64,000 nucleotides of DNA, taken from contig CAZSPU010000002.1 of assembly GCA_964608555.1 (NCBI GenBank), forward strand, positions 1,395 through 65,394. Reading direction: 5' to 3'. Positions within the stretch are counted from its first letter, which is position 1; each line of letters begins with the position of its first letter. The stretch comes from an uncultured Candidatus Saccharibacteria bacterium (GTDB lineage: Bacteria; Patescibacteriota; Saccharimonadia; Saccharimonadales; Saccharimonadaceae). The notes under the pieces are model-generated. The model did no database searches, was not told where the DNA came from, and saw only the letters and a list, made by a program, of their open reading frames with translations. Made by a program: the position numbers and the translations under genes. Positions 1-64,000 of the stretch are shown here, in pieces.

Positions 1-391
1 AATTTTAGCCAAATTTTGCTCCACAAAGAGCATGTCAGGCATAGACAAAACAGGTACCGCCGCAGCGATACCAGACGCTCTTTCTACACCTAGGCAGATG
101 AGACTAACTACATTATAGCACGGTTTTTTAATTTTTACAACATTTTTATCTAAAAATATCAATGTCGCCCCTTTTGTTTGTGGAAAACTTCTCGAAAAAA
201 GTCCTTGACAGGGGTATCGAAAACGATATCCGGATATAATGGTTTATCCCTGCACTAAATCGTTCTTCTTAATATAATTAAATCAGTACTCCAAACAACG
301 ACCGGTCGTACACGAGATGGACGAATCTACCTTCTAGTAGATCGATTACTTAAACATCTACCAACAGCTGCTTTCATCTCTCAGCCCTATA

Positions 392-599
392 TCCATTACC
401 ATTATCCTTACCGTACTAGGCAACGGAGAGGAATGCCGTACCAAGCATTTTCATACCAACTAGGATTTACTAAGTTAGGGTTAGAACCAAAATGGTAAAC
501 AAAACCAGGACGCGAACCCGTACTAGACGACCAATCGCCAGTCCACCACCCAGCACTGACAATGGCACCATTTGCATGTATGACATCACTACGCACGAA
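392..599 (-). repeat. Variable cassette copy 1 (FVRS...PLRCLVR* family)
   Basis: Reverse complement starts TTCGTGCGTAGTG (587-599) and ends CCTCTCCGTTGCCTAGTACGGTAAGGATAATGGTAATGGA. 64 open codons: FVRSDVIHANG...WSSS...GIPLRCLVR*. Confidence 0.9.
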
Positions 600-603
600 A
601 TAA

Positions 604-815
604 CATTACCATTATCTCTATCGTACTGGGCAGCGGAGAGGCATACCACACCAGTGGGGATGACTGTAAGAGCTATATACTGAGCCCATTCTATAGTTGA
701 TATCATAAACTTTGTTGGATGCGTTCTGAGGGTCAGACCGATTAGACCATAGAGACCCGTTAATTCCTACCCATTCAGCGAAGCCTGACGAGCGTATACT
801 TTCACTACGCACGAA
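604..815 (-). repeat. Variable cassette copy 2 (tandem with copy 1)
   Basis: 5' arm at 803-815. Slightly degenerate 3' arm CCTCTCCGCTGCCCAGTACGATAGAGATAATGGTAATG. 66 open codons: FVRSESIR...GMPLRCPVR*. Confidence 0.9.
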
Positions 816-869
816 ATAACTCAAGAAATTATTACGCAGCGAGAAATTTATGCTACAATGAGAGGAGTT

Positions 870-2180
870 ATGGGAAAGTTGGAAGATATAGTTAGTTTAT
901 GCAAGCGCCGGGGTTTTATTTTTCCGGGGTCAGATGTTTATGGCGGAATGGCGGGGACTTGGGATTTTGGTCCGCTCGGGGTTGCGCTGAAGAACAAATT
1001 ATTGCAAATTTGGTGGAATTATTGGGTGGATAAGCGTGACGATATGTACGGAGTGGACGCGGCGATTCTGATGAATCCAAAGACGTGGGTGGCCTCTGGG
1101 CACGTGGCGACGTTTGCAGATCCTTTGATTGAGTGCAAGGAGTGTCACGGTCGTTTTCGTGCTGATAAGCTGGTTGACGGCGCGAGCGAAAGTATCACAA
1201 CAGAGGAATTTCTGCAGGCTGATGTCAAATGTCCGACTTGCGGCAAGAAAAATTGGGGCGAGATTAAGAAGTTTAATATGATGTTCCAGACGCACGTTGG
1301 CGCCGTGACGGATGATACCAGTATCGCTTATTTGCGTCCAGAGACAGCGCAGGGGATTTTTACAAATTTCCGCAACGTGGTCGATACGATTTATCCTGAT
1401 ATTCCCTTTGGGATTGCCCAACAAGGCAAGGCTTTTCGCAACGAGATTTCGCCGCGCGATTTTATCCTGCGCGATCGCGAATGTAGCCAGATGGAAATTG
1501 AATATTTCGTGCATCCTGGCAACTGGCAGGAGAGTTTTGAGAAGTTATTGCAGGAGTATCATGTTTTCCTAGAAGAAGTTTTGGCCTTGCCAAAAGATTT
1601 AATTCATGAATATGAAGTTCCGGCCGAGGATCGGGCACATTATTCGCAGCGCACGGTCGATATTGAATTTGATTATCCGAATGGTCGCGAAGAGCTCATG
1701 GGTATTGCTTATCGTACAGATTTTGACCTAAAAAATATCGAGCGCGAGTCGGGCAAAAGTATGCTCTACCGAGATAAAAATACCGGCGAGGCGTTTGTGC
1801 CGCATGTAATCGAGCCTAGTATCGGCGTAGAGCGCTTGATCCTGGCGATTTTGAGTGCGGCCTATAGCGAAGAAGAAGGTCGAGTTGTCTTAAAGTTGCC
1901 AGAGAAGTTGGCGCCATATCAATTCTGCGTGAGCCCACTCCTGAAAAATAAGCCGGAGTTAGTAGCAAAAGCCAAAGAAGTTTATCAGCTTCTGAAGGAT
2001 AAATATACTTTTGTGACCTGGGATGATTCGGGCAATATCGGCAAACGCTACAAAAAACAAGATGAAATCGGTACGCCGAAATGTGTCGTGGTTGATTTTG
2101 ATAGTCTAGAAGACAATTCCGTAACCGTGCGCGATCGCGATACTACCGAGCAGGTTCGAGTAGAAATCAGTGAACTGTAA
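870..2180 (+). CDS. glyQS: Glycine--tRNA ligase (homodimeric GlyQS type)
   Basis: N-terminus 'IVSLCKRRGFIFPGS', motifs LRPETAQGIF, GKAFRNEI, PHVIEPSIGVERL, and a C-terminal anticodon domain. Start chosen at ATG 870 because the ATG at 858 overlaps a TGCTACAAT -10 box. Confidence 0.95.
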   Translation: MGKLEDIVSLCKRRGFIFPGSDVYGGMAGTWDFGPLGVALKNKLLQIWWNYWVDKRDDMYGVDAAILMNPKTWVASGHVATFADPLIECKECHGRFRADKLVDGASESITTEEFLQADVKCPTCGKKNWGEIKKFNMMFQTHVGAVTDDTSIAYLRPETAQGIFTNFRNVVDTIYPDIPFGIAQQGKAFRNEISPRDFILRDRECSQMEIEYFVHPGNWQESFEKLLQEYHVFLEEVLALPKDLIHEYEVPAEDRAHYSQRTVDIEFDYPNGREELMGIAYRTDFDLKNIERESGKSMLYRDKNTGEAFVPHVIEPSIGVERLILAILSAAYSEEEGRVVLKLPEKLAPYQFCVSPLLKNKPELVAKAKEVYQLLKDKYTFVTWDDSGNIGKRYKKQDEIGTPKCVVVDFDSLEDNSVTVRDRDTTEQVRVEISEL

Positions 2181-2451
2181 TCCTAAGTCTGGAAGAGCTG
2201 GCCTTGGGAGAATGCGGCTACAGTTTATTGCGGTTAGTTATGACTTGAGAGTACGGTAGGTTAGTGCGGCTGATTAGTGCTTGGCTTGCGATAAGCCCAC
2301 GAAAAGGCTGATGCTGGTGATGCAGCCCCCTATCTTCTTATATTAGCACAGATTACTTGTTTTGTCAAGTTTGAGGCCGCTCATGAATCATTTTGTGGGT
2401 AGACTTTACGAGTTGTTGCACGAGGGGAACTTTTAAGCTATAATGGGAATC

Positions 2452-4257
2452 ATGCCTGAAGTCGATGCAAAAGAAGTAAAACAGCCTAGTACCGTCCGGC
2501 GGACGCTGCATTATTATTGGCGCGAACTTGTCAAGTATAAGTGGTATGCGCTGGGGTGTTTGATTTTGACGCCGGTTGTGGTTTTTATTCGGGGCGTGTT
2601 GGCGCCGATGATTTTCGCGGATTTGATTGAGAAGGCCTCGCTTGATTTGCCGATTGAGGAATTAGTAGCCACGGCCCTAACGGAAGTTATTATCTTTGTA
2701 TTATTATATATTCTGAATAAGGTCGTCTTCGAAGAACTGCGCTTATACTTGTGCTGGAAAATGGAAATGAAGGCGATGTATGATCTGGCGCTGCTCTGTT
2801 TTGATACGGTCTCGGAGCAATCGATGCAGTTTCACAACGATCGGTTCTCCGGTTCCCTGGTGACGCAGTCGAATAAATTCGTCGGGGCGTTTGAGCGAAT
2901 GTGCGATACGATAATATGGAACATCTTGCCTACGATTTCGTTTGTGATTATGATTGTGGTGATTCTGTTGCCGCAAGTGCCTTGGTTTGCGGTAGGTCTG
3001 GTAGTTTTGACGATAATTTATGCGGTTATTTGTTCGCTCTCCTTCCGCAAAATTGCCGATCTTAATGAAGAGTGGTCGGCGGCTGAGTCTAAACAAACCG
3101 GCCAACTATCTGATTCGATTTCGAATATTATTTCGGTAAAATCTTATGCGCGCGAAGATCATGAGCGCAAGCGTTATGCGCAATTCTCGAAAAAATCTTT
3201 TGATGCCGGGATTAAGTCAATGCGCGCCACGATCAGTCGCGATGTCCTATTTAATTGCGTCCAGATTGGAATTACTTGCTTGATTTTGGCGTTTCTGCTT
3301 TATGGGCGGACTTGGCTAGGAATTTCGGTGGCGACGCTTGTCCTCATTGTCAATTATGCGCAAACCGTGCAGGGTGAGCTTTGGGAAATCAATGCTATCC
3401 TCAAAAATCTCAATCGTATGTTTGGCGATGCGCGAGAAATGACGTTGATTTTGGATATGAAAGATGATGTGGTTGATGCTCCAGATGCTCAGCCGCTGGT
3501 GATGGGACGGGCGGAGGTAGATTTTAACCACGTCTCCTTCCAGCATGTTGACGCAAAGAATGCAATTTTTAGGGATTTTAATCTGAGAATTAAGGACGGT
3601 GAGCGCGTCGGTTTGGTGGGCGTATCCGGATCGGGGAAGACTACTTTGACAAAATTACTGCTGCGGTTTGCCGATGTGAATGAAGGTGCGATTACGATTT
3701 CTGGCCAAGATATCCGGAAAATCACCCAACAGTCTTTACGCGAGAATATTGCTTATGTGCCACAAGAAACTTCCCTGTTTCATCGCTCGATCGCCGAGAA
3801 TATCGCCTATGGTAAGCCCGATGCGACACCTGAAGAAATCAAACGTGCGGCGATGCTTGCAAATGCCGATGAATTTATTATGGAATTACCAGATGGATAT
3901 GATACTCTGGTAGGTGAGCGAGGCGTCAAATTGTCGGGCGGTCAGCGTCAGCGTGTAGCAATTGCCCGTGCGATTTTGAAGGATGCGCCCATTCTGGTCC
4001 TAGACGAAGCGACTTCGGCACTAGACTCCGAGTCGGAAGCTCTGATTCAGGAAGCTTTGGAGAAATTGATGGCGAATCGCACTAGTATTGTGATTGCGCA
4101 CCGACTTTCTACGGTGGCGAGCATGGATCGTATTATCGTGATGCAAGATGGGCAGATTGCCGAACAAGGTTCACACCAAAAATTGCTCGAGCGCCCCGAA
4201 GGTGTTTATCACCATCTTTGGGATCGCCAAAGTGGCGCTTTTATGGAAGATCAGTAG
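2452..4257 (+). CDS. ABC transporter fused permease/ATP-binding protein (MdlB/MsbA-like exporter)
   Basis: N-terminal multi-TM domain, Walker A GVSGSGKT, signature LSGGQRQR, Walker B ILVLDEATSALD, H-loop IAHRLST. ORF track starts at 2443; 2452 fits the spacing from the -10 box. Confidence 0.9.
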   Translation: MPEVDAKEVKQPSTVRRTLHYYWRELVKYKWYALGCLILTPVVVFIRGVLAPMIFADLIEKASLDLPIEELVATALTEVIIFVLLYILNKVVFEELRLYLCWKMEMKAMYDLALLCFDTVSEQSMQFHNDRFSGSLVTQSNKFVGAFERMCDTIIWNILPTISFVIMIVVILLPQVPWFAVGLVVLTIIYAVICSLSFRKIADLNEEWSAAESKQTGQLSDSISNIISVKSYAREDHERKRYAQFSKKSFDAGIKSMRATISRDVLFNCVQIGITCLILAFLLYGRTWLGISVATLVLIVNYAQTVQGELWEINAILKNLNRMFGDAREMTLILDMKDDVVDAPDAQPLVMGRAEVDFNHVSFQHVDAKNAIFRDFNLRIKDGERVGLVGVSGSGKTTLTKLLLRFADVNEGAITISGQDIRKITQQSLRENIAYVPQETSLFHRSIAENIAYGKPDATPEEIKRAAMLANADEFIMELPDGYDTLVGERGVKLSGGQRQRVAIARAILKDAPILVLDEATSALDSESEALIQEALEKLMANRTSIVIAHRLSTVASMDRIIVMQDGQIAEQGSHQKLLERPEGVYHHLWDRQSGAFMEDQ

Positions 4258-4308
4258 CTTCAGCGTTCGGAGGACGATATTTTGAAAAGCTGTCGGTAGA
4301 TTTGAGAC

Positions 4309-4596
4309 CAACCGCATATATTATGCATACATTGCCAGGAAGCAATATGGGTACGTTCAGTACAAAAACCATGCCGGCCACACCTGTTATGCATACGTTA
4401 CTCGGAAGAGAGTACTATAGAAAGCCGCGGTAGATTTAGGGCCGTCAGCTTCTGCTATGTGAACGTCGCCAGAATGAAGTTCAGTGGACGAACACCCACA
4501 CAAAACAGTCGTCAGCTTCTGTTATGTGAACGTCGCCAAAATGGTACTTTTACCGAAAGGCTTGTAAAGCCAGCTCCTATTATGCGCATAGTACTC
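4309..4596. repeat. Degenerate ~29-bp direct repeat series, period 58-68 bp (5 units)
   Basis: CGTCAGCTTCTG(C/T)TATGTGAACGTCGCCA at 4443-4471 and 4510-4538 (28/29 identical). Weaker copies share the TTATG core at 4321, 4387 and 4580. Confidence 0.55.
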
Positions 4597-4625
4597 GAGT
4601 GACAGCCTTACAGAAGATTGATAAA

Positions 4626-4671
4626 CTTAGTAGGCTTAGTAGACCTGGTAGACTTGGTAGACCTGGTAGAC
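4626..4671. repeat. 9-bp tandem microsatellite (~5 copies)
   Basis: cttagtag-g-cttagtag-a-cctggtag-a-cttggtag-a-cctggtag-ac. Confidence 0.7.
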
Positions 4672-4700
4672 AAAACCGCCCTATTTCTGAGAGCGGTTTT
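4672..4700. terminator. Bidirectional intrinsic terminator downstream of ppa
   Basis: AAAACCGC...GCGGTTTT inverted repeat just past the ppa stop. Confidence 0.65.
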
Positions 4701-4718
4701 GATTGTAATAGGAAGTCT

Positions 4719-5249
4719 TTACTTATTGTTCCAGCGATCGATGGAATCTTTAATGACCTGTTTGGCTTCGTCAAGACCGGCAAATTCTTTGACTTCGGTG
4801 GTGTTAGGCTTTTTGAGGTCTTTGTAATGATTGAAATGGAATTTAATTTGCTCGATGAGACGTTTTGGTAGGTCTTCGAGCTTTTCGATAGCATCACCAT
4901 TGTCGCGATTGTCGGCTACGACGGCAATGATTTTGTCATCGACTTCACCGTCATCGACAAATTTCATTACGCCAAGCACGCGCGCCTTGGTATAAATACC
5001 CGTAGTCAAAGGCTGATCGGTAATCAACAATACGTCGAGCTCGTCGCCGTCTTCGTCTAGAGTCTGCGGAATAAAGCCATAGTTGCAAGGCTTGACGAAG
5101 GCCATTGGCTCAATGCGATCGAGCATAAAGCATGCGTTTTCGCGGTCCCATTCGATTTTTTGGTTGGAACCAGTCGGAATCTCGACCACGACATTAATCT
5201 CGCCGTTCTCATAATCGCCAGGATTCAAGATTTTATTAAAATCTGCCAT
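4719..5249 (-). CDS. ppa: Family I inorganic pyrophosphatase
   Basis: VVEIP, NYGFIPQTLDEDGDELDVL (DxDxLD motif), DDGEVDDKIIAV, FNHYKDL. Confidence 0.95.
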   Translation of the reverse strand: MADFNKILNPGDYENGEINVVVEIPTGSNQKIEWDRENACFMLDRIEPMAFVKPCNYGFIPQTLDEDGDELDVLLITDQPLTTGIYTKARVLGVMKFVDDGEVDDKIIAVVADNRDNGDAIEKLEDLPKRLIEQIKFHFNHYKDLKKPNTTEVKEFAGLDEAKQVIKDSIDRWNNK

Positions 5250-5285
5250 AAAAACTCCTTATATTATAAGGATATTATAGCATAG

Positions 5286-5315
5286 AAAAACCCCGCCGGT
5301 AAAATTGGCGGGGTT
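5286..5315 (-). terminator. Intrinsic terminator of the 5383-5997 orphan gene
   Basis: CCCCGCC/GGCGGGG stem with an A-run (U-tract on the minus strand). Confidence 0.7.
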
Positions 5316-5382
5316 GATCTCTGTAAACTGATTCATTCTGAGGCAGTACTCCGAAAAATGAGATCTAAGCGACGGCTCAAGA

Positions 5383-5997
5383 CTATTCAATGAGTTTCTC
5401 GGCTGATTGCTCGGTGGCGCCGCTCTGGGAAAGCTCTGCTTCCAGCTCTGTAATGCACTCTTCCTCCTGGCGGATGATTTTCATTAACTCACCGATCTTA
5501 CATTGAGCACCTCGAATTCGAGAACGCGCGTATCTGATCTGTGCGCGCAATTCTTCTGCTCGCGCTTCTTCAGGAGTGAGCTTTTCCCCAGGAACTTGTG
5601 TCAGCAAATTGGCTACAAAAAAGTGAAAAGTGCAGCATACAAATATAGCTATCAAGTTAGACGCAAAATAAGCATCTTCCCGTGTCGCAGTCTTAATTAT
5701 AATGGCGATCGTAGCAATAATCTCGATAGTTATCATGATAAATATTGCGCGGCGTATTCGCGGACGATAGCGTTCACGCCGTGGTTCGCGCCAAAAATCT
5801 TTTACCCAATTTTCGGCCTTTACCGGGAAGATACCCAGTCCTATTGCCGCTATAAAATAGGGCATATCACCTAGATGCTCGCCTGCAATCAAAAGCCCCC
5901 ACGGGAGAATCGTGGCGCTCACGATTGCATACGCAAACACCAGAATCACCACACCGTTCTTGAAACCTTCGCTAAAGTTCTTCTTCATTTTTAACAT
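5383..5997 (-). CDS. Hypothetical membrane protein (about 4 TM segments plus C-terminal coiled coil)
   Basis: Hydrophobic segments, heptad-like EEARAEELRAQIRYARSRIR tail, own TTGACA-17-TACAAT promoter (6050-6078), AGGAGG SD and terminator. Confidence 0.7.
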   Translation of the reverse strand: MLKMKKNFSEGFKNGVVILVFAYAIVSATILPWGLLIAGEHLGDMPYFIAAIGLGIFPVKAENWVKDFWREPRRERYRPRIRRAIFIMITIEIIATIAIIIKTATREDAYFASNLIAIFVCCTFHFFVANLLTQVPGEKLTPEEARAEELRAQIRYARSRIRGAQCKIGELMKIIRQEEECITELEAELSQSGATEQSAEKLIE

Positions 5998-6049
5998 GCT
6001 TACCCCTCCTTAGGCATAAAATTTGGGTAGAAGATGGCCCCATACTTTG

Positions 6050-6115
6050 ATTGTATCACAGATTTTAATTTTTGTCAATGCTTATATTGACTTTTTACGC
6101 AAACTGTGCTATAAT
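6050..6115. promoter_or_regulatory. Back-to-back consensus sigma70-type promoters
   Basis: Minus strand TTGACA (6073-6078)-17-TACAAT (6050-6055); plus strand TTGACT (6087-6092)-17-TATAAT (6110-6115). Confidence 0.75.
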
Positions 6116-6163
6116 GGAAGGATATAGGGTCTTTGGACCTAGAATATAGGGAGGTGTTCTTTA

Positions 6164-6847
6164 ATGCAACTGTTAGGTTTAGCAAACTTTTTGGCCAAAT
6201 ATTCCTGTCCAAAATGGAATAAGTTACGAGTTTTGCGTAGAATTTGCCGGATGGGTTACCATGGCTTGGGGCAGTTTTGGATCTGGTGGCAACGGTGGAG
6301 TCGTCACATAAACCCTTCGGACGAACGACGTAATATTCGAGAAATCGAATCGACGCTTAGTGAATTGAACTGCGAAGTCCAAAATACCTACCCCTGGCCG
6401 TATCGCGATCTGCGCTTTGCAGACTGGAAGGAAGATGGCAGTCCTGAGGGTTATAATCTAATTTCCGATCCAGCTGGATTCGTGATTAGGCGCAGCACCA
6501 GCTATTGCGCGTGGAAAATCTACGAAGCGACTGGGCGCTGGCCGAAGAATCGCGCTCAGGGCTGGCAGAGATTCGACGCAAGGGACTGGGAAAGATTCCT
6601 GACGATGAACGATTTTCGCCGTGTCTCCGCAGACGAGCTGAAATCGAGCTCCCTCCGTTGCTGCATCGGAATTTTGCCGGAGCAAGGCGAGTTTGGGCAG
6701 GTGGTCTGGTTAGAGAAAATTTTCCCGACATTTCACGAACGAATGCGACAGGTCAGTTATCAAGTATCGACCTACGAAAATTTTCAGTACAAGAATTACC
6801 GGCTGACAAATGAAGATGCTCATGATGTAGTCTGGATGGGAAAATGA
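6164..6847 (+). CDS. CHAP-domain-like protein with substituted catalytic residues
   Basis: SDPAGFVIRRSTSYCAWK and FGQVVWLE...VSTY align by eye with CHAP motifs DPxG...RxCxSYxAWK and GHVAxVE...VSxY; GGGAGG SD. Confidence 0.6.
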   Translation: MQLLGLANFLAKYSCPKWNKLRVLRRICRMGYHGLGQFWIWWQRWSRHINPSDERRNIREIESTLSELNCEVQNTYPWPYRDLRFADWKEDGSPEGYNLISDPAGFVIRRSTSYCAWKIYEATGRWPKNRAQGWQRFDARDWERFLTMNDFRRVSADELKSSSLRCCIGILPEQGEFGQVVWLEKIFPTFHERMRQVSYQVSTYENFQYKNYRLTNEDAHDVVWMGK

Positions 6848-6939
6848 CAGGAGCCCCTGAGCCATTAACTGGCAGCCACAACCTAACTAAAGCTGGTCGT
6901 GAGGCCAGCTTTTTTATTAGTTCCATAAAAATGAGGTCT

Positions 6940-7767
6940 TCACACAGAAGACCTCTCGGCTTTGAGTCGTGCGACAACCTCGTTATACTCCGCAAAAGTC
7001 GGCGGGAGTTGTTGGAGGTCAACATAGAGCCGCCCCATATATTTAGAATAGGTAGCGAGAGCCTGAAAATGCAGCGAATCTGCGTAGGATTTACGAACTA
7101 TCGATAATTCGCGGCGTAGAAAAGTACATCGTGCATGCGTGCTCTTAGGGCCACAGTCCAGGTTGATGCCGGACAAAACATATCGAGCCTCTTGGTCGCA
7201 TCCGTCAAAGATTAACTCAAAGAGAGTATTGCGTAGCGTCCCCAGTTCACGCGTTAAGGCACTACAAGTATTCCAAGCTGCTCCCTGTGCAGTGCGATAT
7301 TTTCTGACGGCGGAATAATAGCGCTGTTCGTCTACGGGGCTAGAAAGAGCAGATAGATTAAACCCGAGAACTCGGCGAGGCTGCTCAAAATCAGCTAGAT
7401 GGACATAGTCGTACAGGAAAGCACCGCTTAGAGCGTTGACCTCTTGCATGAGACTAAGAATGAGAACCATGTCGTCAGCCAGATTAAGTCGACGAACGAC
7501 GTCAAGGCTGTCAAGATGGTAGCTACCCAGAATACGAGAATAGCACCATTCTTGCCAACGATTGCGCATCCGCAGAATATCATCTGTCAAAACGTCGATC
7601 CAGACTCTATCTTGAAATTGCGGGTGGTCTAGGAGTGCGTTATCCTTCGGAAACTGAAACGCCCTACTAACGAATACGAGATTGCTCAAGTACTCAAGAC
7701 TAGCCGCCGAATGACGATCGGCTTCCGTCTGCACAGGCTCTTTGTGTATGGATAAAAAAGTGCTCAT
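6940..7767 (-). CDS. Hypothetical protein
   Basis: 275-aa ORF with AGGAGG SD and TTGACA-17-TACAAT promoter (7810-7838); no recognised motif. Confidence 0.65.
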   Translation of the reverse strand: MSTFLSIHKEPVQTEADRHSAASLEYLSNLVFVSRAFQFPKDNALLDHPQFQDRVWIDVLTDDILRMRNRWQEWCYSRILGSYHLDSLDVVRRLNLADDMVLILSLMQEVNALSGAFLYDYVHLADFEQPRRVLGFNLSALSSPVDEQRYYSAVRKYRTAQGAAWNTCSALTRELGTLRNTLFELIFDGCDQEARYVLSGINLDCGPKSTHARCTFLRRELSIVRKSYADSLHFQALATYSKYMGRLYVDLQQLPPTFAEYNEVVARLKAERSSV

Positions 7768-7875
7768 AGAAAATCCTCCTATGTTGGTTTGGATAGGTAT
7801 CCTCTTCTTATTGTATCACGGATTATCATTCTTGTCAAGAGAACTAATTGCTTAGTTCCTTTTGAGAAGAGACTT

Positions 7876-9081
7876 TTATTTCTCGTTATGATTATAATCG
7901 GAGGGCTGGCCGAAGATTTTTTCGTGCTGAACCGCATCGGGCAGATAGGACTTGTCGAGATGAAAGCCGGCCGTCCACTGCTGACCTTCGCCAAAGCCGA
8001 GATCTTTCATGAGACGAGTCGGGGCGTTACGCAGCCAAGTCGGCACTGGCGCACCCATGGACTTATCCGCAACTGACATCGCGCGCGCCCAAGCGTCGTA
8101 AGATTCGCGAGATTTTTTAGCTTTAGCAAGTACAACGGCAACGTGACTGAGAATAATACCGCTCTCTGGCATCCCGACGCGCTCAACCGCTTCGAAACAG
8201 CTCACGGCTAGATTGAGCGCACCATTACCGGCTAGACCAATATCCTCCGAAGCAAAAATTACCATCCGACGCGCAATAAATTTCGGATCTTCGCCGCCTT
8301 TGACCATGCGCGCCAAATAATAGAGGGTCGCATCCACATCCGAACCACGCATCGACTTAATGAAAGCGGAAATATTATCGTAATGGTAATCACCGGTCTT
8401 GTCGTAAGGCATCATTTTTTGACCAACGGCGGTCTCGACGACTTGCTGATCAACCTTTTCGGCAAGATTTAGCGACAATTCCAAATCCCCGAGCGCCGAA
8501 CGCGCGTCGCCGGCCGAAAGCTCGGCAATATAATCAAGCGCTTCCGGCGTGACGCGATCTTCGGCGTTTTCGGCTTTGACGGCACGCTTGAGCACTTCCA
8601 AAATGTCGGATTTTTTCAGGGCCGACACGATCACTACTCGCGAGCGCGACAAGAGCGGCGAAATGACTTCGAAGCTCGGGTTTTCGGTAGTGGCGCCAAT
8701 CAGGATAATCAGGCCGGATTCGACATGCGGCAAAAAGGCGTCTTGCTGAGCCTTGTTAAAACGGTGGATTTCGTCCACGAAAAGTACGGTGCGAATTTTG
8801 AGATTCCAGTTGACCTTGGCGCGCTCCACAACTGCTTCAATGTCGGCCTTTTTGGAAGTAACAGCAGATAACTCCACAAAGTCAGCCTGATATTCGTGCG
8901 CCAAAATCCGCGCGAGCGTCGTCTTACCCGTACCGGGCGGGCCCCAAAAAATCAAGTTGACCGGCTCAGCTTTCTTGACAATCTCGGTCAGGATTTTCCC
9001 TTCCCCGATGATCGCATCTTGACCGATCACTTCGTCCAAGCTCTGCGGACGCATGCGCTCCGCCAACGGCACTCTATTCAT
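7876..9081 (-). CDS. rarA: Replication-associated recombination protein A (AAA+ ATPase, MgsA/RarA)
   Basis: PLAERMRPQSLDEVIGQ, WGPPGTGKTT, DEIHRFNKAQQDAFLP, GATTENPSF, SAFIKSMRGSD. Confidence 0.95.
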   Translation of the reverse strand: MNRVPLAERMRPQSLDEVIGQDAIIGEGKILTEIVKKAEPVNLIFWGPPGTGKTTLARILAHEYQADFVELSAVTSKKADIEAVVERAKVNWNLKIRTVLFVDEIHRFNKAQQDAFLPHVESGLIILIGATTENPSFEVISPLLSRSRVVIVSALKKSDILEVLKRAVKAENAEDRVTPEALDYIAELSAGDARSALGDLELSLNLAEKVDQQVVETAVGQKMMPYDKTGDYHYDNISAFIKSMRGSDVDATLYYLARMVKGGEDPKFIARRMVIFASEDIGLAGNGALNLAVSCFEAVERVGMPESGIILSHVAVVLAKAKKSRESYDAWARAMSVADKSMGAPVPTWLRNAPTRLMKDLGFGEGQQWTAGFHLDKSYLPDAVQHEKIFGQPSDYNHNEK

Positions 9082-9199
9082 AACAATATTATATCATAAA
9101 ACTTCGGCTTAAGAAATAATGCGAACGGCATCGGCTCAGGGATCGCCGCTTCCATCGCTGCGCGCCAGAAATAGCTGCGTATTCTCGGACGTCTTTAGC

Positions 9200-9419
9200 T
9201 TCGTGCGTAGTGGAACTGTAAGTTATGGCGATTTTATCTTCGGAGCTGGCATTTATGGTTATGTTTGGACTTTGCATACCCTCTTGGATTCCGAATTTCA
9301 TGATACCTACTATTTAGGTTTCGATCCAAGTCAAACTTTTCTGCACGGTAACAGCTTTAAAAGGCGTTATCATGGCCATTCTCTCCGCTGCTTAGTACGG
9401 TAAGGATAATGGTAATGGA
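9200..9419 (+). repeat. Variable cassette copy 3
   Basis: TTCGTGCGTAGTG...TCTCTCCGCTGCTTAGTACGGTAAGGATAATGGTAATGGA; 68 open codons FVRSGTVSYG...HGHSLRCLVR*. Confidence 0.9.
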
Positions 9420-9456
9420 TTGATACGCCTCACCAAAAGATTAAAGATTCTTGCTT

Positions 9457-9530
9457 ATTACAATCAAAAACCCGCACGAGGCTAACTCGCATGATATGTA
9501 CATGATAGCACAGTTGAGCTATTTTGTCAA
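9457..9530 (-). ncRNA. Promoter plus ~40-nt hairpin motif, candidate sRNA (copy A)
   Basis: TTGACA-17-TATCAT followed by ATATCATGCGAGTTAGCCTCGTGCGGGTTTTTGATTGTAAT; nearly identical to 23167-23206. Confidence 0.45.
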
Positions 9531-9533
9531 GTC

Positions 9534-9744
9534 TTCGTGCGTAGTGCAGATATTTTTGTGGAAGGTATGACTGGAGATACTATAATTGGCTATTTTTGGA
9601 CTGCTAATGCTGAATTTAGCTCCGAGTTTAATAATTCTGATAGAGTGTTTTGGAATCAGAATACAAGTTATGTAAGTGCTACATGGCAACGTTACGTTGG
9701 TTATCCTCTCCGCTGCCTAGTACGGTAGGGATAATGGTAATGGA
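9534..9744 (+). repeat. Variable cassette copy 4
   Basis: Both arms match consensus; 65 open codons FVRSADIF...[10 protein letters not shown]. Confidence 0.9.
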
Positions 9745-9843
9745 GCTATGAAAGCTGAATGACAGTTTTTCTTCATGCGCAATAGTTTTAATATATACGA
9801 TAAAACTGTATTATCGTTTGAAGATTATTTATTAATATTTCTA

Positions 9844-9950
9844 GGTAGGTATACTTTTTGGAGATGATTCGGAGTTACGACGAGAAGTAGCGCACAATAC
9901 CCGTAACGACGGGCTATTGTGACGCGCATCTCCAAAAAGCTATACCTACC
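9844..9950. repeat. 107-bp fold-back element with 23-bp terminal inverted repeats and an internal hairpin
   Basis: GGTAGGTATACTTTTTGGAGATG (9844-9866) pairs with CATCTCCAAAAAG-C-TATACCTACC (9927-9950). Inner stem CACAATA-CCCGT/ACGGG-C-TATTGTG. Confidence 0.75.
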
Positions 9951-9955
9951 GCCTT

Positions 9956-9987
9956 CTGCCTAGTACGGTAGGGATAATGGTAATGAA
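9956..9987 (+). repeat. Cassette 3' arm only (5'-truncated copy 5)
   Basis: CTGCCTAGTACGGTAGGGATAATGGTAATGAA, with no 5' arm or core upstream; abuts the recO stop codon. Confidence 0.85.
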
Positions 9988-10653
9988 TTATCCGTGTTGA
10001 CAAATTGGTAAGAGGTTTGGTAGGAGCGACTCAATTTGAGAGATCTTGGCAACTGATTGTAATTTATTATTTAATAAAAGTCGTGCTAGTTTGATTTCGG
10101 CGGCGCCGATATTACCGCGAACGTCGGCGCGTAAGGCTTTTTCGAGCGGATCCCAAAAATAGTGTAAATTAGGCGATAGTTCCTCGCTATTCGCATCACG
10201 ATAAAGATTAATTTCCTCGCCAGTGGCACGCAAAAAATTAAAATTAAACCACGTTGAGACGATGGGCTCCGCAATCCCGGCGTTAAGCCCCGCCAATGAC
10301 TGCTGAAGTAAACTAAAATACTCTGGGTTGTCGGTTTGTTCGGCGGCGCGTTCGAGCTTCTTCAGAAAACTTGACGCAAGCTCAAGTTTAGTGATATTAC
10401 TAAGAATATTTCCATAAAAAGTCAACATCCGCGCACTAGTGAGTATGGCGAGAGACGAGCGGCCATTATGTACTACGATATCTGCTACAGAAAAAAGTTC
10501 GATTCCACCTGCGAGGCGAGATTTTTCTTTACGAGCTCCGCGGGCGAGGGCGGAAATTTTGCCTTCGGGCGTGAGAAAATTGAGAATGCGGTCCGATTCG
10601 CCGTAGTTGGTGCGGCGCAAAACAATACCTTGTGTATGAACGTCGGATGACAT
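9988..10653 (-). CDS. recO: DNA repair protein RecO
   Basis: TQGIVLRRTNYGESDRILNFLT..GKISALARGARKEKSRLAGGIELF N-terminal OB-fold pattern. Confidence 0.92.
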   Translation of the reverse strand: MSSDVHTQGIVLRRTNYGESDRILNFLTPEGKISALARGARKEKSRLAGGIELFSVADIVVHNGRSSLAILTSARMLTFYGNILSNITKLELASSFLKKLERAAEQTDNPEYFSLLQQSLAGLNAGIAEPIVSTWFNFNFLRATGEEINLYRDANSEELSPNLHYFWDPLEKALRADVRGNIGAAEIKLARLLLNNKLQSVAKISQIESLLPNLLPICQHG

Positions 10654-11040
10654 TTAGATTAGCTCCTGTACGATGGTCTGAATTTCTCGCGGCTTCATGG
10701 TTTCTTTGTTGAGAATCCTGCAGACTCCATAGGGCTTGAGCGCCTCGAGCGAAAAATCTAAGGACGAAATGACGACGATTGGAATATTGGCAGTATCCTG
10801 ATAAGTTGCAAGTTCGTTGAGAAGCGTGAAGCCGTTGGGGCCGCTCAGCAAAATGTCGAGCAGAATTAAATCTGGTAGACAGTCGGCGATGGCCGCCATA
10901 GCACTAATTGCATCTGGGAAAGTTTTAATTTGAAAAATATGTTCATGCGCTGAATCGACCTTGATGGCGCGCTCAATACATTCTGCCATCATAGCATCGT
11001 CTTCAATAATAAAAACCAGCTTTTGTGCGCTTGTCACCAT
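10654..11040 (-). CDS. Single-domain response regulator (receiver only)
   Basis: FIIEDD, PDLILLDILL (phospho-Asp), GPNGF, IPIVVISS...K. Confidence 0.85.
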   Translation of the reverse strand: MVTSAQKLVFIIEDDAMMAECIERAIKVDSAHEHIFQIKTFPDAISAMAAIADCLPDLILLDILLSGPNGFTLLNELATYQDTANIPIVVISSLDFSLEALKPYGVCRILNKETMKPREIQTIVQELI

Positions 11041-11052
11041 ATATTATATATC

Positions 11053-11739
11053 CTAAAATAAAGTCGCCTGCTGAGAAATCGGAAGATCAACGAAAAAACT
11101 CGTACCGTCATGATGTCGAACGGCGCCAATTTGAGCACGCATATGTTTGGCGAATTGAGATGCAATATATAACCCGAGCCCAGAACTACCTGGCCGCATC
11201 GCAATTGCCGTGGGCTGATTGAGACTGCCATTATTAAGAATGCGCCAAATCTGAGTCGGCAGAGCGGGGCCAAAGTCGCGCACACCAATTCGAACATGAT
11301 TATGCACATCTGCAATCGTCAACAGACTCGTAGTTTCGCAGGTGGAGTAATGCATGGCATTTGTGCAAAAGTTGTAAACTACGCTATGTAATAATTCGCG
11401 ATTGGCGATGGCAAGGCGCGAACGGTTAGAATAATTAATTTTGAGTTGGCGTGATTCGAACTTAAAGAGCGGCTTCAACTCACGATAGATTTCGTCGCAA
11501 ACGCCGCGCACGCTGACCGGCTCCATCTCAAACATACCGTCTTCAAGGCGGGCAATTTTAGAAAGATCATTGACCTGGCGCATTGCACGCTCGGAAACGT
11601 CGACAATTTGAGTCTGGATACGTTCTCGCATCGCTAAATCTGTCGCTAATTCCAACGACAGGGCTAATTGTCGCAAAAGACTGAGCGGCGCCTTAAGATC
11701 ATGCGCTGCTGCCAAAATACCATTTACCTCACTCCCCAT
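11053..11739 (-). CDS. Sensorless cytoplasmic histidine kinase (HisKA + HATPase_c)
   Basis: H-box AHDLKAPL at the very N-terminus, N-box NFCTNAMHYS, VRDFGP, G2 GSSGLGLYIA. Confidence 0.85.
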   Translation of the reverse strand: MGSEVNGILAAAHDLKAPLSLLRQLALSLELATDLAMRERIQTQIVDVSERAMRQVNDLSKIARLEDGMFEMEPVSVRGVCDEIYRELKPLFKFESRQLKINYSNRSRLAIANRELLHSVVYNFCTNAMHYSTCETTSLLTIADVHNHVRIGVRDFGPALPTQIWRILNNGSLNQPTAIAMRPGSSGLGLYIASQFAKHMRAQIGAVRHHDGTSFFVDLPISQQATLF

Positions 11740-11796
11740 GCCATTATTATAGCACAGGAAGAGCGCGAGATGCGGACGTTATGATAATATTGGCAA

Positions 11797-12570
11797 TTAT
11801 TGATTCATTGTGACGGTATCAAGAATCGTATAGAATTGGCTAATGTGGATTTCGGCGTCGGTCTGAAGCATGACCGTCTTGTCGCGAAGCTTAAAGACTA
11901 CTAATGCGCCGTAGATCCGATTCGGGAGCTGACCGACGTATAAGTTAGCAGAAACGCCGCCGACTTTGCGGACCTCAAACTGTAATTTACCATTTTTGAC
12001 GCTGCTTTCGTAAGCACGCACTACACGGTCGAATGCTTCGTCGCGAATCGTAACCCGCAGAGCATTAATCGTCTCGGAGCTAACCGGCTCAACTTCGTTA
12101 GGGTTTAAGTAAGCCTTGAAATCGCCACCGTTACTCGCGTCGCGTTCAACATAAACGCTCCAGGTTTTTGGATATTTAAATGATAAGCTACCGTAGTCAG
12201 ATGGACCGAGGAATTCTTTATAAGGATTTTTTTCGCGCTCAAAGAAAACTTCTTCCATCTTGGTGGTGTTTTCGGCTACGGCCATCGCTACGGCGGCATC
12301 GATCTGGCCGTCAACATCGGTAGTTGCCGTCTCGTAGTCGACGGATTTCTGCACAAAAAGCCAGATAAAGACAATCGCCACTACGGTAGCTACAAGCAAG
12401 AGTAAAGTCTCGATAATATTATGACTCTTCTTCTCGGCCACCGGCAGATGCTGGGAGCTAAGTGAGTTGCCCGTCTGATAGGGAGCCTTACCCGGCGCGG
12501 CAGGGCCAAAAGGAGTTTTGGGCGCTGGGGCGATCATGCTTCCACTGGGCATCGGCGATTGATTTTGCAT
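11797..12570 (-). CDS. Hypothetical single-pass membrane protein
   Basis: Pro-rich N-terminus, one TM segment (LLLLVATVVAIVFIWLFV), soluble C-terminal domain. Confidence 0.7.
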   Translation of the reverse strand: MQNQSPMPSGSMIAPAPKTPFGPAAPGKAPYQTGNSLSSQHLPVAEKKSHNIIETLLLLVATVVAIVFIWLFVQKSVDYETATTDVDGQIDAAVAMAVAENTTKMEEVFFEREKNPYKEFLGPSDYGSLSFKYPKTWSVYVERDASNGGDFKAYLNPNEVEPVSSETINALRVTIRDEAFDRVVRAYESSVKNGKLQFEVRKVGGVSANLYVGQLPNRIYGALVVFKLRDKTVMLQTDAEIHISQFYTILDTVTMNQ

Positions 12571-12593
12571 GGTTTTATTATACTCAAGGTTTG

Positions 12594-12806
12594 TTACTTT
12601 GTAAAGTCTTCCAGAACTTCAACTTCATTCTTTAATTCAACTAGGTCTTGCTCGATTTCCTGAGCGATTTTATGGGCGGCTTGGTACTTTTGTACGGCCT
12701 CATCAAGGGTAAAATCATCACTATAAAACCATTCCACAGCTTCGTCGAGTTCACTAATTTTCTTAGTAATAGTTTTATTAGTTTGATCGGATGCGGTTTT
12801 GGGCAT
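12594..12806 (-). CDS. xseB: Exodeoxyribonuclease VII small subunit
   Basis: 70 aa, ELDEAVEWF...LDEAVQKYQAA, directly downstream of xseA. Confidence 0.85.
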   Translation of the reverse strand: MPKTASDQTNKTITKKISELDEAVEWFYSDDFTLDEAVQKYQAAHKIAQEIEQDLVELKNEVEVLEDFTK

Positions 12807-13893
12807 TTTGAACCTCCATTGTTAATTCTTGAGTAAATGTTGTAATTTTTACAACATCTCCAACACTGTAATTGACGTTTTTGGCGCCACCAAGAATCGC
12901 GTAGCCACGTTTTAAGACCATTTCAGGATTCAGACTAGCTAAAGTTTTGTTGGTTTCCTGAATACGATAAAGCTGGGTATCAATTTGTCGTAAAATCACA
13001 TCTTTGACGTCTTGAAGTTTGGCGGCATTTTCTTGACGCGCTTGAGCCAATTTATCGAGTAAAAACCTCTGCACGTCCGCCAGGCGGAGCGAGATTTGCT
13101 GTTTTATAGCTTGACGATCGGGCACTAAACGTTCGGCAGCATTGGACGGAGTTGACGCGCGCACGTCTGCTGCCAAATCGGCCAGAGTTTCGTCGATTTC
13201 GTGGCCAACTCCAGTAATAACAATGATCTTACTGGCAGCAATAGCGCGGGCAAGCTGCTCGTCGTTGAATGCCGCCAAGTCGTCGGCGCTACCACCGCCG
13301 CGCAAAATTGCGATGACGTCAAAATCACCTCGCTCGTTGAAATACTGCAAAGCACGAATTATTTGCGCGGGCGCAGCCATGCCCTGCACTTGAGTATTAA
13401 CGGTTTTGATCTGGAGTCCACCCCAGCGATTTTCGAGAATTTTGAGAAAATCAATATACCCAGCCGCGTTAACGGAAGAGATGACGGCAATCTTAGTAAT
13501 TTGCGCCGGCAAGGTGCGTTTACGGTTGGGATCAAACAGCCCTTCCGCTGTCAATTTCTTTTTCAGAAGTTCGAAGCTCTTTTTAATGCTACCTTCGCCG
13601 ACTGGCATAAATTGTTGCACGGTTAAGGAAAACTTACCCCACCGAGTAACTTTAGGAATGGCACACACGCGAATTTTCATACCATCAACCAGAGGTGTTG
13701 ACAGTTGTCGCACCGTCATAAAACAATTGACGCTAGCGTCGCCTTCCTTCAAATCAAAGAAAACCCATTTGCCTTGATTAACTTTAAAACTGGCAACTTC
13801 ACCTTCGACGAATACTCCAGCAAAAGAATATTCTAAAGACTGATTGCAAACTTCAATGAACTCGCTGACAGTAAAATTAACTTCATTCGACAT
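12778..13893 (-). CDS. xseA: Exodeoxyribonuclease VII large subunit
   Basis: FTVSEF...VEGEVASFK...FFDLKE OB fold, RGGGSADDLAAFNDE, TGVGHEIDETLADLAADVRASTPSNAAE; start taken at MSNEV. Confidence 0.93.
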   Translation of the reverse strand: MSNEVNFTVSEFIEVCNQSLEYSFAGVFVEGEVASFKVNQGKWVFFDLKEGDASVNCFMTVRQLSTPLVDGMKIRVCAIPKVTRWGKFSLTVQQFMPVGEGSIKKSFELLKKKLTAEGLFDPNRKRTLPAQITKIAVISSVNAAGYIDFLKILENRWGGLQIKTVNTQVQGMAAPAQIIRALQYFNERGDFDVIAILRGGGSADDLAAFNDEQLARAIAASKIIVITGVGHEIDETLADLAADVRASTPSNAAERLVPDRQAIKQQISLRLADVQRFLLDKLAQARQENAAKLQDVKDVILRQIDTQLYRIQETNKTLASLNPEMVLKRGYAILGGAKNVNYSVGDVVKITTFTQELTMEVQNAQNRIRSN

Positions 13894-14971
13894 GGTCTTT
13901 GGGGGCTTTTTCTTGACGGCCAATGCGCGAAATGGAATGCTGATAAAAACCGTAGCCGCTGACAACTGTGCTAGCAAGAACAATGACGCGTGTCAACAAA
14001 ACCACCGTAGTAGCTAGATAAATTGGCACTCCTAGAGTCACCATGACCCCTGCCATACCAAGTTCGTAGAGACCATACGGAACAATCGAGCCCATGACTG
14101 AACCAATCGCTTCACCAATCATGATTTGCGGTAAAATTTCGGGATGACCCAAGCTTGCGGCAACAATCCAGTAAGTAGCAATTTCGAGAAAGCTATATAG
14201 CACTCCCCAGCCGATTGGATGTAGTAGGATTTTCTTGTTTTTGCGCGCTTGCATTAAATCGTCATGGATATCGTACAAATATTTGTCAACAGTGGCACGC
14301 TTCAGAATTTCGGGATGCTTGCCAAAAGTAACCTTACCAACAATATAATTACAGAACTTCGTAGCGTGTTTGGCGAACCACTTAATACGATTCTTACCGC
14401 TTGCGATGACAACAAGCAGAGCGATCGCCGCAATCACACCCGTACTAATCAGTGCGGTCAAAAGAACAATCCAAAAGCCAGATTCGGGAATGGAGCTAAA
14501 GATCAGTAATGCCAAAATTGCGATAATCGTCTGGACTTGATTGGCACAAATCGTGATTGCATAGCGCAAGGCATACATAAAGCTAGCCTGACCGGCCGTA
14601 GCGCCGAAAGGCTTGAGCCGCCAAGTAATATAGCCAAGACCGCCCAGACCGCCGGCTGGCACAGCATGATTGACAAAGTTGAGCTCTAGAGAAACTCGCA
14701 TTAAAGTCCAAGAAGAGACTGGCTTAGTGTCTTTTTTGGCGGCCATATAGGAGAAAAACATTTGTCCACAACAGTAATACATAAAAAGTTGCTCCGGAAT
14801 TAGCAGTATCAGGATCAAAATATTAGTCTCACCGAGATGATTAATCGCTTCGAGGATATCATTCCAGTTTTGATAAATAACAAACAGGAGCAAAATTAAA
14901 GTCAAAACCGTCAAAACTGTGCGCAGAGTAAACTTGCGCGGCTGCTTAGGTGTAGCTTTTTCGTTAGACAT
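13883..14971 (-). CDS. Lysylphosphatidylglycerol synthase TM-domain / flippase-like membrane protein
   Basis: Multi-TM protein with NHAVPAGGLGG and a C-terminal G-rich helix (GLYELGMAGVM); start 6 nt after TGCTATAAT. Confidence 0.65.
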   Translation of the reverse strand: MSNEKATPKQPRKFTLRTVLTVLTLILLLFVIYQNWNDILEAINHLGETNILILILLIPEQLFMYYCCGQMFFSYMAAKKDTKPVSSWTLMRVSLELNFVNHAVPAGGLGGLGYITWRLKPFGATAGQASFMYALRYAITICANQVQTIIAILALLIFSSIPESGFWIVLLTALISTGVIAAIALLVVIASGKNRIKWFAKHATKFCNYIVGKVTFGKHPEILKRATVDKYLYDIHDDLMQARKNKKILLHPIGWGVLYSFLEIATYWIVAASLGHPEILPQIMIGEAIGSVMGSIVPYGLYELGMAGVMVTLGVPIYLATTVVLLTRVIVLASTVVSGYGFYQHSISRIGRQEKAPKDHVE

Positions 14972-15238
14972 GAGTTCATTATAGCATATATTTTTAGAAT
15001 GCAAGATGTAACTTTATGAAGTACAATTATTATGTATGGCCCTACGATAATCGTTTTGCTTACATCATTTATGATTATAGAATACGCCTAAATTGAGATT
15101 TTTCTGAGACGGCGCAATACTTTTGATGATGAGCTCTTATAATACTAATTAGAAATCCGAGTGAAGAAATGTTATTTGATGTTTCTTCCGAGGCGACGCC
15201 ATTATACAACCAGACCGAAGGTATGGTATAATTAAAAA

Positions 15239-16447
15239 ATGAGAAAATATGTTGCGGTGCTAGGGAGACAACCGTTGATTTCAGTGGCGGAGTTGGAGTG
15301 TTTATTTTCTAATGTTAAGTTGATTGCGCCAGAGTTGGCTGAGTTTACTAGTGAGACAGAGCCAAATATTGCAAGACTAGGCGGCACACAGAAAATTGCT
15401 GAGCCGATTAATGAATCTTGGACAGATTTTTTTACAAAATTGCCGCAAACGGGCAAAATTACTATCGGCGTATCGGATTTTTCGCGTAGCGCTTCGGCTT
15501 TTGGTGCGCAAAAAGAGGCTTTGCATATCAAAAAACAGCTCGTCAAAAATGGACATAGCGTGCGCGTAGTGCCAAATAAAACTCCGGTGCTTTCAAGTGC
15601 CACAAGCCTGCATAATCACCTTTTTTCCGAGACCAAAATTGAATTTCTGAAACTAGGCAAGCAATTTTATCGCGTCGTTCAATTACAAAATATCGAGAAT
15701 TACGTTAAGCGAGACCGTGAACGTCCAGCACGCGACGCTAAAGTTGGGATGTTGCCGCCTAAGCTAGCGCAGATTTTGATTAATCTATGTGGTGATTTGC
15801 CTGCTGGCTCGAGGCTGCTCGATCCGTTTTGCGGTACAGGGGTAGTTTTACAAGAAGCGGCTTTGATGGGTTATGTTCCCTATGGCACAGATTTGAGTGA
15901 ACGTATGGTTGAATATTCCCTAAAGAACCTCCAGTGGCTAAGTAATCAAAAGCGCTATCAGACCAAGGTTCCGGCAAAAGATGCGCCAGAGAGGCCGCAA
16001 ATGCCCAAAAAACAGCATTTTTCAAGCAATAATGTTGTAGATTTTACAACAGTTCTAGAGAAGGCCGTAGTAGAGACTGGAGATGCGCAAACTTTTCAAT
16101 GGCAAGCGCCCATAGACGCCGTCGCGTGCGAGGGTTACCTCGGCCCGCCAATGTCGCTCCCGCCAGCCGACATTAAGTTAAAACAGGCGAAACAGGAGTG
16201 TCGGAGTATAATTTTGCATTTCTTGAAGAACTTGAGTGCGCAAATTGAATCAGGTACGCCAGTTGTAATTGCGGTACCAGCTTGGCTCAGGCCGGACGGT
16301 CATTATGAGCGCTTGAATATTCTTGACGAAATAACTGATCTGCGCTATAATGTATATAGTTTTAAGAACTTGGGTCAAGATAAGCTCCTGTATCATCGGG
16401 AAGGTCAGGTTGTTACCCGAGAAATAATAGTTTTAAGGAAGAAATGA
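15239..16447 (+). CDS. SAM-dependent RNA methyltransferase (Trm11-like)
   Basis: GMLPPKLAQILINL, LLDPFCGTGVVLQEA (motif I), ACEGYLGP. Confidence 0.7.
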   Translation: MRKYVAVLGRQPLISVAELECLFSNVKLIAPELAEFTSETEPNIARLGGTQKIAEPINESWTDFFTKLPQTGKITIGVSDFSRSASAFGAQKEALHIKKQLVKNGHSVRVVPNKTPVLSSATSLHNHLFSETKIEFLKLGKQFYRVVQLQNIENYVKRDRERPARDAKVGMLPPKLAQILINLCGDLPAGSRLLDPFCGTGVVLQEAALMGYVPYGTDLSERMVEYSLKNLQWLSNQKRYQTKVPAKDAPERPQMPKKQHFSSNNVVDFTTVLEKAVVETGDAQTFQWQAPIDAVACEGYLGPPMSLPPADIKLKQAKQECRSIILHFLKNLSAQIESGTPVVIAVPAWLRPDGHYERLNILDEITDLRYNVYSFKNLGQDKLLYHREGQVVTREIIVLRKK

Positions 16448-16448
16448 T

Positions 16449-16721
16449 ATGTCACATGTGAAAGCTGGCGGTACCGCCAAAAATATCCACAACAATGCTG
16501 GTCAGCGTCTTGGTGTGAAGCGCTTTGGTGGCCAAAAAGTGCGCAATGGCGAAGTTTTAGTACGCCAAACCGGCAGCACGAAAATCGCTGGCGAAGGCAC
16601 ATACATGAGTCGCAATTTTACCATTCATGCCGCCAAAGACGGAGTGGTTACTTTTGTTAAAACCAAGAAGTCTCATTTTTCTGGCAAAAACGTACCTCGC
16701 GTTCGCGTCGAAGTTCGTTAG
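16449..16721 (+). CDS. rpmA: 50S ribosomal protein L27
   Basis: MSHVKAGG...GQRLGVKRFGGQKV..GEVLVRQTG...NFTIHA. Confidence 0.95.
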   Translation: MSHVKAGGTAKNIHNNAGQRLGVKRFGGQKVRNGEVLVRQTGSTKIAGEGTYMSRNFTIHAAKDGVVTFVKTKKSHFSGKNVPRVRVEVR

Positions 16722-16741
16722 TACCATTAATTTTGTTTTCT

Positions 16742-16763
16742 GCCGCTTCTTAGCGGCTTTTTT
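16742..16763 (+). terminator. Intrinsic terminator after rpmA
   Basis: GCCGC-loop-GCGGC followed by T6. Confidence 0.7.
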
Positions 16764-16907
16764 GATGATATAATATTCCCGTTATGTCAAATTGAAAATG
16801 ACTACAAGCTTCACTGGATATATAATCTTCTGCCGCTTCGCGTCAGAAATGCCTGCTCATTCTCGGAAAAGAGAACAAGATTCTCTTTTCTCTCAGATAT
16901 TTGCCAC

Positions 16908-17118
16908 TTCGTGCGTAGTGGCGAAGTTTGGTATGCTGCTTATGTAGGGTGGAATAACTGTGCAAATATTTGGTCGTCAAGTGCTGAAAATGGCAACGCT
17001 TTCTTAAATAGTTTCTTTTTAAGTTTTGATGAGTTAAATATTAAGCCGTCCAACGTTCTCGTTCGTCTTGATGGTCGTCCTCTCCGCTGCCTAGTACGGT
17101 AGGGATAATGGTAATGGA
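16908..17118 (+). repeat. Variable cassette copy 6
   Basis: Both arms match consensus; 65 open codons FVRSGEVW...DGRPLRCLVR*; preceded by a perfect 10-bp hairpin (16866-16890). Confidence 0.9.
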
Positions 17119-17134
17119 ATGGTCGAGTAAGGCT

Positions 17135-17193
17135 TTCGACTTTTTTGCATGCTTATGCTTGTGTTTTTGAAAGAAATGGTGTTAGTCTCTATA
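17135..17193 (+). promoter_or_regulatory. 59-bp block identical to reverse complement of 23538-23596; contains putative promoter of small ORF A
   Basis: TTCGACTTTTTTGCATGCTTATGCTTGTGTTTTTGAAAGAAATGGTGTTAGTCTCTATA, including TTGAAA-17-TATA. Confidence 0.8.
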
Positions 17194-17293
17194 GTATAGA
17201 GTAAAAATGGGCGTTTGTATCAATACTAAGATACTAGAGGCCTTGCATATTAACATTAATGCTGGGTGGGAGCGGGAAAAGGAGAAATAGTTT

Positions 17294-17386
17294 ATGAGTT
17301 TCAGTTTTAAGATTCTAGTATTCTTTATTAGCATCAGTGTTCACTGGTGTGAAATAAAAATTACCGTCGCTTTGAAGCGCCGGTAA
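17294..17386 (+). CDS. Small hydrophobic peptide, putative type I toxin (module A)
   Basis: MSFSFKILVFFISISVHWCEIKITVALKRR*; AGGAG SD; 3' end lies in a hairpin; convergent TTGACC-17-TAAGCT promoter downstream; paralog at 23349-23444. Confidence 0.55.
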   Translation: MSFSFKILVFFISISVHWCEIKITVALKRR

Positions 17387-17519
17387 TTTAAAACCTTCTT
17401 AATTCCAGCTTACCAAGCTTTCTTGGCGAGGTCAAGTCCTTTTTACTCTATATGAAGAAATTTATTATCATTTGGAATTATACCGTTTTTCTACTTTCGA
17501 TATTCTCAACTTACTTACT

Positions 17520-18869
17520 TTATGACAGCTGATCCGAGGTTTGAGCGGACAACCTTTTACGATTGACCGCCACGCAAAGCAGCGACATGATTAACATTAG
17601 CCCGATAGTTATGATAATTTCTGGATTAATGCCGTACCAGATAATTTGTTGGTAAGTTGCTTGGTTGAAACCGAGCATTGCTTGGATGCCTAATAGTTCT
17701 TGGTTAATGATGCTAAATGACAAAACGATTATACTAGCTAAGCCAAAAGCAAAAATTACAGCGCCCAGCATCAGCTCAAAAAAGTAACATAAATAAATTA
17801 AACCGACCTGCAGTCTGGTAGCGCCCAAACTATAATATAGGCTAATATTGCGTTGGTCTTGATCGACAAGTCTGATGCTCGTAAAAATAACAACGATCAT
17901 CGCAATTACACCTAGAAAGATTGAAGTCAAATTGATTACGAATTGCATAGCGTTAAAAATATATAAAATATCTAGCGGCATGCCTGCAATATGAGTGACG
18001 AAATATGTGCGATTAGGTAAATCTATGTTGATAAATTTGCCTTTACCGTGCCGAAAATAATTATAGGCACTTTGAAGATTTTCAAACATCACCAAAAGCG
18101 ACTCGCGATCATTGTCGATAGCACCTAGATTTTGAGAATCATCTACTTCGGCGACTTGCCAATGCACGGACTGGCCATTGTCTATGATAATTGACGAAGC
18201 GCCAAGTGTCGGAATTAACTCGAGAATAGGATTAAGTAGATTGTGGTTATTACGTTCAAGTTGTTGTAAAGATAAATTACTAATGTGAAAACTGCCTGGC
18301 GTTAAGCCAACAACAAAATATTTTGCGCCATAAGAATCGGTAAAAGTTTGGCCAATCACGCTGTCGCGATATTCTTCGTAGGTTTTCTGTTTGCTGACGG
18401 CATTACCAGCGAGAGCGGGAAAATGTTGATAAAGCAATATTTCGCTTAAAGAAGTTGAGACTAGCACTGGCGCGGCGTCGGTGGGCACTTTTGATAAGTC
18501 AACTTGAATCGCATTGCTAACGAGATTTTCTGGCACAATAACGCCGCCAAACACGCTAAACCGTTCCACATCGCCTAGTATGCGCCCACTATGAGCGGTA
18601 ATATCGTCGATCATAGCTTCGCGAGTAACGCTTGGTGTAGTTTCGTCGGCAATTATACCATTAGTATTATTAGTCGCTTCCAGAATAACCTTGCCATCAG
18701 TCGCAGCGCTGGCTAGTTTAATATAAGAATTTTCTAAACCCTGCAACCATAAGTTCATTGCAAAGATGAGTCCGAAAATAATCCCCATAACCATCACAAT
18801 CATCAAATTACGGCGGAAGTAAACCCTAATATTGCTCAGGCTAATACGCAGTACGTCTTTAATTTTCAT
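17520..18869 (-). CDS. ABC transporter permease (FtsX/MacB-like)
   Basis: N-terminal TM, large extracellular loop, C-terminal TMs with 'ISLYYSLGAT'. Confidence 0.8.
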   Translation of the reverse strand: MKIKDVLRISLSNIRVYFRRNLMIVMVMGIIFGLIFAMNLWLQGLENSYIKLASAATDGKVILEATNNTNGIIADETTPSVTREAMIDDITAHSGRILGDVERFSVFGGVIVPENLVSNAIQVDLSKVPTDAAPVLVSTSLSEILLYQHFPALAGNAVSKQKTYEEYRDSVIGQTFTDSYGAKYFVVGLTPGSFHISNLSLQQLERNNHNLLNPILELIPTLGASSIIIDNGQSVHWQVAEVDDSQNLGAIDNDRESLLVMFENLQSAYNYFRHGKGKFINIDLPNRTYFVTHIAGMPLDILYIFNAMQFVINLTSIFLGVIAMIVVIFTSIRLVDQDQRNISLYYSLGATRLQVGLIYLCYFFELMLGAVIFAFGLASIIVLSFSIINQELLGIQAMLGFNQATYQQIIWYGINPEIIITIGLMLIMSLLCVAVNRKRLSAQTSDQLS

Positions 18870-18872
18870 CGG

Positions 18873-19775
18873 TTAATCTCCTTTCAGCCTTTGAGCAATG
18901 CGTTTATCGCTAAATTGGTCGATGCAAAGCACAAACGAGATGGGCGCCGCGAGAAAAATACAGCAGAGCACCGCGAGACATTGCCAGTTGACGCCGATTA
19001 AGACAGGCCAAAACGTTGGCACGCCAGGATATTCCGAGCTGAGTTGCGCAGATAAGTAATTCCAGCCGATCAAGGTCGCAAGGCTGGCAAGAATAATGGC
19101 GAGCGCAATTGCAAAAAGCGCCGCTCGCGCACACAACTCCAGCAGATAAGTAAAATATATAGCGGCGAGTTGCAGTTTTGAAGCACCCAGCGATCGATAG
19201 AGAACAAAAGTTTTGACATTACTTGCCAAAAGATGCGCCATTGTGAAAGCCAAAATAAAAGCTGAGATCAGCACCAAGACAATACTAGCTGGCCCGATTA
19301 AGTCATGGTTGAGTTTGCGAAAATAACCATACGCCGAGATTTGGTTCGAAAAAAGTTCGGTAATCATATAATGATTAGGGCTATAGTGCAATGCAGTGGC
19401 ATCTTTTTTACTATAATAATTATATGCGTCAGGCAAGCTTGAGAATTTAGCAATAGTAGCTGAAGTTGGCAGTTCCTCACTAATTTGTTCTTTCTGCGTG
19501 TCTGTGAGAGTTATGATTTCCCCGCCATAAGTTTGCACGCGGTCGAGAATTAACTCATCGTCTTGGGCGTTTTCGTAACTACTTGCTAAGTATATTTCCC
19601 CGTTGGTTGCATGGCCGGCATATTTTATAACAACATTTTCTAAGCCTTGTATAATTAATAGTATTGCTAACAAAAAACCGAACAATACTCCAATTGTGAT
19701 AATAGTCGCGCGGCTGCGCGTGCGGTAGGCAATAAGTTCGCGACGGGAAAGCTTAAAGGTTTCCTTCAACTTCAT
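18873..19775 (-). CDS. ABC transporter permease (FtsX/MacB-like)
   Basis: Same architecture, 'FVLYRSLGASK'. Confidence 0.8.
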   Translation of the reverse strand: MKLKETFKLSRRELIAYRTRSRATIITIGVLFGFLLAILLIIQGLENVVIKYAGHATNGEIYLASSYENAQDDELILDRVQTYGGEIITLTDTQKEQISEELPTSATIAKFSSLPDAYNYYSKKDATALHYSPNHYMITELFSNQISAYGYFRKLNHDLIGPASIVLVLISAFILAFTMAHLLASNVKTFVLYRSLGASKLQLAAIYFTYLLELCARAALFAIALAIILASLATLIGWNYLSAQLSSEYPGVPTFWPVLIGVNWQCLAVLCCIFLAAPISFVLCIDQFSDKRIAQRLKGD

Positions 19776-20538
19776 GCGTGATTCCTTGGCTGGAAGTAGA
19801 AGTTTGAGCTGGATTCAGGAGCTGGCTTGCCTGACTCGGCGTTTCGTCATGCAAATCTGGTTGTGCAGCTTGCGTTGTCGTAACTTTGATCACGCCGCCT
19901 GCGACTTCGACGATTTGAGTAGCAAATTCTAAAACATCACGACTATGACTGGCGATAATAACTGTGACACCCATTTGCTGACGGATGGAATTGAGAATTT
20001 CGAGAACGGTCTTGGCGTTGGCTTCGTCGAGATTACTAGTGGGCTCATCGGCCAGGATAATTTTTGGACTCAAAAGTAGCGCTCTCGCAATGCAAGCGCG
20101 TTCTGCCTGGCCGCCAGAAACTTCTTTTGGTAAGAATTTCAAATTTTCAGAAATTCCGAGGGTTTGAGCGAGAGATTCGGCCTTGGTCTTGCGGTCGGCT
20201 TCGGCCATGCCGGCAAATACTCCAGGCAGTGTGATATTTTCCATCAGTGTAAACTGCGGCTGCAAATATGATCCCTGAAAAATGATTCCAATCTCGTGAC
20301 GATAAAAATCCGTGCGTTCTTGCCTTGATAATTTACTGACATTTTTGTGATCGACGATGATTTCTCCGCTAGTAGGGGCTTCGAGACCGCCGATGAGATT
20401 GAGCAAGGTCGACTTGCCAGCGCCGCTTTCACCGCGTAGCACCGTAAAAGCGCCGGCCGGAATGGTCAGATTGACATCTTGGAAGATAATTTTGTCGCCA
20501 TATTGTTTTTTGATATTTTGCAGTTGTATGATGTCCAT
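19753..20538 (-). CDS. ABC transporter ATP-binding protein (LolD/MacB-like)
   Basis: GESGAGKST, VSGGQAER, ILADEPTSNLD. Confidence 0.9.
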   Translation of the reverse strand: MDIIQLQNIKKQYGDKIIFQDVNLTIPAGAFTVLRGESGAGKSTLLNLIGGLEAPTSGEIIVDHKNVSKLSRQERTDFYRHEIGIIFQGSYLQPQFTLMENITLPGVFAGMAEADRKTKAESLAQTLGISENLKFLPKEVSGGQAERACIARALLLSPKIILADEPTSNLDEANAKTVLEILNSIRQQMGVTVIIASHSRDVLEFATQIVEVAGGVIKVTTTQAAQPDLHDETPSQASQLLNPAQTSTSSQGITHEVEGNL

Positions 20539-20548
20539 TCTAAGTGCC

Positions 20549-22387
20549 TCATGCTAATGCAGCAGTGTCGTCTTGGAGATAACGACGCAAGGCGGCCTGA
20601 GCAGATTTAATATTATCTGGGTTTCCCTTCCAGGTTTTCATTAACGGATCTTGCAGGGCGCGGCTAAAGGCAAACGTTACCAGCCAAGGATATGGACCGT
20701 TTTTGCAGATGGCTTCAAGATTCTTGGTGGCGGTTTTAGGCTCCTGCCCGCCGCTTAGTAACAGAACACCGGCCAGATGTCTCGGCACGGAATGTGTCAA
20801 AACTGCCGCTGTAGCAATGGCAACTTCGCTCGGAGTGGACTGCGCGATAGATTGCTTGCCAGCAGAAATCATACTAGTTTTCAAAAGGCAGCCCGATAAA
20901 TCGACGTGTCTCTGGGCGAGTTTGTCAAAAATAGTTGTCAAGATGCGATGCGAAACTTCTACGCACTTATCAATCGTATAGTCGCCGTCGTATTCAATGT
21001 CAGATTCGAGCATCGGTACCAAGCCAGCTAATTGACATTCTTTAGCAAAGTTAGCTAAAAGCTCGGCGTTTTTCTCGATCACGACGAAACTAGGTGTATC
21101 TGGGCCAATATAGAATTTGGCGTGCCATTTAGCGAAGCGAAAACCAGTATTATAATAATCATCCAGCCGCACCGCTAGATCCTGTGCGCCCAAGGTGTAA
21201 GTTTCGTTAGTGTCGGCGTATTTGGCCTGACCTTGATCGGCTTTGATGCCGGGAATAATGCCGCGGTTCGTAAGTAGCTCGATATAATTTTGGTTCTGGC
21301 TGGTTTTGTGATCGATCAGCTCTTCGGGTAAGATGACGCCGCTGAGATAATTTGAGAGCTCGGGCGTCGTAAGTAATAAATCACGATAGGCCTGACGCGT
21401 ACGCGCAGATGCTGAAATCCCAAAATCGACCAGGCGTTTGGTCAGACTATGCTCAGACTCATCAGCCGCCAGGACGCCGCGTTTTGGTGCGACTAGGGAC
21501 TTAGCTATGAGCTTGAGGCTGGCGCGTTTTTCGAGTTCGGCTTCGGCTAACTGCTTGAGTTTGCGTGCCGAGAGGGAGCTTTCGAGAGTGGCCTGCTCAG
21601 CGTTGATCCGAGCCCACAAAATCGCATCGGCAGCACTACCGCCGACCGAAATCACACCCAGGACCGTAGCGACGATCGTAGAATAAACTGTGAGATGTGT
21701 CAACATATCCGTACGGCTCAAATGCCAACTCTCTTCTTCTTCGCCCATGGAAATGCGACGCGGACTAATATGGCAAACCAGTTGCGTATTCGGCTTTTCG
21801 ATTTCGATTTTATCAACGATTTTTTCGGCTTTGTGAATCGGCGGCTCATCTTCTACGAATAAAACATCCGCCATATCCGCTAAGCGACGCCCAGACGGGG
21901 AGAGATTTTTCTTGACGTGGACGGCTAATTTCGTAGTGGGCGAGAATTTGAGAAAGTTTTTGATTTCGTCGACGAGCTTCGCAGAGACAAAAGTCGAACG
22001 ATCGACCAAGATCCATTCGGGAGTGCCAGCCGGCGTCGTCCAATCGGTCTGTTTGCGACTACTCGGGACAAAATAGGTAATTTCGCCTTCGTGACATAAT
22101 ATATAGCGATAATTATCAGGCTCGGCCTGCCATAGGATGTCGCCGTTTTGGACTTCGGTCTTCGAGCCGAGGATTTTGGCGTCGATCCCCAGATGACTCA
22201 ACACTGACAGTGAAACGGCAGCGCCACCATAAACGCTGGTGCGTCGAAAAAACTGATGCGCAGCACCGTTAAAACCGAGCTCCAGCCAGCTAATGTTGTT
22301 TTCGTCTTTTTCAAAATCATTGTTACGCTCATCAAGTTTCAGATAAACATCCTTCAGGACATTCCCAATAATCAAAATCTTGCTCAT
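20549..22387 (-). CDS. Class I fructose-bisphosphate aldolase fused to an N-terminal PfkB-like domain
   Basis: C-terminal half: GVLAADES, IPGIKADQG, FAKW, LLKTSM (Schiff-base Lys), LLSGGQ, TFAFSRALQ. N-terminal half: ILIIGNVLKDVY and YGGAAVSLSVLSHLG (PfkB-like). Confidence 0.8.
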   Translation of the reverse strand: MSKILIIGNVLKDVYLKLDERNNDFEKDENNISWLELGFNGAAHQFFRRTSVYGGAAVSLSVLSHLGIDAKILGSKTEVQNGDILWQAEPDNYRYILCHEGEITYFVPSSRKQTDWTTPAGTPEWILVDRSTFVSAKLVDEIKNFLKFSPTTKLAVHVKKNLSPSGRRLADMADVLFVEDEPPIHKAEKIVDKIEIEKPNTQLVCHISPRRISMGEEEESWHLSRTDMLTHLTVYSTIVATVLGVISVGGSAADAILWARINAEQATLESSLSARKLKQLAEAELEKRASLKLIAKSLVAPKRGVLAADESEHSLTKRLVDFGISASARTRQAYRDLLLTTPELSNYLSGVILPEELIDHKTSQNQNYIELLTNRGIIPGIKADQGQAKYADTNETYTLGAQDLAVRLDDYYNTGFRFAKWHAKFYIGPDTPSFVVIEKNAELLANFAKECQLAGLVPMLESDIEYDGDYTIDKCVEVSHRILTTIFDKLAQRHVDLSGCLLKTSMISAGKQSIAQSTPSEVAIATAAVLTHSVPRHLAGVLLLSGGQEPKTATKNLEAICKNGPYPWLVTFAFSRALQDPLMKTWKGNPDNIKSAQAALRRYLQDDTAALA

Positions 22388-22574
22388 GCTTCCATTATAG
22401 CACAGATATGATACAATAGAAGTGCTAAACCAAACAGTCTAATTACTCTTACCAATCGTGGTAGTAATGCGGCTATTTACGCAGCGTCCATGATTGGTAA
22501 AGCTGTTTGGTTTAGCGACTAGTAAATAGTCGCATTTTTCATGGACACAGAATGCGGCGTTAAAGGAGGTATTT

Positions 22575-23030
22575 ATGAATACTAAGAAAATCAAAGCTGC
22601 ATGTTTGACAATTGCAATGATTGGACTAAATATTTTATGCTTAGTGCCGGCAGTTTCCGCTACCGGCGTAATTGTAGCAGACGAGACCGGCGCGGGAGGA
22701 ATTACGGGTCTTCCAACGGGTGATGCTAGTACGACAGGCTCAGACAGTTACAACTATGTCGGGCAAATACAAGGCACGGGAGCTAAAACTGATTTGCTCG
22801 GCACCGTCCAGACGATCATTAATGTAGTAATTGGATTAGTAGGCGTGATTGCAGTCGTAGTGATGATCATAGGTGGCATCAACTTTATTACTTCGCAGGG
22901 CGACACTAATAAAGTTACGAAAGCCCGCAATACAATCCTGTATGGTGTCGTCGGTCTCATCGTGGCGCTACTCGCCTTTGCAATCGTCAACTTTGTCATG
23001 GATGAGATGTTAGGTATTCAAAATAGTTAA
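22575..23030 (+). CDS. CPR-type pilin / VirB2-TrbC-like small membrane protein
   Basis: Signal-like N-terminus, two long hydrophobic helices flanking 'GGINFITSQGDTNKVTKARNTILYGVVGL'. Confidence 0.75.
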   Translation: MNTKKIKAACLTIAMIGLNILCLVPAVSATGVIVADETGAGGITGLPTGDASTTGSDSYNYVGQIQGTGAKTDLLGTVQTIINVVIGLVGVIAVVVMIIGGINFITSQGDTNKVTKARNTILYGVVGLIVALLAFAIVNFVMDEMLGIQNS

Positions 23031-23133
23031 ATCTAGGATCCATAAAACTACAGCGTTTAGATAATTCCCTGCGAGTAATCGCGGGGACTTTTTCTTCTAC
23101 ATGGGATGATTCGATGAAAATATTACGTAGCTA

Positions 23134-23206
23134 TTGACATTTTAGCATAAGTGTGATAGGATGAGAATATCATGCGAGTTAGCCTCGCGCGGGTTTTGAT
23201 TGTAAT
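23134..23206 (+). ncRNA. Promoter plus ~40-nt hairpin motif, candidate sRNA (copy B)
   Basis: TTGACA-17-TAGGAT, then ATATCATGCGAGTTAGCCTCGCGCGGGTTTTGATTGTAAT, at the same spacing as copy A. Confidence 0.45.
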
Positions 23207-23348
23207 ATGCGGTTTAGTATACAGTACATCGTGCTTATTGATTTGATGAAATGGTATTAGTAGAGAATGCGGGGCTTGATCTCTATAGAGCAAATTAGAC
23301 TTGACCAGATTAAAAAGTTTTGATAGAGTAAGTATTATATGGTTGTAG

Positions 23349-23444
23349 TTAGCGTCGCTTCTTTGAAGTGACGCTAATTTTTATACCAAACCAAAACAGT
23401 TCAATACAAAACACTAAGGATTTAATCCGAAAACTAATACTCAT
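23349..23444 (-). CDS. Small hydrophobic peptide, putative type I toxin (module B)
   Basis: MSISFRIKSLVFCIELFWFGIKISVTSKKRR*; GGAGG SD; convergent TTGACC-17-TAGAGT promoter near 23301-23329; 3' hairpin. Confidence 0.55.
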   Translation of the reverse strand: MSISFRIKSLVFCIELFWFGIKISVTSKKRR

Positions 23445-23537
23445 AGCGACAACCTCCTTCCTCCCCACCTCGATCTTTGGTAAAGTACCCAGCCTATGAT
23501 ATTTTGTTCAAATACCTACGCCCAATTTGCCCTATGT

Positions 23538-23596
23538 TATAGAGACTAACACCATTTCTTTCAAAAACACAAGCATAAGCATGCAAAAAAGTCGAA
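23538..23596 (-). promoter_or_regulatory. 59-bp block identical to 17135-17193
   Basis: Exact reverse-complement match, upstream of small ORF B. Confidence 0.8.
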
Positions 23597-23687
23597 GAAC
23601 ACACATGTAGATATTTCTGGCACAAAACACCAGAAGAACGCCCCGAAAGGCAAGGGGCGTTCTGGAAAGTAATTATATTTGCGTGTA

Positions 23688-24338
23688 TTACGCGGCTGCA
23701 GCTGTATCGGCACCGGCGTCGGATGCTGATTCAGTGGAACCGTCAGCCTCGGACTCGGCTTCGCGAGCAGCAGCTTCGGCGGCTGAGTCGTAAACGTTCG
23801 CAACGACGGTATTTTGCGCCATTTCTTTGTCTGCAACTTCGACACGATCCGGCATCTGCAAATCTGCTACAGTTAATTTGTCGTCAACATCGGCAAGATT
23901 AGCAGCATTGACGATGATCTCTTGCGGCAAATCGGACGGACGAGCCTTGATTTCGATATCTTCCATAACCTGCAAGATAACCAAATGCTTTTTAGCAGCT
24001 TCGGACTGATCAAAATCAACTACACGAATCGGAGTGACTGCTTCTACGACTTCGTCGGCCGAAATTGCCTGAAACTCAACGTTGATAATACGGCGACTCA
24101 CTGGGTCGATTGCGATATTTTTTACTAAGGCGAGCTGCGTCTGGCCTTGAACGGTCAGCTCAACTGGAGAATGATAACCAACTTCATTCAATACTTTTTC
24201 GGTAAGATTGTAGCTGGAAGTAGTCATAATTGGATTTTCAAGACCATAAACCACTGACGGAATCATTCCTTCAGCACGCAAAGCTTTGAGTTTTTTACCA
24301 GTAGCGACGCGCTTTTCCAGCGATAATTGATTCGACAT
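23688..24338 (-). CDS. rplY: 50S ribosomal protein L25 / general stress protein Ctc
   Basis: KKLKALRAEGMIPSVVYG, NVEFQAI, IEIKARPSDLPQEIIVN, LTVADL; acidic Ala-rich tail; AAGGAG SD. Confidence 0.9.
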   Translation of the reverse strand: MSNQLSLEKRVATGKKLKALRAEGMIPSVVYGLENPIMTTSSYNLTEKVLNEVGYHSPVELTVQGQTQLALVKNIAIDPVSRRIINVEFQAISADEVVEAVTPIRVVDFDQSEAAKKHLVILQVMEDIEIKARPSDLPQEIIVNAANLADVDDKLTVADLQMPDRVEVADKEMAQNTVVANVYDSAAEAAAREAESEADGSTESASDAGADTAAAA

Positions 24339-24446
24339 AAAAAATAACTCCTTTGTTTGTACTATTTTACTACATTTTTCTTTCTCTAGCAAGCTTGGTT
24401 TTGATAGCGTAAAATCGTGCAAAATAAATATTTTACTGCTACCGTC

Positions 24447-24660
24447 TTCGTGCGTAGTGATGTAGTAAATCCAGGCGGCTTAATTTATAATGTTGGATTA
24501 TGGAGCAACTTATGGTCGTCGCGCGCCAATACTTGGGCTGGACTTCAACACGCCCTCATTTTATCATTTAATACTTTAAATGTTGACTCCTCTGCCAATG
24601 GCGAACGCCATCACGGCCGTCCTCTCCACTGTCTAGTACGGTAGGGATAATGATAATGGA
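24447..24660 (+). repeat. Variable cassette copy 7 (first of tandem triplet)
   Basis: 5' arm perfect; 3' arm CCTCTCCACTGTCTAGTACGGTAGGGATAATGATAATGGA; 66 open codons. Confidence 0.9.
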
Positions 24661-24667
24661 TATATCC

Positions 24668-24887
24668 TTCGTGCGTAGTGGGCTTGTTCATGTCAACCAT
24701 TTCATTCATTGGCCTGGATCTAATGGTTTTTATTGGACATCTCGTGCTGACGATTCTGGATTTCAGCGAAGTTTTAATTTTACGTTTGCTATATCAGGTG
24801 TAGACCCATTCAATAGTTATGGTAATGGCGACCGTTCCTTCGGCTTTCCTCTTCGCTGCCTAGTACGGTAGGGATAATGGTAATGAA
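24668..24887 (+). repeat. Variable cassette copy 8 (second of triplet)
   Basis: 5' arm perfect; 68 open codons FVRSGLVH...FGFPLRCLVR*. Confidence 0.9.
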
Positions 24888-24907
24888 TGATGCAGAACAA
24901 ACAACTC

Positions 24908-25124
24908 TTCGTGCGTAGTGATGTTGTTAATGCGAGCGGGCAAGTTAGTTCATACGCGGGCAACAATGGCTTAGTGTGGTCGTCGCGCGCTGGAACTAGT
25001 AGTGCCTTTCAAACTAGTTTTGATTTACCTTTTAACGCTACGGATGCTTATCCATCTAACAGTGGTGATCGTTGGCATGGCATGTCTCTCCGCTGCCTAG
25101 TACGGTAGGGATAATGGTAATGGA
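24908..25124 (+). repeat. Variable cassette copy 9 (third of triplet)
   Basis: 5' arm perfect; 67 open codons FVRSDVVN...HGMSLRCLVR*. Confidence 0.9.
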
Positions 25125-25155
25125 TAAGGTTAAATGTGCAGGCAAAAATATAAAC

Positions 25156-25189
25156 AAAAGTCCTAAGCGGAAATTGCCTAGGACTTTTT
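25156..25189. terminator. Bidirectional terminator between the cassette array and the surface-protein gene
   Basis: AAAAGTCCTA...TAGGACTTTT inverted repeat. Confidence 0.65.
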
Positions 25190-25206
25190 GTAAACAGAAC
25201 GTGCGT

Positions 25207-26142
25207 TTAGCCTTGTTTGCGTTTAAGCACGCGGCTCACAATCCAGAACACTGCGACAGCGACAAAGACGATAACTATAACCAGGAACCAGATTGGACAG
25301 AGGAAGACGGTTTTTTCGACTGTAGATGTTTCGTCAAAAATTGTAATGGTCTGCTTGACTTTGAAGATGCCGAGCTGCGGCGCATCGTCCCAAGAAACTT
25401 CATTGTAGCGTTCGGTTTCAGGGAAAATTACCTGCTGTTGTTTTTCTTCGGGAGTAGTATAGACGTTTTTACCACCGAAGAATGAGGAAACTTCCAGCTT
25501 ATAAGTAGCGGCTGTATAAACGTTGCCTGTATTCTTAACGGTAGATGTGGCAGTGACTGGCGGCTCAAACAGGAATCCAGGAATCTTATTATCAAGGATT
25601 TCTGCGGTTTCGCGAGTCTCACCAGCAATGTTGGAAAAGATAACGAACGCGACTTGCTGAATAGTTTTCACGCCTGTATCAGTGGGCGATTCATCGTCCG
25701 TCATTGATACTGTGATAGCTGCGTTTTGGTTACCGGCAGGGGCGTCATTCGGAACCTTGATATGGTATTTCACTTCCACCTGCGCGCCAGGTTCAACCGT
25801 ACCGGTACCACCCTCAACTGTGACCCACTCTTGCATGATGCTGTATTTATTTTCCTCCGAAAAGCTTGGCGTGTAATCACCACTCTTAACCGAGTATGGT
25901 TTGATATCCGTTTCAAAAGCATAAGCCTTCTGTCCTGAATTTTGCACCTTGAATGAGCCATGATATGTGCGCCCTGGCTGCAATTCTCCGACGTTGGCTT
26001 GCGTTGGCGAAATTTGTAAACGGTAGTCTGGAACATCTGCAGCAAGAGCTATCCCTGAATAATTATTTACGTTAAATATCATCGATAGACATGCAACGAG
26101 CGTAATCACCAGTGCACGCTTCAAAGTTTTTATCTTATTCAT
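25207..26142 (-). CDS. Cell-surface protein (signal peptide, Ig-like/DUF916-like domains, C-terminal TM anchor)
   Basis: LQISPT..., GSFKVQN, VKNTGNVY, C-terminal hydrophobic helix plus KRKQG tail; resembles WxL-interacting proteins. Confidence 0.55.
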   Translation of the reverse strand: MNKIKTLKRALVITLVACLSMIFNVNNYSGIALAADVPDYRLQISPTQANVGELQPGRTYHGSFKVQNSGQKAYAFETDIKPYSVKSGDYTPSFSEENKYSIMQEWVTVEGGTGTVEPGAQVEVKYHIKVPNDAPAGNQNAAITVSMTDDESPTDTGVKTIQQVAFVIFSNIAGETRETAEILDNKIPGFLFEPPVTATSTVKNTGNVYTAATYKLEVSSFFGGKNVYTTPEEKQQQVIFPETERYNEVSWDDAPQLGIFKVKQTITIFDETSTVEKTVFLCPIWFLVIVIVFVAVAVFWIVSRVLKRKQG

Positions 26143-26214
26143 TAACCTCCTTATTTATGTCTATTATATATGATTGCGATGGTTTATCAATAAGAAAAGT
26201 AAAAGTCACACTCC

Positions 26215-26240
26215 AAAACCGCCTCAAACGAGGCGGTTTT
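26215..26240. terminator. Intrinsic terminator
   Basis: Perfect 11-bp stem AAAACCGCCTC/GAGGCGGTTTT. Confidence 0.75.
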
Positions 26241-26274
26241 AAAACTATTCTATTAAAAGCTTACAGAATTAAGT

Positions 26275-26901
26275 CTAGCCTTCGGTTGGAGTAGAAGGAA
26301 GTTCTACTACATCTGTAGTGGCAGCGGTTGTAGCGGTGAGCAAAACAGTAGTCGAGTATTCGTCGGCTGCCTGAGATGCACTGACGCTAGCACCAAACTC
26401 AATAGTAATGGTATCGCCAGCATCAGCTGGTTTAGCAGTAGTCTTAGTTAATTCTGCTTCAGCAGTCAAGCCTTGATACGCGTCAGCAGTTCCACCTTCA
26501 GCGGCTGCTAGGCGATAGCCCCACTTAGATTCACCAACCTTTGGAACACCAGCGGCGATAGTTTCGGTATTACTAGCAGTCTTACCGACCATGCCAGTCT
26601 TAGTGCCGTCTTTAGGAGAAATCTTTACGACGTAGCCGCCAGCGTTGTTAGTCTTGACGTTAATCGTACCGGTACCAGAAACAATTGGACCGTTGTTGAT
26701 AACATTACCGAGGCTAACGGTTTTATTAGCTTGAGTAGTTTCAAGAGAGATGAAATCATTAACATTAAGATTAACAGTCATTTCATCTTGATTATAATAA
26801 TGTTGACCTTCAGTAGCAGCATACGAACTCAATGGTAAAGCAGCGACGCCAAGACCAGCGACTACGCCCAAAATGGCCAGGGCTTTTGTTGATTTAGACA
26901 T
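26275..26901 (-). CDS. Secreted Thr/Ala-rich beta-strand surface protein (WxL-like)
   Basis: Signal peptide, 'INVKTNNAGGY', 'SKWGYRL', 'DEYSTTVLLTAT'; paired with the DUF916-like gene. Confidence 0.55.
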   Translation of the reverse strand: MSKSTKALAILGVVAGLGVAALPLSSYAATEGQHYYNQDEMTVNLNVNDFISLETTQANKTVSLGNVINNGPIVSGTGTINVKTNNAGGYVVKISPKDGTKTGMVGKTASNTETIAAGVPKVGESKWGYRLAAAEGGTADAYQGLTAEAELTKTTAKPADAGDTITIEFGASVSASQAADEYSTTVLLTATTAATTDVVELPSTPTEG

Positions 26902-27096
26902 AAAAGTTTTCTCCTTTTTATGTATTTTGGTTTGATATTTTTATGTGATCTTTTCCTGCTTTTAGTATACCGCCTTAAAAAATAAAACGCAAGCGGAATT
27001 TTCGGAAAGTTTCGGGCGTTTTCCACACAAAGTTTTCGGTTACTATAGGTAATGATATGGTATAATTGATGGGAAAGACGTGGACAGAGACCTTTA

Positions 27097-27330
27097 ATGG
27101 AAATTTTATTCAGTGCTACGGAACAGCGTTTTTCATCGGAGTATTATCATGCCGATTTCGACCATGACGGAAATCGATTTTTCCAAATTGCAGATTTGAT
27201 GACTTATGTTGCGCGTCTTGTATTCAAGCAACGCGAAGGCATAGCTCACAGTAGTAGCGATCAAATATTCTTCACCAAGGATAATCTCAGACTGCTAACT
27301 AAAGATATTTTCCTAAAAGCCGCCCCTTAA
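27097..27330 (+). pseudogene. Probable gene fragment (DUF3800-like C-terminus)
   Basis: 77 aa with 'FFQIADLMTY', resembling the DUF3800 QxAD motif; too short for a full domain. Confidence 0.35.
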
Positions 27331-27432
27331 AGAGACGGCTTGTCTAGGATTATCCCTAGTACTGGTCAGAGCCTGTATAGAAATAAATCTATACTCAGCC
27401 CCTAGGTAGCAACATTAAGTTGCCCATAATTC
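27315..27432 (-). ncRNA. Structured non-coding RNA candidate (~115 nt)
   Basis: TTGATT-17-TATAAT promoter upstream, three hairpins (GCAAC/GTTGC, GTATAGA/TCTATAC, CTAGG/CCTAG), GC-rich terminator with U-tract; only a 10-codon ORF. Confidence 0.4.
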
Positions 27433-27579
27433 CATTATACCATACTTTCATAAAATAATCAATAGTTTTTGTCAATTTTCAACTGTTTTTCTGTTTTGTT
27501 GTAAATTTTACAACAATGAGTACTATTAGAAGATGTTTAACTGTACACAAGATTACTAAGTATGATCCTAAGGCATATC

Positions 27580-30462
27580 TCACAACCCCAAAACCTGTTT
27601 CAAGTATTTGCCGGTTGGGGTATTGGAGTCCTTGGCGAGTTGCTCGGGCGTGCCCTGTGCCATGACGCGACCGCCTTTTTGACCGCCCTCTGGGCCCATA
27701 TCAATCACCCAGTCAGCGCTCTTAATGACGTGTAAATTATGCTCAATAATAATCATCGAATTGCCACCGTCGACGAGACGGCCGAGAATTTCGAGCAACC
27801 TTCTGACGTCGTCAGTATGCAAGCCGGTGGTCGGCTCATCGAGAATATAGAGAGTCTTGCCGGTACTGCGGCGCGCGAGCTCGGTGGCCAATTTGATGCG
27901 TTGCGCTTCGCCGCCAGAGAAGGTAGTAGCCGGCTGGCCAAGTTTAACATAACCGAGTCCAACTTCTTGGATAGTCTTGAGCTTGGGCGCGATCGAAGGA
28001 ATGCTAGCAAAAAACTCTACCGCTTCGTCGATCGTCATATTGAGAACTTCGGAAATATCCTTACCCTTATATTTCACCTCGAGAGCTTCGTGATTATAGC
28101 GTTTGCCGTGACAAGTCGGACAGGTCACATAAACATCTGGCAAGAAGTGCATTTCGATTTTGTTGACGCCGTCGCCTTGACAAGCTTCGCAGCGGCCGCC
28201 TTTGATATTAAAACTAAAACGCCCAGCCTTATACCCGCGTAGCTCGGCTTCGGGCTGCTTCGCAAAAAGTTCGCGGATTTGATTAAAAACGCCGGTATAA
28301 GTGGCCGCATTACTACGAGGCGTGCGCCCGATCGGTGACTGATCGATGACGATGGCCTTATCGAGAAATTCGATGCCATCAATCCGCTCGTGCAGACCAG
28401 CGACTGTCTGAGCCCGATGCAAACGTGCCAGTAATTCATTGGCCAGAATCTCATTCACCAAAGTCGACTTACCGCTACCAGAAACGCCAGAAACTACCGT
28501 CATGACACCCAGCGGGAAATGCACATCGATATTTTTAAGATTATTTTCGCGCGCACCCACAACTACTAATTCTTGGTCTTTTTTGGGCTTGCGGCGTTTC
28601 GCCGGCACCGGAATCGTCTTGCGACCAGAAAGATACTGCCCGGTAATAGAATCAGGATCGTTTGCTACTTCTTCGGGCGTACCTGCCGCCACTAAACGCC
28701 CACCGTTTTTACCGGCGCCTGGCCCGATATCCACGATAAAATCAGCCTCACACATCGTATCTTCGTCGTGCTCAACCACCAGCACGGTATTTTTGAGATC
28801 GCGCAAATGCTTGAGCGTAGCAATTAACTTATCGTTATCGCGTTGATGCAAACCGATTGACGGCTCATCCAAGACATAGAGTACACCTTGCAAGCCCGAA
28901 CCAATCTGCGTCGCCAGCCGAATTCGCTGCGCTTCGCCGCCCGACAAAGTATTAGCGGCGCGCCCCAGCTCGAGATAACCAAGCCCTACATCTTGCATGA
29001 ATTTGACGCGCTCACGAATTTCTTTGATAATTGGCTCGGCAATCAGAGCTTCGTTGTCGTTAAACTGGAGATCTTGATTGAGCACATCCAGAGTGGCATC
29101 GACGTCGAGATTACACATATCCATGATATTGAAACCGTGCACCGTCACCGCCAAGACCGCCGGCTGCAAACGTGCGCCGTGACAAGTCTGACACTCATGC
29201 ACCCGCATGAAACGCTCGATATCTTTGCGCACAAAATCGGAATCTGTCTCTTTATGGCGGCGCTCAAGCGTCGGAATGACACCTTCGTAAGTCGATTGAT
29301 AAGTCGCGCCATTACCCCATTTGCCATGTCCGCCAACCTTGACTTCGTACTTCTCTTTGCCGGTACCGTATAATAATATCTGCAGATTTTCTTCGGAAAG
29401 CTGCCCGATCGGCGTATGCACCGAAAATCCATGCCGCGTCGCGACAGCGTCGAGCCGTTTCAGCCACCAGGATTCTTGAGTAACGCGATTAAACGGCCGG
29501 ATGCCGCCTTCGGCAATGGTCAGATTGGGGTTCAAAATTAGATCTGGATCAATTTCCAGGCGCGTGCCTAGCCCTGTACAAGTCGGACAGGCTCCCTGCG
29601 GCGCATTAAAACTAAACAGCCGCGGCTCTAACTCTGGAATCAGCTCGTCGGGATGCAATTCACAGGCATAACGCTGAGAAAAAGTAAAAATTTCGGTCTG
29701 GTTTTCGCCGATATTCTTCTCGCCAACTGAGGTCGAATTGTCATTAATTCTCAATAATTTAATAATGCCCTGCCCCAGTTCCAAGGCTTGTTCGATCGAT
29801 CCGGAAATGCGACTCAATAAATCTGGCGACAATACAAACCGATCCACAACAATCTCGATGTCGTGACGATCATTTTTGTTGAGGTCGGGAAATTCATCGA
29901 GCGCATAGACAATTCCATCGATGCGGACACGCGAAAAGCCTTTTGCTTGATATTGCTCGGAAACGTGCTGAAAACTTCCCTTTTTCTGGGAGACAATCGG
30001 CGCCAGCAGCATTAATTTGCTTCCGAGTGGCAATTTCATTACTTCGTTAATAATGTCTTCAACACTGCGACGCTGCACTTCACGATGACAAATCGGACAA
30101 TGCGGAACGCCAATGCGCGCAAACAGTAAGCGCAAATAATCATAAACTTCGGTCACAGTCGCAACGGTCGAACGCGGATTGCGACTAGTCGACTTCTGAT
30201 CAATTGAAATCGCCGGGCTCAAACCAGTAATACTATCGACGTCTGGCTTATCCATCACTCCCAAAAACATGCGCGCGTAACTTGACAAACTCTCGACATA
30301 GCGGCGCTGCCCTTCGGCGTAAATCGTATCGAAAGCCAAGCTCGACTTACCCGAGCCCGATAAACCAGTAATCACAACCAGTTTATCTCGCGGAATATCG
30401 ACGCTAAGATCTTTGAGATTATGTTGCCGCGCACCGCGGATTCGGAGAAAATTGTCATTCAT
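27580..30462 (-). CDS. uvrA: Excinuclease ABC subunit A
   Basis: [38 protein letters not shown], two ABC cassettes ([18 protein letters not shown]), Zn fingers. Confidence 0.98.
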
Positions 30463-30502
30463 TGCCGTATATTATACAGGTTTATGTTCGTTTAATCAAC
30501 CC

Positions 30503-30731
30503 TTCGTGCGTAGTGATAGGACTGAGAATATCGGTTTTCTTTATTCTGGACACACAGCTCACCTTTGGAGCAGTTATGCTAATTATGGTACACATTTTCA
30601 GGACAGTTTCAGTCTTAGCTTCAATCTTACTATCAGCACTTCAGACGTCTACCCCTCCAACAACTTCTACAACTACCGTTACTTCGGTTATCCTCTCCGC
30701 TGCCTAGTACGGTGGGGATAATGGTAATGGA
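30503..30731 (+). repeat. Variable cassette copy 10 (stop codon TAG changed to TGG)
   Basis: 5' arm perfect; 3' arm CCTCTCCGCTGCCTAGTACGGTGGGGATAATGGTAATGGA; FVRSDRTE...[13 protein letters not shown]. Confidence 0.9.
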
Positions 30732-30821
30732 TTATCTCATGAAATATCCCCCAGCGAAATGCTGGGGGTGGTAATAAAAGGAGGTGAAAAAATGATGTTG
30801 GCAAAAAAATAATAATAAGAC

Positions 30822-31253
30822 TTAGCTGTTGTCTACGCAAACGTAGGCGACCGGCTGCTCTTCGGCAGGGGAGGCCTCAACAGGTTTGTCTTCGGTGTTT
30901 CCGAACTCATCGGAATCGATAGTCTGGTCTTCGGACGGCTCTTCAATAACCAAATACCCATGGCGGGTGTGAGCATTGTAATACCCGTGGAACTTCTCCG
31001 GGAGATTCCCGGGACACTTGTAGCGCATAAACTTTCCGCTTTTAGCAGAGCGCTCCAAACGCCCCTTGATGTTGAAAGAGTATCCGTTGCCATCTTCGTG
31101 ACTAATCTCCGTGACCGCGGTCTGGAAAATGTCGCCGCTTGCGTCTTGCATCTTGACGCAGAAAAAATGGTTGGCGTCGTAGGCGTAGGCAAGAGCAACA
31201 AACAAGTCCATCCGGCTGGGGCCATTCACGATTTCGTAATTTTTAGTAAGCAT
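30822..31253 (-). CDS. Hypothetical protein with acidic tail
   Basis: GGAGG SD before MLTKNYEIVNGPS; own TTGACA promoter (31320-31348) and hairpin terminator near 30746-30768. Confidence 0.65.
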   Translation of the reverse strand: MLTKNYEIVNGPSRMDLFVALAYAYDANHFFCVKMQDASGDIFQTAVTEISHEDGNGYSFNIKGRLERSAKSGKFMRYKCPGNLPEKFHGYYNAHTRHGYLVIEEPSEDQTIDSDEFGNTEDKPVEASPAEEQPVAYVCVDNS

Positions 31254-31378
31254 ACACTTACCTCCCTTCTTCAATGTACACCGCCGAAGCAGAGTATATC
31301 GCATACACGATATACTTCTATATTATCACAGATTGTAGTTTTTGTCAATAGTTTTTGATTATTTTCTTATTTTGTGGC

Positions 31379-32830
31379 TTAATAATCGCTATTTTGCAAG
31401 TTTTGATACCACAACATCAATTCTTCAGCCAGATAACGGCATTCATCAACACTTTTACCGTTAAAACCTTGGTTTTGCGCCAGCTGTATCTGAATATCTT
31501 GAAGCTCCTTGAGGAATTTGGGACCTTGGCGGTCGAGGCGCTTAGTCCGATAGGTCTCCCATTGCTCAGTTTCCAACTCACTCAATGCCGCGGGGAAATT
31601 TTTGGCCTTATAATGCAACAACAATTCCGGCAAGCGTTCATCTTGAAATTCTGGATGAAAATCCGCCAGTTCATCCGCTCCGTTACGACGCACCACGGCA
31701 CAGAGGCGCTGATCGCTATGCTGAAGAAAGCCATCATACAGCATCGACTCAACATCATCAGCGCGCCCATACTCGGGACGCGGCAGCGCAGCCATCCGCT
31801 CAATAAACTCTGGATGCGCCCGCAGGCTCTCAAGATTTTGCTGCACCGTAGTTTCATTTAAACTAACCTTATCCCAGCCGTTCTCTTTGCCAAGGACTCC
31901 GATGGGCGCTACCGCCGGGCAATGATTAAACTGAAGTTTTTTGACAACCGGGAAATAATCTCGCTCCCAAATCTCGCGTTCGCGGTAAGGCTTCTTCTTG
32001 TCGAAAGTGCCGTTCTCGCGCGCAGCGGCTTCACCCTGCAAAAGCTCGTCGAGATTGTGTCGCAAATCATAGACTAGGAGTGAATTATTAGCGGCCGGAG
32101 CAATAGGATACGCAACCGTCGTAAAGGCCGTCTTAGAGGGATAGCGGCCGCTAGCATAAACAAAAGGCTGCGGATTGTCAAGATTGATCAGGCGCATGAC
32201 GTCGCGTTTCTTGCGTAACCCATAGAGAAAATCGAATAACTGCGGCTGTTTTTCTTTGATTAGTTTTGTCACGCTAATCAAAGCTTCCACGTCCGAAAGC
32301 GCATCGTGAGCATGAGTATGCTCAATGCCGTTGCACTTCGTGATCAACTCGAGGCGATTAGTCGGCTTACCTTCGGGGGTCAGGGGCCACTCAATCCCTT
32401 CGGGGCGCAGCGCCCGCGTCATGCGCACAACATCCAACAGATCCCAGCTACTACGGCCGTCTTGCCATTGCCATTCGTAGGGATCATAAAAATTACGCCA
32501 CAAGGTATGGCGCATAAACTCATCATCAAACCGAATCGAATTATATCCGGTCATCGTAGTGTGTGGCGTGGCAATTTGATCAATAAAGTACTGACAAAAT
32601 TCACGCTCGGTCATACCATCAGTACGAGTAGAATTGGGTGTAATACCGGTCACCATAATCGCTCCAGGATTTGGCAAGGTATCTTCGGCCAAGGCAATCA
32701 GGAGATTAGTCGGCTCGCCGATGGGCTGGAAATTGAGGTCGGTACGCTGCCCGGCAAACTGCATGATCCGATCGGTCCGCGAATTGAGACCGGAAGTTTC
32801 CAGATCGTAAAAATAAAATGTCTCCTGCAT
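31379..32830 (-). CDS. sbcB: Exodeoxyribonuclease I
   Basis: FYFYDLETSG, GYNSIRFDDEF, HAHDALSDV (DEDDh exonuclease), C-terminal YKAKNFP. Confidence 0.92.
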   Translation of the reverse strand: MQETFYFYDLETSGLNSRTDRIMQFAGQRTDLNFQPIGEPTNLLIALAEDTLPNPGAIMVTGITPNSTRTDGMTEREFCQYFIDQIATPHTTMTGYNSIRFDDEFMRHTLWRNFYDPYEWQWQDGRSSWDLLDVVRMTRALRPEGIEWPLTPEGKPTNRLELITKCNGIEHTHAHDALSDVEALISVTKLIKEKQPQLFDFLYGLRKKRDVMRLINLDNPQPFVYASGRYPSKTAFTTVAYPIAPAANNSLLVYDLRHNLDELLQGEAAARENGTFDKKKPYREREIWERDYFPVVKKLQFNHCPAVAPIGVLGKENGWDKVSLNETTVQQNLESLRAHPEFIERMAALPRPEYGRADDVESMLYDGFLQHSDQRLCAVVRRNGADELADFHPEFQDERLPELLLHYKAKNFPAALSELETEQWETYRTKRLDRQGPKFLKELQDIQIQLAQNQGFNGKSVDECRYLAEELMLWYQNLQNSDY

Positions 32831-32896
32831 AGATTTATTATAGCAGAATCATTCCTAACGCAGGCGAAAATGAAGTATATTTTAAGCAATGATTAA

Positions 32897-33036
32897 CCTC
32901 AGATACTTGGTACGGAGGTTTTGGGTTTCGCGGAGCTAATAATCTGCCTCCAGGTACTCAATACGGAGGGTTTAGATTTCACAGAACTAACAACTCCTCT
33001 TCAACTGCTCGGTCTGGAGGTTTTGGGTTTATGAGG
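32897..33036. repeat. Three degenerate ~51-bp tandem units, each with a CCTC...GGAGG hairpin
   Basis: GGAGG(T/G)TT at 32914, 32965 and 33016 (51-bp period); CCTC at 32897, 32947 and 32996. Confidence 0.55.
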
Positions 33037-33087
33037 TCAAGGAGAAGGCCCGCCGAAATTGGCGGGCCGAAGTAGTGCTAAAAAGGC

Positions 33088-33762
33088 TTAACTGACGCGA
33101 TCAATGCTGCGGCCTTTTTCACTCGAAGTCATAACCTGAGTAACTTGGTGCGCAGGCACGCGAACAGTCATTTTGCATCCCCTAAAGGGACATCTGTGTC
33201 TCTGCAATGCCGTAACCACGTCGTGGATGTGCAGCACGTACCGAGTTGCGAAATAGATCACTTCTCCGTAGGATTCGTCCGGAACGGGCGCCTTTTTCAC
33301 GGTAGAGATAATCTTAGCTTGGTCGCTGCGACGCAGGTTGGCTTTGCGCCGGAGATGATGTTGCATACTCTGAGCGCAATTCGTGAGCCAGCTTACTTCC
33401 AAATCCGCAATCGCGTCATCAGTGAGTTCTTCATCGATGTCAGCCAAAACGCTACGACGGCGCCAATAGGCGACAAACATGAAGGCACTGAAGGTGACTG
33501 GCACCATGCCGGATACGACAACCGCACCCAAGACATAGGCGCCAATGACCATAATGACATTGGGGTCAGTCCCCAAGCAGTTCACGGCAACCAGCTTGCC
33601 AACACCCAAGCTAATCACGAGCGACAAAATAGCGCCGAGAATAACACAGGAGCGACCGCTGATAGCCTTCACATGTCCGCGCTCATCGCGGAGAGATGTG
33701 CACATTGCAGTCAGTATCATGAAAACGATACCGATGACGATAATAAACCCGATGTTGCTCAT
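33088..33762 (-). CDS. Hypothetical membrane protein
   Basis: Three hydrophobic segments; AAGGAGG SD; TTGACA-17-TACAAT promoter (33833-33861); GCCCGCC/GGCGGGC terminator near 33048-33070. Confidence 0.7.
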   Translation of the reverse strand: MSNIGFIIVIGIVFMILTAMCTSLRDERGHVKAISGRSCVILGAILSLVISLGVGKLVAVNCLGTDPNVIMVIGAYVLGAVVVSGMVPVTFSAFMFVAYWRRRSVLADIDEELTDDAIADLEVSWLTNCAQSMQHHLRRKANLRRSDQAKIISTVKKAPVPDESYGEVIYFATRYVLHIHDVVTALQRHRCPFRGCKMTVRVPAHQVTQVMTSSEKGRSIDRVS

Positions 33763-34054
33763 AATTTACCTCCTTATTACCAAACGAGTACATCGTACTT
33801 GAGCCGGCCTTCTTCAAACGACTCATGCTTTCATTGTAGCACACATTGTTAAATTTGTCAATAGTTATTACAATCTTTTTTGTAATTTGCCAAGCTTAAG
33901 CTCGATTTAAGGGGTGGTTGTGGACTCAGGAAGCGCAAAGGACACCTAGATACGCATGAACTGCTCCGCCGTGCGCACGCAGAGGCGCGACAGTCCACTC
34001 TCAGTGCAGTCAGATACATATGCGAGCCGAAGCTCTGAGTGGGCTAGTTGAGCG

Positions 34055-34996
34055 CTAGGCGCTGCGGTGTTTGAGGTAAGAGATTGCTTCGATCGCAGCA
34101 GCTGCACCGTCAGCGGCGGCAGTGACGACTTGATGGATGGAGCCGGCGCGAACATCGCCAGCTGCGAATAAGCCGGGGACGATGGTTTCGTGAGTGAGGA
34201 TGTTACTAGTATGATCTTGAGTATGATTATCCTGAGCATTAGGTAACAAATTCTGCTTGGTTAAGACGTAGCCTTGGCCGTCGAGCAATTTATCACCTTC
34301 GAGGAGCTGGCCAGCGAGCGAGTGCAGGCAGGTGCTGGCGGGAGTTTGACCAATGTAGACAAAAATATGGTCAAATTGCTTAAGTAGGTGCGAGGTCGGC
34401 TCGGTATTTTCGACGATTTTGACATTAGCGAGCGAGCGCAAGATATCTTGTAGAGCTTGGTCGGCCTTGAGCTGAGAATGCGTGATAAGCGTAACAGAGG
34501 CGGCGAGGCCAGCCAGATAAATTGCTTCTTGGACGGCGGAGTTAGCACCGCCGATGACCGCCACTTGCTTCCCTTGTGCTAGATGACCGTCACACAAAGC
34601 GCAATAGGAGACGGGCGGAGTTGGCGTAAAATTGAGGGAGCGGGGCAGCGAGCCGGTGGCGATAATGACAGCGCGGGAATTGATGATGTCGTCGTCGATC
34701 GTGAGAGCGAAATGATCATGATAATGCGTAATGTCGGTGCATTCCCCATACTCTACCGGCACATCAAGTGCAGCGATTTGATCAAGCATGTGCTTAGTAA
34801 GATCAGAGCCGGTGCCGACAAAGCCTGGATAATTCTGAATCTCGGGAATAATTGCAAGTAAACCGCCAGGAGTGGAACGCTCGTAGATCGTGACCGAAAG
34901 TCCGGCACGCGCCACATAAAGGGCAGCCGACAGAGCCGCCGGACCACCGCCGACAATAGCGATATCAGTGAGTGGTTGCGTAGAATCTTGATACAC
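34055..34996 (-). CDS. trxB: Thioredoxin reductase-like FAD/NAD(P)H oxidoreductase
   Basis: IVGGGPAALSAALY, VIIATGS, SYCALCDG (CxxC), VIGGANSA, GLFAAGDVR..QVVTAAADGA. Confidence 0.88.
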   Translation of the reverse strand: MYQDSTQPLTDIAIVGGGPAALSAALYVARAGLSVTIYERSTPGGLLAIIPEIQNYPGFVGTGSDLTKHMLDQIAALDVPVEYGECTDITHYHDHFALTIDDDIINSRAVIIATGSLPRSLNFTPTPPVSYCALCDGHLAQGKQVAVIGGANSAVQEAIYLAGLAASVTLITHSQLKADQALQDILRSLANVKIVENTEPTSHLLKQFDHIFVYIGQTPASTCLHSLAGQLLEGDKLLDGQGYVLTKQNLLPNAQDNHTQDHTSNILTHETIVPGLFAAGDVRAGSIHQVVTAAADGAAAAIEAISYLKHRSA

Positions 34997-35004
34997 GTCT
35001 GGCC

Positions 35005-35739
35005 TTATTTACTGCTGTCGCCGCTCAGAGAATAATATGACATATAGAGCTGGAGATAGATATCTTGGAGTTCTTCGCGAAGCTTGACTAAGTTTGCATC
35101 TGGCTCGATGGCCATAACGATGAACTTCAGAGGCTTGTTCAGACCGCCACAAATCGAGCGCGTGTCGCCGTAGGCCAGATCGCCAGAAATCGTCAGCTCG
35201 CGAACGCCGCCGATTTTCATACCAATAACGCCTTGGTTCCAGCCTTCGATGAGGCCGCTAGAAGGGTCGATCGGCGGGTTTAAGCTAGTGGCATCGTTGG
35301 GATGGGAATTTTCTTGACCTTGAGTATTAAAGGAGGAATCGAAGATGCTACCATCTGCACACCAGCCAACATAATAGGCCAAGTAATCAGTATCGCCTTC
35401 GGTCAATTCTTTGCCAGTACCGACTTTGAGATCTTCGTGCTTGAGGACGGCATTGTTGGCGTTGGCTTCGTTGTAAGCCTTAATCTTGGAAATATATTTC
35501 TTAAACTCAGGGAAATATTTGTCTGATAAGGGCTGGGCGGCGGCGGTAATTTCGGCATTTTTGGCGTCATATTCAGCCATAAGCTCTTCGGCGCGAGCCT
35601 CTTTGCCAGAAACGGCGGTTTCGCTATTATTCATAAACACAAACATGTAGGTCAAAATCGTCGACCCGAGCAGTAAAATTGCAATCACCACAATCACTAC
35701 GCGCTGCCAAATACCAGTTTTTAAATCTTTTTTATCCAT
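35005..35739 (-). CDS. FKBP-type peptidyl-prolyl isomerase, membrane anchored
   Basis: N-terminal TM, DLKVGTG, YVGWCADGSIFDSS, LIEGWNQGVIGMKIGGVRELTI...LAYG. Confidence 0.9.
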   Translation of the reverse strand: MDKKDLKTGIWQRVVIVVIAILLLGSTILTYMFVFMNNSETAVSGKEARAEELMAEYDAKNAEITAAAQPLSDKYFPEFKKYISKIKAYNEANANNAVLKHEDLKVGTGKELTEGDTDYLAYYVGWCADGSIFDSSFNTQGQENSHPNDATSLNPPIDPSSGLIEGWNQGVIGMKIGGVRELTISGDLAYGDTRSICGGLNKPLKFIVMAIEPDANLVKLREELQDIYLQLYMSYYSLSGDSSK

Positions 35740-35763
35740 GCTTTCCCTTTCACAATAAATTAG

Positions 35764-38319
35764 CTAGACAATTGTCGCACCAAGCTGCACCACCTCCACG
35801 TTGATGCTATTCATTATAGCAGAAATTTCTTCTTGACCAAGAGTTTTGTCGGGATTAGAAAATTTGAGATGGAAAGAGATGTTTTTGGTAGCGTCATCGG
35901 TAGCGGCTTGGTAAATTGAAACGGGAGTGGTTTCATAAATTAAGCCGTTTCCGGCCAAAACCTCATCAATACGACTATAAAAACGCCCAAAAGCAGCATC
36001 GGCCGCCACACGCAAAGTCAAATCTCGCTCCACAAACGGGAATTTGGAAATTTTGAGGTCGACGTTGATTTGGCGCGGCAAGTCTACTAAGGCATCTAGA
36101 TTGAGCTCAGCGGCGGAAACGGTGTGTTCGATCTTCAGGCGGCGCAGGACGGCAGCCCTAATCTCGCCAAAAGCGCCAATAATCTCGCCGCCCAGCGTCA
36201 CGACGGCGCTACGGACGGGCTCGAGATAAGGGTAGAGTGCGGCGGCCTTGGAATTGGCGGTCATTTGCACATATTCAATCTGCAATTTGAGACCTTTGCT
36301 GGTGAGAGCGAGCAACTGAGACTTCAGATGGTAAAAATCGCCAAGCGTCACGATACTCAAATCGGTCTTCATGACAGGAGTAGATTCGGCATTGAGACCC
36401 CAAGCTTTACTGGTGACTTGATTCATTTCGTAGAGGGTGAAATCTTGATGGCCGGACTTGATATTTTCGCGCACTTTGTCGAGCAGGCTAGGGACGATCT
36501 GCTGACGGAAACATTGCAATTCTGGAGAAATCGAATTGACGATTTCGTAACTGAGTTCGGGATCTTGACCGACCTTTTCGAGCAAACTGCGGCTGACAAA
36601 AGAATAAGTCAGAAGTTCGTTCATCTGTAAATTATCAGATAAGAGCTCGCGTAATTCACGTTTGAATTTGAACATCGGGGCGATTTCGCTGCCGATGAAA
36701 GGTTTTTCGGGCAAAGATAAGGTAATATTATCATAACCCAGAAGGCGGCCTACTTCTTCGATTACGTCTTCGGCAATATGGATGTCGGTGCGCCAAATTG
36801 GCACAGTGACCTCTAGGAGGGCCTCAGATGCCGCTAGCTTAGCGCCAGATGGCGTCTCAGTATCAGACCTTGCTGATACCGCACTTTTAGCATAACCGGC
36901 CTGAGAAGACTTAGAATTGGCCTTTGATGGCATTTTGGAAGAAGTTTGCACTGCGAAACCGACATTTTCGAGAGTGCGCACGATAGTTTCTGTATCATAA
37001 TTCGTGCCAAGCAGGTCATTGATGGCGGATGTTGTCAATTTTACAACATTCTGCTCTTGGTCGGCAACCCATTCATCGTCGACCGCCAGTATATTCAGAG
37101 AACTACCCAGCTTGGAGATGGTCTCAGCTAAAACCGGTAAAGTCATCGCGGCAGACTGCCCCTTGGTGAAACGGGTAATGGCTTCAGAGAAAATGCCATG
37201 GGCCATTTGTGTCTTGCGCAAATGATAAAGCGAGAAAGTAGCACTTTCGAGGACGACGCGCTGAGTTGAAGCGTCAATTTCGGTATTTTTGCCACCCATT
37301 GCGCCCGCGAGAGCGACTGGAATATCATTACTGGTGATTAAAATATCTTCGGGAACGCATTCGATCGTCTTGCCGTCTAATAATTGCAGCATCTCCCCGG
37401 TCTGAGCGGCACGGACGATGATTTTGGGCGTATCAGTACCGCCAACCTGGATTAATTTGTCGTAGTCAAAAGCGTGCAAAGGCTGACCAGTACGTAGCAT
37501 AATAATGTTCGTCAGATCGACCATTGGATCGATACTACGCATGCCGGCTTTGGCCAAGAAGACATCGGACGGAGAGAGATACTTCTTTTTGTCGTATTTT
37601 GGCAGATCGAAGACTGCGCAGGAATAGCGAGGGCAGAGCGATTTGTCGGTGATTTTGACGCTAAGAGGCAAATCATGAACCGGCGCCAGCTCAGGCCACT
37701 CTGGCTCTTGGAATTTGAGGCCCAAAATTCCCGAAACTTCCCTGGCAAAGCCGATCAGTCCGAAACAGTCGGGGCGATGCGTGAGAGATTTGTTTTCGAC
37801 ATCCAGAATAATATCATTAAGCTCAAAAATCGTCGCGAAACTGTCGCCGGGCTGGGCGATTTTGGGGTCGATTTCGGCAATACCTTCGTGATCTGTACCG
37901 AGATCAAGCTCGTCAACAGCCGCAAGCATACCGTTAGATTGATATCCACGCAATTTACGAGCACCGAGCTTAAAATCTTCGCCGCCATAAGTCTGCGGTA
38001 CAATGGCGCCTGGAGCCAACCAGACCGCCAGCATGCCTTCACGGACATTGGGCGCGCCACAAACCACCTGAATTAGGCCACCTTCGGCTAGCTCTTCGCG
38101 CGCCTCGCCGGCGTCAATCTTACATAATGTTAAGTGTGTGTCGGGGATTTTCTCGGCGCTGACGACTTTGACGATATAGGCTTCGCGGTACTTAGGCGCT
38201 AGGTCAATCACTTCTTCGACTTCGACTAGGCGCGAACCGATCAGCTCAATCAGTTCTTGGTCAGAAATCGCAAGCGGCTCCGACAGATAGTTTTTGATTT
38301 CAAGTAGCGAAATTAGCAT
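35764..38319 (-). CDS. pheT: Phenylalanine--tRNA ligase beta subunit
   Basis: VVCGAPNV, NRPD-like LTHRPDC, GQPLHAFDYDK, RTDIHIAEDVIEEVGRLLGYDNI, C-terminal FPFVERDL (FDX-ACB). Confidence 0.95.
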   Translation of the reverse strand: MLISLLEIKNYLSEPLAISDQELIELIGSRLVEVEEVIDLAPKYREAYIVKVVSAEKIPDTHLTLCKIDAGEAREELAEGGLIQVVCGAPNVREGMLAVWLAPGAIVPQTYGGEDFKLGARKLRGYQSNGMLAAVDELDLGTDHEGIAEIDPKIAQPGDSFATIFELNDIILDVENKSLTHRPDCFGLIGFAREVSGILGLKFQEPEWPELAPVHDLPLSVKITDKSLCPRYSCAVFDLPKYDKKKYLSPSDVFLAKAGMRSIDPMVDLTNIIMLRTGQPLHAFDYDKLIQVGGTDTPKIIVRAAQTGEMLQLLDGKTIECVPEDILITSNDIPVALAGAMGGKNTEIDASTQRVVLESATFSLYHLRKTQMAHGIFSEAITRFTKGQSAAMTLPVLAETISKLGSSLNILAVDDEWVADQEQNVVKLTTSAINDLLGTNYDTETIVRTLENVGFAVQTSSKMPSKANSKSSQAGYAKSAVSARSDTETPSGAKLAASEALLEVTVPIWRTDIHIAEDVIEEVGRLLGYDNITLSLPEKPFIGSEIAPMFKFKRELRELLSDNLQMNELLTYSFVSRSLLEKVGQDPELSYEIVNSISPELQCFRQQIVPSLLDKVRENIKSGHQDFTLYEMNQVTSKAWGLNAESTPVMKTDLSIVTLGDFYHLKSQLLALTSKGLKLQIEYVQMTANSKAAALYPYLEPVRSAVVTLGGEIIGAFGEIRAAVLRRLKIEHTVSAAELNLDALVDLPRQINVDLKISKFPFVERDLTLRVAADAAFGRFYSRIDEVLAGNGLIYETTPVSIYQAATDDATKNISFHLKFSNPDKTLGQEEISAIMNSINVEVVQLGATIV

Positions 38320-39267
38320 TTAAAATTCCTCCAAAAAGTCAAGTTTGCCTGATTCAAAGTAGCGTACGTCGCTTAAGTTGTACTTTAGCATCGCCAAGCG
38401 GTCGATACCGCCACCCCAGGCGAAACCGTGATATATAGTCGGATCGATGCCGGCCATCTTGAGGACGTTGGGATGGATCATGCCACAACCAAGCATTTCT
38501 AGCCAATCGCCACCTTTGCCACCCAAGCAGGCGGGCTTCTCGATCAAGAGCTCGGCAGAAGGCTCGGTGAACGGGAAATAGCCGGGCTGAGTCTTGATGT
38601 TGAGTTTTTGGCCATAATACGCCTCGAAGAACTGCTTGAGAACGCCAAACATCTGGCCCATCGTAGCATCTTTCGAAACAAAGACACCTTCGCATTGATA
38701 AAAAGTGTGTTCGTGCGTGACGTCGACGTCTTCATTACGGAAGACGCGACCAGGGACGACAACGGCGATCTGGCCACCTTGGGCAAGGCGAGATTTGTAT
38801 TTTTTGAGAGCGCGATGTTGCATCGTAGAAGTATGCGCAGGCGGAATAAAACCTTCGGCCGTCCGAAAAGTATCATAGCCGTCACGCGCTGGGTGACCCT
38901 GAGAGAAGTTGAGGCTATCAAACATATGAAATTCGTCGTCTAGCTGCTGAGGCTCCATCACGTCAAAACCCATGTCGGCGTATATATTAGCAACGCGGTT
39001 AAGCTCGACCATCAGAGGATGCTTGGTGCCAAATTTCGGCTGAAAAATCGGCGCGTTCGGAAAGCTAGGAGCAGAGACATCAATCGGCGACACCTCAGCG
39101 CTCTCCGCGGCTTCTTCAGCCTTGGCGATGGCAGTGAGGATTTTTTGCTTTTTCGCATTGATTTCTTTGCCAAACTTACCGCGCTCTTCGGGCGGCAAAG
39201 TCTTAATCTTAGCATACTCAGCGTTGATATTTTTTAATTCGGATTTCAACTTCTCTATATCTGACAT
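38320..39267 (-). CDS. pheS: Phenylalanine--tRNA ligase alpha subunit
   Basis: GTKHPL, HPARD, GRVFRNE, HTFYQCEG, PGYFPFTEPSAE, WLEMLGCGMIHPNVL, GFAWGGGIDRLAML. Confidence 0.95.
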   Translation of the reverse strand: MSDIEKLKSELKNINAEYAKIKTLPPEERGKFGKEINAKKQKILTAIAKAEEAAESAEVSPIDVSAPSFPNAPIFQPKFGTKHPLMVELNRVANIYADMGFDVMEPQQLDDEFHMFDSLNFSQGHPARDGYDTFRTAEGFIPPAHTSTMQHRALKKYKSRLAQGGQIAVVVPGRVFRNEDVDVTHEHTFYQCEGVFVSKDATMGQMFGVLKQFFEAYYGQKLNIKTQPGYFPFTEPSAELLIEKPACLGGKGGDWLEMLGCGMIHPNVLKMAGIDPTIYHGFAWGGGIDRLAMLKYNLSDVRYFESGKLDFLEEF

Positions 39268-39616
39268 AATATTATTATAGCACAGTTTAGGTTTTTGCCT
39301 GAGAATCAGCTGGAGACTGTGCTATTATATACAGATTGGCAGGAAGTGAAGTTAATCCTAGATCCGCCTCTTTTTATTTTGGCTATACTGTAGTGAAAAT
39401 GGAAATGACTCTTTGATCTCGGTTATGTTACACTTGGGGATAGAATTGAGCGGAAAAACGTGAACCCCCAGCTATTTTCTTCCTCCGGATATTTTACTCT
39501 ATAAAGCGATATTCTCAGATTAGCGGGGCGAGGGTTAGGGTTTTACGCGGAAAATAGTTGACAAAAAAGTAAATCTGTGCTATAATGGAAGGATAGGGTA
39601 TACCAAAATTATTTCT

Positions 39617-39847
39617 TTAGATAAAAACAATACAGATAATAGAGGCGATTGCCAAAACAATCAAAATAATCCAAACCCAGGTAAATTTGCCGGATTTTTT
39701 GGTATTTTCGATGTAGGCGGAGTCGTCAACGTAATCAGGATCGTCGTCTCTATCGCGACTATGTTGCGCGCGTGCTCGTAAATCTGCCGAAATGCGACGA
39801 TCTAATTCTGACCTTTCATCCATATCTCTTGAAACCATAATTCCCAT
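39617..39847 (-). CDS. Small membrane protein (acidic N-terminus, C-terminal TM)
   Basis: 76 aa ending WVWIILIVLAIASIICIVFI; upstream -10 box near 39890. Confidence 0.65.
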   Translation of the reverse strand: MGIMVSRDMDERSELDRRISADLRARAQHSRDRDDDPDYVDDSAYIENTKKSGKFTWVWIILIVLAIASIICIVFI

Positions 39848-39945
39848 GAAAATCCTTTGCGATTGTTATGCTTAACTTTGTACCTTCCCATTGTATCACA
39901 CGTGTGCTATAATTTAGTGAATATCAGTGTAAGGAGGTTTTAATA

Positions 39946-40929
39946 ATGGCAAATCAAAAGCCAAAGAAATCTGCTAAGAAACCAGCAGATAAGCCTGAAT
40001 CCAACAAAGATGCCAAGGACGCAAAAGTAGTGGACGAAGAAGTAATCGAGACCGAGACTATTTCTGTCAGCGAGGACGATAGTAAGAAGACTATTACTTC
40101 AAAATCTTGCGATAAGCCAATGAAGGGATTCTTTGCTCGTAAGTACAGTCAGAACGAAAATATTCTCACGATTTTCAAGACACCAAAGATTTGGGGCGCT
40201 TTAATCGGCGAAGCTCTCGGCATGATGATTATTACTATGTTCATGCTCATGGTCGGCATCGGTTCTTCGACGCCTTTGTACTGCGTGCTGGTCTTGGCAG
40301 GCGTTTATTTGATTGTGGTACGTCTTTCGGGCGCACATCTTAATCCACTTGTAACCGCCGGCATGATGGCGACTCGCCGCGTCTCTGCGATTCGTGGTAT
40401 TTTGTATATGCTAGCACAGTTACTTGGTGGCTGGATTGGCTTACTAATTCTCAACGGATTCCGTATCGCTAGTGAGACACAATCTGAATTACCGATGATG
40501 AATGCAATTGAAAACTTCGAGGGTTTCTTACCGCTTGCTCTGCTCGAGCTCTTTGGAGCAGTTTTGATTGCCTTTGGTTTCGCTCGTGCTTTGCGTTTTG
40601 CAAAGAAGAATCCGACTGCGTTCGCTCTTAGCGTTACTGCAGTGCTAGCCTTCGTCTTCCTGTTTGGTTGGCTGGTAGCCTACGGTTACTTCGGCGTTCA
40701 GAACGGCTGCACATTTAATCCAGTTGTAGCGTTGATGTATCGCGTTATCCCAACGGCCTTGGATACTGAGAGTAACGCTTTTGCAATTGCAGGTTTCGGT
40801 ATTCTTACCTACATTATCGTTCCGATCATCGGTGGCGTGATTGGCTTCTACCTGTCTGACATTGCAACACGTCTATCATGTGGTGGCTACTTCTGCGATT
40901 GCGATGACGACAAAGAGCTGGACGCTTAG
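39946..40929 (+). CDS. MIP/aquaporin-family channel
   Basis: SGAHLNPLVT and FNPVVA boxes, six TM helices; AAGGAGG SD. Confidence 0.85.
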   Translation: MANQKPKKSAKKPADKPESNKDAKDAKVVDEEVIETETISVSEDDSKKTITSKSCDKPMKGFFARKYSQNENILTIFKTPKIWGALIGEALGMMIITMFMLMVGIGSSTPLYCVLVLAGVYLIVVRLSGAHLNPLVTAGMMATRRVSAIRGILYMLAQLLGGWIGLLILNGFRIASETQSELPMMNAIENFEGFLPLALLELFGAVLIAFGFARALRFAKKNPTAFALSVTAVLAFVFLFGWLVAYGYFGVQNGCTFNPVVALMYRVIPTALDTESNAFAIAGFGILTYIIVPIIGGVIGFYLSDIATRLSCGGYFCDCDDDKELDA

Positions 40930-41144
40930 TTTAATATAAACTTAAGACTAACAAACTATAATCCCCTGGTTGAACTGGGGGATTTTAGTTAATGTAGGAG
41001 TCGCGCGAAATCGTGGCAATCATTTTGCGGCGAAAATTGGGTTGTTATGAAAATAATGCCTAGTATATGTTATATAGTAGATAGTATTATTCAGCCGACC
41101 GAGAATGTCTGTACGCAAAATATCAAAATCTTTGTGTTATAATA

Positions 41145-43994
41145 ATGATTAAGATGTCTCAAAAACGCAAAAATAAAGTTCCAGATTCTATTCTTAGCTT
41201 GTCTAAAGGTTTTCAGGCGAATTTTTCTGGTGCCAGGCCGCCAAAAAAGCAACATCGGATCGAAGTTCGTGACAGTCAGAGTTCTAACACGCAAGCTGAC
41301 GAGAAGAAATCGGAAATTTGGACCACTATGCGGCCAGAAAACCAACAGAACTGGGCAAAGCCTATGGAGGCTAAGAGTGAAAAAAGCGAAAAAGATGCGC
41401 CTCAGAAGAAGACTACCTTGGCAGCACGGGCCGAGTTGCGTCCTAAGCCAGTTTTAAAGCAAAATGATGCAGAAAAAACCGTCGATAAAGTTACGGCTCA
41501 GCAGAGTATATCCAAACCAGCCTCGTCAAAACCAGATTCGTCTAGGCAAGATACATCCAAGCAGAACTCCTCTCTACATATCGAAAAGAGTCAGCAAGAT
41601 CAACCGGCAAAAGCAAACGCACAAAAGCAGAATCAGTTGGTAAAGGTAGATGAGCCTAAACATGATCAATTAGCAAAAGCAGAAGATTCCAAGAAAGACT
41701 CATCGCTCAAATCTGAGACTATCAAGGTTGAGCTAAAGGATAAAAAAGCAAAAGATAGCACGTCACAAGCGCGGAAAAAGACCTCCGATTTCCCAGCGAC
41801 TCAAAAGGCTGACACTTCCCCAACGGCTCAAGAGGTTGGTGATTCTTCGGTAGCGCAAAAGACTAGCAGTTCCTTGGCAGCCCAAAAGAAAGTAGCTAAA
41901 ATAGTTCAGGCGTCGACGGGACGTAAATCTGCGAAGACCGTCAACGACATGAAATCGAAGAATGGCAAGTCGCCTTTTGCGACTGAGATCAAATTGGCGA
42001 ATTTACCAAATGATGATAGAGCTAACCTGAACCAAATTCGACGAGAAAACGAAGAAAAAGTTAAGCTGGCCAAATCTCGGAACGATCAGCGTCGGCGCCA
42101 TACGATGCCAATTTTTCTGCGAGTGCTATTTTCGGTCTTGCTATTAGTCGGTACTTCGGTTTTGTTTACTTGGTTTATTCTCTGGCGTCAGAATTTGTGT
42201 GAAGTTGAGCCAACCGAAAACTTTATTACTAACAAGCCGGCCCTGTTCACATATAGTTGTATCATTATCTTTTGCTTGATGGCAATTATTGCTTCGTTAA
42301 CTTGGCGCATTTTCTTTACGCTTGGGTTGTCTTTCTCGATTATAAGTGTAATTACTTTTATTAATATTCAGAAGTTTAAACTACGGGCGACACCGCTGGT
42401 GCCGGAAGATTTCTTAATGGCGGATCAAGCGGGAAATCTGACGCAGTTTGTCGATATGGGGAGTATCGTCAGATTGGTTATTGGCGTGATTTTCATTATG
42501 GTGGGAGCGATCTTTTTGGAGTATTGCGCGGGTAAAGTCATTGGGCGCGATAAACGCGGGCTGGCATGGTGGGATCGTTTCGCTTTAATACCACGCGCTT
42601 CTTTCTTGATGGCATCATTAGCAGCTTTTAGTCTCATAGCTCATCCGATTTTGACGCGCAATCCGCCGGAATGGCTTGAAGATATTGATTTAGTGGGCTG
42701 GAATCAGGCAGAAAACTATCTGAAAAACGGTTTCGTGATTGGGTTTTTGTATAATTTTGGTAAACTTTCAGTTGATCCACCGGAAGATTATAATGAAGAA
42801 ACTATGCAAGCTGTCGCTGAGAAATATCGTGCTAAGAAAAAGGCGGATGAGAATAGCCCCGAAAGTGAGCGCAAGCCGATTGATGAAATTGCCGAGAATA
42901 TCGTAGTAGTGCTGGATGAAACTTTTTATGATCCAGAACTGTTGACAAAATATTATAGTCATCGCGGTGGCGATCCGTTGCCAAATTTACGTCGGATTTT
43001 CCGAGATTATCCGAGCGGCTATATGTATTCACCAGAATATGGCGGCAATACGGCCAATGTAGAATTCGAAATCCAAACTGGCTTGTCAAATTATTGGGCT
43101 AATTCGATGCCTTATGTCAATTCAATCCCAAAAACACACGGAGTCTTGAGTGTCGCGAACTGGGCGAAAGAGTTAGGTTTTGAGACGACGGCGATTCATA
43201 CTTACGATGGCACGTTCTACAAGCGCAATTGGGTCTATCCATTGCTGGGGTATAATACCTTTATCGACGAGGATTTAATGACGCATACCGAAAAGGAGCA
43301 TTTGAGTCTTTATATTAACGATCGCTCAGTTTTTAATGAAGTTTTGGATACGTTGAGAGATAACGATGATCCGCAAATGATTGCCGCAGTGACGATGCAG
43401 AATCATTCTCCTTATAATATTGCGCAATATCCGGAGCTGAATTTCCCTTTGATTGAGGCTGACAATGTATTTCTAGAACACAGTTTTGAAAGTTTGTATC
43501 ATGCGGATGAATATGTGGGCGAGTTTCTTGATGCACTAGACCGGCTTGATGAGCCAACAGTCGTATTGTGGTTTGGTGATCATGCCGCAGGTTTGTTGGA
43601 TGCTTATACTCAGTCCGAAGAAAAGATTGACCGTGATTTCGCACATCTAACGCCGTATTTTATTTATGCTAATTTTGATATTGAAAGTATGTACACGCCA
43701 GCCGAAGTTGCGGAGATGAATGAAAAATTAGGTTTTGAGCTACCAGAATTGATTGCGCGGAATGTCGATTTGCCAATCGTATCGCCAAATTGCCTACAAA
43801 ATACAATGTATAATATTATCGGCGCCGAGAAGCCAGCACTCTTTTACCTTGTGGATGAAATTTGTCAGGAAGTGCCGGTTTTGACTTTGGCTTATCTAGG
43901 CAATACAATTCTAGAGCAGACAGAAGCACTTCATGACTACGAGTTAGTAAGTTATGACGTTTTGGGCGGCGGACAATACTGGGACGGAAAGTAA
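41145..43994 (+). CDS. LTA synthase (LtaS)/sulfatase-family membrane enzyme with long charged N-terminal extension
   Basis: Five TMs with 'RATPLVPEDF', LDETF, GGNTANVEFE (catalytic Thr), TMQNHSPY, VLWFGDH. Confidence 0.85.
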   Translation: MIKMSQKRKNKVPDSILSLSKGFQANFSGARPPKKQHRIEVRDSQSSNTQADEKKSEIWTTMRPENQQNWAKPMEAKSEKSEKDAPQKKTTLAARAELRPKPVLKQNDAEKTVDKVTAQQSISKPASSKPDSSRQDTSKQNSSLHIEKSQQDQPAKANAQKQNQLVKVDEPKHDQLAKAEDSKKDSSLKSETIKVELKDKKAKDSTSQARKKTSDFPATQKADTSPTAQEVGDSSVAQKTSSSLAAQKKVAKIVQASTGRKSAKTVNDMKSKNGKSPFATEIKLANLPNDDRANLNQIRRENEEKVKLAKSRNDQRRRHTMPIFLRVLFSVLLLVGTSVLFTWFILWRQNLCEVEPTENFITNKPALFTYSCIIIFCLMAIIASLTWRIFFTLGLSFSIISVITFINIQKFKLRATPLVPEDFLMADQAGNLTQFVDMGSIVRLVIGVIFIMVGAIFLEYCAGKVIGRDKRGLAWWDRFALIPRASFLMASLAAFSLIAHPILTRNPPEWLEDIDLVGWNQAENYLKNGFVIGFLYNFGKLSVDPPEDYNEETMQAVAEKYRAKKKADENSPESERKPIDEIAENIVVVLDETFYDPELLTKYYSHRGGDPLPNLRRIFRDYPSGYMYSPEYGGNTANVEFEIQTGLSNYWANSMPYVNSIPKTHGVLSVANWAKELGFETTAIHTYDGTFYKRNWVYPLLGYNTFIDEDLMTHTEKEHLSLYINDRSVFNEVLDTLRDNDDPQMIAAVTMQNHSPYNIAQYPELNFPLIEADNVFLEHSFESLYHADEYVGEFLDALDRLDEPTVVLWFGDHAAGLLDAYTQSEEKIDRDFAHLTPYFIYANFDIESMYTPAEVAEMNEKLGFELPELIARNVDLPIVSPNCLQNTMYNIIGAEKPALFYLVDEICQEVPVLTLAYLGNTILEQTEALHDYELVSYDVLGGGQYWDGK

Positions 43995-44023
43995 GTCCGT
44001 CCCAGATTAGCAAAGTTTGCCGA

Positions 44024-45439
44024 TTAGTGTTTTGGGAAAAGTGGTTGAGCGGGTGGCAGAATTTCGGTGCTACTGAAAATTTGCGTGATAGTTGCGGCGG
44101 TCTCGGGCAGAAAAGGCGTGAGCAGATAGGCAACATCAAGTATGCCTCGCACTAGTTCGTGCATAACTTTTTTAAGTGCTACAGTATTACCGGCTTTAGC
44201 AAGTGCCCAAGGTTTTTGCTCGTCAATTTGCTTGTTCAAGTTTTGGACTAACTGCCACACATAATCAAAAGCTTTCGCAAACTCAAAATGATCCATCAGC
44301 TCGACATACTGACTAGGCAAAGTTGTAGATGCGTCGAGGCCGCTGATGTGATTTTTGGAGCAAAGTGTAGCGAGGCGCTGAACTAGATTACCAAGATCAT
44401 TAGCAAGTTCATTGTTGTATGCTTCTTCGTACTTCTGCCAAGTGAAGTCGGAGTCGGCAAATGTATCAATATGACGAAGGAAGAAATAACGAAATGCAGT
44501 CAAGCCATATTTATCGACAACTTCAACGGGATCGATCACATTACCGATGCTTTTGCTCATTTTTTGACCATCAGCTAAGACATGGCCGTGGGCAATGATA
44601 TGCTGTGGCAACGGTAAGTCTAGGCCAAGCAAAATTGCCGACCAAGTAATGGCATGGAAGCGCAAAATATCTTTGCCAACGAATTGAGCCGTGGCTGGCC
44701 AATAAGCGGAAATATTTTGGTCAGGGTAGCCTAATACGGTAATGTAGTTCGACAAAGCGTCAATCCAAACGTACATCACTTGGTCTTCGTCTCCCGGCAC
44801 GGGGACACCCCAAGTCAGCTGCTTGCGCGGACGCGAAATAGAAATATCTGGTGCATCGGCAAGAAGCCGTAACATTTCGTGCTTGCGAAATTCTGGTAAA
44901 ATCAGCAGTTGATCAGATTCGATTTGTTGATGAATTTGGTCTTTGAAATCGCTTAAGCGGAGATAATAATTGCGTTCGGAGAGTTTTTGGTAAGGTTTTT
45001 GATGATCTGGACAAATGCCATGATTTTCGTCATATTCTTTCGATGTCACAAAACGCTCACAACCTTCGCAGTACCAACCATCATACTCGGCCGAGTAAAT
45101 ATGTGGCGACAATTTAGTCCAAATTTCTTGACAACGGCGAACATGATCGGGATCGGTGGTACGGATGAAATCGGTATAAGAAATATTAAGTTGATCGATA
45201 AAGTGGCGGAATTTGTCTGAATTCTGCTGAGCATATGCTTCGACGGTCAGATGATTCTTTTGAGCGGAACTAAAAACTTTGTTGCCATGTTCGTCTGTGC
45301 CAACTTGAAAGCGTACTTCATCTCCGCGAAGCCGACGATATCGTGCATAAGTATCAGCCAAAAGATAATCCATGGCATGACCAATATGGGGATTACCGTT
45401 GACATAAGGAATTGCTGTGCAGAGATATACTTTTGACAT
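44024..45439 (-). CDS. metG: Methionine--tRNA ligase
   Basis: TAIPYVNGNPHIGHA (HIGH), GTDEHG, YVWIDALSNY, GKDILRFH, KMSKS. Confidence 0.97.
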   Translation of the reverse strand: MSKVYLCTAIPYVNGNPHIGHAMDYLLADTYARYRRLRGDEVRFQVGTDEHGNKVFSSAQKNHLTVEAYAQQNSDKFRHFIDQLNISYTDFIRTTDPDHVRRCQEIWTKLSPHIYSAEYDGWYCEGCERFVTSKEYDENHGICPDHQKPYQKLSERNYYLRLSDFKDQIHQQIESDQLLILPEFRKHEMLRLLADAPDISISRPRKQLTWGVPVPGDEDQVMYVWIDALSNYITVLGYPDQNISAYWPATAQFVGKDILRFHAITWSAILLGLDLPLPQHIIAHGHVLADGQKMSKSIGNVIDPVEVVDKYGLTAFRYFFLRHIDTFADSDFTWQKYEEAYNNELANDLGNLVQRLATLCSKNHISGLDASTTLPSQYVELMDHFEFAKAFDYVWQLVQNLNKQIDEQKPWALAKAGNTVALKKVMHELVRGILDVAYLLTPFLPETAATITQIFSSTEILPPAQPLFPKH

Positions 45440-45675
45440 AATATATATTGTAACATATTTTCATAGAAATGGGTATTTTACCCATAAGAGATAGGTTGGT
45501 TCCATTTTTCTCAGAGAAATATGTTGTAAAAATTACAACAGTTTAAGACTATATAAGATTGGTATTATGGAACAATGCTCAAAAGAGCGACCACGCTAAC
45601 TCGTATCCCGGAATTACACCCAAAAAGAGACCCTTAGATATCACAAGAGTCTCCAGACGGAAATTTGATATTGAA

Positions 45676-46812
45676 TTATTCTTCGGTGATTTCGGCTTGC
45701 TTTTCTTCGCAAGTCATACCATTGCCTTGGTAGAGAGTACGTAAAGCGGACAGACTGGTGTCTGGTGGATTTTCTGGTGAGACGGTAGTCGGATCGTTAC
45801 TCTCAATGTCAGGATAGAGACCAAAAGCTACGCCGTAAGCTGGATTAGTGCGCAAATCATTACCATCTGCTGAAACAACTGAACTAACTGTATTGTTAAA
45901 CTGCTCAATACTCATAGCAACATTCAAACCGTATTGTTCGCGATAAGTTGCGGCTTGTTGCTCGAACTCGGTACGCATTGACTCAAGTGTGGCAGCTGCA
46001 GCTTCGTTGGTGGCGAAAGTCATCTCTGTGCCCATCGCCAGTGACTGTATTTCATCATTGCGATAACGCGCTTCAATAGAAATCCCCATAGCGGTCGGCA
46101 TCTCGCCTTCAGCGGTCATACCTTCACCGAGATTTGGTAGATCACCGCCTAGGCGACAAGATAGAATTGTTTCGGTCTTGGACTGATCACCGGATGGCTG
46201 ATTTTGATCATCATTGTTATCTTGGTCAGTAGAGTTGCCAGAATTGCCCGAATTACCTTGATTAGAATTATTATTCTTGGGGGCCTGCATCCACAAAATA
46301 CAAAAGATAATGGCAGCGACAGCAAATACTACTGTCAGCAAACCTAAGATGAGATTGAGAGTACGATGACCGCTGCCGGACTTTGGAGAAGTGCCGGGAG
46401 TTTGCTGGTCAAGGGTCGGATTAGTGTTGTTGAAAGGCGAAAACGGCTGTGCTGGAGCAGGGCTGGGGCTACTAGCGGACGACTGAGTCGGAGCTGCAGA
46501 AGTATTAGCCATATCATTGACGACGGGCGCGCCATTAATCCCTGGGGCAGCGTTCGCATCAGCCGGACCACCCGCAGTAGAGCTCGGATTGTCGGCTGGC
46601 GAGCTAGCAGGAGCCGTATTAAAAGCTGGCATGGAGTTGGGCGATGCTGGTGGAGTAGCTGGAGCGGCATTATAATTATTATTAGCTGCGCTGGCCATAA
46701 CTAATGGATCAGTTGATAAATTCTGCGACGGCATATTTGGTGCTGGATTTGGACCAGCTGGCGCCAAACCTGGCGTGAGCGGCGATGGTGAATAGTTATC
46801 TTGCGGATTCAT
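45676..46812 (-). CDS. Hypothetical single-pass membrane protein with Pro/Ala/Asn-rich N-terminus
   Basis: Low-complexity first ~150 aa, TM LILGLLTVVFAVAAIIFCILW, Asn/Gln linker, Cys-flanked extracellular domain. Confidence 0.7.
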   Translation of the reverse strand: MNPQDNYSPSPLTPGLAPAGPNPAPNMPSQNLSTDPLVMASAANNNYNAAPATPPASPNSMPAFNTAPASSPADNPSSTAGGPADANAAPGINGAPVVNDMANTSAAPTQSSASSPSPAPAQPFSPFNNTNPTLDQQTPGTSPKSGSGHRTLNLILGLLTVVFAVAAIIFCILWMQAPKNNNSNQGNSGNSGNSTDQDNNDDQNQPSGDQSKTETILSCRLGGDLPNLGEGMTAEGEMPTAMGISIEARYRNDEIQSLAMGTEMTFATNEAAAATLESMRTEFEQQAATYREQYGLNVAMSIEQFNNTVSSVVSADGNDLRTNPAYGVAFGLYPDIESNDPTTVSPENPPDTSLSALRTLYQGNGMTCEEKQAEITEE

Positions 46813-46887
46813 CTTTCCCCTTTTTATTTTAAAATCATTACCTTTATTTTAGCGCATTTCTAGTTTTTGTACAAGCTCCAAAGTTGC

Positions 46888-47643
46888 TCAATTCGGCAGG
46901 ATTTCTTCCCAATCCCATAGATCGAGATCTTCGGCACGTGCATCCGGATTGATTTTGTGTTGTTCGAGAATTTGACGCCAAGCAGTTTTGTCTAGTTGAG
47001 CATTAGCCAAATTCGCGACAAGCTTTTTGCGCGGGCTGGAAAATCCTTTTTTGATACCGGAAAAATATTTGGGATCAATCTGTGGCGCTGGTAATGGTGT
47101 GAGAATTATGACTTGACTGTCAACTTTGGGTGGCGGAGTAAATTCGCTGGCAGGCACGATAGGGCCAAGTGTGACTTCGGCGTAATTTTGTACAAAAAGC
47201 GAAAGCAAACTATGATTCCCCGGCTCGGCGGCAATGCGCTGAGCAACTTCTTTCTGAATAAGCAGCACGATTTTGGCCGGCTTAGCTTCTGCTTCGAGTA
47301 GTTTACGAATAATCGGCGAAGTAATATAGTAGGGGATATTTCCTGCTACGACATACAGGGCATGCGAAATTAAATCAGCAAGATTCACTTGTAGAAAATC
47401 TGCATTGATAACTTGCAAATTTTTGCCCGGAAAAGAACCGGGTAATTTGCGCGCTAGATCGGCGTCAAATTCGACGGCAATGACTTTACGAAAACGCCTC
47501 AACAGGCTCGAGGTCAGAGTACCTAGACCGGGACCAATCTCCAAACAATTCTCGATATCGGGTACGACCGCTAATTCGGCAATTTGTTCTAAAATCTCGC
47601 GATTCTTCAGCCAATGTTGTCCTAAGGATTTTTTGTTTTTCAT
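46888..47643 (-). CDS. rsmA: 16S rRNA adenine dimethyltransferase
   Basis: KKSLGQHWL, EIGPGLGTLT, VAGNIPYYITSPII, FTPPPKVDS. Confidence 0.95.
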   Translation of the reverse strand: MKNKKSLGQHWLKNREILEQIAELAVVPDIENCLEIGPGLGTLTSSLLRRFRKVIAVEFDADLARKLPGSFPGKNLQVINADFLQVNLADLISHALYVVAGNIPYYITSPIIRKLLEAEAKPAKIVLLIQKEVAQRIAAEPGNHSLLSLFVQNYAEVTLGPIVPASEFTPPPKVDSQVIILTPLPAPQIDPKYFSGIKKGFSSPRKKLVANLANAQLDKTAWRQILEQHKINPDARAEDLDLWDWEEILPN

Positions 47644-47646
47644 TGA

Positions 47647-48687
47647 CTAATACCAACCGCGCGATTGCTTGAACTGCAGTGCGCCTTGCCATCCACCATA
47701 ACGATTATTTACATAGTCAATCATCCAGCGAATTTGGGTAATAGGGTTGGTTTGCCAATCGTCACCCATTTTTTGCATTTTGTAACCAGGCAATGCCTGC
47801 GGAATACCGTAAGCGCCGGAGCTAGCATTTTCGGCATCAACTCGACAGCCCGACTCGTGATATATAATATATAGTGCCGCTTCGAGGTCGGCTTCTCCGA
47901 CACCGGCTTCGCGAAGCCAACCTAGGCAGGTTTCTTGGCCTGGCGCCACCGAAAGCTTCGCGCCTACTACCTTAATTTCCGCAACTGGCTCACGAACGGT
48001 CTCCTCGGAGACTAAATTGCGCTCCACTTCTACGTTATTAGCAAAACTGACTTCGTAAACTGTCTTGCGCTGGCCATCCTCGCCGGCACGTTCGAGATAA
48101 GTCTCGCCTTTAGCTAAATTATAATCGTATTTAATCTCGGTAGTATAAGGAATCGGCTCAGTCATAGTGAGCGAACGTCCGCCATTACGTTCTAGACGAT
48201 AAGTCGAAACCGCGCCTGCCTCAAGAAAGCTATTATTGAATTCTAGCTCAAAAGTGTCGCCATCATAAACCGTTAATCCGGCCTCTTGCGCAATCTGCTT
48301 AGGGTCGTAGCTCGCGGTCATGACGTAGCGTTTTTGCATGCCATCAATCACGATCGCCGGCCGAGCCCGATGAATGTTGATATTAAAATCATCATCAATC
48401 ACCGTATCTAAGCCTGGTTCAACGATATCCGTCTCAGCCAGAGTAATGTGAGCTCGGTCGATAACTTCCCGCACAGTCGCTTCGCCGGTCTTAACAGTCA
48501 AAAAATGGCCTTGATCATAAATCGACACAAAAAATTCGTCCGAAGTAGTACGAATTGGCGTACCATCATCAGCGTAAACAGCTTGCTCATTCTGTTGCAT
48601 CATAAACCGGACCGTCAAAAAGGCACTAGACAACATCAATAATGCTGCGCAAGCAATATTACGTAAACGGAAATGTAATTTCATCAT
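47647..48687 (-). CDS. G5-domain / lytic transglycosylase (RpfB/YabE-like) protein
   Basis: Signal/TM, DUF348-like repeats, G5 (AGEDG...EPVAEIKVVG), SLT motif IIYHESG...AYGIPQALP; upstream of rsmA. Confidence 0.8.
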   Translation of the reverse strand: MMKLHFRLRNIACAALLMLSSAFLTVRFMMQQNEQAVYADDGTPIRTTSDEFFVSIYDQGHFLTVKTGEATVREVIDRAHITLAETDIVEPGLDTVIDDDFNINIHRARPAIVIDGMQKRYVMTASYDPKQIAQEAGLTVYDGDTFELEFNNSFLEAGAVSTYRLERNGGRSLTMTEPIPYTTEIKYDYNLAKGETYLERAGEDGQRKTVYEVSFANNVEVERNLVSEETVREPVAEIKVVGAKLSVAPGQETCLGWLREAGVGEADLEAALYIIYHESGCRVDAENASSGAYGIPQALPGYKMQKMGDDWQTNPITQIRWMIDYVNNRYGGWQGALQFKQSRGWY

Positions 48688-48737
48688 ATCCTATGCTTTA
48701 TTATAGCAGAGATAGAGTCAAAAGACAAATTAATTGA

Positions 48738-51020
48738 TTATTCAAATACTGGGACGTCATCAGGAAAAGGATCAAAATCACTAAATTCCCCATCTGGATC
48801 TCCGCCCAGGATACCCAGACTGCCCTGATCGATACCAAAAACGCCCGACTCACCGAATTCTCCAGTTCCGTAAGGATTGTATCCTAGTTCCAGCAAAAAG
48901 CGGGACGGCATATTATAATTGCGACCACCAAAAGTATAGCGTGAACCAGCAAAAGTTAAGAATAAATCTTGCATGGCGCGAGTCATGCCGACGTAAGCCA
49001 AGCGGCGTTCTTCTTCGAGTTCGTCTTCAGAATTATCAGCGCGGCTACTCGGGAAAAGGCCATCTTCGAGCCCGACCATGAAAACGACCGGGAATTCCAG
49101 ACCTTTGGCGGCATGTAAAGTCATGAGTGAAACTACATCATCGCCCGCAGTGCCTTCGTCAGCCGAACTGAGCAAAGCTGCGTCCGCGAGGAATTCTTCT
49201 AGTGTATCATAAACACTGGCGTTGCTTGCTAAGACTTCGAGGTTTTGCATGCGCTCTTCACCATCAGGCGTATCGCTATGTAGTAAGGTGGCAAAATCAA
49301 AGAACCGCACGATTTTTTCGACAATTTCAGCAGCCGGAAAAGTTGTAACTGTGTCGGCACCATCCGCGCTCATTTCGCGCACTAATCCGTCCACGCCGTC
49401 ATTATTGGGTGCACTATTGCGCATGTCTTGGAGAAAATTCGCTAATCGTGCTAGGCTATTGCGAGCGCGGCCCGGTAAAATACTACTTTCGAGCAACTCC
49501 GCACAAGAGGCAATATTAGTACCAGGACGAGAGTCAAAGAATAGAAAAACTTTCTCTAAAGAAGCTGCCCCGACGCCAGAAAGCACGTTTTTGACGACGC
49601 GCTCTAAGCTGACCCGGTCGTGTGGATTGGGAATCAGTTTGAGGATTGCTAAGACATCCTTAACTTCTTTGCGATCATAAAACCGCACGCCACCAATAAT
49701 TTTATAAGGAATCCGTAAGGCCATGAACGCTTTTTCAAAAGCCGACGACTGTGCATTCGTACGATAAAGCACGGCAAAATCGCGATACTGACGCTCGGGA
49801 TGAGCGGTTTTGATCTGTAGAATCTGGTGCGCAACGTAGTTGGCTTCGGCGGTTTCGTCGGCCGTGCCTTCGATCGTAATTGGATCGCCCTGACCAGCTT
49901 CGGTAAAGAGGGTTTTCTCGGTACGAGTCTTGTTTTGGTTGATGATTTTTTGGGATGCGGCCAGAATATTACCAGTACTGCGGTAATTTTGCTCCAGTTT
50001 GATAACTTTGGCGCCCTTAAAGTCGCGCTCGAAATTGAGAATATTGGTAAAATCAGCTCCGCGCCAAGAATAAATTGATTGCCAATCATCACCGACTACA
50101 CAGATGTTTCGCTCCTCGTTGACCAGTAGCTTGATTAGTTTGTACTGTACGGCATTAGTATCCTGGTACTCATCAATCAAAATATGACGGAATTTTTGTT
50201 GCCATTTGGCGCGCACTTCGGCATTTTTAGCAAAAAGATCAGCGGTTTTTGTGAGAAGATCGTCAAAATCAAGGGCGGCAGCGGCGGTTTTTTCGCGCTC
50301 GTACTGCTCAAAAACTTCGGCAGCAATCTTTTGATTGGGGTAAAAGGCCTCCCGCCGAGCGTCAGCTGGTGTCATGCCGGCATTTTGGTAATTACTGATC
50401 AAACTTTGGATATTCTTGGGGGTGACGGATTTTTCGTTCATAAGGTTCATAGCGCGCATAATGCGCCGAATCAGCGTCAATTGATCTTCTGAGTCATAAA
50501 TAGTAAAATTACGGTCAATGCCAGCAGCTAGATATTCGATGTGCAAAATCCGCACGCAAATGCCGTGAAAAGTCCCCATATAAGGCATAAAATTTCGAGG
50601 CGGTTCGGCGCTAGGGCTACTTAGGGTCGCTCCTGAAGCGTTTAGCTGCGGAGCTTGGTATGAGGAAGGGTCGGATTTTGACGGGCCTTCTGAGGCTTCT
50701 GGTGATGCGCTAACGCTATTTTGAGTGGTGATCGGCGATTTTGCGGAAAAATCAAGGGTTTGCGGGGTATTTTCGGCCGTATTACGGCTTTTTTCCAGCA
50801 AATTCCAGAGGCGGACCCGCATTTCTTTGGCGGCTTTGTTGGTAAAAGTAACCGCGAGAATTTGGTCAGGGCGCGTACCGTGCATGATGAGATTCGCGAT
50901 CCGGTGCGTTAGGACTTTGGTTTTGCCAGAACCAGCACCAGCCAAAACCAAAACTGGACCCGACAGTGTTTTTACAGCTTCCTCCTGAGGAGGATTCAAA
51001 CCTCGCAGTATCAAATTCAT
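48738..51020 (-). CDS. uvrD: UvrD/PcrA ATP-dependent DNA helicase
   Basis: AGAGSGKT, VTFTNKAA, IDEYQDTN, VGDDWQSIYSWRGA, LEQNYRS, TLHAAKGLEF, EERRLAYVGMTRA; start 6 nt after TGCTATAAT. Confidence 0.95.
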   Translation of the reverse strand: MNLILRGLNPPQEEAVKTLSGPVLVLAGAGSGKTKVLTHRIANLIMHGTRPDQILAVTFTNKAAKEMRVRLWNLLEKSRNTAENTPQTLDFSAKSPITTQNSVSASPEASEGPSKSDPSSYQAPQLNASGATLSSPSAEPPRNFMPYMGTFHGICVRILHIEYLAAGIDRNFTIYDSEDQLTLIRRIMRAMNLMNEKSVTPKNIQSLISNYQNAGMTPADARREAFYPNQKIAAEVFEQYEREKTAAAALDFDDLLTKTADLFAKNAEVRAKWQQKFRHILIDEYQDTNAVQYKLIKLLVNEERNICVVGDDWQSIYSWRGADFTNILNFERDFKGAKVIKLEQNYRSTGNILAASQKIINQNKTRTEKTLFTEAGQGDPITIEGTADETAEANYVAHQILQIKTAHPERQYRDFAVLYRTNAQSSAFEKAFMALRIPYKIIGGVRFYDRKEVKDVLAILKLIPNPHDRVSLERVVKNVLSGVGAASLEKVFLFFDSRPGTNIASCAELLESSILPGRARNSLARLANFLQDMRNSAPNNDGVDGLVREMSADGADTVTTFPAAEIVEKIVRFFDFATLLHSDTPDGEERMQNLEVLASNASVYDTLEEFLADAALLSSADEGTAGDDVVSLMTLHAAKGLEFPVVFMVGLEDGLFPSSRADNSEDELEEERRLAYVGMTRAMQDLFLTFAGSRYTFGGRNYNMPSRFLLELGYNPYGTGEFGESGVFGIDQGSLGILGGDPDGEFSDFDPFPDDVPVFE

Positions 51021-51065
51021 TACTTCATTATAGCACAAGATATTGACGACAGGCTGATTCCGACG

Positions 51066-52439
51066 TCATCGTCGACTCAGCTTGCGCGAACGGCCTTGTT
51101 TTCTCCGTAGATAAATTAAGTAAAAGGCCAGAGAAATCTGCGGCACACAGATCAAGGCAGCGAGGCCAAATACATACTGCGCACCAAACTGCAGCATCTG
51201 CCCACAGAGGAAAATTCCAACGGCGTCGCCAAGATAGTTGACAACATGCTTAAAACTATTGTATTGCAATTGATGACGATTATCGATTGCGTTAATATAG
51301 TATCCATCGGTGATGTTTTCGTAGGCGGTGCTACTGAGTAATCCCCAAGTCAAGGCAAGGAAACACATGAAAATATTGCCAGTCGTAAAAGCAAAAGCAA
51401 AGGCAAGAGCGCGGACGCCGAATTTAATCCAGATTGTAGCATAATCATTTTTGGGCGTAAAATAGCGCAGAGCAAGGATTCCGACTAAATCCGATAAGAG
51501 TCCTAGCACCAACAGATAAGTTGTTGCCATGCTAGCCGAAAAATCAAAGTAGTCTGTCAGCATGAGCATTTTTAGGCCAGTAGCCGTACTCCATGCTGCA
51601 TTACTCAGAAAGGCAAAAATCATATAAATGCGTTGAATTTTGTTTTTGAGGATAAATTTGAGCATGGAGAATTTGCTCTCCGGCATTCGTTCGGTAATAA
51701 TGATTGGAATACGCACCATAATAATAGTAGCAACCACCGAGAAGATCAAGGCAATCATCAAGCAGACATTATAATCGATCAAGAAATTACCGATATACTG
51801 GCCGATAAAGATGCCGCCAATAAATACACCGACATCACGGAAGAGATATTCGACTAGTTTGCGCCGGCTGTAAGCTTGGTTGCTCTTCATCGCGGTGGTA
51901 ATTAAAGGATAGATGCCGGTAAAGACTAATGACGTAGCCAGAATGTCGAAAATAATACAGATATCAATCAGAACGCGCAGGCCGGTACTATTGAGGATAA
52001 ACATTAGCAACATGTTGACCGAACGAGCGATGAGCGCAATCGACATGAAACGTTTCATACGTGGAACATCGACGGTCTTGGCGACCACAATGACGCCAAT
52101 GACCGTAAAAATAGTACCGAGGCTGGTAATGTTACTGATAGCGGTGGTAGTAAAGTCATTTTTTTGTAGCCAGAGTTGCCGAAAGTTTTCCCAAAGGCCG
52201 ACCGAAACACTAAAACACGCGAGCATAATCAAGATGCGAAGCTCAGTTTGCGCCCGGCGCGAACGACGGCGCTTGGGGTGACGACGGGGGCGTTTTGATG
52301 CCCAATATTCCATCAAAGGGTTTTGCCAAACCGACCGCCGGAAAGATGAACGCTTGCGTTTTTTGCCACTAGCAGTAGCGGGAGCCGGAATTTGCACATC
52401 CGTCACAGTGCGTTTTCTGGGTTTTACCTCCTGAACCAT
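51066..52439 (-). CDS. MFS-like transporter with basic N-terminal extension
   Basis: About 12 hydrophobic helices after an Arg/Lys-rich leader. Confidence 0.7.
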   Translation of the reverse strand: MVQEVKPRKRTVTDVQIPAPATASGKKRKRSSFRRSVWQNPLMEYWASKRPRRHPKRRRSRRAQTELRILIMLACFSVSVGLWENFRQLWLQKNDFTTTAISNITSLGTIFTVIGVIVVAKTVDVPRMKRFMSIALIARSVNMLLMFILNSTGLRVLIDICIIFDILATSLVFTGIYPLITTAMKSNQAYSRRKLVEYLFRDVGVFIGGIFIGQYIGNFLIDYNVCLMIALIFSVVATIIMVRIPIIITERMPESKFSMLKFILKNKIQRIYMIFAFLSNAAWSTATGLKMLMLTDYFDFSASMATTYLLVLGLLSDLVGILALRYFTPKNDYATIWIKFGVRALAFAFAFTTGNIFMCFLALTWGLLSSTAYENITDGYYINAIDNRHQLQYNSFKHVVNYLGDAVGIFLCGQMLQFGAQYVFGLAALICVPQISLAFYLIYLRRKQGRSRKLSRR

Positions 52440-52541
52440 ATTTATGATTATACATAAACAGAACGGTAAAGTCTACCCCGCGCCTACACCTGCGCGTGCT
52501 CTGAAGCTCCGAATCGTTCAGGACTGATAAGACTAAGGACT

Positions 52542-54440
52542 TTATTCTAGGATAGCTTTAATGCGACGGACGCCGGCCGAGGATGATTCTTCTTTGGTAA
52601 TTTTAAATTTGCCCAACTCGCCAGTATGTGTGACGTGGGGGCCGCCACAAATTTCCATTGAAATTACTTCTTGTAAATCTTCTGGCGTCTCGCCGCTTCG
52701 ACCAATCGCGTAGACGGTCACGCGGTCGGGATAGCGATCGCGAAAACTACCATGAGCATGTAGATCGTCGAAAGCATAATCTTTGTCGTACTCAGCCGAG
52801 ACTACTGGATAATCAGCCGTAATCCAGGCGTTGACGCAATCTTCAACTTTTTGGAGTTCTTCGGGTGTCAACTTATGGTCGACATTGAAATCAAACCGCA
52901 AGCGCTCTGGGGTGAGATTGCTGCCTTTTTGGGAAATATTTGGATCGACTTCTTTTTGTAGAGCAGATAGGAGCAGATGGCAGGCAGTGTGATATTTGAC
53001 GGTTTGGTCGCTCGTATCAGAGAGGCCACCCTTAAACATACCCTTGGAAGCGGTCTTGCTGCGTTCGCGCTGCTGATCGAGAGCTTGCTGGAATTCGGTC
53101 TGATAATCGTCGGAGAGTTTCAGATTGAGCTTGTAAGCTTCTTCGACACTGAGCTCGAGCGGGAAGCCGTAGGTATCTTGCAATTTGAATAATTCGGCGC
53201 CCGTCAACAGCTGATCAGCCCCAAGCTTGCGTAATTCTTTGACACCTTTACTAATGGTCTTGCGGAAGGCGTTTTCTTCTTTAGTGAGAATTTCTAGGAC
53301 CTGGGCGCGGTTTGGCAAAATATCATCGGAGAGCTCAGCGTAATTTTCGGCAATAATTGGGATGATCTGCTCCAGAAAATCTTGGCCAATCCCAAGGTCC
53401 AGCGCGCGCAGGACGGCTCGTCGTACGAGCCGTCGCAGGGCGTAGCCCTGCGCCTTGTTCGAAGGAACAAGGCCCTGCGCCGCGAGCAAATATGCGCCAC
53501 GTAAGTGATCGGCGATAATACGCATTTCGTCAGTATTATTATCATACTTTTTGTGCGAGATTTCCTCAAGCTTTTGAATAATCGGCAACATTAATGAAAT
53601 TTTGAAAACATCAAAACTACCGATCGCCGCCGCCGCTAGGCGTTCCAAGCCACCACCGAAATCGACATTTTTGTGCTCCAATTCCGAAAAACTGCCATCT
53701 TCATTGCGCTTATATTCCATAAAGACTTGGTTGCCAATCTCCATGAAACGCGCGCCGTCGGAAGCTGGGTGACTTTTGCCGTATTTCGCAACATCTTGCT
53801 TGTCTTCGCCAAAATCGTAAAATACTTCGGAATCAGGCCCGCAGGGATCGCCCAAAGGCGTGGTATCAATGCCGCCACCACGGCTCCACCAGTTTTCTTT
53901 GTCGTCATAAAAGAAGATCCGCTCCCCAGGCTTGATACCGCGCTGATCGCCATTAGCAGCCGAGCCGATTTCGGCAATCTTAGCATCAATCCCAGCCTTT
54001 TTGAAGACGCGCTGCCAGATCTCGGCGGCTTCAGTATCCTTAGGAATGCCATGCTCCTTGCTGCCAATAAAACAAGTGACGTAGATTTTGTCGGGATCAA
54101 GGCCGATGTCCTGAGTCAGGAACTCAAAATAATTCTGAATCTGTTCCTCTTTGAAATAATCGCCCAGAGACCAGTTACCCAGCATTTCGAAAACGGTCGT
54201 ATGACGCGGATCGCCAACATCCTCAATATCTTGTAAACGCATAGAAGGCTGCGAATCAGTCAGGCGCGTCCCCTCAGGATGCGGCTGCCCCAATAAATAC
54301 GGCAAAAGCGGCTGCATGCCGGAGCCAGTAAACAGCGTGGTCGGGTCGTTTTCGAGGACTAAGGGCGCCGGCGGAATCACTTTATGCCCATGCTTAACTT
54401 GGAAATCTAAGAATTTTTGGCGAATTTCATTTGCGTTCAT
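52542..54440 (-). CDS. alaS: Alanine--tRNA ligase (short form without C-Ala domain)
   Basis: ANEIRQKFLDF, DPTTLFTGSGMQP, HTTVFEMLGNWSLGDYFKEE, VDFGGGLERL, HTACHLL, EICGGPH; ends at GVRRIKAILE. Confidence 0.95.
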   Translation of the reverse strand: MNANEIRQKFLDFQVKHGHKVIPPAPLVLENDPTTLFTGSGMQPLLPYLLGQPHPEGTRLTDSQPSMRLQDIEDVGDPRHTTVFEMLGNWSLGDYFKEEQIQNYFEFLTQDIGLDPDKIYVTCFIGSKEHGIPKDTEAAEIWQRVFKKAGIDAKIAEIGSAANGDQRGIKPGERIFFYDDKENWWSRGGGIDTTPLGDPCGPDSEVFYDFGEDKQDVAKYGKSHPASDGARFMEIGNQVFMEYKRNEDGSFSELEHKNVDFGGGLERLAAAAIGSFDVFKISLMLPIIQKLEEISHKKYDNNTDEMRIIADHLRGAYLLAAQGLVPSNKAQGYALRRLVRRAVLRALDLGIGQDFLEQIIPIIAENYAELSDDILPNRAQVLEILTKEENAFRKTISKGVKELRKLGADQLLTGAELFKLQDTYGFPLELSVEEAYKLNLKLSDDYQTEFQQALDQQRERSKTASKGMFKGGLSDTSDQTVKYHTACHLLLSALQKEVDPNISQKGSNLTPERLRFDFNVDHKLTPEELQKVEDCVNAWITADYPVVSAEYDKDYAFDDLHAHGSFRDRYPDRVTVYAIGRSGETPEDLQEVISMEICGGPHVTHTGELGKFKITKEESSSAGVRRIKAILE

Positions 54441-54674
54441 CAATTTTACCTTATTATGAACCAAAAATGGCGACGCAAGTCGGTATTCAGAAAAACCGGA
54501 ACTGCTAATTTGCGCTGGCGGAAATTAGCAGGTTTCAGTTTTGCTGAATGCTACTTTAGTAGTATTTTTGGTGAATCTTAATATTAAAATTTAACTAGCA
54601 AATGAGCTTTGTCACATAGCCGCAAATTTCTCCGAAGGCTAATCTAAGAATTTTTGGCGAATTTCATTTGCGTT
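54404..54674. repeat. 34-bp exact direct repeat (54404-54437 and 54641-54674) flanking a 203-bp structured segment
   Basis: AATCTAAGAATTTTTGGCGAATTTCATTTGCGTT occurs twice; nested inverted repeats lie between the copies. Confidence 0.85.
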
Positions 54675-54810
54675 AATAAGTGTTATTATAGCATAGGTAA
54701 CAGAGATGCGATACTATTGACATTTTCATCAATCTGTGCTACAATAGAAGGTGGAACCTATGTTCAGTACCTTGAAATAGAGAAAATAGGTCGAACAAAA
54801 TAAAGGGGGT

Positions 54811-55374
54811 ATGAGTATCTTGTTCAAAAGCACACTGCGTTCCGTTTACGGTATTTGGATTGAATTAGAACAGTCGATCAGCACTTTGCGCTTTAGCGCG
54901 GCGATTCTTTTGAAGCGCGCCTTAGTGCGGCTGATTATTGCGACCACGTGCGGTTATTTCAGCGCGAGCCTGCCGGCTTTACTGAGAGGAGAAATAATCA
55001 TCACCGATCTGAAGGCTCCGTTCGTGGTGACGGCCGTCGTTGGGATTGTAATGTTTCTGACTCTGATTTTTATCGACTGTTATTTGGCCTTTCTAGCAAA
55101 ATATTTCAATATCGCGTCAGATGATTTATTCTTCCTAGCGAATTTACCACACGGCTGCAATACGTTAGTGGCCGAGACTTATCCGCCACTGCTACGCACT
55201 ATCGTGCGGATTGCCGTTTTCGGCAGCTACGGGCTCTGTCTATGGAGTTTTTTGGTGGCACGCAAAGATCTTGATTTCTTTTATCTTACGATGGCGTTTT
55301 GCGGTGTGAGTCTGCTGCTGTTAATTGCATGGTTCTTGCGCGAAGCGGAACTGGTTAGCACTGAACACGCTTAA
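54811..55374 (+). CDS. Hypothetical multi-pass membrane protein
   Basis: Four hydrophobic segments; TTGACA-17-TACAAT promoter (54717-54745); AAAGGGGG SD. Confidence 0.65.
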   Translation: MSILFKSTLRSVYGIWIELEQSISTLRFSAAILLKRALVRLIIATTCGYFSASLPALLRGEIIITDLKAPFVVTAVVGIVMFLTLIFIDCYLAFLAKYFNIASDDLFFLANLPHGCNTLVAETYPPLLRTIVRIAVFGSYGLCLWSFLVARKDLDFFYLTMAFCGVSLLLLIAWFLREAELVSTEHA

Positions 55375-55687
55375 CTGTACTTAGGTACACTGAGGCGCTT
55401 TTTCTCTATTATGATTTACAGGCGTTGCGATGCGCCCATTTTTTTGATTTATGTAACAAAACTTCAATTAGTATGTTATAATTGTGGAGTAATTCCCCTT
55501 TTTTATTTCTTTGGGGCGTTTTCGCGTTCCACGATCTTTTCTCTTGCCTACCACTGGCCCTTGCGCTGGGGGATTTTTCAGCAACGTTTTGCTATCCGGG
55601 GCAATTTCGCTGTCGGGAATATTTTACGATCTGAGACATCTGCACTATCGGTAATATTCTAATATCCGGAGTATCTTTACCGCTCGG

Positions 55688-56746
55688 CTATGCCTCGGCA
55701 ATATAACCGCCACCCAAGCAGATATCGCCATGGTACAGTACCGCTGATTGGCCAGCGGCAGGACGTTTAATCGGCTCGGCAAACTTCAAAGTATCACCTG
55801 CCATCGTGACTGGCAGCAAGGCGGCGCGGTGGCGCAAGCGGACTTGCAAATCCGAGCGTTGGCTCGCCTGCTCGACGTCCCAATGATTGCGCCAATGCAG
55901 ATCTGTTAACTGCAGCGTCGTAGTCCAGAGCCGAGCGTGCTCCAAATTACGGGAAACATAAACAATATTTTGCGCGAGATCTTTTTCTACGACATAATAA
56001 GGCAGACCGCCTCCTAGATAGAGGCCGTGTCGTTGGCCAATTGTATAGTAAATAGCGCCATCATGATATCCTAAGACTTTGCCGGTTTCCTGTTCGCGGA
56101 TTTTGCCAGGTTGAGTGTCGAGAAATTCCTGCAGAAAATCTTTAATACCTACTTCTCCGACAAAGCAAATCCCCATAGACTCCTTCTTGTGAGCCACGTC
56201 CAAGCCGCGCTCTGCCGCTAACTTTTTGACTTCAGGCTTGGTGAGATTCCCGACCGGGAAGAGCGTCCGTGCGGTTGCTTGGTCACTCATACGATAGAGG
56301 AAATAAGTCTGATCTTTATTCTCATCCCGCGCCCGGCGTAACATCGTCTGCTCGCCTGCGCGCTCGGTGCGTGCATAATGCCCAGTAGCGATAAAATCCG
56401 CCCCGGACGCTAAGGCCCGCTCGTAGAAGAGCTTGAATTTGACCAGCTCATTACAAACTACATCGGGGTTCGGCGTGCGTCCTTTCTGAAATTCCGCCAA
56501 TATATAATCTACTACCCGACGCTTATACTCCGCTTCAAAATCCCAAACTTCAAAATCCAGATCAAGCTGGACCGCCACCCGCTTTGCATCGGCCAAATCC
56601 TCGGCCCAAGGGCACTTCATGCCTGGCAGGTCTTTGGACCAGTTTTTCATGTAGACGCCGGTGACATCGTAGCCCTGCTCTTGTAGCAGGATTGCCGAAA
56701 CCGACGAATCCACTCCGCCAGACATCCCGAGATAGACTTTAGGCAT
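55688..56746 (-). CDS. mnmA: tRNA-specific 2-thiouridylase
   Basis: GMSGGVDSSV, TPNPDVVCN, ATGHYAR, KDQTYFL, KKESMGICF, GQSAVLY. Confidence 0.96.
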   Translation of the reverse strand: MPKVYLGMSGGVDSSVSAILLQEQGYDVTGVYMKNWSKDLPGMKCPWAEDLADAKRVAVQLDLDFEVWDFEAEYKRRVVDYILAEFQKGRTPNPDVVCNELVKFKLFYERALASGADFIATGHYARTERAGEQTMLRRARDENKDQTYFLYRMSDQATARTLFPVGNLTKPEVKKLAAERGLDVAHKKESMGICFVGEVGIKDFLQEFLDTQPGKIREQETGKVLGYHDGAIYYTIGQRHGLYLGGGLPYYVVEKDLAQNIVYVSRNLEHARLWTTTLQLTDLHWRNHWDVEQASQRSDLQVRLRHRAALLPVTMAGDTLKFAEPIKRPAAGQSAVLYHGDICLGGGYIAEA

Positions 56747-57959
56747 GGCTACCACCTTTTGCGCTCGCGGTGGCGCGGTCTTGTAAACGTTGGTATTCGC
56801 GCTCCACTTCTTCGCGAATAATTTGCGCAGCTGCCTGAACGTTCTCGATTGTATTAGTACTACCCAAAGAGATGCGAACCGAGCCAGCAATTTCGGTCTC
56901 AGACAAGCCTAGCGCCGTTAAAACATGGGATTTAGAGCCCTTATTGGCGGCACAGGCAGCGCCAGTAGAGAGATAAACTTCTCTTTGCTCAAGACGATAA
57001 ATTAGGCGTTCAGCGTCGATTCCAGGGAAACAAGTCGGGATAAAATTAGCGAGCTGATGCTTGGGATGACCCAGAAAAAGCACCGGGCTCTTGACTTTTA
57101 CGTCATTCTGTGATACAATAGAGATATGTGCCAATTCTGTGCGCAGGATTGATGCCATTTCTTGGTATGTTTTGCGGTGGCTAGAAAGGTGTTTTTTGGC
57201 TTCAGTCAAGGCTGTAGCGAAACCAATCACCCCAGGGACGTTTTCGGTACCGCTGCGCAGTCCACGTTCTTGACCGCCGCCAAAACTCAGTGGCTGCACT
57301 GGAGTTTGGTGCGCCAGATAGAGCGCGCCGACGCCCTTGGGCCCACCACACTTTGCAGCATTGAGCGTCAGCAGGTCAATCCCGAGACGCGCGACATTGA
57401 GGTCGAGCAAGTTCAAAGCCTGCGAAGCGTCAGAATGTAAATAAAGTGGTGTTGTAATACTATCGCGATAGCGCTCCTGCCGAACTATCCGAATCAATTC
57501 AGCGATCTCGGCAATCGGCTGAATCGTACCAATCTCGTTATTAGCCAGCGAAATGGATACGAGGACGACCTCAGGAGTCAACTTGGCGCGAAGGTCGGCT
57601 AAATCAATCAGGCCTGCGCGGTCAACCTTGATCATCTCATAGTCAAACTGCTTGGCGGCTTCGATGACGGCAGCGTGTTCTGTCGCTAGAATCAAGACCT
57701 TGGGCCGCGCCACCGACCGACAAACCGTAAAAGCGAGATTGATGGATTCGGTGGCTCCACTCGTAATAATCAAATCTGTACCCTTGGCGCCGATGGCGTG
57801 AGCAATTTGGCTTTTGGCGGCTTCGTAAGCTTCGCGCACATGCTTGGCGGGTAAATAAGGTGCCGATGGATTAAAAAAATCTTCAGAAAAGTATGGCAGC
57901 ATGGCCGCAAGAGCGCGTGGATGGACTGGTGTCGCCGAAGCGTGATCAAGATAAATCAT
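56739..57959 (-). CDS. iscS: Cysteine desulfurase (IscS/NifS family)
   Basis: IYLDHASATP, NPSA, TSGATES, ANNEIGTIQ, HSDASQ, KCGGPKGVG, RSGTENV, STGAAC; coupled to mnmA. Confidence 0.9.
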   Translation of the reverse strand: MIYLDHASATPVHPRALAAMLPYFSEDFFNPSAPYLPAKHVREAYEAAKSQIAHAIGAKGTDLIITSGATESINLAFTVCRSVARPKVLILATEHAAVIEAAKQFDYEMIKVDRAGLIDLADLRAKLTPEVVLVSISLANNEIGTIQPIAEIAELIRIVRQERYRDSITTPLYLHSDASQALNLLDLNVARLGIDLLTLNAAKCGGPKGVGALYLAHQTPVQPLSFGGGQERGLRSGTENVPGVIGFATALTEAKKHLSSHRKTYQEMASILRTELAHISIVSQNDVKVKSPVLFLGHPKHQLANFIPTCFPGIDAERLIYRLEQREVYLSTGAACAANKGSKSHVLTALGLSETEIAGSVRISLGSTNTIENVQAAAQIIREEVEREYQRLQDRATASAKGGSHA

Positions 57960-58040
57960 GTTTAAATTATAGCATAATTCCCTAGATTTTACTAGGCGTA
58001 GGCATGCCGGCCCTGAATTCAGCCCTATAGATTCCTTACC

Positions 58041-59255
58041 TTATGGGCAGTAGACTTTACCATAAAGGAGCTCTTCGCAATCTTTGCTATCGTAGTCGTA
58101 ATGCTCTTCGTAACCTTTGGCGACGGCGTTATAAAGATCCGTAAAAGAAGTAAACATTTGTTGCATACCGTCAAGACCCAGATCAACGAAAGTGGTCAAA
58201 TTAGGAGCTTCGTTCATGAGAAAATCACTATATTCGTCGCGAGCAGTCTGGAGAGCATCCAACTCAGCGGCCCCAGCTTCAACATCGCCCCAGTAAGCGG
58301 CATTGGCATCGCGATAAGCTAGGGCGAGCTTCAGCCATTCGGTAGCATAGGAAGATAAAGTCTTGTCGCCAGTATTAATCAAGACGTCCGCGGCGGCCTG
58401 GAATTCTTCACGACTACTGTAAGCGGTAAGGTCTGTCAGAAGTAAAATATATTCGTGCCAGGCGCGATAGAGCTTGAGACGTTCATCCAGACCTTTGAGC
58501 TGCGGTAAGGCCGATTGGTAGGCAGAGCGGAAGGTCTCGAATTTTGCGGAGAGTTCAGAATTCTTGCGGATAGCAGAACTTTCACCAAGTACGGTAATGT
58601 ATTCGTTTTTGTCGCTAGCAAAGGCCAAACAATTCTCGATATAAGTATCATAAGTAGCATTAGTGATGCCGTTGTTATTGACGGTATCTACAACGTCTTG
58701 ACAGCTGTTGTTTTTGTAGACGTCGGAAAGTTTGCCGCGCAGATCACGCGCCACGCGATAGGATTCGCCGTAGTCGATATGCAGCAAGACATATGCCACT
58801 ACTCCGCCGATCGCCGCCAAGACAACCACTCCAGCCGTCACCCCGAGAGCAATCCGCAAAGTCTTGCGCTTCTTGGCCTTGCGTGCGAGCTCTTCGGGCG
58901 AAGGCGCGGTAGCGGAAGCGGCATGATTTGAATGCTCCGGAACGCTAATTTTGCCAGAAATTAGAATCTGATAGGCGTCGATTTGAGCCCAGATCACCGT
59001 GCAGCCTAGCACAAAAAAGGCCAAAATATAAACCACCTGCATTACTGCTAGCTCTCCGTACTGCTCGCGCCGGAAAGTGCCGAGCGTAGTAGTATCGATC
59101 ACGGCGGCCGCAATCAGGAGCGTCAGCCCAAGGCCAAAAACTAAAAGATGCGCAACGCCGCGCTTGTATCTACCAGTATAAAAATCGTGTGCACCCGTAA
59201 AGCCCAAGAAAATTCCCAACATACCAGCGACAATGGGGGTTTTTGGTTTTTTCAT
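58041..59255 (-). CDS. TM2-domain membrane protein with large extracellular helical region
   Basis: N-terminal 'GMLGIFLGFTGAHDFYTG' (TM2/NINE-like), a further TM at aa ~135-158. Confidence 0.7.
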   Translation of the reverse strand: MKKPKTPIVAGMLGIFLGFTGAHDFYTGRYKRGVAHLLVFGLGLTLLIAAAVIDTTTLGTFRREQYGELAVMQVVYILAFFVLGCTVIWAQIDAYQILISGKISVPEHSNHAASATAPSPEELARKAKKRKTLRIALGVTAGVVVLAAIGGVVAYVLLHIDYGESYRVARDLRGKLSDVYKNNSCQDVVDTVNNNGITNATYDTYIENCLAFASDKNEYITVLGESSAIRKNSELSAKFETFRSAYQSALPQLKGLDERLKLYRAWHEYILLLTDLTAYSSREEFQAAADVLINTGDKTLSSYATEWLKLALAYRDANAAYWGDVEAGAAELDALQTARDEYSDFLMNEAPNLTTFVDLGLDGMQQMFTSFTDLYNAVAKGYEEHYDYDSKDCEELLYGKVYCP

Positions 59256-59406
59256 GACTTTCTCCGCTTAGAATTGCTAATAACCCAGCTGCAGATTTGG
59301 GCATCGTGCTGGTAATGATTAAAAATATTATAGCATAGTTGCGTACGTTTGCGAAAAAACCCATGAAAAAAATGCCCCCGAAACGGGGGCGTGGCGGAAG
59401 GAGATC

Positions 59407-59919
59407 TTACGAACTCGGCTTGATGTAGCCGGGCGGTGGCGGTAAAACAAACGTTGTCTGCTCAGTCGGGGCAGTAGGCTCGGGAGTTGGCTGTGACTGC
59501 TTTTGGGCGGCCATTTTTCGTTTCTTGGCTTCTGTCTCGCGACGTTTTTGCTCTTTTGCGCAACCTTCACGGTTTGACTTCCAGATCACGCCATAGAGAT
59601 CATCGAGCCCGAGATGGAATATTGCCACACAAAGCAGAATTACTGTAAGTTGAATCAACCCCCCAAAAAAGTGAATTTGGCCAAACAGTACGTCAAGCAA
59701 CAGTTTCCAGATCAGGAAAATTCCCACTGGCAGAGCAGCTACAGCAAAAAGGATTGTCCAAAAAAGCTTATCCCGGCAACAGATACCCCAAAAGGTCTTC
59801 CTAAACTCCTCGTCATAGGCCTCAGAGTCGGATGACCGCTTCCAACAGAGCCGAAGCATTTTACAGAAATTGATCAGCTCTTGCGGACTAATGACCAATG
59901 TCCGCAGTAATTGTTTCAT
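59407..59919 (-). CDS. Hypothetical membrane protein
   Basis: Two TMs, charged and Pro-rich tail; AGGAGG SD; TTGACT-17-TATAAT promoter (59981-60009). Confidence 0.65.
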   Translation of the reverse strand: MKQLLRTLVISPQELINFCKMLRLCWKRSSDSEAYDEEFRKTFWGICCRDKLFWTILFAVAALPVGIFLIWKLLLDVLFGQIHFFGGLIQLTVILLCVAIFHLGLDDLYGVIWKSNREGCAKEQKRRETEAKKRKMAAQKQSQPTPEPTAPTEQTTFVLPPPPGYIKPSS

Positions 59920-60179
59920 GTGCTACACCTCCTAAAATACAAACTCCTGGCTTCCTTCCGATAGCAAGGGTTATACTTCCATTATAGCACAGTTTACATA
60001 AGAAGTCAATATTTAGGCCATTTCCAAGCCGGTAATGCTAGAAAATCCCCTGGATCTGCGGGATAGCGGACTGGCAAAATAGCTTACGAAAATGATCGAT
60101 AATACTGGGAATTCCCTGGATCTGATGCGATTTTGCTAATTATTTGACGTTCCGCTGAGCCAAAATACTCGGAAATTGT

Positions 60180-60902
60180 CTAAATTTGGGCTTTGGGGTG
60201 ATTATAGAGATAGGTTTTGATAATCTTTAGATAAGCGTGAGTCGCATTGCGGAAATTCTCGAGTTCAATGCCATCGAGCTTCAGATAGTTGCCGGCGGAA
60301 ATTTTCTTGTAAACTCCAGAGGTGCGAACCTCGTAGCGTACGGTTTGCTGGCGATGGTGAACGTTCTGATCGTACCAGCTTTCGTGCCAGATCCAGACGT
60401 TTTCGCGATCATGGAAAAATTCACGACGATGGCCCGCCGGAACTGGGCCAAACAAAATACTGCCCAAGCAAGATTCGGCGTTAATCAAATCGGCTCGCGT
60501 CAAGTGCTTGGATGCGTGAAAGGCGCGCACAACGTCGGCCGGATCGCGCATGACATAGGGCTCGATCGGCTCTAGAACTGCCGGAGCTGGGATGTGCGAA
60601 ACGTGATGCTTGGGTGTACGAGAGGATTTTTTGGACTTGGGGCGTAAGGTTTCATTCGAAAAGAAGGTAGTCTGATAAGAGGCCTTCGGGGTATGCGGGA
60701 TCTTAATAGAGGTTTCGGTAATTTTGGCCGAACGCAAATCGGCCGGCTTAGCAAGATGAGCGGACTGAGGATTAGAGGCAGAAGCACGAGTAGACGCTGC
60801 CCGAGAGGTTTTACTTGCGTTACGGAAAGATTTCTTGGACAGTTTATATGTTTTGTAGCTTGCTCTACTAGACCAAATATGTTTTACAGAGACGCACGGC
60901 AT
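60180..60902 (-). CDS. Hypothetical protein (basic low-complexity N-terminus, globular C-terminus)
   Basis: C-terminal 'REFFHDRENVWIWHESW...VRYEVRTSGVYK' looks folded; start uncertain. Confidence 0.6.
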   Translation of the reverse strand: MPCVSVKHIWSSRASYKTYKLSKKSFRNASKTSRAASTRASASNPQSAHLAKPADLRSAKITETSIKIPHTPKASYQTTFFSNETLRPKSKKSSRTPKHHVSHIPAPAVLEPIEPYVMRDPADVVRAFHASKHLTRADLINAESCLGSILFGPVPAGHRREFFHDRENVWIWHESWYDQNVHHRQQTVRYEVRTSGVYKKISAGNYLKLDGIELENFRNATHAYLKIIKTYLYNHPKAQI

Positions 60903-60998
60903 AGCTCGATCTCCCGTGATATATCAGATAATTCCCGATATAAAGCGAGCGACTCGCGTGTAGCCAGGTCTGAAGATCTAGTGTCGTTTAAGTCAAAA

Positions 60999-61781
60999 TT
61001 AGATATGAAATAGTCTGTGCGCATTATTTGTAGTTTGCTCCGCTATTATATTCTCTGCCACACCCATTTTGTCCGCAAGGTAGGCCGCAATATCGCGGAT
61101 ATACCCTGGCTTATTCATTGTACCACGATACGGTACTGGTGTCAAGAAGGGAGCATCTGTTTCTAATAACATCTTTTCTATTGGCGGTAAAGGGAGCGTA
61201 CTGTAAGTAGCTAGGCCGTTGACGCCAACATAAAAATCACGATCAAGGATCTTTTTGAGGATTTTCTTCGAAGCCGTGAAACTATGTACGACGCCAGTAA
61301 TCTTGGGAAAGTTGTCAAGCACTGCCAAGGCGTCATCAAAGGCTTCACGAATATGCAGCGAAACTGGTAATTGCAGATCTTGCGCGAGTTGGAGCATGGT
61401 TTCGAAAAGGTGAATTTGCTGGTCGCGACTGTACGGCTCATAATGATAATCGAGGCCGATCTCCCCAATCGCCACCAATCTCGAATCTGCCCGAGTAGTC
61501 TCCGTACGCAAATGGTCAAAATCGTCCGGTTTCATCGTATAACGCTCAGCGCCCTCGGGGTGAATGCCATAAGTCCAATAAATTCCCTCATGCTCTGCTG
61601 CAAAGTCGGCGGCATGCCAAGAATCATCCGGATCAGTGCCGATGCAAATAATCTTATCGACCCGATTAGCCGATGCGTGCTGCAAAATCTCCGGCACTTG
61701 CTCACGCGAAAACCACTCCTGATCGTGCAAATGGCAGTGTGAATCCACTAAATAACAACTTTCCTGACCTGTTTGACTCAT
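60999..61781 (-). CDS. tatD: TatD family DNase
   Basis: LVDSHCHL, GIHPE, AIGEIGLDY, LHIRE, VVHSF, LLETDAPFLTP; start 6 nt after TGCTATAAT. Confidence 0.93.
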   Translation of the reverse strand: MSQTGQESCYLVDSHCHLHDQEWFSREQVPEILQHASANRVDKIICIGTDPDDSWHAADFAAEHEGIYWTYGIHPEGAERYTMKPDDFDHLRTETTRADSRLVAIGEIGLDYHYEPYSRDQQIHLFETMLQLAQDLQLPVSLHIREAFDDALAVLDNFPKITGVVHSFTASKKILKKILDRDFYVGVNGLATYSTLPLPPIEKMLLETDAPFLTPVPYRGTMNKPGYIRDIAAYLADKMGVAENIIAEQTTNNAHRLFHI

Positions 61782-61939
61782 GAATGCATTATAGCACAAA
61801 AACAAAAGCGCGTCAGACTGACAGAGCTTCCTGAAAATACACGTAGCATGAAAAGCCCCGCCGAAAATCGACGGGGTTAGCTGGGATAAGAGGCGCGAAA
61901 ATCTTCAACGTATGCGAAAATTCAATGAAAAGCGAGAAT

Positions 61940-62602
61940 TCAGCGAAATGCCTTATTTTTACACTCGACATAATTCGCATAAACTTTTCGATAATCATAG
62001 GTCATATCCGCCGATTCCTCAAAGAAGCTGCGCATCAGGTCTTTTTTCTCACGAACTTGGATGTAATACGGGTATTCGTCATCTTCGCTGCGATCAACCC
62101 ACATTACCCAACGTTTGGGATCTTTGTCATTGGATTCGGAAAGATTCAAGGAGAATTCTAGCCAGATAAAGAAATCCGTCGGTTCATAATTGTTGGTTTC
62201 GCAGACCATACCAGATAAACAGCCACTGCATAGCTCGGCCTTAGCCTTTGGGTCGGCGCCGATCGCAAAGAAGCATTCCACTATTTGAGTGAGCGCTCGC
62301 CAGTGCGCATCAGGAATACGCGCGGCGGCATGCGTGGGGATCATAAACTGCTGACAAAGTAGTGCACGGACATCACTGAGATGGATTTCCTCACATTGGT
62401 TCCGCTTGCGGTAGTCCATCAGGTATCCGCGTATGTGTTGGGAGACCAATGCTACGTCGGTCTCGATATCCTTGTCAATTACCCAATGCACAAAATCGTG
62501 AATTGGAGAGAGTATTTTTGTGATACCCCAAATGATCACCACAGTCACACCTAGAGCTAAAACGTCTGGCTGTGTGTAAAAAGCCCATAGCTTTTCTGCC
62601 AT
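61940..62602 (-). CDS. Hypothetical protein with N-terminal TM
   Basis: ORF with own TTGACA promoter near 62692-62719 and terminator near 61855-61878; start uncertain (track gives 62677). Confidence 0.6.
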   Translation of the reverse strand: MAEKLWAFYTQPDVLALGVTVVIIWGITKILSPIHDFVHWVIDKDIETDVALVSQHIRGYLMDYRKRNQCEEIHLSDVRALLCQQFMIPTHAAARIPDAHWRALTQIVECFFAIGADPKAKAELCSGCLSGMVCETNNYEPTDFFIWLEFSLNLSESNDKDPKRWVMWVDRSEDDEYPYYIQVREKKDLMRSFFEESADMTYDYRKVYANYVECKNKAFR

Positions 62603-62786
62603 TTTATCACCATCTTTTCTACAATGTTCAAGCCTTGCCGCTGCTACATAATTCCCCCTTTCTGGTTGCAGCCACAAAACTCAGCTTTCTAATAATAGCA
62701 CAAAATTAAATAATGTCAACGAAGCCGAGGCACCTCGCGTAAGGCCATCTCGTCTTACTGTATGACGTAACTAGCTACCGAAGGGG

Positions 62787-64000
62787 CTAGTTGCGGTTTT
62801 CGCGTTTGCGCTTGATAGGGTCGAGCTGGCGCTTGCGGAGACGGAGAGATTTAGGGGTGACTTCGAGAAGCTCGTCGTCCAAGAGAAAATCAATACATTG
62901 CTCTAGTGAATATTGTGTATAAGGTGTAAGCTGAATGGCGCCGTCGGACGCATGCGTACGCATATTTGTAAGCTGTTTTTCTTTACAAATATTAATATCA
63001 AGATCGTCTTTTTTGTTGCTAAGACCAACGATCATTCCCTGATAGACTGGCACGCCCGGCGGAATGAAGAGAATCCCACGCGCCTGCGCCGCATCAAGGG
63101 CATAGGCAGTGCTCGTACCAGCTTCGAAAGAGATTAAGGCACCATTACGCTCAGGTCTGTAACGACCTTCTGCGACGCGATAGCCTGCTGGCAGAGATGA
63201 CATAATGACCGTACCTTTTGTGGCGGTGAGTAAATTGTTGCGTAAGCCAATCAAAGCGGCAGTAGTAATGTGATACTTAAAACGCGTGCTGCCACTAGAA
63301 GTTAGTTCTTGGCTGATCAAATCGGCGCGCCGGACACCCAGCTCCTGGCTGACCGCGCCAACAAATTCTGGCTCAACTTCAAGTGTAAGCTCTTCGACTG
63401 GTTCGCATTTTTGGCCGTCGATTTCCTTGTAGACGACCTCTGGACGGCCAGTTTCAAGCTCGTAACCTTCGCGACGCATCGTCTCAATCAACACCGATAG
63501 ATGTAATTCGCCGCGGCCAGAGACTTTATAGCCTAGGCCTTCGGGGGCGATTTTGAGGGCGATATTAGTCTCGAGCTCCTGTTTAAGTCGGTCGGCAATT
63601 TGACGCGAAGTGGTGAATTCGCCTTCCTGACCTTTAAGCGGAGAGGTATTGGGTCCAATATAAATACTTAAAGTCGGAGCTTCGAGCTCGATCGTAGGCA
63701 AAGGCTCAGGACTGTCGCCAGTCGCAATTGTATCGCCGATGCTAGCCTGAGCAACACCCGAAATTGCGACAATATCGCCGGCGCTAGCGGATTCGACTTC
63801 TTCGCGGCCAAGGCCTTTGTAAGTAAAAATGCGATCAATTTTCGCTGCGGATGACGTCAGTGGATCTGAAGCGTCCTCTGTAGAATTAGTATGTAAAACT
63901 GTCACGCGTTCGCCCTTTTTGAGGCTGCCGCGGAAAATTTTGCCAATAGCGTATTTGCCAAGATAGCTATCCGCCGCCAGCGCCGCCACTAGGAGCTGCG
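62787..64000 (-). CDS. typA: GTP-binding protein TypA/BipA (5' part outside the window)
   Basis: AGDIVAISG, NTSPLKGQEG..TTSRQI, VSGRGELHLSVLIETMRREGYE, YQGMIVG, KQLTNMR, LDDELLEVTPKSLRLRK. Confidence 0.95.
   Translation of the reverse strand, partial: QLLVAALAADSYLGKYAIGKIFRGSLKKGERVTVLHTNSTEDASDPLTSSAAKIDRIFTYKGLGREEVESASAGDIVAISGVAQASIGDTIATGDSPEPLPTIELEAPTLSIYIGPNTSPLKGQEGEFTTSRQIADRLKQELETNIALKIAPEGLGYKVSGRGELHLSVLIETMRREGYELETGRPEVVYKEIDGQKCEPVEELTLEVEPEFVGAVSQELGVRRADLISQELTSSGSTRFKYHITTAALIGLRNNLLTATKGTVIMSSLPAGYRVAEGRYRPERNGALISFEAGTSTAYALDAAQARGILFIPPGVPVYQGMIVGLSNKKDDLDINICKEKQLTNMRTHASDGAIQLTPYTQYSLEQCIDFLLDDELLEVTPKSLRLRKRQLDPIKRKRENRN

Follow-up and report, generated by a model that had tools for sequence, protein, structure and literature searches.

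A genome of Ca. Nanosyncoccus (Saccharibacteria; 988,615 bp in 44 contigs, 95.6% complete) harbours hundreds of short cassettes that are likely to be gene-less copies of the variable region (VR) and 3' target arm of a DGR encoded in the same genome, in which case the abundance of NNY codons and the scarcity of Lys in their cores would be a partly eroded DGR footprint. The UvrA of this genome is 83–91% identical to those of animal-gut MAGs named Candidatus Saccharibacteria or Ca. Nanosyncoccus. The stretch of 64,000 nt that we analysed (henceforth the window) contains nine complete cassette copies and one remnant of a 3' arm:

394..600, minus strand, copy 1
604..816, minus strand, copy 2, with the most degenerate 3' arm (3 mismatches)
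9199..9417, plus strand, copy 3
9533..9742, plus strand, copy 4
9960..9985, plus strand, cassette remnant consisting of a 3' arm only, without 5' arm
16907..17116, plus strand, copy 6
24446..24658, plus strand, copy 7, first member of a tandem triplet
24667..24885, plus strand, copy 8 (NNY 43/56)
24907..25122, plus strand, copy 9 (NNY 38/55)
30502..30729, plus strand, copy 10, with 5' arm CTTCGTGCGTAGTG, a 59-codon core and a 3' arm ending in ...CGCTGCCTAGTACGGTGGGGATAATGGTAATG

The cassette unit is roughly 213 nt long (range 201–231 nt). In the window copies it opens with the 5' arm CTTCGTGCGTAGTG, which encodes F-V-R-S, followed by a hypervariable core of 52–59 codons and by a 3' arm that reads ...P-L-R-C-L-V-R-stop and extends about 16 nt beyond the stop (consensus CTAGTACGGTAGGGATAATGGTAATG). 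Both arms are short, 13 nt at the 5' side and about 45 nt at the 3' side. Copy 10 is flanked by two minus-strand ORFs, one of which is uvrA (start at 30462); TGG replaces its usual TAG stop, so that the frame continues to a TAA, and no usable start codon or SD was found for it. Genome-wide there are 283 3' arms and 284 5' arms; joined in pairs, they make up 270 cassettes amounting to 58 kb, or 5.9% of this reduced genome of about 1 Mb. They are dispersed over 114 intergenic loci, in arrays of up to seven. The frame is open to the canonical stop in 252 of the 270 (93%). An RNA gene or known RNA family was ruled out, as Rfam gave no match in the window, the template contig or the reverse transcriptase locus; a group II intron, considered for the GTGCG at the 5' arm, was ruled out by the 3-nt periodicity of the lengths and the protein-like conservation.

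A preliminary description of the window had noted, from hand counts, a DGR-like excess of codons ending in C or T. Recounting reproduced these figures exactly (51/59 in copy 10, over 30503-30712, 43/56 in copy 8 and 38/55 in copy 9), together with the 3 Lys among the 492 core codons of the nine window copies; the NNY total of these copies is 354/492, or 0.72. Their first core codon is GNN in 9/9 cases, as had also been seen. This reflects a conserved Gly/Asp (the template codon is GGA), and the G-to-A change at its second position is not of the DGR type. Equally present are the differences at non-adenine sites and the in-frame indels that the same description had pointed out, the lengths of 263/270 cassettes being in register by threes. 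Compared with the genome background, the 13,754 core codons of the 252 intact cassettes have an NNY frequency of 0.710, against 0.560 in 515 long ORFs. Lys makes up 0.95% of the cores versus 5.97% of the background (0.16x), and Glu (0.31x), Gln (0.47x) and Met (0.42x) are depleted too. Trp, on the other hand, is 4.4x enriched, which is unexpected from a pure AAY-to-NNY process. At four-fold degenerate codons the frequency of a third-position pyrimidine (Y3) is 0.661 in the cores and 0.580 in the background, chiefly with T up and G down. The signature is real and far beyond chance; the NNY excess derives mostly from amino-acid composition, and the excess at four-fold sites is modest.

A composition of this kind might arise with no role for a DGR, by selection for the Tyr/Ser/Asn/Gly-rich binding loops of a lectin-like domain. 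The large share of amino-acid composition in the NNY excess, the modest difference at four-fold sites (0.66 vs 0.58) and the Trp enrichment go in that direction, as does a full-length, non-cassette paralogue on contig C11, which also has 0 Lys in 70 equivalent codons. Its NNY frequency is only 0.60, however, and in the cassettes the signal peaks exactly at the 12 AAY columns of the template, four-fold degenerate codons included, and decays with divergence from the template (see below). We regard this explanation as extremely unlikely.

The DGR itself is encoded in the genome, which carries both an intact DGR-type reverse transcriptase (RT) and an Asn-rich template (TR) that shares the 5' and 3' coding arms of the cassettes, so that the DGR link proposed earlier is borne out. 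The RT is an intact ORF (C6:1381-2577) with the motifs IGNLTSQ and YVDD. A tblastn search with the RT of a relative (G014) as query matched C6:1393-2565 at 65% identity; the protein scored 33 bits against PF00078 (cut-off 29.6), and its sole PDB match was 8ub7_A, 'Reverse transcriptase' (328 aa, E 2e-23). We take 8ub7 to be the Bordetella phage DGR enzyme. The Pfam RVT_1 (PF00078) search of the whole genome had returned no RT, a false negative. Divergent DGR RTs can escape such searches, and reports of 'no RT found' from Pfam in genomes of this kind should be rechecked by protein homology. A conserved 315-aa ORF, 47% identical to its G014 counterpart, stands directly upstream of the RT (both within C6:441-2577); it had no Pfam or NCBIfam match and no match to the Avd family.

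The TR (C44:414-602, on a contig of 1,961 nt) is 189 nt long, with 43 A and 12 AAY codons. TR and cassettes have CGTGCGTAGTG and ...CCGCTGCCTAGT in common and diverge thereafter; a common GC-rich 3' segment of TR and VR, ...CCTCTCCGCTGCCTAGT, followed by divergence is a feature of target arms. A motif downstream of the TR has conserved counterparts in the TRs of G014, G016 and G078, genomes of three other species. In a search with the cassette profile the TR, which is also the centroid of this family, ranked at the top of 282 matches, and it alone lacked an arm of the VR type. The preliminary description had suggested looking for an AAC-rich copy next to an RT gene, and one Asn-rich TR does exist, but on C44, with the RT elsewhere, on C6.

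To relate the cassettes to this template, 252 of them were codon-aligned with the TR, and its 12 AAY columns were compared with 19 other hypervariable columns. As would be expected from mutagenesis at template adenines, the AAY columns have an NNY frequency of 0.848, 6.1% of the excluded residues (K+Q+E+M+W) and a four-fold Y3 of 0.755; the corresponding values for the other hypervariable columns are 0.645, 16% and 0.614 (odds ratio 1.94). The footprint also depends on age. Among the 94 ungapped 213-nt cassettes, with divergence taken from non-A sites outside AAY codons to avoid circularity, NNY at the AAY columns falls over the divergence quartiles from 0.97 through 0.92 and 0.81 to 0.75 (Spearman -0.72), and the excluded residues at these columns climb from 1% to 10%. 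In the youngest quartile the mismatch to the TR is 0.48 and 0.38 at A sites versus 0.18 at non-A positions 1–2. The cassettes behave as an age series of former DGR products, in keeping with the long divergence that had been put forward as one of two possible origins.

None of the 270 cassettes is an adenine-only variant of the TR, which upholds the earlier statement that they are not current TR/VR pairs. The four closest to the TR have 15–19 A mismatches plus 14–17 at non-A sites (18 A and 14 non-A in the best), and the mode of non-A mismatches among the cassettes is 41–50. Copy 10 differs from the TR by 16 A and 35 non-A mismatches, plus a length difference of 15 nt. No Asn- or A-rich cassette was found in the genome. 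Some 60% of the hypervariable columns (19) are not AAY in the TR, and 8 of them lack adenine at codon positions 1–2; a large part of the diversity thus has a source other than adenine mutagenesis of the C44 template, and indels are common. As no cassette is adenine-only, the DGR authorship of these copies is read from the statistical footprint and not from a clean TR/VR pair.

The other origin considered in the preliminary description, several parallel TR lineages, was not supported. The four cassettes closest to the TR do have 10 non-A differences from it in common, 8 of them with the same base, one TR goes with two types of 3' flank in G014, and in a genome that is 95.6% complete a further TR could be unassembled. 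Yet only one TR-type copy exists among 282 family members, and there are no clusters with shared non-A states and differing A sites; pairwise distances between cassettes are star-like, with a median of 0.55 at non-A sites. Using each cassette in turn as the template failed as well, the close pairs showing no A-bias. The 21 near-identical pairs are plain DNA duplicates, and 0/21 share non-A sites while differing at A sites. We consider several lineages very unlikely. The differences common to the four TR-closest cassettes suggest an earlier version of the same template, and, judging from the sequences, one template lineage suffices. Overall, the observation of the preliminary description is confirmed and its interpretation is partly supported.

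In some relatives the same type of cassette is found in a much fresher state. G014 has an RT followed by an Asn-rich TR, and about twelve dispersed copies whose differences from this TR are mostly at its adenines (20/20, 20/22 and 21/23 of the mismatches), within a gradient from fresh adenine-only copies to drifted ones with many non-A changes. The fresh copies are gene-less, with stops just upstream of F-V-R-S-G, and one TR serves two 3' flank types. In G016, mismatches between TR and VR were not confined to adenines. On one G014 scaffold (L017:1889-3190, minus strand) a full-length member of the family is disrupted soon after ...YFVRGGG, by a stop or a break of the frame; the gene resumes in another frame to ...TVRCVAR and is immediately followed by a fresh gene-less cassette in convergent orientation. 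A split gene or inversion was rejected for a G014 scaffold gene, which continues past the frame break into its own non-cassette C-terminus.

The fresh gene-less cassettes of G014, whose differences from the TR are nearly confined to adenines, would fit with cassettes being live DGR targets, with complete target arms, that are still rewritten from the C44 template here, the assembly consensus showing old majority states. Also consistent with live targets are the arm layout, which resembles VR/IMH versus TR/IMH* (a common GC-rich ...CCGCTGCCTAG, then divergence), and the near invariance of the arms in about 283 copies. Against them stand the 0/270 adenine-only cassettes, the closest having 14 non-A mismatches, and the near-identical pairs, plain duplicates with no bias towards A. 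The saturated third positions imply that no overwriting has taken place for a long time, and no hairpin in or after the arm was significant (z -1.8, +1.0 and +0.8). Live targets are, in our opinion, unlikely in this genome.

Across the genus, the profile of the nine window cassettes matches 56/60 genomes, with 0 to more than 100 copies each. RTs are common, and an orthologue of the RT is present in 8/9 of the genomes that have at least 38 cassette matches. The exact 3' arm, present 284 times in this genome, was absent from 40 relatives and from the searched genome collection. The two nearest relatives, L045 (UvrA 91%) and L046 (UvrA 89%), are the genomes G077 and G078. They gave 21 matches (a 0.7-Mb genome) and at least 143 (a 1.1-Mb genome), showing that copy number swings widely among close species. 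About eight of the 21 matches in the smaller genome are inside genes of about 525 aa; those in the larger are mostly gene-less, and that genome has an Asn-rich TR of its own (L154:1501-1689) as well as a 3' arm that differs. Copy 10 is missing upstream of uvrA in both L045 and L046 (window 30440-30800 compared), the L046 match running to ...AATCAACCC, where a hairpin-like element follows at once. This gives copy 10 the look of a discrete insertion made in this lineage, and its lack at the same site in the nearest relatives indicates that cassettes come to occupy new loci over the time in which species diverge.

The cassettes are silent where they stand. A start codon with an SD-like motif precedes 13/270 of them, compared with 36% of long ORFs; no conserved sequence was found upstream of the 5' arm across cassettes, and the gaps inside arrays are spread evenly over all three frames. 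These three observations rule out translation in situ. The in-frame extension upstream has a median of 13 codons, and the cassettes are not in genes, unlike a VR at the 3' end of a target gene. They could accordingly be functionless relics, by-products of duplication or of mobile VR spread that are decaying and are open only because of their stop-poor NNY start. The lack of start signals, the dispersed intergenic positions, the DNA-level duplicates, the absence of copy 10 at the same site in close relatives and a DGR footprint that decays as if unprotected would all agree with relics.

Their coding features say otherwise. The open fraction is 93%, versus 0.2–0.5 in a conservative neutral simulation, that is, at most about 50% even with the observed stop-poor composition. 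Stops per core number 0.05 in frame against 1.55 and 5.26 in the other two frames, and of the 176 cassettes with lengths other than 213 nt, 169 are off by multiples of three. Codon positions 1–2 diverge about half as fast as position 3, framework Gly/Trp/Arg are retained while third positions are randomised, and the arms are invariant in a set that takes up 58 kb (5.9%) of a reduced 1-Mb genome. We hold functionless relics to be quite unlikely. In addition, 82 cassette pairs share mosaic tracts of at least 18 nt, and up to 89 nt, within otherwise different cores, and such shared exact tracts point to segmental exchange. The arms are almost invariant across about 283 copies while the cores are near saturation, and they differ between species, so that strong constraint or homogenisation of the arms is needed. 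We regard the reading of the cassettes as old, silent VR copies of the genome's own DGR, maintained by selection, as likely.

Protein-level selection on untranslated copies would imply that they are expressed at times. The full-length homologues are secreted proteins of about 520–570 aa in which the cassette segment corresponds to the C-terminal 65 residues or so. No gene ending in a cassette was found among the assembled contigs. A gene on C41, which encodes a signal peptide and more than 516 aa, runs off its contig after ...SGSFAYL, before the VR; it is the only full-length gene in the assembly that is able to end in a cassette, and hence a candidate expression site. The last 55 nt of this gene (C41:1-55) are identical to an internal stretch of a cassette on C14 (C14:4853-5251, minus strand), a longer one with 41 additional codons before the usual 5' arm (...LPTSGPDNEVSGSFAYL...) and, in front of these, a near-consensus promoter (GTGACA, 17 nt, TATAAT). 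Adjoining the RT operon and divergent from it, C6:1-188 (minus strand) is a 95% identical copy of the 5' part of this long cassette, and the start of C6 also matches the 55 nt of C41 at 95%. These stretches of C41, C14 and C6 form a three-way assembly junction.

The C11 paralogue mentioned above (C11:33894-35615; L129:895-2613) has its own non-cassette C-terminus (...FVRAG...VVRCLVQSQ). Its structural model (pLDDT 84.7) has an N-terminal domain resembling the beta sandwich of chaperone-usher pilins, with CfaB and CsuA/B as matches (TM to target about 0.5), and a search with the whole protein matched only this domain. The predicted pilin-like domain fits with an adhesin. The modelled C-terminal domain (pLDDT likewise 84.7) had no neighbour in the PDB (Foldseek), where a lectin fold had been sought; its best BFVD matches were two phage FISUMP proteins (E 0.017 and 0.43). 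Many homologues carry PF09603. For the full-length C41 and C11 proteins, the scores against the FISUMP profiles remain below threshold, at about 30 bits for TIGR02145 (cut-off 41.65) and about 19 bits for PF09603 (cut-off 33.9), and the cassettes alone had no Pfam match.

We propose that each cassette probably starts as an adenine-mutagenised copy of the C44 template or of an earlier version of it; at the AAY positions, this origin would yield NNY codons and leave out Lys, Gln, Glu and Met. Afterwards the cassettes would diverge independently, through ordinary substitutions and in-frame indels and, now and then, through the exchange of segments, leaving a footprint nearly perfect in the least diverged and near background in the most diverged. 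The most likely route to expression would be recombination into an expression gene, for which the C41 signal-peptide gene is the candidate, and the cassette set would then serve the episymbiont as a store of variants for a surface adhesin. A function as donor library, store or 'memory' is plausible. We put forward only tentatively, as something possible but rather doubtful, a two-tier system of this ultra-small episymbiont in which the DGR writes new binding-site variants that hundreds of silent, arm-bearing cassettes store and feed back, by recombination or re-homing, into one or a few adhesin genes. Several points count against the DGR reading as a whole, namely the 19 hypervariable columns that are not AAY (8 without adenine at positions 1–2), the Trp enrichment, the part of the NNY excess that is due to richness in Tyr/Asn/Ser/Phe/His and could be selected in binding surfaces, the invariant and species-differing arms next to saturated cores, for which simple ageing is insufficient, the location of RT and TR on different contigs, and the fact that no assembled expression gene ends in a cassette and that no transfer from a donor to an expression site was seen.

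DGRs are known as systems in which one template rewrites one or few genes. The arrangement found here resembles that of the Bordetella phage BPP-1 (brt, avd, TR and the VR of mtd with its IMH) in an RT with the [I/L]GxxxSQ motif, an AAY-rich TR with an NNY outcome at AAY codons, a VR at the C-terminal end of a ligand-binding domain, and a GC-rich 3' segment that TR and VR share before diverging. It differs in having about 283 VR-type copies instead of one, none of them in a gene and none adenine-only, in the putative accessory ORF of 315 aa without Avd-family match, in the lack of a significant hairpin after the arm, and in having RT and TR on separate contigs. Cellular DGRs with several or remote VRs have been described in Treponema denticola and Legionella, with up to about 15 targets in Thiohalocapsa (PMC10907252), and the phylum of our genome is known as DGR-rich, with a Patescibacteria DGR clade 2 (PMC8144416). 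As in these, one RT and TR would act in trans on dispersed targets. The remote VRs of those systems, however, are inside full-length target genes and number one to low double digits, whereas the copies described here are start-less fragments, in the hundreds, mostly long diverged from the TR.

Gene conversion from silent cassettes is well known from pilE/pilS of Neisseria, vlsE/vls of Borrelia and the vlhA pseudogene reservoir of Mycoplasma synoviae. With these the cassettes have in common that they are incomplete, lack a promoter and correspond to the variable portion of a single surface protein, with conserved flanks, variable cores, open frames and some mosaic tracts, and that they occupy a large share of a small genome; by their promoterless, partial nature, conserved flanks and open frames they qualify as silent cassettes. 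Unlike in those systems, no expression site with matching flanks is assembled here, the copies are spread over 114 loci instead of clustered, the arms are short, and the family is tied to mutagenesis by a reverse transcriptase, which is not known from those systems. In the literature searched we found no paper on gene-less or archived sets of DGR variable regions.

The cassettes keep their frames, framework residues and target arms, and offer a readable age series of past DGR outputs and a natural record of how DGR products drift. Relatives with fresh adenine-only cassettes mean that the genus presents contrasting stages. From the cassettes also comes the testable idea that hypermutation can be linked to a stored set of variants in bacteria whose life requires attachment to a host cell. 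Should the two-tier system be true, it would amount to a heritable, germline-like library coupled to a hypermutation engine, with species-specific arms and recurring across the genus Nanosyncoccus.

Two other repeat families were observed in the window. Family D2, of 45 nt, has 7 copies (window 2332, 6042, 7802, 27426, 31312, 33825 and 59973), and its motif makes a strong promoter in minus-strand orientation (TTGACA, 17 nt, and an extended -10 box like TGTGATAAT). Family D6 (window 32899-33030) consists of three 30-nt repeats at an exact spacing of 51 nt, between two minus-strand ORFs, and could be either a 17-residue protein repeat or a non-coding array.
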